In this document: positions 1 through 24,986 of the stretch, in pieces
Layout of the letters: every line of letters starts with the position of its first letter
Numbering within the stretch: the first letter of the stretch is position 1
Source of the DNA: Thermotogota bacterium
Lineage (GTDB): Bacteria > Thermotogota > Thermotogae > Petrotogales > Petrotogaceae
Length of the DNA stretch: 24,986 bases
Reading direction: 5' to 3'
Assembly (NCBI GenBank): GCA_051748045.1
Contig: JBNJGY010000028.1
Coordinates: forward strand, 1 to 24,986
The notes under the pieces: generated by a model
The model's database searches: none
What the model saw: the letters and a program-made list of their open reading frames with translations, nothing else
Told to the model about the DNA's origin: nothing
Translations under genes and position numbers: made by a program

Positions 1-692
1 AGCAATCCTATTATAGTTACAGAATTAAATTTAGGGATGAATTTTGTATTCAAATATTTTTCTCCGTGTTTTTTAATGATAATGCTTCTTGAAATATAAG
101 CTATTGCTAAAGGAATAACTATAAAAATGAAAACGGAGAAAAATATTGTTGAAAAAGGAACTATAATATCACTTATTTTTAGTAAGAATCCTACAATAGG
201 AGCAAAAGCTACTAATAAAATAAGATCGTTAACAGCTACTTGTACTAAAGTATAAGCAGCGTCTCCGTCTGTTAGATAACTCCAAACAAAAACCATCGCT
301 GTACAAGGTGCAGCTCCAAGTAAAACAGCTCCAGCCAGGTATTCTGAAGCCAAATCATCTGGTATTATCCCATTAAAAATAACTTTAAAAAATAACCAAG
401 CAAAAAAATACATACTAAAAGGTTTTATCAGCCAGTTCACTGTTAAAGTAACAGCTAATCCTTTTGGTTTCTTACCAGCATTAACTATACTTGTAAAATC
501 AATTTTCAACATCATAGGATAAATCATCAACCAGATCAATATAGCTATTGGAATAGATACATTAAAGTACTCAAACTTACTTAGAAAATCTGGGATTTGC
601 GGAATGAATTGTCCAACTCCAATACCAACAAAAATACTAATAGCAACCCATAGAGTTAGATATTTTTCAAAGAATTTCATTCTCTTTTTCAA
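1..692 (-). CDS. acr3: Acr3-family arsenite efflux transporter (5' part; runs off the window start)
   Basis: Not in the ORF track; translated by hand. TTG at 692 (alternative ATG at 680) follows the RBS AAGGCGGTG and gives MKKRMKFFEKYLTLWV...IAILIWLMIYPMMLKIDF...NWLIKPFSM...LLGAAPCTAMVFVWS...YTLVQVAVNDL, the Acr3 signature motifs. Confidence 0.95.
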   Translation of the reverse strand, partial: MKKRMKFFEKYLTLWVAISIFVGIGVGQFIPQIPDFLSKFEYFNVSIPIAILIWLMIYPMMLKIDFTSIVNAGKKPKGLAVTLTVNWLIKPFSMYFFAWLFFKVIFNGIIPDDLASEYLAGAVLLGAAPCTAMVFVWSYLTDGDAAYTLVQVAVNDLILLVAFAPIVGFLLKISDIIVPFSTIFFSVFIFIVIPLAIAYISRSIIIKKHGEKYLNTKFIPKFNSVTIIGL

Positions 693-705
693 GATCAACA
701 CCGCC

Positions 706-1050
706 TTATTTTATATGACAAGATTTAGGAGAATCCAAATATTCTTTTAGTTTTTTTATATCATTTTTAAAGAGTTCTTCTTTTCTAATATCTTTCAAAA
801 TCGATTCTATAAAATCATATTTTTCTAATATTTCTTGGTTCAAACTATAATAAATCCAATAGCTTTCCTTTCTTTTTTTGAGAATATTAAACTCACTCAT
901 TTTTTTAATATGTTTTGATATATTTGGTTGTGTCATCTCTAATACAGCCTCTAAATCACAAACACAATGTTCAGAGTTGTATAAAATATTCAAGATTCTC
1001 AATCTTGTTTGATCTGAAAAAAGTTTAATAATTTCTACTATAGTATTCAT
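706..1050 (-). CDS. arsR: ArsR/SmtB-family arsenite-responsive repressor
   Basis: DQTRLRIL...HCVCDL...QPNISKH winged HTH with the CVC As(III) site; directly upstream of acr3. Start moved to ATG 1050 (RBS AAGGTGGTG) because the longer ORF start lies inside the promoter. Confidence 0.92.
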   Translation of the reverse strand: MNTIVEIIKLFSDQTRLRILNILYNSEHCVCDLEAVLEMTQPNISKHIKKMSEFNILKKRKESYWIYYSLNQEILEKYDFIESILKDIRKEELFKNDIKKLKEYLDSPKSCHIK

Positions 1051-1064
1051 TGAGCACCACCTTT

Positions 1065-1086
1065 TATATAACCAATTAGTTATATA
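1065..1086. promoter_or_regulatory. Palindromic operator, probably ArsR-bound, of the leftward arsR-acr3 promoter
   Basis: TATATAACCAATTAGTTATATA; 10-bp perfect arms at 1063-1072 and 1079-1088, immediately downstream of the -10. Confidence 0.75.
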
Positions 1087-1087
1087 A

Positions 1088-1116
1088 ATTGTAGCTAATA
1101 AATTCACTTATGTCAA
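1088..1116 (-). promoter_or_regulatory. Sigma70-type promoter for arsR-acr3
   Basis: Minus strand TTGACA-17 bp-TACAAT. Confidence 0.8.
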
Positions 1117-1157
1117 TAGGCTTAACAATTCTTTATTTTTCTTAACACTTCTTAAAC

Positions 1158-1186
1158 TTGACAAATAAAGAGTTATAAAATATAAT
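1158..1186 (+). promoter_or_regulatory. Sigma70-type promoter for arsR-arsP-thioredoxin
   Basis: Perfect consensus TTGACA-17 bp-TATAAT. Confidence 0.85.
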
Positions 1187-1208
1187 TATATTAGAATATT
1201 CTAATATA
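1187..1208. promoter_or_regulatory. Perfect 22-bp palindromic operator, probably ArsR-bound
   Basis: TATATTAGAATATTCTAATATA abuts the -10 and covers the expected +1. Confidence 0.8.
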
Positions 1209-1230
1209 CTTAAAAACAGGAGGCTCAAAA

Positions 1231-1506
1231 ATGAATAAGATAAAAGAAAATAGAAGAACAAGAATTATGAAAGCGTTAGCTCATGAAGAAAGATTTAGAA
1301 TTTTAGAATTGATTTCAAAAAGTCCTATGTGTGTATGTGAATTAAATGAAATGTCAGAATATTCTCAGTCTAATATTTCACAACACTTAAAAATTCTTAG
1401 AGATGCAGATTTAATATATCCAGAAAAAGATGGAAATAAAGTCAATTATTATTTAGCAGACAAAAAAATTATAGATTTAATCAAAACAATAAATAAACTT
1501 GTATAG
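1231..1506 (+). CDS. arsR: ArsR/SmtB-family transcriptional repressor
   Basis: KALAHEERFRIL...MCVCEL...QSNISQHLKILR; RBS AGGAGG. Confidence 0.9.
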   Translation: MNKIKENRRTRIMKALAHEERFRILELISKSPMCVCELNEMSEYSQSNISQHLKILRDADLIYPEKDGNKVNYYLADKKIIDLIKTINKLV

Positions 1507-1514
1507 GAGGTAAT

Positions 1515-2468
1515 TTGATGTTTCAGTGGACTCATGATTTAGCAACTATTATAGTTAATTGGATAGGGTTGAATCCAGAAATCAGCTGGGGTGCGTCTCT
1601 TCACTTTTTCATATATGACACAATTAAAATATTGATTCTATTGTTCATAATGATATTTATAGTTTCATACATTAGAAGTTATTTTCCACCAGAAAAAACA
1701 AAGAAAATTTTGGAAAAATTCCCTGGGATTACAGGTAATATTATGGCTTCTTTATTAGGCGTTGTCACTCCTTTTTGTTCTTGTTCATCTGTACCTATAT
1801 TTATAGGATTTATAGAAGCGGGTGTGCCTTTGGGAGTAACTTTTTCTTTTTTAATTACTTCTCCAATAGTTAATGAGGCAGCTTTTGCTATGCTTTTAGC
1901 ATCTTTTGGTTGGCAGGTTGCTACTATTTATGTGATTTCAGGTGTAGTTATAGGTGTTATTGGGGGTATTGTTATAGGTAAACTGAAAATGGAGGATCAA
2001 GTTGAAGAATATGTATATAAGGTCCAAATGGGAGAAACAAAAATAGGCAGAAAATCTCAAAAAGAAAGATTTTCTTTTGCATATGAAAATGTGAAAGATA
2101 TAATTAAAAGAGTTTGGCTTTTTGTAATTATCGGTATAGGAATTGGTGGGCTAATCCATGGAAAAATTCCAGCAGAATTTATAACTACGTATTTAGGAGA
2201 TAATCCTTTTACAGTTCCGTTAGCTACGATAATTGGGGTTCCTTTATACTCTAATGCTTTAGGAACTATTCCCATCGCTGAAGCGTTAATTGGAAAAGGA
2301 CTTGGGCTTGGAACTGCTTTAGCCTTTATGATGTCAACAACAGCATTGTCTTTACCTGCTGGAATATTGATGAAAAAGGTAATAAAAACTAAATTAATAG
2401 TTACCTTTTTTGGTGTAACAACACTAGCAATTATTTTTACGGGATACATTTTTAATTGGATTCTTTAG
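1515..2468 (+). CDS. arsP: ArsP-type (DUF318) permease, putative organoarsenical efflux
   Basis: Polytopic membrane protein with TPFCSCSSVP, FLITSPIVNE and GVPLYSNA motifs; ars gene context. Start TTG 1515 or ATG 1518. Confidence 0.85.
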   Translation: MMFQWTHDLATIIVNWIGLNPEISWGASLHFFIYDTIKILILLFIMIFIVSYIRSYFPPEKTKKILEKFPGITGNIMASLLGVVTPFCSCSSVPIFIGFIEAGVPLGVTFSFLITSPIVNEAAFAMLLASFGWQVATIYVISGVVIGVIGGIVIGKLKMEDQVEEYVYKVQMGETKIGRKSQKERFSFAYENVKDIIKRVWLFVIIGIGIGGLIHGKIPAEFITTYLGDNPFTVPLATIIGVPLYSNALGTIPIAEALIGKGLGLGTALAFMMSTTALSLPAGILMKKVIKTKLIVTFFGVTTLAIIFTGYIFNWIL

Positions 2469-2483
2469 AAACAGCTTCTATTT

Positions 2484-2603
2484 GAAGATGGAAGAGTAGA
2501 AATCGTAGATTTCTGTTGTAAGTTGGATGTTGGAAGTAAAAACAAGGCTAAAAACTACTTTAGCTGTCATGTCGACTAAACGAAGTGCACGGAAACATCC
2601 CAT
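2484..2603. repeat. Degenerate heptamer repeat followed by a REP-like palindromic remnant
   Basis: In-phase 7-mers GAAGATG/GAAGAGT/.../TCTGTTG/TAAGTTG/GATGTTG/GAAGTAA at 2484-2539; hairpin GCTAAA-AACTAC-TTTAGC; then TGTCATGTCGAC...GGAAACATCCC. Confidence 0.35.
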
Positions 2604-2672
2604 CAGTCAATTTTCAAAGAAAATTTATAAAAATCAATTGCGAAAATTTTTTTATTTATAGGAGGTGCTATA

Positions 2673-2900
2673 ATGAACGTTAAAATTCTCGGTGGAGGAT
2701 GTGCAAAATGTAACAAATTAGAAAAAAACGCTATAGAAGCATTAAATGAAATGGGTAAAGAATATGAAATCGAGCATGTCACAGATTTTGCAGAAATAGC
2801 AAAGTTTGGAGTTATGTCAACTCCAGCATTGGTAGTAGATGGAAAAGTAGTGGTATCAGGAAAAGTATTAAATGCTTCAAAATTAAAAGATTTATTGTAA
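2673..2900 (+). CDS. Small redox-active disulfide protein (thioredoxin-like, MTH895 type) of ars clusters
   Basis: 75 aa, ILGGGCAKC...GVMSTPALVVDG; RBS AGGAGG. Confidence 0.9.
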   Translation: MNVKILGGGCAKCNKLEKNAIEALNEMGKEYEIEHVTDFAEIAKFGVMSTPALVVDGKVVVSGKVLNASKLKDLL

Positions 2901-2921
2901 AAATCAATAAAAAAAATAACT

Positions 2922-2955
2922 AAAAGTGGTAAAACTCCAGTTTTACCACTTTTTT
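2922..2955 (+). terminator. Rho-independent terminator
   Basis: AAAAGTGGTAAAACT-CC-AGTTTTACCACTTTT perfect inverted repeat followed by a T tract. Confidence 0.85.
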
Positions 2956-2957
2956 AC

Positions 2958-2986
2958 TTGAATTTTTTTGTAAAAAAAGTTAAAAT
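2958..2986 (+). promoter_or_regulatory. Putative promoter of the crt operon
   Basis: TTGAAT-17 bp-TAAAAT just after the terminator; the AT-rich background weakens the call. Confidence 0.45.
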
Positions 2987-3078
2987 TAACTTAAGAAAAG
3001 ATTTTAAATAGAAACAATAAATGATTTTAATAAAATGTATTTAATTAAAATATTGTGAATTTTCTGGGAGGGATTATT

Positions 3079-4578
3079 TTGTCAAAAAAAGTTATCGTTG
3101 TAGGCGCTGGTACAGCAGGACTTGCAAGCGCTATAAGACTTCAAAATAACGGATATGATGTAGAAATATATGAGAAAAATCCAAAAGTTGGGGGAAGGAT
3201 GTATCAAATTGAAGAAAAGGGTTTTAAATTTGATGTTGGCCCGACTATTGTAATGATGCCTGATGTATATAGAGAAGTTTTTGAACAAACAGGTAGAAAT
3301 GCAGAAGATTATATTCCAATGAAAAAACTAAATCCAATATATTCAATACAATATACAAAAGATGAATCCTTAGATGTATCAACTGACCTTGCTGACCTGA
3401 CTAGTTTTTTAGAGGATATAAGTGAAGAAGATACTCTCGGATATTATAGGTATTTAACACAAACTTATAAAAGATATCTTATAGCAAAAAAACATTTCAT
3501 AGAAAAATCCTTCAGAAAACCAAGTGATTTTTATAATTTAAAAACTCTTATGAATGCATATAAATTAAAAACTTTTAATAATGCATACAATGAAATATCA
3601 AAGTTTGTTAAAGATGATAGATTAATGAAAATGTTGAGTTTTCAAACACTATATATTGGAATATCTCCTCATAATGGTCCTTCTATTTATACAATAATAC
3701 CTATGATAGAAACTATTTATGGTGTTTGGTATATACAAGGCGGTATGTACACAATGGCTACTTCTATGGCTAAGCTATTTGAAGAATTAGGTGGAAAAAT
3801 ACATCTAAACTCTGAAGTAGAAGAGCTAATTATAGATGACAAAAAAGCTGAAGGGATTGTTGTAAATGGACAAGTTATTGACGCAGATTATGTTATTGTT
3901 AACGCGGATTTTCCATATGCAATGAAGACTCTAATTAAAGATGAAAATAATAGGGGAAAATATACAAATGAAAAAATAGATAGTATGGATTATTCTTGTT
4001 CTGTATTTCTAATGTTTTTAGGATTAAAAGAAAAAGTAAGTGATGATACAAGATTACATAATATAGTTTTTGCAAATGATTTTGAAAAAAATATTTCTGA
4101 TATTTTTGATGGTCAAGATCCAAAAGATCCATCAATTTATATGTATATTCCAACAAAAGAAGATAAAAGCTTAGCACCGTTAGGAAAAGAAACTATGTAT
4201 GTTTTAGCTCCTGTTCCAGAACTAAAAACTAGGGGTAACAAATGGACTCAAGAAGAAATAAATGATTATAAGAAGATAGTATATGATAAAATAAAGATGA
4301 AAAAGGGATTAGAAAATATTGAAGATATGGTTGAAGTAGAAAAAATATATACTCCAAATAATTTTGAAAGTGAGTTTAATGCCATGAATGGAGCCACCTT
4401 TGGACTAGCCCCAACATTGATGCAGAGTAATTATTTCAGACCTCAAAATAAGTTCAAATATTCTGAAAATCTTTATTTTACTGGTAGTTCAGTTCATCCA
4501 GGTGCTGGTGTTCCAATAGCGCTGACTTCTGCTAAATTAGCTGCGGATGAACTTATGAAAGACGATAAATATATTTAA
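3079..4578 (+). CDS. crtN: 4,4'-diapophytoene desaturase (CrtN/CrtI family)
   Basis: FAD motif VVGAGTAGL; FDVGPTIVMMPDVY, RKPSDFYN, FQTLYIGISP..GPSIYTIIPMIE and C-terminal GSSVHPGAGVP closely match Firmicute CrtN as recalled. Start TTG 3079 follows GGGAGGG. Confidence 0.88.
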   Translation: MSKKVIVVGAGTAGLASAIRLQNNGYDVEIYEKNPKVGGRMYQIEEKGFKFDVGPTIVMMPDVYREVFEQTGRNAEDYIPMKKLNPIYSIQYTKDESLDVSTDLADLTSFLEDISEEDTLGYYRYLTQTYKRYLIAKKHFIEKSFRKPSDFYNLKTLMNAYKLKTFNNAYNEISKFVKDDRLMKMLSFQTLYIGISPHNGPSIYTIIPMIETIYGVWYIQGGMYTMATSMAKLFEELGGKIHLNSEVEELIIDDKKAEGIVVNGQVIDADYVIVNADFPYAMKTLIKDENNRGKYTNEKIDSMDYSCSVFLMFLGLKEKVSDDTRLHNIVFANDFEKNISDIFDGQDPKDPSIYMYIPTKEDKSLAPLGKETMYVLAPVPELKTRGNKWTQEEINDYKKIVYDKIKMKKGLENIEDMVEVEKIYTPNNFESEFNAMNGATFGLAPTLMQSNYFRPQNKFKYSENLYFTGSSVHPGAGVPIALTSAKLAADELMKDDKYI

Positions 4579-4587
4579 GGGGAATAT

Positions 4588-5418
4588 ATGAGTTTAAAAG
4601 ATGATTATAAATATTGCCAAGAGATTATAAAAGAAAATTCAAAAACATTTTATAAAGCCTTTTCTTTACTTAAAAAAGAAAAGGCTAATGCTATATACGC
4701 AGTTTACGCTTATTGTAGAGTAACTGACGATTCAATTGATGTGTACAATTCTCCAGAAAAATTAGAAAAACTAGCAAATCAACTACACAATTTTGAAAAC
4801 GGAAATATTCCTAAAGAACCATTGTGGAGAGCTTTAAAAGATGTTTTTGACAAATTTAATATGGATATAAAGCCTTTTTATGAAATGATTGAAGGCCAAA
4901 AAATGGATATAAATTATACACAACCAAAAACTCAAAAAGATCTTTTGAATTATAGCTATTATGTTGCTGGTACTGTAGGCAAAATGATACTACCTATTAT
5001 AGCTTCAAAAAATATAAAAAACATAAAAAAAGATAAAATAAAATTAGGTGAAGCTATGCAAATAACAAATATTTTAAGAGATATTGGGGAAGATTATGAA
5101 AATGGAAGAATATATATTCCAGAAGAAATAATGCAGGATTATAATTACAATAAAAAAGATCTTGAAAAGAAAATAATTAACAATAATTTCAAAAAAATGT
5201 GGGAATATGAGGCGAAACAAGCGCAAAAAATGTATGATAATTTTTATACTATGATTGATTTATTCGATGAAGATTCTAAAAAACCCGTATTAGCTTCTGC
5301 AAAGTTATATAATGCAATATTAGATGAGGTTAGAAAAAACAATTATGATTGCTTGAATCAAAGAAATTACGTTAATAATATTGAAAAAATTAAAATAATT
5401 TCTAAAATAAAAAAATAA
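4588..5418 (+). CDS. crtM: Dehydrosqualene (diapophytoene) synthase, phytoene/squalene synthase family
   Basis: SKTFYKAF, YAYCRVTDDSIDVY, YSYYVAGTVG, MQITNILRDIGED...GRIYIP; two Asp-rich motifs. Confidence 0.85.
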   Translation: MSLKDDYKYCQEIIKENSKTFYKAFSLLKKEKANAIYAVYAYCRVTDDSIDVYNSPEKLEKLANQLHNFENGNIPKEPLWRALKDVFDKFNMDIKPFYEMIEGQKMDINYTQPKTQKDLLNYSYYVAGTVGKMILPIIASKNIKNIKKDKIKLGEAMQITNILRDIGEDYENGRIYIPEEIMQDYNYNKKDLEKKIINNNFKKMWEYEAKQAQKMYDNFYTMIDLFDEDSKKPVLASAKLYNAILDEVRKNNYDCLNQRNYVNNIEKIKIISKIKK

Positions 5419-5431
5419 TGGGGGAATAAAA

Positions 5432-6094
5432 ATGAATACTTGGGGGATTATTGCATCTTTCGCCTTTATATTTTCAATAATAGGTATTTCAACCTTATTA
5501 ACTAAAAAAAACATTTTAAGTGGTGAAGGTTCAAGAAAGTTTATACATATAGGAGTCGCGAACTGGTGGATTATTGCGATGATTTTTTTTGATAATCCTT
5601 TGTGGGCTTCAATAGTTCCAGCTTTGTTCATAATAATAAATTATATTTCCTATAAGAAGCAAGTTTTTAAAGCTATGGAACGCGGAAAAGGTAAGAGAGA
5701 TTTAGGTACAGTTTATTACGCAATTTCTTTATTTATATTGGCGATTATAACTTTTTCTGAAGGTATGGATTCTTATGTTGGTGCTATGGGTATTCTCATA
5801 ATGGGTTATGGAGATGGATTCGCTGCAATAATCGGTGAAAAATATGGTAAACATAGTTTCACAGTTATGAAGAGCAAAAAATCATTGGAAGGATCAGCGA
5901 CAATGTTTGTTGTTTCTTTCTTTGTGGCTTTAATCATTTCTTTTTTAGCGGGAAATTCATGTATATACCTATTGCCTCTTAGTTTAGCAATGATAGCAAC
6001 ACTTGTTGAAATATTTTCACCTTATGGCACAGATAATTTAACCGTTCCTTTAGTGACATCATTAGCTTATTATTTTTTATGGTGTTCTTTTTAA
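5432..6094 (+). CDS. CTP-dependent prenol/polyprenol kinase (SEC59/DGK1/VTE5 family)
   Basis: Membrane protein with SRKFIHIG, GYGDGFAAIIG, KSLEGS and DNLTVP motifs typical of phytol/dolichol kinases. Confidence 0.85.
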   Translation: MNTWGIIASFAFIFSIIGISTLLTKKNILSGEGSRKFIHIGVANWWIIAMIFFDNPLWASIVPALFIIINYISYKKQVFKAMERGKGKRDLGTVYYAISLFILAIITFSEGMDSYVGAMGILIMGYGDGFAAIIGEKYGKHSFTVMKSKKSLEGSATMFVVSFFVALIISFLAGNSCIYLLPLSLAMIATLVEIFSPYGTDNLTVPLVTSLAYYFLWCSF

Positions 6095-6184
6095 GAAAAA
6101 TTATCTAAATCGATTTCATATTTTAACAATAAACTAATAGAATTTAATTGAGATAAAATAACTCAACATTGAGGTGTTATAAAT

Positions 6185-6997
6185 ATGAATTTAATAATTG
6201 GACTAATTCTTGGATTGATGATTGCTTTTGTAGCATATAAGAAAAATGCATTGAGTAAAAGTGGAACTGTAGCTGCCACTTTACTAGGAATTTCACTGTA
6301 TTATTTTGGTGGATTATATTTTTTTCTAATAATGATATCTTTTTTTATATCTTCTACTTTATTGACTAAGTATAAGAAAAAGAAGAAGATTGAGTTAGAA
6401 AAAATACACGATAAAACGGGAAGAAGAGATTATACTCAAGTATTAGCGAATTCTTTGCCTGCAATTATATATGCTCTTTTCTTTTATTATACCCGTATGA
6501 ATGTATTTTTACTTGGTTTTGCAACCACTTTTTCAGCTACAAATTCAGATACATGGGCTTCTGAATTGGGGGTTTTAAGTAAAAATGATCCTTCTTGTAT
6601 TTTAACAGGAAAAAGAGTACAAAAAGGCATGTCGGGAGGAATTACTAAATTTGGAACTTTTGCTTCGTTTTTGGGAGCTTTATTTTTATCTTTTGTTTTT
6701 ATGATTGGTTATATCATAAAGTTTCAAAATCAAATAGTTATAAAAGATCTTATAATTCTTTCAATTTTAACACTTATTGGAGGGTTTTTAGGTTCAATTA
6801 TAGATAGTTTACTAGGTGCTTCTATCCAGGGGATATACAAACATAGAAAAACGAATGAACTTACAGAAAAAAGATTTGATGAAGACGAAGAAAACAAATT
6901 AATTAGAGGGTTTAAGTTCATAGATAACAATTTAGTAAATCTATTATCTTCATTAACAGCAAGTCTTTTAATGATGCTAATTTATATATTCGTATAA
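6185..6997 (+). CDS. DUF92 (COG1836; TMEM19/VTE6-like) membrane protein, candidate prenyl-phosphate kinase
   Basis: GRRDYTQVLAN, SDTWASELG, GMSGGIT..GT, GFLGSIIDSLLGA..Q and NNLVN motifs of DUF92; RBS GAGGTG. Confidence 0.85.
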   Translation: MNLIIGLILGLMIAFVAYKKNALSKSGTVAATLLGISLYYFGGLYFFLIMISFFISSTLLTKYKKKKKIELEKIHDKTGRRDYTQVLANSLPAIIYALFFYYTRMNVFLLGFATTFSATNSDTWASELGVLSKNDPSCILTGKRVQKGMSGGITKFGTFASFLGALFLSFVFMIGYIIKFQNQIVIKDLIILSILTLIGGFLGSIIDSLLGASIQGIYKHRKTNELTEKRFDEDEENKLIRGFKFIDNNLVNLLSSLTASLLMMLIYIFV

Positions 6998-7003
6998 TTA
7001 CCC

Positions 7004-7034
7004 AAAACCAGCTGCTTTATGCAGCTGGTTTTTT
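7004..7034 (+). terminator. Rho-independent terminator closing the crtN-crtM-kinase-DUF92 operon
   Basis: AAAACCAGCTGC-TTTAT-GCAGCTGGTTTTTT. Confidence 0.9.
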
Positions 7035-7055
7035 CTTACTATTTTGTAAGAAAAA
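7030..7055. promoter_or_regulatory. Inverted repeat, candidate response-regulator binding site upstream of the ABC exporter
   Basis: TTTTTCTTAC-TATTTT-GTAAGAAAAA; core TTACT-N4-TGTAA resembles the BceR-type TNACA-N4-TGTAA box. TATAAT at 7090-7095 has no good -35. Confidence 0.55.
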
Positions 7056-7119
7056 GTGTTTAGTAATAGTAAGTTTATAAATATATATTTATAATGATAA
7101 AAAATATGAGGTGATTATT

Positions 7120-7809
7120 ATGAGTGTATTAAAAATTTCAAATGTTGAAAAAAGTTATGGAAAAGGTGAAACAAAAATAAAAGCTCTTAAAAACATGAAT
7201 TTAACTGTTAATGAAGGAGAATTTATGAGTATTGTTGGGCCTAGTGGTTCTGGTAAATCAACACTTTTAAACATACTAGGCTGTATAGATAATCCAACAT
7301 ATGGTGAAATATTTATTGAAAATGAAAATGTAACTAAATTAAATGACAAACAAATGGCAATATTCAGAAGAAGAAAGTTAGGGTTTATTTTTCAATTTTA
7401 TAATTTAATCCCTGTATTAACAGCTGAAGAAAATGTTCTTTTTCCTTTGATGTTGGATAATAGAAAAGCTGATATTAATTACATTTATAAAATAATGGAT
7501 ATATTAAAAATAAAACATAGAAAAAATCATTTCCCTCAGGAACTAAGTGGGGGAGAACAACAAAGATTTGCAATAGCAAGAGCTTTAGCCACAAAACCCT
7601 CTTTAATTTTAGCTGATGAACCGACAGGTAATTTAGATTCTAAAAATTCTGAAGAAGTAATAAATTTAATGATTGAAATGCACAAAAAGTTTAATCAGAC
7701 AATAATTATGGTTACTCATAATCATGAAATAGCAGAAATCGCTTCAAGAAAAATAGAATTAGTAGACGGAGAAATTGTTTCTGATGAAAGGATGCTTAAA
7801 AATGGCTAA
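7120..7809 (+). CDS. ABC transporter ATP-binding protein (LolD/MacB/BceA-like)
   Basis: Walker A GPSGSGKS, GFIFQFYNLIP, LSGGEQQR, ILADEPTGNLD, VTH; ATG 7120 follows GAGGTG. Confidence 0.95.
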   Translation: MSVLKISNVEKSYGKGETKIKALKNMNLTVNEGEFMSIVGPSGSGKSTLLNILGCIDNPTYGEIFIENENVTKLNDKQMAIFRRRKLGFIFQFYNLIPVLTAEENVLFPLMLDNRKADINYIYKIMDILKIKHRKNHFPQELSGGEQQRFAIARALATKPSLILADEPTGNLDSKNSEEVINLMIEMHKKFNQTIIMVTHNHEIAEIASRKIELVDGEIVSDERMLKNG

Positions 7810-10174
7810 GTTTGATTTTATTTCAACTCGATTTTTGAAGAAAAATAAGAAAAGATCAATATCAATTTTATCTACTATTATAATATCAGTTGCATTAATA
7901 ACAGGGATATTAAACTATGGCCTTTTATATAGAGAGCTAAATTTACAAGAGATGTATAAAAAAACAGGAGAATACCATGGAATAGCTAAAGATATATCTC
8001 AAGAAAAAATAAATAAAATACAATCCAATTTTCAAGTTGAAAAGACTGGAGAGTTTAAAATTTTTGATATTTTGGAAAATAACTCAACTTATTTGAGAAA
8101 AATAAGACTAACTTGGATGGATAAAAAAGCTTTAGAGATAAACAAAATTACAGTCATAAATGGAAAGATGCCTGATAATAAAAATGAAATTTTAATGGAA
8201 AAATGGATGGCGGAATACTTGAACAAAAAACCTGGAGATGAAATAGATTTCAATAATTATTCTTTATTTACTGTTTCTGGAATAATAGAAAACATAACAG
8301 GATCTCGATTAAGAGGAGAAGGGTTGGTAATAACAAAAAATAAAGAATTTATAAAATCAAATAGAGATTTGTTAATTAAAATTAACTCCAACAATATCGA
8401 AAAAGACTTAAATACATTAATGAAAAATTACGATATAAAAGATTATTCTGTAAATTATAGTCTTTTACAATATTTGTCAGAAAGAGATTTATTTAGTTAT
8501 CCAGTTTTATTATTGATAATACTATTATTTTTAGTTTCTACATCTTCTATTATGAGTATATATAACATGTCAATAGTTGAAAGGATCAAAGAAATAGGAA
8601 TGATAAGAGCAATAGGGGGAACAAAAATACAAATCAAAAAAATATTATACAAAGAAAATTTTATTTTAATATTTTTGGGATTACCTTTTGGGTTATTTTT
8701 AGGGCATATACTACCTTATTTTTTTGGAATGATCTTTAAAATAAATATCACATCATTCATAATAAACCCTTATGTAATATTTTCTGTTGTTTTAATGGGA
8801 ATTATATCTGCTTTAATTTCATCACGAAAATCAATTAAAACAGCTTTATCTTTGAGTCCTATGGAAGCAATAAAAAAAGAACCTAATGATGAAAAACAAA
8901 GAATAGTAAATGAGAATTTAATGTCAAAAATATTTTATAAAATTTTTGGAGTTAAAGGAAAAATAGCATATAAAAATTTGAAAAGAAACGGGAAAAAATC
9001 GACAGCTACTATTTTCACTATGGCTTTAATGGTCACTCTTTTTATAACATTTAGTTTTGTTATTAAAAGCATGAATTCATCTTTTGTAGCTTCTCAATAT
9101 GTAAAAGGTGATTTTGAAATAAGGGATGAAAGTAGAGTCCAAAATGCTGGTTTTAGTAAATCACAGGTAGAAGAATTAAGTTATTTTAAGAATATTAAGG
9201 ACATAAAATTGATGAAAAAAACTATAGTAAAATTCCCTTATAATGAAAAAGATATTCCAGAATTTTATAAGACAATGGCAAAAAAAATTACAGAAAATGG
9301 GAAAACATATTATACCTTAAATTCAGATATTTATGGATATTCCAAAAAAATGATCAAAGAAATGGAAAGTTTTTTAGTTTCTGGAGAAATTGATCTAAGC
9401 ATTATGAGTTTGGGAAATTATGTTTTAATACCAAAATCTTATTCAGAGCAGAACAACGTTTCTGTTAACGATGAGATATGGGTATATAATGATGATGAAA
9501 AAATAAAATTTATAGTAGCGGGCATATATAATAAAATTCCATATACCTTTTCATACCACAATATTGGTGAAAGACTAATAATATCTAATAATACATTTTC
9601 AGAAAATTTTAAAGATGATAAATATAAAAAAATTGTAGTTGAAACAAAAGAAGACATAGACAAAAGTGAAATGATATTAGCTCTTTCAGAATTTGCTTCA
9701 AAAGTATCAGGTGGACAAGTTATTTCTTTTCAAGAAGAAGTTGAAAATTTGAACAATCAAGTTAGAATCGTCTCTTTTATAGGTAATTCTGTAATAATAT
9801 CAATTTTAATTCTAAGTATATTTAGTTTATCTAATACTATAAACACAAATATTCTTTTAAGAACAAGAGAACTCGGTTCTATGAGGGCACTTGGGTTGGA
9901 TAAAAAAGGTTTAAAAACCTTAATTTCTATTGAAGGATTATCATTTGGATTAATAGCTTCTTTTTGGGGAATAATTTTTGGCAGCATATTTGGAGTGGCA
10001 TGGTTTGCATTGATGAGAATAACACAAGATGCCTTCTTAATTTTTAAAGTTCCCTATTTATATCTCATTTTGACTCCAATAGTGGTAATTTTTTTAGGTT
10101 ATTTAATCACCTTGATTTCAATACAAACAATAAATAAAAAACCAATAATTGAAATGGTAAAAAATAATGAATGA
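7802..10174 (+). CDS. ABC transporter permease, FtsX/MacB-like with two permease domains
   Basis: Duplicated architecture with ERIKEIGMIRAIG and RTRELGSMRALG, and large extracytoplasmic loops; start overlaps the end of the ATPase gene. Confidence 0.9.
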   Translation: MAKFDFISTRFLKKNKKRSISILSTIIISVALITGILNYGLLYRELNLQEMYKKTGEYHGIAKDISQEKINKIQSNFQVEKTGEFKIFDILENNSTYLRKIRLTWMDKKALEINKITVINGKMPDNKNEILMEKWMAEYLNKKPGDEIDFNNYSLFTVSGIIENITGSRLRGEGLVITKNKEFIKSNRDLLIKINSNNIEKDLNTLMKNYDIKDYSVNYSLLQYLSERDLFSYPVLLLIILLFLVSTSSIMSIYNMSIVERIKEIGMIRAIGGTKIQIKKILYKENFILIFLGLPFGLFLGHILPYFFGMIFKINITSFIINPYVIFSVVLMGIISALISSRKSIKTALSLSPMEAIKKEPNDEKQRIVNENLMSKIFYKIFGVKGKIAYKNLKRNGKKSTATIFTMALMVTLFITFSFVIKSMNSSFVASQYVKGDFEIRDESRVQNAGFSKSQVEELSYFKNIKDIKLMKKTIVKFPYNEKDIPEFYKTMAKKITENGKTYYTLNSDIYGYSKKMIKEMESFLVSGEIDLSIMSLGNYVLIPKSYSEQNNVSVNDEIWVYNDDEKIKFIVAGIYNKIPYTFSYHNIGERLIISNNTFSENFKDDKYKKIVVETKEDIDKSEMILALSEFASKVSGGQVISFQEEVENLNNQVRIVSFIGNSVIISILILSIFSLSNTINTNILLRTRELGSMRALGLDKKGLKTLISIEGLSFGLIASFWGIIFGSIFGVAWFALMRITQDAFLIFKVPYLYLILTPIVVIFLGYLITLISIQTINKKPIIEMVKNNE

Positions 10175-10199
10175 GATTTACTCATTCATTATTTCTTTT
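10162..10199 (+). terminator. Hairpin/terminator overlapping the permease stop codon
   Basis: AAATAATGAATGAG-ATTTA-CTCATTCATTATTT 14-bp stem followed by CTTTT. Confidence 0.6.
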
Positions 10200-10233
10200 A
10201 TTGTATAATTAAAATTGAGTGGGGGTGAAATAT

Positions 10234-10914
10234 ATGAAAATATTGTTAGTTGAAGACGATGATTCTTTAGCAACAGGGATTATGTATGCTCTGGGGAAAG
10301 AGAATTGGAAAATAGAGTCAGTTATTAATAAGAAACAAGCTTTGGAAAAGATAAACAATAATTCTTATGATTTCTTTTTGTTAGATATTATGTTACCTGA
10401 TGGGAATGGGTTTGAGATTTGTGAACACATAAGAAAAGAAAAAGATTCTCCAATAATATTTTTAACAGCGAGAGATGAAGAGGTAAACATCATAAAAGGT
10501 TTAGATATGGGGGCAGATGATTATATAACAAAACCTTTTAGTATAGGAGAACTTACTTCACGAATAAAAGCTATTTATAGAAGAGTTAATAATAAAAATA
10601 ATGATTTATTAGATTTTGGCAATATTAGAATTAACTTAAGTAAACAAGAAGTAAAAAGAAACGGAGAATTAGTAAAGTTAACTCCTACAGAGTTTAAAAT
10701 TTTGAATATTTTATGTTTAAACAGTTTAAAAGTTATGTCTAAAGAAAAAATCATACAGTCATTATATGATGCTGTAGATGAAATGTATGATGAAAATACG
10801 CTTTCTGTGTATATAAGAAGGTTAAGAGAAAAAATTGAAGAAAATCCATCAAAACCAAAATTAATAAAAACAATTCGAGGTTTGGGGTATAAATTTGATA
10901 AAAGGAGAGTGTGA
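10234..10914 (+). CDS. OmpR/PhoB-family response regulator
   Basis: MKILLVEDD, LLDIMLPDGNG, FLTARD, GADDYITKPF, and wHTH VYIRRLREKIE...IKTIRGLGY. Confidence 0.95.
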   Translation: MKILLVEDDDSLATGIMYALGKENWKIESVINKKQALEKINNNSYDFFLLDIMLPDGNGFEICEHIRKEKDSPIIFLTARDEEVNIIKGLDMGADDYITKPFSIGELTSRIKAIYRRVNNKNNDLLDFGNIRINLSKQEVKRNGELVKLTPTEFKILNILCLNSLKVMSKEKIIQSLYDAVDEMYDENTLSVYIRRLREKIEENPSKPKLIKTIRGLGYKFDKRRV

Positions 10915-10915
10915 T

Positions 10916-12130
10916 ATGTCAGATTTAATAAACTATAAAAATAGAAATTTAATTTCTATTTTGATTATATTCTATGTAATAATAACATTTTCTATTTTTT
11001 TTAGTTATAGTAAATCAATGGAAAATATAATTAAAAATAGAGATTTATATATAATAAATAATCTGGCTGAAAAAAATCCTGAAATAGAAACAGAAATAGT
11101 TAATACTTTTAAAAATGCACAAAGATCAAACAATACAGATATTATAAATAATTATAATATTTCTGAAGAATACTCTTTCCAAAATGAAGGTTTCAATGCT
11201 CAAAGAAATAAATCTATTTTTTATTTAATTATAATTTCAACATTTATTGGAATTATTATATTCATATTTCAAGACAAAGTGTTTAAAGATATAGAAAAGA
11301 AGTTATATAAATTGATTCATTACATTGATAAAGCGATGAATTTAGAATTTGAATTTTTAGATGAAAAAAATGAAGAGGGGGCTATTTATCTTTTATATAC
11401 GCAATTTAACCTGATGGCAAGAAGGTACAATAATAATTTAGAGAAAATGAAAGAAAATCATCATTATTTAAAAGATCTTATATATAACCTGTCTCACCAA
11501 TTAAAAACTCCGATATCTTCTATAAAAATCTTCAATGAAATTATGATAGATGAAAAGGATTATAAGGAAGAAAAAACAGAAGAATTTTTATTAAAATCTA
11601 AAAAACAAATAAACAAAATTGAATGGATAATTAAGAAAATGTTTGAAATTTCAAAAATAGAAAACGATGACATAAGGTTTAAAAAAGAACTAGTGAATTT
11701 AAATGATTTAATAGAAGAAATAATAATAAATTTTCAGCATATAATTTCTGACAAGAATCTCCAAATAATCTATGATGTAAAATCAAATGCAGATATTTTA
11801 TTAGATAAAAACATGATAAAAGAAGCACTTTCAAATGTAATTGAAAATGCTTTAAAATATTCTTTTAAAAATGAAAATATTATTCTATCAGTTTTTGAAG
11901 AAAAATCTAATCTTATTTTTTCTGTTAAAGATAAAGGAATAATTATAGAAAGCTCATTTAATAAAATATTTTCAAAATTCTATAGAAGTAAAGATGCAAA
12001 AACTAAAAATCCTGAGGGAACAGGATTAGGATTAGCTTTTGCAAAGGTTACTATAGAAAAAAATAATGGTGAAATAAGTTATAAATCAAATCCAGATTGT
12101 ACTGAATTCATAATTAAGTTTCAAAAATAA
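10916..12130 (+). CDS. Sensor histidine kinase (two TM helices, HisKA, HATPase)
   Basis: H-box LSHQLKTPIS, N-box NVIENALKY, F-box IFSKFYR, G2 GTGLGL. Confidence 0.92.
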   Translation: MSDLINYKNRNLISILIIFYVIITFSIFFSYSKSMENIIKNRDLYIINNLAEKNPEIETEIVNTFKNAQRSNNTDIINNYNISEEYSFQNEGFNAQRNKSIFYLIIISTFIGIIIFIFQDKVFKDIEKKLYKLIHYIDKAMNLEFEFLDEKNEEGAIYLLYTQFNLMARRYNNNLEKMKENHHYLKDLIYNLSHQLKTPISSIKIFNEIMIDEKDYKEEKTEEFLLKSKKQINKIEWIIKKMFEISKIENDDIRFKKELVNLNDLIEEIIINFQHIISDKNLQIIYDVKSNADILLDKNMIKEALSNVIENALKYSFKNENIILSVFEEKSNLIFSVKDKGIIIESSFNKIFSKFYRSKDAKTKNPEGTGLGLAFAKVTIEKNNGEISYKSNPDCTEFIIKFQK

Positions 12131-12651
12131 AGCACTAAATGAATATCTTCAGGTTCTCTTTTAAAAAGCCTATCGTTAGTATCATCAACGAGTTTTGCTC
12201 CATTTTTAAAATAAAAATTAACAGTATGTTTTGAAGGAGTGGCTGAAATATAAAGCCCTTTGGCTCCTTTTGATTTAGCAAAATCTTTTGCTTTTTTCAA
12301 AAGTCTAGAACCAATTCTCTTACCTCTAATTTTACTAGTTACATACAAAACATCTAAGTTCATTAATTCATTATGATCTTTTAAAAATCTGTTTTCTACA
12401 GCAGAAATACCAACAAGTTTTCCTTTATTGAAAGCTCCATAAACAAGCCCATTATTATCAAATATCTTCTTAATTCGAGGTATTATATGAGGCACTTCTT
12501 CTTGTTGCCACCACTCATTTGTAGCTCCATAATCTTCATTTCTTAAAACGAGTTTTCCATTTTCATGATAATATACTTTATGTACTCTTTCATCTCTATT
12601 TATCTCTTTTATTTTTTCAATTTCATCTTTTTTTAGATTTCTAAACTCCAT
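12121..12651 (-). CDS. GNAT-family N-acetyltransferase
   Basis: LYVTSKIRGKRIGSRLL acetyl-CoA motif A, YISATPS..TVNFY; convergent 10-bp overlap with the kinase gene. Confidence 0.88.
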   Translation of the reverse strand: MEFRNLKKDEIEKIKEINRDERVHKVYYHENGKLVLRNEDYGATNEWWQQEEVPHIIPRIKKIFDNNGLVYGAFNKGKLVGISAVENRFLKDHNELMNLDVLYVTSKIRGKRIGSRLLKKAKDFAKSKGAKGLYISATPSKHTVNFYFKNGAKLVDDTNDRLFKREPEDIHLVLYF

Positions 12652-12722
12652 AATACACCTCTTTTAATTTAAAAAATAAAAATGTTATAATTTTAATGAA
12701 CTCTAAAGGGGGGTGCTTGGTT

Positions 12723-13760
12723 ATGTACGAAAATCAATTTGAAAGCAAGGATTATTTTCAAAAAGTCAAAGAAATGAAAATCCGTTTAAATGGTTCTGAT
12801 CTTGTAATAAAACAAGGTGAGCAAAATCAATATTGCCACACTTACGAAACAAATTCTGAAAAAATTCCTTCAACTAAATTATACAATGAAAACGAGATAT
12901 TTGAGTATGAAGAGTTGAAAGATGTTAGTTTAAATGGGAAAGGAATGTTAGAGATTATTCTTGGAGATCTTCCAGAAACGATTACTATAATAAGTGAAAG
13001 TGGGGATGTCTTTATAGATGAAATGAAACTTGGAGCTGTAGAAACAGAAGTGAAATCTGGAGATATAAAAGGGAAAAATTTAAAAATAAACCATGTAGAT
13101 TTTAAAACCTTTTCAGGTGATATAAAAATTCAAGGCTATTTGGATTCAGATGTAAAGATAAATCTTCAAACAAAATCTGGTGACATAAAAGTAGATAAAA
13201 TAGGTTCTCCTATGATAAATTGTGAAAGTGATTCAGGAGATATAAAATTAACTGAATGTAATTCTACAGATACTATAAACATAAGCTCCAAATCAGGTGA
13301 CTTGAAATTTGACAATTTCATAGAAGGGAAAGGAATCACCTTAACTACAGCAAGTGGTTCTATTAAATCAAAAAGGATTAAATCGACCAAATCATCTATT
13401 TCAGCAAACTCTGGAGATGTGAAATTTGAAGAATTGGAAACCGAAAAAACTGAAATTGCAACAACATCAGGAGAGGTCAAAATAAATAACCCTAATTCAG
13501 ATGATATAACTATCACAACAAAATCTGGAGAGATCAAATTATCTAATTACGACGTTGAAAAAGGAACTTACATAACAATTTCAGGCGAAATTAAAATATA
13601 TACAAAAGATGAAGATTACAAAATAATAGCAGAAACAAAAACGGGTGAGATAAATATTTTTAAGAAAGACTATTATGAAAATGCTTTATTTGGAGAATCG
13701 GATAGAGAAATTAAAGCAAGAACCACATCAGGAGAAATAAAAATTTCAGTTAAAAAATAA
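12723..13760 (+). CDS. DUF4097-family beta-strand repeat protein
   Basis: About 13 repeats of (T/S)x(S/T)G(D/E)(I/V)K at roughly 19-23 aa spacing; ATG 12723 follows GGGGGGTG. Confidence 0.8.
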   Translation: MYENQFESKDYFQKVKEMKIRLNGSDLVIKQGEQNQYCHTYETNSEKIPSTKLYNENEIFEYEELKDVSLNGKGMLEIILGDLPETITIISESGDVFIDEMKLGAVETEVKSGDIKGKNLKINHVDFKTFSGDIKIQGYLDSDVKINLQTKSGDIKVDKIGSPMINCESDSGDIKLTECNSTDTINISSKSGDLKFDNFIEGKGITLTTASGSIKSKRIKSTKSSISANSGDVKFEELETEKTEIATTSGEVKINNPNSDDITITTKSGEIKLSNYDVEKGTYITISGEIKIYTKDEDYKIIAETKTGEINIFKKDYYENALFGESDREIKARTTSGEIKISVKK

Positions 13761-13764
13761 AAAT

Positions 13765-13794
13765 ATTGGCAGCTTAAAAGCTGCCAATTTTTTT
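13765..13794. terminator. Bidirectional rho-independent terminator
   Basis: ATTGGCAGCTT-AA-AAGCTGCCAAT with a T tract on + and an A-rich flank upstream, between convergent genes. Confidence 0.88.
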
Positions 13795-13798
13795 ATAA

Positions 13799-15016
13799 TT
13801 ATTCCCAATCTAACCAAGAAGGTACTTCCCATGTTCCTGTTTTGTATTCAAGAGGCCATACAGCTCTCCATTCATCGTCTGATTGCCATTGGTAGATAAT
13901 ACCTTGTGCACCATTTCCACCATATACTAAATCATGATTTTCTGTGAACATTACAGGAGAAACACCTTTTTCTCCCCCTAATGGGAACTCTACTTCTTCA
14001 ATTGCTGCAATAACTTTATCTTTGTTGTCCCAATCTGATTTATCCATGCTTTCTAATGCTTCTTGTAATACATATAAAGAATTATAAGCTGGGAAAGCTA
14101 TGAAACCAGGTGCTGTTCCAAATCTTTCTTTGAATTCAGCAAACCAATCTAAAGTATTTTCTGTTAATGGAGCAGGGCCACCATTTGGATAAGCAGAAGT
14201 TTCATAAGTAGCCTTACCATTTGTTTGTTCTAAAAATTCAGGTTTTAAAGCTGGAGCAATAGCACCAACAATTGCTGCATCAACTTTTAAGTCTTGCCAT
14301 TGTTTTGTGAATTGAATTCCATCAGCTGTAACTATAGCATCAATTATAACTTGAGCACCAGCATCTTCTGCTTTACTGAAAGATGCTGAGAAATCAGAAT
14401 GACCTATAGGGAAATAATCTTCATAAACTATTTCTACACCTGCATCTTCTGCAATTTTTACAGCTTCTTCAACAATTTGTTTTGAATAAACCAAATCAAG
14501 AGAAATAATCGCTGCTTTATCAATTCCATACTCTGGAACAAGGTAATTTGCTATGAATTCTCCTATAGATTTACCTTGAGAATAAGAATCTAAAGTACCA
14601 ACTCTGAAATAATATTTATATTTGTTAAAATTTTCTGCGATTTTTTTAGTAACATCTGGAGAAGCTGCTCCTGTTCCTAACCAAATTAATTTATATCTAG
14701 CCATAGTATCCATAGAAGATAAAACAGCACCACTTCCAACTCCACCAATTAAATAGTCTACTTGATCTCTTGTAACAAGTTTAGTAATACCAGAAATCAT
14801 TTTTGATGCAGTGTCTTCATCATCAACAAAAACTAATTCGATCTTTTCCCCGTTAATTCCACCGTTTGCATTTATTTCTTCCGCAGCCATAGTAACTGAT
14901 TGTTCAATCCATTCTCCGTTTTCAGTTTGAAGAGGAGCTGTTACCCCAACTTTTATAACTGCAAATAAAGATAAAGAAACTAAAATAGCAATAACTACCA
15001 ATAAACTCTTTTTCAC
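13799..15016 (-). CDS. livK: LIV-family (HAAT) ABC transporter substrate-binding protein
   Basis: Signal peptide MKKSLLVV...FA; AAEEINANGGINGEKIELVFVDD and YYFRVG typical of periplasmic binding protein type 1. Confidence 0.85.
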   Translation of the reverse strand: MKKSLLVVIAILVSLSLFAVIKVGVTAPLQTENGEWIEQSVTMAAEEINANGGINGEKIELVFVDDEDTASKMISGITKLVTRDQVDYLIGGVGSGAVLSSMDTMARYKLIWLGTGAASPDVTKKIAENFNKYKYYFRVGTLDSYSQGKSIGEFIANYLVPEYGIDKAAIISLDLVYSKQIVEEAVKIAEDAGVEIVYEDYFPIGHSDFSASFSKAEDAGAQVIIDAIVTADGIQFTKQWQDLKVDAAIVGAIAPALKPEFLEQTNGKATYETSAYPNGGPAPLTENTLDWFAEFKERFGTAPGFIAFPAYNSLYVLQEALESMDKSDWDNKDKVIAAIEEVEFPLGGEKGVSPVMFTENHDLVYGGNGAQGIIYQWQSDDEWRAVWPLEYKTGTWEVPSWLDWE

Positions 15017-15028
15017 AATAAATCCCTC

Positions 15029-15736
15029 CTATAATCCTAAGTATGCACTCTTAATAGAGTCATTATTTTTTAATTCATCAGAACTACCTTCGAAAATTAT
15101 ACGACCATGTTCAAAAATTGAAATCTTATCTGCAATAGGCATTACCATAGTCGCATCTTGTTCAACTAATAAAATAGTTTTTCCTGTTTCTCTTATCTTC
15201 TTTATTCCATTAAAAATCTGTTCTTTTATAATTTGTGCAAGCCCCATAGAAGGTTCGTCTAACAACAATATTTTCGGGTCCATCATCAAAGCTCTTCCAA
15301 TAGCGAGCATTTGTTGTTCTCCACCACTCATGGTTCCTGCTTTTTGAGAAAATCTTTCTTTTAACCTTGGGAATATCTCATAAACAAAATTTAGATTTTC
15401 TTCTTTTCTTGATTCATCAGAAAAAATTGTAGCTATGGTTAAATTTTCATTTACAGTCAAATCAGGGAATAATCTTCTATTTTCTGGAGAAAGAGAAATA
15501 CCTTTTCTGGCAATTTTATATGTGTCCATACCTTTTATGCTTTCTCCTAAGAATTTTATTTCACCTGCAGTTGGAACAACAGTTCCAGTTATAGTTTTAA
15601 GTAATGTTGATTTACCAGCTCCATTTGGTCCTAAAACAGCATGGCATTCGCCATCTTTTACTTCTAAACTCATATTTTCTAAAACAACAGCTTTACCATA
15701 TCCAGCAGTAACTTCATCTATTTTAAGAATTGACAA
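15029..15736 (-). CDS. livF: LIV-family ABC ATPase
   Basis: GPNGAGKSTL, SPENRRLFPDLTVNENL, MSGGEQQMLAIGRALM, LLDEPSMGLA, LLVEQ; TTG start follows AAGGTGGTG. Confidence 0.92.
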   Translation of the reverse strand: MSILKIDEVTAGYGKAVVLENMSLEVKDGECHAVLGPNGAGKSTLLKTITGTVVPTAGEIKFLGESIKGMDTYKIARKGISLSPENRRLFPDLTVNENLTIATIFSDESRKEENLNFVYEIFPRLKERFSQKAGTMSGGEQQMLAIGRALMMDPKILLLDEPSMGLAQIIKEQIFNGIKKIRETGKTILLVEQDATMVMPIADKISIFEHGRIIFEGSSDELKNNDSIKSAYLGL

Positions 15737-16478
15737 TGTCGCCACCACCTTTACCAAGATAAGATTCGATAACCTTTTGATTATTAACTATTTCATTTGG
15801 AGTTCCTTCGGCTATCATTTTTCCATAATCAATAGCGATTATTCTGTTAACTAAAGCCATAAACTCTTTTAGTCTGTGTTCTATTAGGACAATTGTTGTA
15901 TTTCTTTCTTCATTAGCTTTAATAATAACTTTTGAGATTGGGTCTATTTCAGAAATTGTTAGACCAGCGAAAGGTTCATCCAAAAGCAAAACATCTGGTT
16001 TTACAGATAAAGCCTTTGCAACTTCAAGTTTTTTCAAATAACCTTGCGGCAACATTTCAGAATCTGTATATAATACTTCTCTCAATTCACAAATATCTGC
16101 TATATATTCAATCCATTTATTTCTATCAGTTTCTGATTTTAATTCATCTTTCATTCTTGGAGTTAGAGTTGTAACCTTTAAATTTTCAAAAACAGTTAAA
16201 TCTTTAAAAGGTTTAACAATTTGAAAAGTTCTAACTAAACCTTTATTTGCAATTTTCTCTGGAGATTGACCAATTATATTTTCATTATTAAATAAAATAG
16301 ATCCTTCATCGGGTTTAATAAAACCAGAAATTTGGTTAAACAGTGTTGTTTTTCCAGCTCCATTTGGACCTAAGATTCCAAATCTTTCACCTTTTTTTAC
16401 TGTGAAGTTTATATCATTAGTAGCAGTTAATCCCCCAAATCTTTTAATAAGATTTTTGACTTGTAAAATATCACTCAT
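15723..16478 (-). CDS. livG: LIV-family ABC ATPase
   Basis: KRFGGLTA, GPNGAGKTTLFN, RTFQ, LLLDEPFAGL, IEH, GTPNEI...VIESYLG. Confidence 0.92.
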   Translation of the reverse strand: MSDILQVKNLIKRFGGLTATNDINFTVKKGERFGILGPNGAGKTTLFNQISGFIKPDEGSILFNNENIIGQSPEKIANKGLVRTFQIVKPFKDLTVFENLKVTTLTPRMKDELKSETDRNKWIEYIADICELREVLYTDSEMLPQGYLKKLEVAKALSVKPDVLLLDEPFAGLTISEIDPISKVIIKANEERNTTIVLIEHRLKEFMALVNRIIAIDYGKMIAEGTPNEIVNNQKVIESYLGKGGGDIVNS

Positions 16479-17436
16479 TTTCATCACCTCTTAATTTAGG
16501 GGCTACGTTCTTTTTATGTTTTGGTTTCAATATATTTCCAAGAGTTTTGAAAACACCTTTTGGTAAAAATAAAACTGAAAGCATTAAAATAACAGTATAA
16601 ATAATATGGTTCCATTGTCCTAACCCTCTTAATAATTCTGTTAATAAAGAAATGAAAAATCCTCCTAAAGCAGCAGGAATAATACCTCCAATTCCACCTA
16701 CAACAGCCATTATTAAGGTGTTCAAAGATAAAGGATAAACAATATCAGGTCCTACATATCCATAAAAATGCCCCATAACAGTCCCTGCCATACCAGCAAA
16801 CATAGCAGATAAAGCAAAAGCAGAAACTTTATATTTTGTAGTTTTGATTCCAAGAGCTTTTGCAGCATCTTCATCTGATTGTATTGATTTTAAGATCAAC
16901 CCAAAATTGGATTTACCAATAATAAAAAGTATTAATACTGAAATAACTGAGAAAATCAACATAAAATAATAATCAGTAGTAGGTCCAGCAGTTAAAAAAG
17001 GAATTCCAAAAATACCTTCTTCACCGCCAGTGAATTCTGAATAAGAAATAGTCAAATTTTCAAATATTGAAGCCACTGCCAAAGAAGCCAAAGCAAAATA
17101 AGGCCCTTTTAACCTAAGTGTTGGAACACCTATTGCGACACCAAAAAGAGCAGAAGCTACAGCTGCCATAGGTATAGAAAACCACGGTTGAACTGAAAAA
17201 GCTGTTGAAACAAAACCAAGAAGATAAGCTCCAATAGCAACAAACGCAGCGTGTCCCATGTTTTCTTTTCCTGTGAACCCAGATAAAATATCCCAACTAC
17301 CAGCATAAACTGAATAAATAACAGCAATAGATAGTATATTTATAAGATAAAAATCAGAAGATAACACAGGGAAAAGAAAAAGAACTATTAAACCAATAAA
17401 TATTAAAATGAATCTTATATCTTTTAATCTATTCAT
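16471..17436 (-). CDS. livM: LIV-family ABC permease
   Basis: GHAAFVAIGAY, LRLKGPYFALASL, FTGGEEG, EDAAKALGI...YKVSAFALSA. Confidence 0.9.
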   Translation of the reverse strand: MNRLKDIRFILIFIGLIVLFLFPVLSSDFYLINILSIAVIYSVYAGSWDILSGFTGKENMGHAAFVAIGAYLLGFVSTAFSVQPWFSIPMAAVASALFGVAIGVPTLRLKGPYFALASLAVASIFENLTISYSEFTGGEEGIFGIPFLTAGPTTDYYFMLIFSVISVLILFIIGKSNFGLILKSIQSDEDAAKALGIKTTKYKVSAFALSAMFAGMAGTVMGHFYGYVGPDIVYPLSLNTLIMAVVGGIGGIIPAALGGFFISLLTELLRGLGQWNHIIYTVILMLSVLFLPKGVFKTLGNILKPKHKKNVAPKLRGDENE

Positions 17437-17448
17437 AAAACCACCCTT

Positions 17449-18306
17449 TTATATAGTTTTCTTTCCCATGATACCTGTAGGTTTAAAAATTAGGAAAATA
17501 AATACAAGTACAAGGAACGATACTTCCGCCATGCTTGCTGACCAAGCATAAGAAATAAAGCCTTCTAAATAACCCATGATAAAAGCAGCTACAATACTTC
17601 CGCCTATACTTCCTAATCCACCTAAAATTACGATTGAAAAAGCTTTTAGCAAAGTGATCAACCACATATCAACTGAAATAGACAAAAATGGAGATATAAC
17701 AATTCCACCAATACCTGCTAAAACAGCAGAAATAGCTGCGACTACTACAAAAACTTTTGAAGTGTTAACTCCAACTAATTCAGCTGCATAAGTATCTTGA
17801 GATGTAGCTAAAATTTGTTTACCAAAAGTAGTTTTATTAATAAAAAGCATTAAAACTATGATAGTGATAATTGAAACTAAAAAGGCAACTGATCTTGAAC
17901 CTGGTATTGTTTGTCCAAATAACTCAATTGACTTATCAAAAAATGGTTGGATAGAATATCTTCTTGCACCAAATAAAAGTGTTAAAAGATATTGTGTGAA
18001 ATACGAAGCACCCAAAGTGAAAATTAAGATATAAATACTTTCTCCTCTTTTTCTTAAATACAATATAGGACCTTTCATTAAAGCACTTCCCAAGATAGCT
18101 ACAAAAAGCAGAGCTAATAAAGCAGCAAAAATTGGAGAAATACCAATACTTACCAACCAGTACATCATATATGCAGCAACCATATAATATGCACCATGGT
18201 AAAGATTTACAACTCCCGCTACTCCGAAAGTCAATGAAAATCCTAATGCGATTAATGCATAAATAGAACCATTTATAGTTCCGTTTATAAACACATTAGC
18301 AAACAA
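17449..18306 (-). CDS. livH: LIV-family ABC permease
   Basis: GSIYALIALGFSLTFGVAGVVNLYHG, AELVGVN, KAFSIVILGGLGSIGG, KPTGIMG; TTG start follows AAGGGGTG. Confidence 0.9.
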   Translation of the reverse strand: MFANVFINGTINGSIYALIALGFSLTFGVAGVVNLYHGAYYMVAAYMMYWLVSIGISPIFAALLALLFVAILGSALMKGPILYLRKRGESIYILIFTLGASYFTQYLLTLLFGARRYSIQPFFDKSIELFGQTIPGSRSVAFLVSIITIIVLMLFINKTTFGKQILATSQDTYAAELVGVNTSKVFVVVAAISAVLAGIGGIVISPFLSISVDMWLITLLKAFSIVILGGLGSIGGSIVAAFIMGYLEGFISYAWSASMAEVSFLVLVFIFLIFKPTGIMGKKTI

Positions 18307-18347
18307 AACACACACCCCTTTCATTTATAGAACTAAAATATTATAGA

Positions 18348-18490
18348 TGAATCATATCTCATTAAAAAAGAAAAAATAATAGTTTTTTAAATTAATAAAA
18401 AACCAAATCAAACATAAAAATATCTAACCTAAGACAATTAAATAAATATATCTGGTATATATTCATATATAAAGGGTGAATCATATCTCA
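18348..18490. promoter_or_regulatory. Pair of identical 14-bp sites (TGAATCATATCTCA), candidate operators upstream of livH
   Basis: Exact copies at 18348-18361 and 18477-18490; TGA-N8-TCA symmetry resembling an ARG box. Confidence 0.5.
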
Positions 18491-18799
18491 ATTCCTTTAA
18501 ATTAATATTAGTACTTTTTACTAATTAATCAAAATATAGGAAAAGATATTTATAGCTAATTATAAGGAAATGTAATCATATATATTCAATAAACCTTATT
18601 TTACTCAAAAATTAATAAAGTTCAAATATTGAACTAAAATCACTTTATGAGAAAAAATACACAAAAACTGCTTAATTACTATTATTGTGATTAAATAACA
18701 ATTATAAAGGGAAAGTATTACATGAAAAATTAGTGAAAAAAATAACGTAACCTTTACAATAATTAATCATTTGATAATTTAATAGCTATTTATTATTAT

Positions 18800-18829
18800 A
18801 AAAAAGGTGACCTTTAAAAAGGTCACCTT
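18800..18829 (-). terminator. Rho-independent terminator of the arc operon
   Basis: AAGGTGACCTTT-AA-AAAGGTCACCTT inverted repeat with a T tract on the minus strand just after arcC. Confidence 0.88.
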
Positions 18830-18843
18830 AGATTAGATTTATT

Positions 18844-19785
18844 TTATTTTACAATTGTAGTTCCTGTTTTTCCTTCTAATGCTTCAGTTAATTTTTGCAT
18901 ATCTGTTATTAAAGCTGGGTTTCCACTTTCTTTAACAAATGAAAGACAAGCTTCTATTTTTGGAAGCATACTTCCTTTTGCGAAATGTCCTTCTTCCATA
19001 TATTTTTCTGCTTCTTCAACAGTTATTTCATCCAAATCTTTTTGGTTTTCTTTTCCAAAATTAAGAGATACTTTTTCAACAGCGGTTAAAATAATAAACT
19101 CATCAGCTTTTAGATCTTTAGCCATTAAAGCAGAAGCTCTATCTTTATCTATAACAGCCTCAACGCCGATAATCTTCCCATCTTTTTTGATGACAGGAAT
19201 ACCGCCACCGCCACCAGCGACTACTAAGAAATCTTCATCTACTAATTTTTGGATAGATTTTTTTTCTATAACTTCTAAAGGTATTGGTGATGGAACAACT
19301 CTTCTCCATCCTCTTCCAGAATCTTCTTTGAAATCCCAGCCTTTTTCATCTTGTAATTGTTTTCCTTCTTTTTCAGTATAAAATGGTCCAACTGGTTTTG
19401 ATGGATTTTTAAAGCCTTCATCTTTTTCGTCTACAACAATTTGGGTAACAACTGAAGCTATTTCTTTTTCTATTCCTCTTTCAACTAAAATATTTTTCAA
19501 AGATTTCATAATCATATAGCCCAAGTATCCTTGAGTCATAGCACCGTTTATGTCCATTGGAAATGGAGGTACTTTTTCTTTTGCTAAGTCTTGTTGAATT
19601 AAAATATTACCAACTTGTGGGCCATTTCCATGAGTTATAACAATATCATAATCTTTTTCTATCATATCAGCTAAATAACTTGCAGTTTCAGAAATATTTT
19701 TTAACATGTTTTCTGCATTAGGAACTTCACCAGGTCTGTTAACAGCGTTTCCACCTATTGCAATAACTGCTAATTTTTTTGACAT
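18844..19785 (-). CDS. arcC: Carbamate kinase
   Basis: VIAIGGNA, ITHGNGPQVG, PSKPVGPFY, GRGWRRVVPSP, GGGGIPV, EAVIDKD, GSMLPKIEA; ATG 19785 follows AAGGAG. Confidence 0.97.
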   Translation of the reverse strand: MSKKLAVIAIGGNAVNRPGEVPNAENMLKNISETASYLADMIEKDYDIVITHGNGPQVGNILIQQDLAKEKVPPFPMDINGAMTQGYLGYMIMKSLKNILVERGIEKEIASVVTQIVVDEKDEGFKNPSKPVGPFYTEKEGKQLQDEKGWDFKEDSGRGWRRVVPSPIPLEVIEKKSIQKLVDEDFLVVAGGGGGIPVIKKDGKIIGVEAVIDKDRASALMAKDLKADEFIILTAVEKVSLNFGKENQKDLDEITVEEAEKYMEEGHFAKGSMLPKIEACLSFVKESGNPALITDMQKLTEALEGKTGTTIVK

Positions 19786-19819
19786 TTTCTCAACTCCTTT
19801 TTTCATTGTTAGAAATGAA

Positions 19820-19839
19820 AGACGGGATTTCTCCCGCCT
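19820..19839 (-). other. Intercistronic GNRA-capped hairpin between arcB and arcC
   Basis: Minus strand AGGCGGGA-GAAA-TCCCGTCT followed by TTCATTTC. Confidence 0.6.
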
Positions 19840-19860
19840 AAATATATTCTTTGAAATTAA

Positions 19861-20850
19861 TTATCCGTGAATAGTTGCAACCATTACAGCTTTAATAGTA
19901 TGCATTCTATTTTCAGCTTCGTCAAAAACTTTTGAATGTTTGCTTTCGAATACTTCATCAGTAACTTCCATTTCAGAAATTCCAAATTTTTCATAGATTT
20001 CTGCACTAACAACAGTATCAGTGTTATGGAATGAAGGAAGACAATGTAAGAAATTCACATCTGGATTATTTGTTTTTTTGATCATATCCATGTTTACTTG
20101 ATATGGTTTTAATAATTTTATTCTTTCCTCGAATTGGTCTTCTTCTCCCATTGATACCCAAACATCAGTGTAGATAACGTCAGCATCTTCTACTGCGTTA
20201 ACATCATCTGTAATAGTAATTGAACCACCAGATTCTTTAGCAACTTCTCTCATTTCGTTTACTAAATCTTCTTGTGGGTATAATTCTTTTGGAGAAATAG
20301 TAACAAAATCCATTCCCATTTTCGCTGCACCAATCATTAATGCGTTACCCATATTGTTTCTTCCGTCACCAACATAAACAAATTTAACTTTATTTAATGG
20401 TTTATTTATATTTTCCATAACTGTTAAGAAATCAGCTAAAACTTGTGTTGGATGATCTAAATCTGTTAAACCATTCCATACAGGAACTCCTGCATTTTCG
20501 GCTAAGTCTTCAACAGTTTCTTGTTTGAAACCTCTGAATTCTATACCGTCATAATATCTACCTAAAACTCTTGCTGTGTCTTTTATTGTTTCTTTTTTAC
20601 CCATTTGAGAATTAGACAAGAAAGTAACGTGAGCACCTTCGTCTAAAGCGGCAACTTCAAAAGCAGCTCTAGTTCTTGTTGAGTTTTTTTCAAACAATAA
20701 AACTATGTTCTTACCTTCGAGCATGTCTCCTTTAATACCCATTCTTTTCTTTTGTTTCAAGTCTTTAGAAAGATCCAACATGTATTGGATTTCTTCTCTA
20801 GTGAAATCTTTCAAAGTTAAAAAATGTCTTCCTCTTAAATTTACAGGCAT
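19861..20850 (-). CDS. arcB: Ornithine carbamoyltransferase (catabolic by context)
   Basis: [48 protein letters not shown]; lies between arcA and arcC. Confidence 0.96.
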
Positions 20851-20881
20851 TAAAATCCCTCCTATGTTATTTGATGTTGTA

Positions 20882-22099
20882 TTATTCTCTAAATAATGGC
20901 ATACTCATACACCTTGGTCCGCCACGACCCCTTGAAAGTTCACTGGATTCTATTTCTAAAACTTCTACTCCGTGATCTTTCAGTAATTTATTTGTAATGA
21001 TATTTCTGTCATAAGCGATGATTTTTCCAGGTTCTATAGCAAGAGCATTTGAACCATCGTTCCATTGTTCTCTTGCTGCAGCGATTTCATCTCCATCTCC
21101 ACATTTTATTAATGTTACTTTGTCTACATCTAAATGTTTTTCTAGTATTTTATTTAAAGAACCAGTTTCTTCTTCAATAGCATAATCTGATTCATCTGTC
21201 TTTTTAAGAACAAAGATTTTCATGGCATCTTCTAATTCAGAGTGAACTACGAATTTATCATAATCAACCATTGTAAATACAGTATCAAGATGCATGTAAG
21301 CTCTTTTTGCTGGAATTAAAAAACCAAGAATTGTATCAAAGCTATCCTCGTATTCTTTGAATATTTTGTCTGCTAAGGTTTCGAGTGCTTCTGGGTCTGT
21401 TCTCTCAGAAATACCTACAGCAATTGTTTTCTCGTCTAGGACTAAAATATCTCCACCTTCAACTGCATAAGGAAATGATTTTTTATAATACAAAGGAGTT
21501 TCTTTGAAATCTGGATGATATTTTAAAACGTATTCCATAAGCATTGATTCTCTTCTTCTTGCTGGTGTTCTCATTCTATTGATTGAAGCACCTTTACCAA
21601 TCATAGCAACAGGATCTCTTTGAAAATAAAGATTTGGCATAGGATTCAAAAAGAATGGTATATCCATGTTAGATTTTCTTACTTTGACAGAAAAAATTTC
21701 TTTTTTTAGATCAAGTTCATTAGTTCTTACTCCAGCTATCATCTTTGCAACCATGGATTTTGTATCCATAGAAAAAAGATAATCTTCTAAAGAAGATTTT
21801 ATAATTTGATTATTTATTTCTGACATTTCAAGAAATTCATCTAAAAAAATCTTTTTGATATTATCTTTTTCCAAAGTTTGTTCTAAAAGATTTGAAATAT
21901 AGTAAACCTTAGAACCATTGTCTTCTAAAACTTTTGCGAACATATCGTGTTCTTCCTGTGCTTTTTTAAGAAAAGGAATATCATCAAAAAGCAAATCAGA
22001 TAAATAATTTGGAGCTAGATTTTCTAGCTCTGCTCCAGGTCTGTGGAGTAAAACACTTCTTAACTTCCCTATTTCAGAATAAACTCTTATAGGCACCAA
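20882..22099 (-). CDS. arcA: Arginine deiminase
   Basis: [67 protein letters not shown]. Confidence 0.98.
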
Positions 22100-22195
22100 A
22101 TCTCCCCCTTTATATCATTTCATACAATTATAATATGATATTGTTATTTAATTAAATCTCATAAGAGCTGTTTATGATGAATGAGACCTAATGTT

Positions 22196-22211
22196 ATGAA
22201 ATATTTTTCAT
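22196..22211. promoter_or_regulatory. ARG-box-like palindrome upstream of arcA
   Basis: ATGAAA-TATT-TTTCAT resembles TGAAT-N4-ATTCA. Confidence 0.4.
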
Positions 22212-22364
22212 TAATCTTTTTTATATTCAATTTAGAAATTTATTTATTGTTATCAAAGTATTGTTTAATAAGTGTAAAAAACATGAATTGAAAAAATTAT
22301 CAAAACTTAAAATATCCATATATATTATATAAGAAATAGTTAAAAAATAAAAATAATACAAAAA

Positions 22365-22408
22365 TTGACTTATTACAAAATAAAATATATAATTAGTATA
22401 CTAACTAT
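22365..22408 (+). promoter_or_regulatory. Promoter and palindromic operator of the marR-nmrA operon
   Basis: TTGACT-17 bp-TATAAT at 22365-22393, overlapped by ATAATTAGTATACTAACTAT (perfect core TTAGTATACTAA at 22393-22404). Confidence 0.75.
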
Positions 22409-22428
22409 TATTATAAGGAGAAAGTTAT

Positions 22429-22857
22429 ATGAATGAAAATATAGGTTTTTTAATAAATAATCTTTCCAAAAATTTAAAATATATACTTAATAAAAAAATT
22501 GAAGGCAAGAATATAACTTCCAGTCAGTATTCTGTACTGAAATATTTACAATATAACAACCCAGATTATCAAAAAAATATAGCAGATCATTTAAATGCAG
22601 ATAGACCAACAATAACTGAAATAATAAAAAAACTAGAAAAAAAGAAGTTCATAAAAAAAATCAAAGATGAAAAAGATAAAAGATATTCCAAAATATCTAT
22701 AGACGAAACAGGCCTAAAGATAATTTCTGAAATAGATATTATTTCAAATAATATAATAGAAAAGTTGTTAAAAAATTTTTCAGAAAATGAAAAAGAGTTA
22801 TTTAAAATACTTCTTAAAAAAGCAGATGAAAACCTTTGGAGGTTAAAAAATGAGTAA
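22429..22857 (+). CDS. MarR-family transcriptional regulator
   Basis: ITSSQYSVL...QKNIADHLNADRPTITEIIKKLEKKKFI...DEKDKR wHTH. Confidence 0.92.
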   Translation: MNENIGFLINNLSKNLKYILNKKIEGKNITSSQYSVLKYLQYNNPDYQKNIADHLNADRPTITEIIKKLEKKKFIKKIKDEKDKRYSKISIDETGLKIISEIDIISNNIIEKLLKNFSENEKELFKILLKKADENLWRLKNE

Positions 22858-23698
22858 AAGTCTAATAGTAGGAGCCAGTGGAAATGTTGGCAAATGGGTT
22901 GTTGAGAACTTAAATTCTGATGAAATTGTAGTAGCAGAAAGAAATACAAAAAAATTCAATAATTTGGAAATAGAAACTAGAAAATTAGATTTTTATGATC
23001 CAAAAACATATGAAAATCTTTTTGAAAATATTGACTCTATTTTTTTAATGAGACCTCCAGCGATATCAAAAGTTAAAAAGTATATTTTTCCTTTTATAGA
23101 TAAAGCTATAGAAAAAGGAGTCAAGAAAATTGTTTTTCTCTCTTTGATAGGTGCTGAAAACAACAGCTTCGTACCCCATAAAAAAATTGAAGATTATTTA
23201 ATAAAAAAAGATGCTGATTATACATTTATAAGACCTACTTTTTTTATGCAAAATTTAACTGGTATGCATTTAAAGGACATCTTAGAAATGAAAGAGATAA
23301 TAGCACCAGTAGGCAAAGGAAAAACCAATTTTATAGATACAAAAAATATTGGTGAAATTATAGCAAAAGTTTTAAAAGAAAAAGGGCATGAAAAAAAGGC
23401 ATATAGTATAACAGGCCCAAAATCATATACATATCATGAAGTAGCAGATATATTGACAAAAAAACTAGGTAGGAAAATAGAATATAAAGAACCAGGAGTT
23501 ATTAAATTTTTTATTCGAATGAAAAAAAGAGGTTTTAATATTAAATATATTTTTGTAATGATGGCTATTTTTTTAACGTCAAAATTTGGAAAGGCTGATA
23601 TAACAAATAATAATTTTAAAAACATTATGGGATATGAACCAAACTCGCTTGAGGATTTTATAGAAAGAAATAAAGAAAAATTCTTAAAAATAAATTAA
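22850..23698 (+). CDS. NmrA-like / atypical SDR NAD(P)-binding oxidoreductase
   Basis: IVGASGNVG, IVFLSLIGAE..SFVPHKKIE, YTFIRPTFFMQN, YSITGP; overlaps the marR stop. Confidence 0.88.
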   Translation: MSKSLIVGASGNVGKWVVENLNSDEIVVAERNTKKFNNLEIETRKLDFYDPKTYENLFENIDSIFLMRPPAISKVKKYIFPFIDKAIEKGVKKIVFLSLIGAENNSFVPHKKIEDYLIKKDADYTFIRPTFFMQNLTGMHLKDILEMKEIIAPVGKGKTNFIDTKNIGEIIAKVLKEKGHEKKAYSITGPKSYTYHEVADILTKKLGRKIEYKEPGVIKFFIRMKKRGFNIKYIFVMMAIFLTSKFGKADITNNNFKNIMGYEPNSLEDFIERNKEKFLKIN

Positions 23699-23779
23699 TT
23701 ATTAACATTAAAAAAATAAAGTATTTTCTTTTATAATATAAAAGAGGATACTTTTTTATTATAAAAGGAGGAAATAATT

Positions 23780-24904
23780 ATGGGTATGGTTTATGATGAT
23801 GTATCTTGGGTAGATTTTGATAAATTAGAATCATTTATGACAGATGTCTTTAAAAGCGTAGGTGTACCAGAAGAAGATGCAAAGATATGTGCAAATGTTT
23901 TAATTGCTGCAGATAAAAGAGGAATAGATACACACGGAATAGGTAGATTAAAACCTATTTACATAGATAGAATAAACGATGGAATTCAAAAACCAGTTAC
24001 AGAGTTTGATATTGTAAGAGAAACTCCAACAACAGCAGTTATAGACGGGCACGATGGAATGGGACATGTAATAGGTTATAAATCCATGAAATTAGCTATA
24101 GAAAAAGCAAAGAAATATGGAATGGGAATGGTAGCTGTTAGAAACTCAACCCATTATGGAATAGCAGGATATTACGGGCTTATGGCTTCAGAAGAAGATA
24201 TGATAGGAATAACAGGAACAAACGCCAGGCCATCTGTTGCACCAACTTGGGGAGTAGAACCAATGCTTGGAACAAACCCATTAACTTTTGTTCTACCTAC
24301 AGATGAAGAATTTCCTTTCTTCGCTGATTTTGCAACACCAGTATCTCAAAGAGGAAAAATTGAAATGTATGACAGAGCTGGGAAAAAAGTTCCAGAAGGC
24401 TGGGTAGTTGGAAAAGACGGGAAATCAAAAACAGATCCAAAAGAAATACTAAAAGATATTTTAGCTGGTGATGCTTCCTTAGTACCTCTTGGAGGAATTG
24501 GTGAGGAAAACGGTGGTTATAAAGGATATGATTATGCTACAGTTGTAGAAATCCTTTCAGCTGCATTACAACAAGGAGCATTTTTAAAAGCACTTTCAGG
24601 TTTTGATGATGATGGAAACAAAAGGCCATATAGATTAGGACATTTTTTCATGGCTATTGATATAAACGCTTTTACAGAACCAGAAAAATTCAAAAAAACT
24701 ACAGGTGAAATATTGAGAGACTTAAGAAATTCAGAAAAAATGCCTGAAGCAGATAGAATTTGGACAGCTGGAGAAAAAGAATATAAAACATGGCTGGAAA
24801 GAAAAGATAAAGGGGCTCCATTAAACAAAAAGCTTAGAGAACAATTAGTTGAATTAAGAGACAAATATGATCTAGAATACAAATTCGATTTTGAAAAGGA
24901 ATGA
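23780..24904 (+). CDS. Ldh_2-family (type 2 malate/L-lactate) dehydrogenase
   Basis: ADKRGIDTHG, AVRNSTHYGIAGYY, GTNPL, DFAT, GGYKGY, GHFFMAID. Confidence 0.92.
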   Translation: MGMVYDDVSWVDFDKLESFMTDVFKSVGVPEEDAKICANVLIAADKRGIDTHGIGRLKPIYIDRINDGIQKPVTEFDIVRETPTTAVIDGHDGMGHVIGYKSMKLAIEKAKKYGMGMVAVRNSTHYGIAGYYGLMASEEDMIGITGTNARPSVAPTWGVEPMLGTNPLTFVLPTDEEFPFFADFATPVSQRGKIEMYDRAGKKVPEGWVVGKDGKSKTDPKEILKDILAGDASLVPLGGIGEENGGYKGYDYATVVEILSAALQQGAFLKALSGFDDDGNKRPYRLGHFFMAIDINAFTEPEKFKKTTGEILRDLRNSEKMPEADRIWTAGEKEYKTWLERKDKGAPLNKKLREQLVELRDKYDLEYKFDFEKE

Positions 24905-24909
24905 TATAA

Positions 24910-24986
24910 ATGGATATGAGAGAAAAAGCATTAAAAGAGCACGAATTGTGGAGAGGTAAACTAGAAATAAAATCAAAAGTAAAAGT
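24910..24986 (+). CDS. Probable NAD(P)-dependent malic enzyme, N-terminus (partial)
   Basis: ATG follows AAAGGA and gives MDMREKALKEHELWRGKLEIKSKVK, matching the 'REKAL..H....GK.EI.SKV' start of small bacterial malic enzymes; only 25 codons visible. Confidence 0.7.
   Translation, partial: MDMREKALKEHELWRGKLEIKSKVK

Follow-up and report, generated by a model that had tools for sequence, protein, structure and literature searches.

C30 carotenoid synthesis has a precedent in Eubacterium limosum, whose crtM and crtN, placed in E. coli, yield 15-cis-4,4'-diapophytoene and then 4,4'-diaponeurosporene, according to the available text of PMC11611032. In CrtM, F26 is described as the residue whose exchange admits C20 substrates (PMC13304436, in the part available). 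On the side of prenol phosphorylation, VTE6 was itself predicted through comparison with bacterial genomes (PMC9782597, available part), and a "charged clamp" of Arg29, Lys30 and His33 has been proposed for the farnesol/geranylgeraniol kinase PfPolK (PMC10849223, available part).

The locus presented here lies in a window of 24,986 nucleotides (the whole stretch of DNA that was analysed) from an anaerobic Thermotogota bacterium, and the same set of four genes is found in several distant bacterial groups. We give a probability of roughly 0.5 to the reading that the unit couples C30 carotenoid synthesis to a salvage of farnesol, by way of farnesyl phosphate, to farnesyl diphosphate (FPP). CrtM would join two molecules of FPP head-to-head into 15-cis-4,4'-diapophytoene, which CrtN would convert to 4,4'-diaponeurosporene, possibly desaturating it further. 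The 220-aa protein would use CTP to phosphorylate a putative free short prenol, most likely farnesol, and the DUF92 protein would add the second phosphate, regenerating FPP in the very membrane that hosts CrtM and CrtN activity. The last two proteins would form a general prenol-to-prenyl-diphosphate module, also found alone, that is joined here to an FPP-consuming pathway. The features of the unit are the following.

2922..2953, called on the minus strand: palindromic hairpin terminator at the left border, 14 pairs, with a T run on either side
2954..3078, plus strand: leader and putative promoter region, holding the ribosome site GGGAGGG ahead of the TTG start
3079..4578, plus strand: crtN, predicted FAD-dependent 4,4'-diapophytoene (dehydrosqualene) desaturase, 499 aa (TIGR02734, PF01593)
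4588..5418, plus strand: crtM, predicted 4,4'-diapophytoene (dehydrosqualene) synthase, 276 aa (PF00494, 224 bits)
5432..6094, plus strand: prenol kinase candidate, SEC59/DGK1/VTE5-like, predicted CTP-dependent, 220 aa, polytopic (relatives' names, conserved residues)
6095..6184, plus strand: 90-base spacer, including GAGGTG as the ribosome site of the DUF92 gene
6185..6997, plus strand: DUF92 (VTE6 family), prenyl-phosphate kinase candidate, 270-aa membrane protein (PF01940, 235.8 bits, cut-off 27.5)
7004..7032, plus strand: intrinsic terminator at the right border, 12 pairs, 6 of them G-C, T run

The layout agrees with that given in a preliminary description of this DNA: ORF calling and a terminator scan return four co-oriented genes at 3079-6997 flanked on both sides by hairpin terminators, now placed at 2922-2953 and 7004-7032, and direct reading of the sequence gives intergenic gaps of 9, 13 and 90 bases. 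Every one of the four genes is preceded by a purine-rich ribosome site. The ORF of the crtN-like gene opens with GTG at 3055, and it is the TTG at 3079 that GGGAGGG precedes. The left hairpin, which closes the upstream arsR-permease-thioredoxin-like genes, is almost identical in the same-genus genome G001, where positions ~2954-3020 of the leader are also kept despite the deletion of crtN. The leader holds promoter-like hexamers at 2958-2986 and 3009-3036, but in DNA as AT-rich as this such sites occur about as often as chance predicts (38 versus 40.7 expected). Terminator-like sites number 3 in 6.5 kb versus 1.6 expected. The terminator scan found no such site in the spacer at 6095-6184. We infer that all four genes lie on one transcript. 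No RNA contig spanning a junction was found, those of the RNA library falling within crtN, the kinase gene and DUF92, with DNA carry-over possible. As a weak hint on the right border, one metatranscriptome contig stops at 7002, near the terminator.

The product of crtN scores 468.5 bits against the NCBIfam profile TIGR02734 (crtI_fam; cut-off 238.1), matches PF01593 in the Pfam search and carries the motif GAGTAG at residues 9-14. It is 89% identical to a protein of Geotoga petraea and 57-61% identical to Enterococcus and Vagococcus proteins, some of them labelled dehydrosqualene desaturase; within the CrtI family, its nearest relatives are the enterococcal dehydrosqualene desaturases. Among solved structures, the product of crtM scores 251 bits against 5iys, 247 against 8is6 (titled "CrtM") and 163 against the S. 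aureus dehydrosqualene synthase, with YisP (129 bits) and HpnC (73 bits) as lower-scoring relatives. It has the Asp-rich motifs D47DSID51 and D165IGED169, and in the alignment its F25 takes the position of S. aureus F26, the size-limiting phenylalanine of C30 synthases. By these sequence features, gene 2 is a CrtM-type synthase with C30-type character.

That the enzyme is instead a C40 phytoene synthase (CrtB), with the kinase pair supplying GGPP from geranylgeraniol, is most improbable. Although its top NCBIfam row is a cyanobacterial CrtB model, the 219 bits fall far under the cut-off of 550, and the same profile is seen for the homologue of Eubacterium callanderi; likewise, 5iys is titled "Phytoene synthase" in the PDB, yet the available text of PMC13304436 treats it as CrtM. 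The F26-equivalent phenylalanine is retained, and in the tree the synthase is nested among crtM loci from Enterococcus, Halobacillus and Planococcus. Moreover, the E. limosum enzymes lead to C30 products, and its crtE homologues are non-functional for C40 synthesis (PMC11611032, available part).

The preliminary description had also remarked that the unit lacks a prenyl-diphosphate synthase. This is correct, but uninformative, given that FPP is a general metabolite and that the genome encodes IspH and two polyprenyl synthases elsewhere, one of them nearest the FPP-synthase subfamily. Judging from these genes, de novo FPP supply does not appear to be obviously lacking.

The 220-aa protein has no sequence match in Pfam, NCBIfam or the PDB, Pfam staying blank even at E = 10. 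Database names of its relatives are diacylglycerol/polyprenol kinase, SEC59/DGK1/VTE5 or phytol kinase; among 137 representatives, 9 show a weak PF01148 match and 48 include DUF92 as a further domain of one and the same protein. In their alignment, R35 never varies, and K36 and H39 reach at least 90% conservation, a spacing that matches the PfPolK clamp as given in the available part of PMC10849223. The protein is assigned on these grounds to the SEC59/VTE5 prenol-kinase group, as a candidate for that activity. The DUF92 protein, besides its PF01940 match, scores 134.4 bits against TIGR00297, under the cut-off of 205.85, and its predicted structure has a pLDDT of 96.5. Profile and relative comparisons uphold all the family assignments made earlier: CrtN-type for the desaturase, C30-type for CrtM, SEC59/VTE5-like for the kinase candidate, and DUF92 for the last protein.

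The predicted structure of the kinase candidate (pLDDT 95) raises a different possibility, that of a CdsA/CarS-type cytidylyltransferase in a unit that makes a CDP-activated lipid and performs no prenol salvage. The only solved look-alikes of the model are CDP-diacylglycerol synthase, the best match (Foldseek ranks 1-4, E 0.035; VIA Z 8.5 over 161 residues, rmsd 5.1, a range graded as possibly a common arrangement), and CDP-archaeol synthase (Z 7.3), and several relatives are named "phosphatidate cytidylyltransferase" in databases. However, the solved structures compared include no kinase of this superfamily as an alternative match, a regular CdsA is encoded elsewhere in the genome (PF01148, 186.8 bits) and the 220-aa protein has no PF01148 match. 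Its retained R-K-x-x-H clamp, described for a prenol kinase, and the fusions to the VTE6 family also speak for a kinase, and we hold a cytidylyltransferase to be very unlikely.

The linkage was then compared across genomes. Six related genomes of four genera show the four genes in synteny (G002, G003, G004, G005 and G016, and G012 up to the contig end), with CrtM identity down to 51%. Of the 80 closest crtM loci, 15 contain the complete set of four and another 4 contain some of the kinase-DUF92 pair; these 19 loci include Thermotogota, Clostridium, Tissierellales, Eubacterium, Acetobacterium, Erysipelotrichaceae, Acholeplasma, Izemoplasmataceae, Mariniplasma and the spirochaete Oceanispirochaeta. 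The pair is absent from the other 61, whose record titles name Lactobacillales or Bacillales in nearly every case, and 58 of the 80 consist of crtN and crtM only. The linkage recurs in at least four phyla, with adjacency down to ~40% CrtM identity. Conservation in other genomes, the lack of which the preliminary description had named as refuting its proposal, was found. Since the same four genes adjoin in many other genomes, their adjacency is far beyond chance.

Gene order varies among these cassettes. Eubacterium callanderi keeps the window's order, crtN-crtM-kinase-DUF92 (58/46/55/42% identity), Acholeplasma granularum has kinase-crtN-crtM-DUF92, and Soehngenia and Clostridium sp. SGI.024 carry an inverted crtN; the linkage outlasts internal rearrangement. 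Three genes also decay together in two genomes: G023 has a frameshift in crtN, two stops in crtM and no more than a remnant of the kinase gene, and G009 has deletions in all three. In G001, crtN, crtM and the 5' part of the kinase gene were lost in one contiguous deletion, which makes this loss uninformative on function. A distant SQS_PSY gene of G029 (27% identity, PF00494 162 bits) adjoins a kinase-DUF92 fusion. In an even sample of Clostridia, SQS_PSY occurs in 4 of the 300 genomes scored (one genome being unscored for it) and DUF92 in 4 of 301; two genomes, one of them the sample's centre, have both, and in 2/2 the genes are adjacent.

The pair itself is not dedicated to carotenoids, as very similar pairs occur alone in genomes without an SQS_PSY gene: none of the 10 Clostridia genomes that carry only the pair has one, and the genes flanking the pair there are unrelated. 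Among 53 loci of kinase relatives, the kinase gene is followed by DUF92 in 26 and accompanied by crtN and crtM in just 3. The kinase tree mixes members linked to crtM with unlinked ones, at a cost of 9 parsimony changes, at least 3 of them forced by well-supported branches. Of the earlier proposal that salvage feeds carotenogenesis, the parts accessible to computation, the families and the conserved linkage, stand; the wider occurrence of the pair qualifies it.

These results also suit a reading with no functional coupling, in which the pair recycles (poly)prenols in general, for instance those of the cell-wall lipid carrier pool or prenols that are scavenged, and is a mere neighbour of crtNM on horizontally transferred DNA. 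The window's genes find their nearest relatives in Bacillota, making block transfer plausible, and the Lactobacillales and Bacillales of the crtM tree manage with crtNM alone. Against this, adjacency persists across phyla and rearrangements, the divergent SQS_PSY gene of G029 also adjoins the fusion, and two families that are rare in the even sample yet coincide and adjoin. In addition, the undecaprenyl (C55) carrier cycle requires the monophosphate, and forming a diphosphate would be pointless there. We regard this reading as unlikely, though a real possibility.

It is very unlikely that the substrate of the pair, in place of farnesol, is some other C30-pathway alcohol, be it presqualene alcohol released when presqualene diphosphate is hydrolysed or a C30 product bearing a hydroxyl group, whereby an intermediate would be rescued or a phosphorylated polar carotenoid made where oxygen-dependent CrtP/CrtQ/CrtO tailoring is absent. 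Indirectly in its favour, linked cassettes have a single close crtN (at least 45% identity), in contrast with the several extra crtN-family paralogues of Bacillales crtM loci. Yet the unit has no hydratase or hydroxylase, identical pairs exist in genomes without an SQS_PSY gene, and the characterised family members VTE5, FOLK, PfPolK and VTE6 act on C15-C20 prenols or phytol (PMC9782597, PMC10849223, available parts).

For the farnesol salvage that we favour, we infer which substrates and which phosphate donor the two kinase candidates use, CrtM's use of their FPP and the physiological trigger. Farnesol and farnesyl phosphate would be the substrates, flux would run towards FPP, and a role in detoxification may exist. 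Given that E. limosum produced no carotenoid under strict anaerobiosis (PMC11611032, available part), the unit's role in a strict anaerobe is uncertain. Our literature search found no published description of carotenoid genes coupled to a prenol-kinase pair.

YisP of Bacillus subtilis hydrolyses FPP to farnesol, which would tie the SQS_PSY family to free farnesol. This protein (PDB 3we9) has its fold family in common with the window's CrtM, at the 129 bits given above, although the latter is much nearer true CrtM enzymes and retains both Asp-rich motifs. In comparison with the crtN-crtM loci of Bacillota (Staphylococcus, Enterococcus, Lactiplantibacillus, and E. limosum in the available part of PMC11611032), the window has the same two enzymes in the same order and tightly spaced, keeps the CrtM motifs and the F26 equivalent, and shows 46-58% identity to the Eubacterium copies. 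The window's unit, however, continues with two kinase candidates, a pair absent from the crtM loci of Enterococcus, Halobacillus, Planococcus and other Bacillales and Lactobacillales genera; the available text of PMC11611032 makes no mention of a kinase, farnesol, an operon or neighbouring genes. PfPolK, the CTP-dependent farnesol/geranylgeraniol kinase of Plasmodium falciparum, compared by its published description (PMC10849223, available part), is of the same family and size class as the window's candidate, a polytopic membrane protein with the R-K-x-x-H clamp, but is eukaryotic and stand-alone, whereas the candidate is paired with DUF92.

The phytol salvage of plants and cyanobacteria, by the phytol kinase VTE5 or the farnesol kinase FOLK and then the phytyl-phosphate kinase VTE6, uses the same two families, SEC59/VTE5-like and then DUF92 (COG1836), in the same order, and there two successive phosphorylations deliver a prenyl diphosphate to a biosynthetic enzyme, as is proposed here. 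In contrast, the window's host is a non-photosynthetic anaerobe without a chlorophyll or tocopherol pathway, the consumer is the head-to-head C15 synthase CrtM instead of a UbiA-type phytyltransferase, and the expected substrate is farnesol, not phytol.

The four genes of the unit lie on the plus strand and are bordered by a palindromic hairpin and a terminator:

2922-2953, palindromic hairpin, left border of the unit
3079-4578, plus strand, gene 1 (crtN), 499 aa, TTG start preceded by GGGAGGG
4588-5418, plus strand, gene 2 (crtM), 276 aa
5432-6094, plus strand, gene 3 (kinase candidate), 220 aa
6185-6997, plus strand, gene 4 (DUF92), 270 aa
7004-7032, plus strand, terminator, right border of the unit

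ORF and terminator reading bears out the layout claimed in the preliminary description, namely four co-oriented genes with gaps of 9, 13 and 90 bases between terminators. A ribosome site precedes every gene, and no terminator-like site was found in the 90-base spacer separating the kinase candidate from DUF92. Given the gene spacing and the lack of an internal terminator, we infer that all four genes are co-transcribed. Promoter-like matches were about as frequent as chance predicts for such AT-rich DNA, and base composition revealed no island, the GC content being 0.26-0.29 over the unit and its flanks.

Contigs from two metatranscriptome studies (salt-lake runs) match with 0-1 mismatches inside crtN (4301-4582), the kinase candidate (5435-5678) and DUF92 (6221-7002), and one of them stops at 7002, two bases short of the predicted terminator. 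None of the matching contigs bridges a gene junction of the unit, and library DNA is a possible source for them. The genes may be expressed in a salt-lake setting, and the near-identity of these short contigs points to a very close relative living in salt lakes. Matches of RNA runs at 5004-5043 were rejected as low-complexity noise.

The crtN product scores 468.5 bits against the CrtI-family model TIGR02734 (cut-off 238.1), does not reach the CrtID or CrtD model cut-offs, and has the N-terminal FAD-binding GxGxxG motif in the form GAGTAG (residues 9-14). Its identity to proteins of Enterococcus, Vagococcus and Alkalibacterium, some of which carry the name dehydrosqualene desaturase, is 57-61%. 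The crtM product matches SQS_PSY (PF00494) with 224.3 bits (cut-off 26), covering profile positions 2-261 of 263. Its Asp-rich motifs, D47-D-S-I-D51 and D165-I-G-E-D169, align with those of S. aureus dehydrosqualene synthase; in CrtM, such motifs bind the diphosphate through Mg2+. In a list of solved structures without bacterial CrtB, the bit scores are 251 for 5iys, 247 for 8is6 (“CrtM”) and 163 for S. aureus dehydrosqualene synthase, followed by weaker relatives: YisP (129), HpnC (73) and eukaryotic squalene synthases (34 at most). Since the solved relatives include no bacterial CrtB, the exclusion of CrtB rests on residue F25, the CrtM tree and the Eubacterium precedent. F25 aligns with F26 of S. 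aureus chain 4e9u_A, and the 5iys and 8is6 chains likewise have F; a bulky residue here confines the pocket to C15 substrates, and replacing F26 of CrtM opens the enzyme to C20 substrates (PMC13304436).

The precedent comes from Eubacterium limosum, an obligate anaerobe whose crtM and crtN yielded 4,4'-diaponeurosporene via 15-cis-4,4'-diapophytoene in aerobic E. coli, while E. limosum itself produced no carotenoid under strict anaerobiosis (PMC11611032). Eubacterium callanderi shares the window's gene order, crtN-crtM-kinase-DUF92, with identities of 58, 46, 55 and 42%, respectively, and its CrtM takes the same NCBIfam profile as the window's. The prediction of a C30 pathway is well supported by these comparisons, with the placement of gene 1 in the CrtN branch, as opposed to CrtI or CrtD, being tentative.

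The gene 3 product yielded no Pfam, NCBIfam or PDB sequence match, even at E = 10. It has 3104 relatives in a large protein collection, and an exhaustive search gave 4117 representative relatives. Database names among the relatives are diacylglycerol/polyprenol kinase, SEC59/DGK1/VTE5 family, phytol kinase, or phosphatidate cytidylyltransferase. We aligned 137 representative relatives, on which the motif, PF01148 (CTP_transf_1 superfamily) and fusion counts rest. PF01148 is matched weakly by nine of them (best E 1.2e-05); it is also precomputed on one relative of gene 3, and is present on 18% of the members of a nearest Atlas cluster, named “Phytol kinase family protein”. R35 is invariant in the alignment, and K36 and H39 are found in at least 90% of the sequences. 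In motif spacing, the one property compared, R35-K36-H39 agrees with the Arg29-Lys30-His33 “charged clamp” of PfPolK, the Plasmodium farnesol/geranylgeraniol kinase. PMC10849223 proposes, from a model, that this R-K-x-x-H clamp holds the nucleotide phosphates. The SEC59/VTE5-like family of CTP-dependent prenol and lipid kinases, suggested earlier for gene 3, is favored by the names of its relatives and by the clamp, and lacks a Pfam match of its own.

The structural model of gene 3 has a pLDDT of 95.2. Foldseek places CdsA at ranks 1-4 (E 0.035-0.2, probability 0.84-0.92), and VIA-align returns CdsA at rank 1 (Z 8.5, rmsd 5.1, 161 aligned) and CarS, the CDP-archaeol synthase, at rank 4 (Z 7.3, rmsd 3.2, 104 aligned), values in the tool's range for a possible common helical arrangement. 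The predicted fold resembles no enzymes but CdsA (CDP-diacylglycerol synthase) and CarS, which is suggestive, not decisive. Several genomes of the family without the cassette (e.g., G014:C2, L080, and G017:C1, L081) encode a protein of about 390 aa whose C-terminal part resembles kinase residues 75-217 at 27-32% identity; this protein is a distant paralogue of the kinase candidate.

Gene 4 matches DUF92 (PF01940, which we take to be COG1836) with 235.8 bits (gathering score 27.5) over profile positions 3-250 of 251. Against NCBIfam TIGR00297, a hypothetical equivalog, it scores 134.4 bits, under the cut-off of 205.85, and given this miss it is assigned to the Pfam family only. VTE6, the plant phytyl-phosphate kinase, belongs to COG1836 (PMC9782597). 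HMM searches uphold the families first proposed for genes 1, 2 and 4, with TIGR02734, PF00494 and PF01940 all above cut-off, and stop short at the kinase candidate, which matched none, and at TIGR00297.

The gene 4 model has a pLDDT of 96.5 and weak fold matches to CdsA and CarS. Direct sequence searches of the kinase candidate and DUF92 against solved structures found nothing, and the profile-profile comparison of the two is weak (probability 13.7%, E 0.002), pairing their G-D-x-x-A...G and K/G-x-x-G-S/T regions. The weak profile and fold matches hint that the two proteins are remote relatives of each other and of CdsA/CarS. A DUF92 domain is fused in the same chain in 48 of the 137 aligned kinase relatives, and kinase and DUF92 genes are adjacent, in that order, at 26 of 53 loci of kinase relatives. 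Three candidate-phyla-radiation loci (L022, L024 and L027; including Shapirobacteria and Saccharibacteria) carry the pair, with 53% identity to the window's kinase candidate; a cyclopropane-fatty-acid-synthase-like gene (PF02353) comes next in L024.

Sixty relatives of the genome were searched for the cassette. Synteny of all four genes was seen in G002, G003, G004, G005 and G016, and likewise in G012 up to the contig end; these carriers represent four genera, with CrtM identity going from 79% down to 51%. Starting from crtM, an alignment query on one-genome-per-species contigs retrieved the 80 best crtM loci, a single-protein query having yielded only 3. Their gene content is presented below.

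Gene content of the 80 best crtM loci (number of loci)
All four genes: 15
crtN-crtM-kinase, to contig end: 1
crtM-kinase-DUF92: 1
crtN-crtM-DUF92: 2
crtN + crtM only: 58
crtM only: 3

All or part of the pair formed by the kinase candidate and DUF92 is hence found at 19 of the 80 loci, which we call linked. The preliminary description made its reading depend on this linkage being conserved in other genomes, and the neighborhood survey of DUF92 and SEC59-like kinase genes with crtMN finds it in the six relatives and, in full or in part, at these 19 loci. The linked loci belong to Thermotogota, Clostridium sp., Tissierellales, Eubacterium callanderi, Acetobacterium, Eubacteriales, Erysipelotrichaceae, Oceanispirochaeta, Acholeplasma, Acholeplasmataceae, Izemoplasmataceae and Mariniplasma. 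The genes are not always arranged alike: the order is kinase-crtN-crtM-DUF92 in Acholeplasma granularum, and crtN is inverted in the cassettes of Soehngenia and Clostridium sp. SGI.024. This variation indicates that the linkage outlived rearrangement. Right after crtN-crtM-kinase-DUF92, Acetobacterium bakii (L156) has an ORF at 6970-7911 with a tocopherol-cyclase-like domain (PF14249, 58.7 bits); this ORF is an unusual one for an acetogen and may provide a further tailoring step.

When Clostridia were sampled evenly, SQS_PSY was present in 4 of the 300 genomes scored, and 4 of 301 had DUF92; two genomes, one being the sample centre, have both, adjacent in each case. In another family of the order, genome G029 (contig C25, L095, 3400-5755, minus strand) has a divergent SQS_PSY gene directly upstream of a 493-aa kinase-DUF92 fusion. 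The encoded protein is 27% identical to the window's (PF00494, 162 bits), and its best NCBIfam row is HpnD with 108 bits, below cut-off. No desaturase is found nearby, and the next gene encodes a 7TM-PAS-GGDEF protein.

Thermotogota, a spirochaete (Oceanispirochaeta MAG) and Mycoplasmatota (Acholeplasma, Izemoplasmataceae, Mariniplasma) have CrtM-type synthases that are 42-69% identical to that of the window, crtM lying at about 4501-5330 in each of L104, L107, L131, L146, L173, L176 and L178. In Clostridia, too, crtM adjoins crtN. Firmicutes are described as the only bearers of CrtM, and Clostridia as having CrtN only, in PMC9907078; relative to that description, the present loci widen the CrtM range to Thermotogota, Spirochaetota and Mycoplasmatota.

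Decayed copies were also found. In G001, of the same genus, a single clean deletion of about 2.8 kb runs from just before crtN to around kinase codon 135 (L096, G001:C5, 6830-8210, compared with window 2860-5860). The leader, the terminator before it and DUF92 are spared; DUF92 is intact (86% identical) and may now stand directly behind the old crtN leader. In G023:C4 (L097, 6828-8996), crtN carries a frameshift, crtM is interrupted by two TGA stops, and about 45 residues of the kinase are left as a remnant. In G009:C7 (L099, 3326-4827), crtN has an internal deletion and crtM codons 1-33 are joined to kinase residues 141-216, with an intact DUF92 on a separate contig (L098).

The pair also occurs without carotenoid genes. 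Only 3 of the 53 loci of kinase relatives have crtN and crtM, a search for an SQS_PSY gene in ten pair-only Clostridia genomes found none (0/10), and crtM-linked and unlinked members interleave in the kinase tree. These three results imply that the pair is a self-standing general module, joined to crtNM in a subset of lineages. Flanking genes at the pair-only loci are unrelated and include MFS transporters, MscL and Met-tRNA ligase, with no other user of prenyl diphosphates among them. An SQS_PSY remnant considered before the Desulfosporosinus fusion (L021) was dropped, as it has no open frame. The main rival explanation builds on the same distribution and holds that a general prenol module merely co-travels with crtNM; weighed together with a linkage that outlived rearrangement, we judge it rather unlikely.

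The idea that the pair is the anaerobes' bypass of oxygen-sensitive Fe-S MEP enzymes was not borne out by the IspH pattern. IspH is present and HMG-CoA reductase absent in five linked genomes, including the window's, but Acholeplasma granularum, also linked, is a counterexample, having HMG-CoA reductase but lacking IspH. Of five unlinked genomes, IspH is present in two.

The window corresponds to contig C28 of a genome of 2.41 Mb with a completeness of 99.65%. The nearest named proteins are those of Geotoga petraea (79% identical to the gene 3 product, 89% to the crtN product), which points to a Geotoga-like member of the Thermotogota. The genome contains IspH, one CdsA and a single SQS_PSY gene, that of the window; a search for HMG-CoA reductase found none in it. 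Two polyprenyl synthases are encoded outside the unit, with best matches to the FPP-synthase subfamily and to long-chain types, respectively. FPP is probably made de novo by this genome, in which no source of free farnesol is evident. Upstream of the unit (window 1231-2900) lies a trio comprising an ArsR/SmtB regulator, an ArsP_1-type permease and a small MTH895/ArsE thioredoxin-like protein; in the two genomes of the same genus this trio is kept at 88-95% and immediately precedes the cassette or the scar of its deletion, but it does not accompany the cassette elsewhere. The remaining context is ordinary: a MacB/FtsX-type ABC exporter with a two-component system at 7111-12130, and a branched-chain amino-acid ABC importer with an arginine deiminase pathway (ADI, OTCase, carbamate-kinase-like) at 18844-22099.

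We assign a probability of about 0.5 to the most likely mechanism, in which a salvage pair is built into a C30 carotenoid operon. The kinase candidate would convert free farnesol to farnesyl-P, DUF92 would convert farnesyl-P to FPP, and CrtM followed by CrtN would turn FPP into diapophytoene and then diaponeurosporene. This interpretation is supported as far as computation reaches.

A more far-reaching proposal draws on the CrtM tree, which was built by a quick method from 87 distinct rows, with SH-aLRT only and an uncertain root. A basal grade comprises the 24 linked rows. The unlinked rows number 61, of which 59 come from Lactobacillales or Bacillales and the remaining two are the decayed copy of G023 and a distant SQS_PSY outgroup; two further rows have no contig room for linkage to be scored. 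Given that the pair accompanies every CrtM in the tree that comes from beyond Lactobacillales and Bacillales and has sufficient flanking DNA, it could be integral, and possibly ancestral, to the CrtM C30 route as a membrane pathway from farnesol, lost in those two orders. We hold this tentatively, as a possibility with the odds against it. If true, non-photosynthetic bacteria would have their first identified pair of farnesol and farnesyl-phosphate kinases, and carotenoids could be fed by the prenol pool, not directly by MEP/mevalonate.

As a read-out, pigment formed from fed farnesol while de novo synthesis is blocked would be a simple color signal for the bacterial kinase candidates. A literature search combining carotenoid or crtM with prenol, phytol, dolichol or farnesol kinase, or with DUF92, found no paper on the cassette within main texts, in keeping with the preliminary description, which knew of no characterized example. 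Neighboring genes of crtM and crtN go unmentioned in the main text of the Eubacterium paper (PMC11611032). The cassette extends a carotenoid operon just characterized in a gut anaerobe by two unstudied genes.

In comparison with known systems, farnesol/geranylgeraniol salvage is termed a “missing pathway” in a 2022 review (PMC9782597), which places the genes for both kinases only in plants and cyanobacteria; one kinase from Plasmodium joined them in 2024. The cassette puts bacterial candidates for both kinase steps beside an enzyme with a known substrate, FPP, and a colored product. It combines two known kinds of system, and their conserved four-gene linkage is the main new result.
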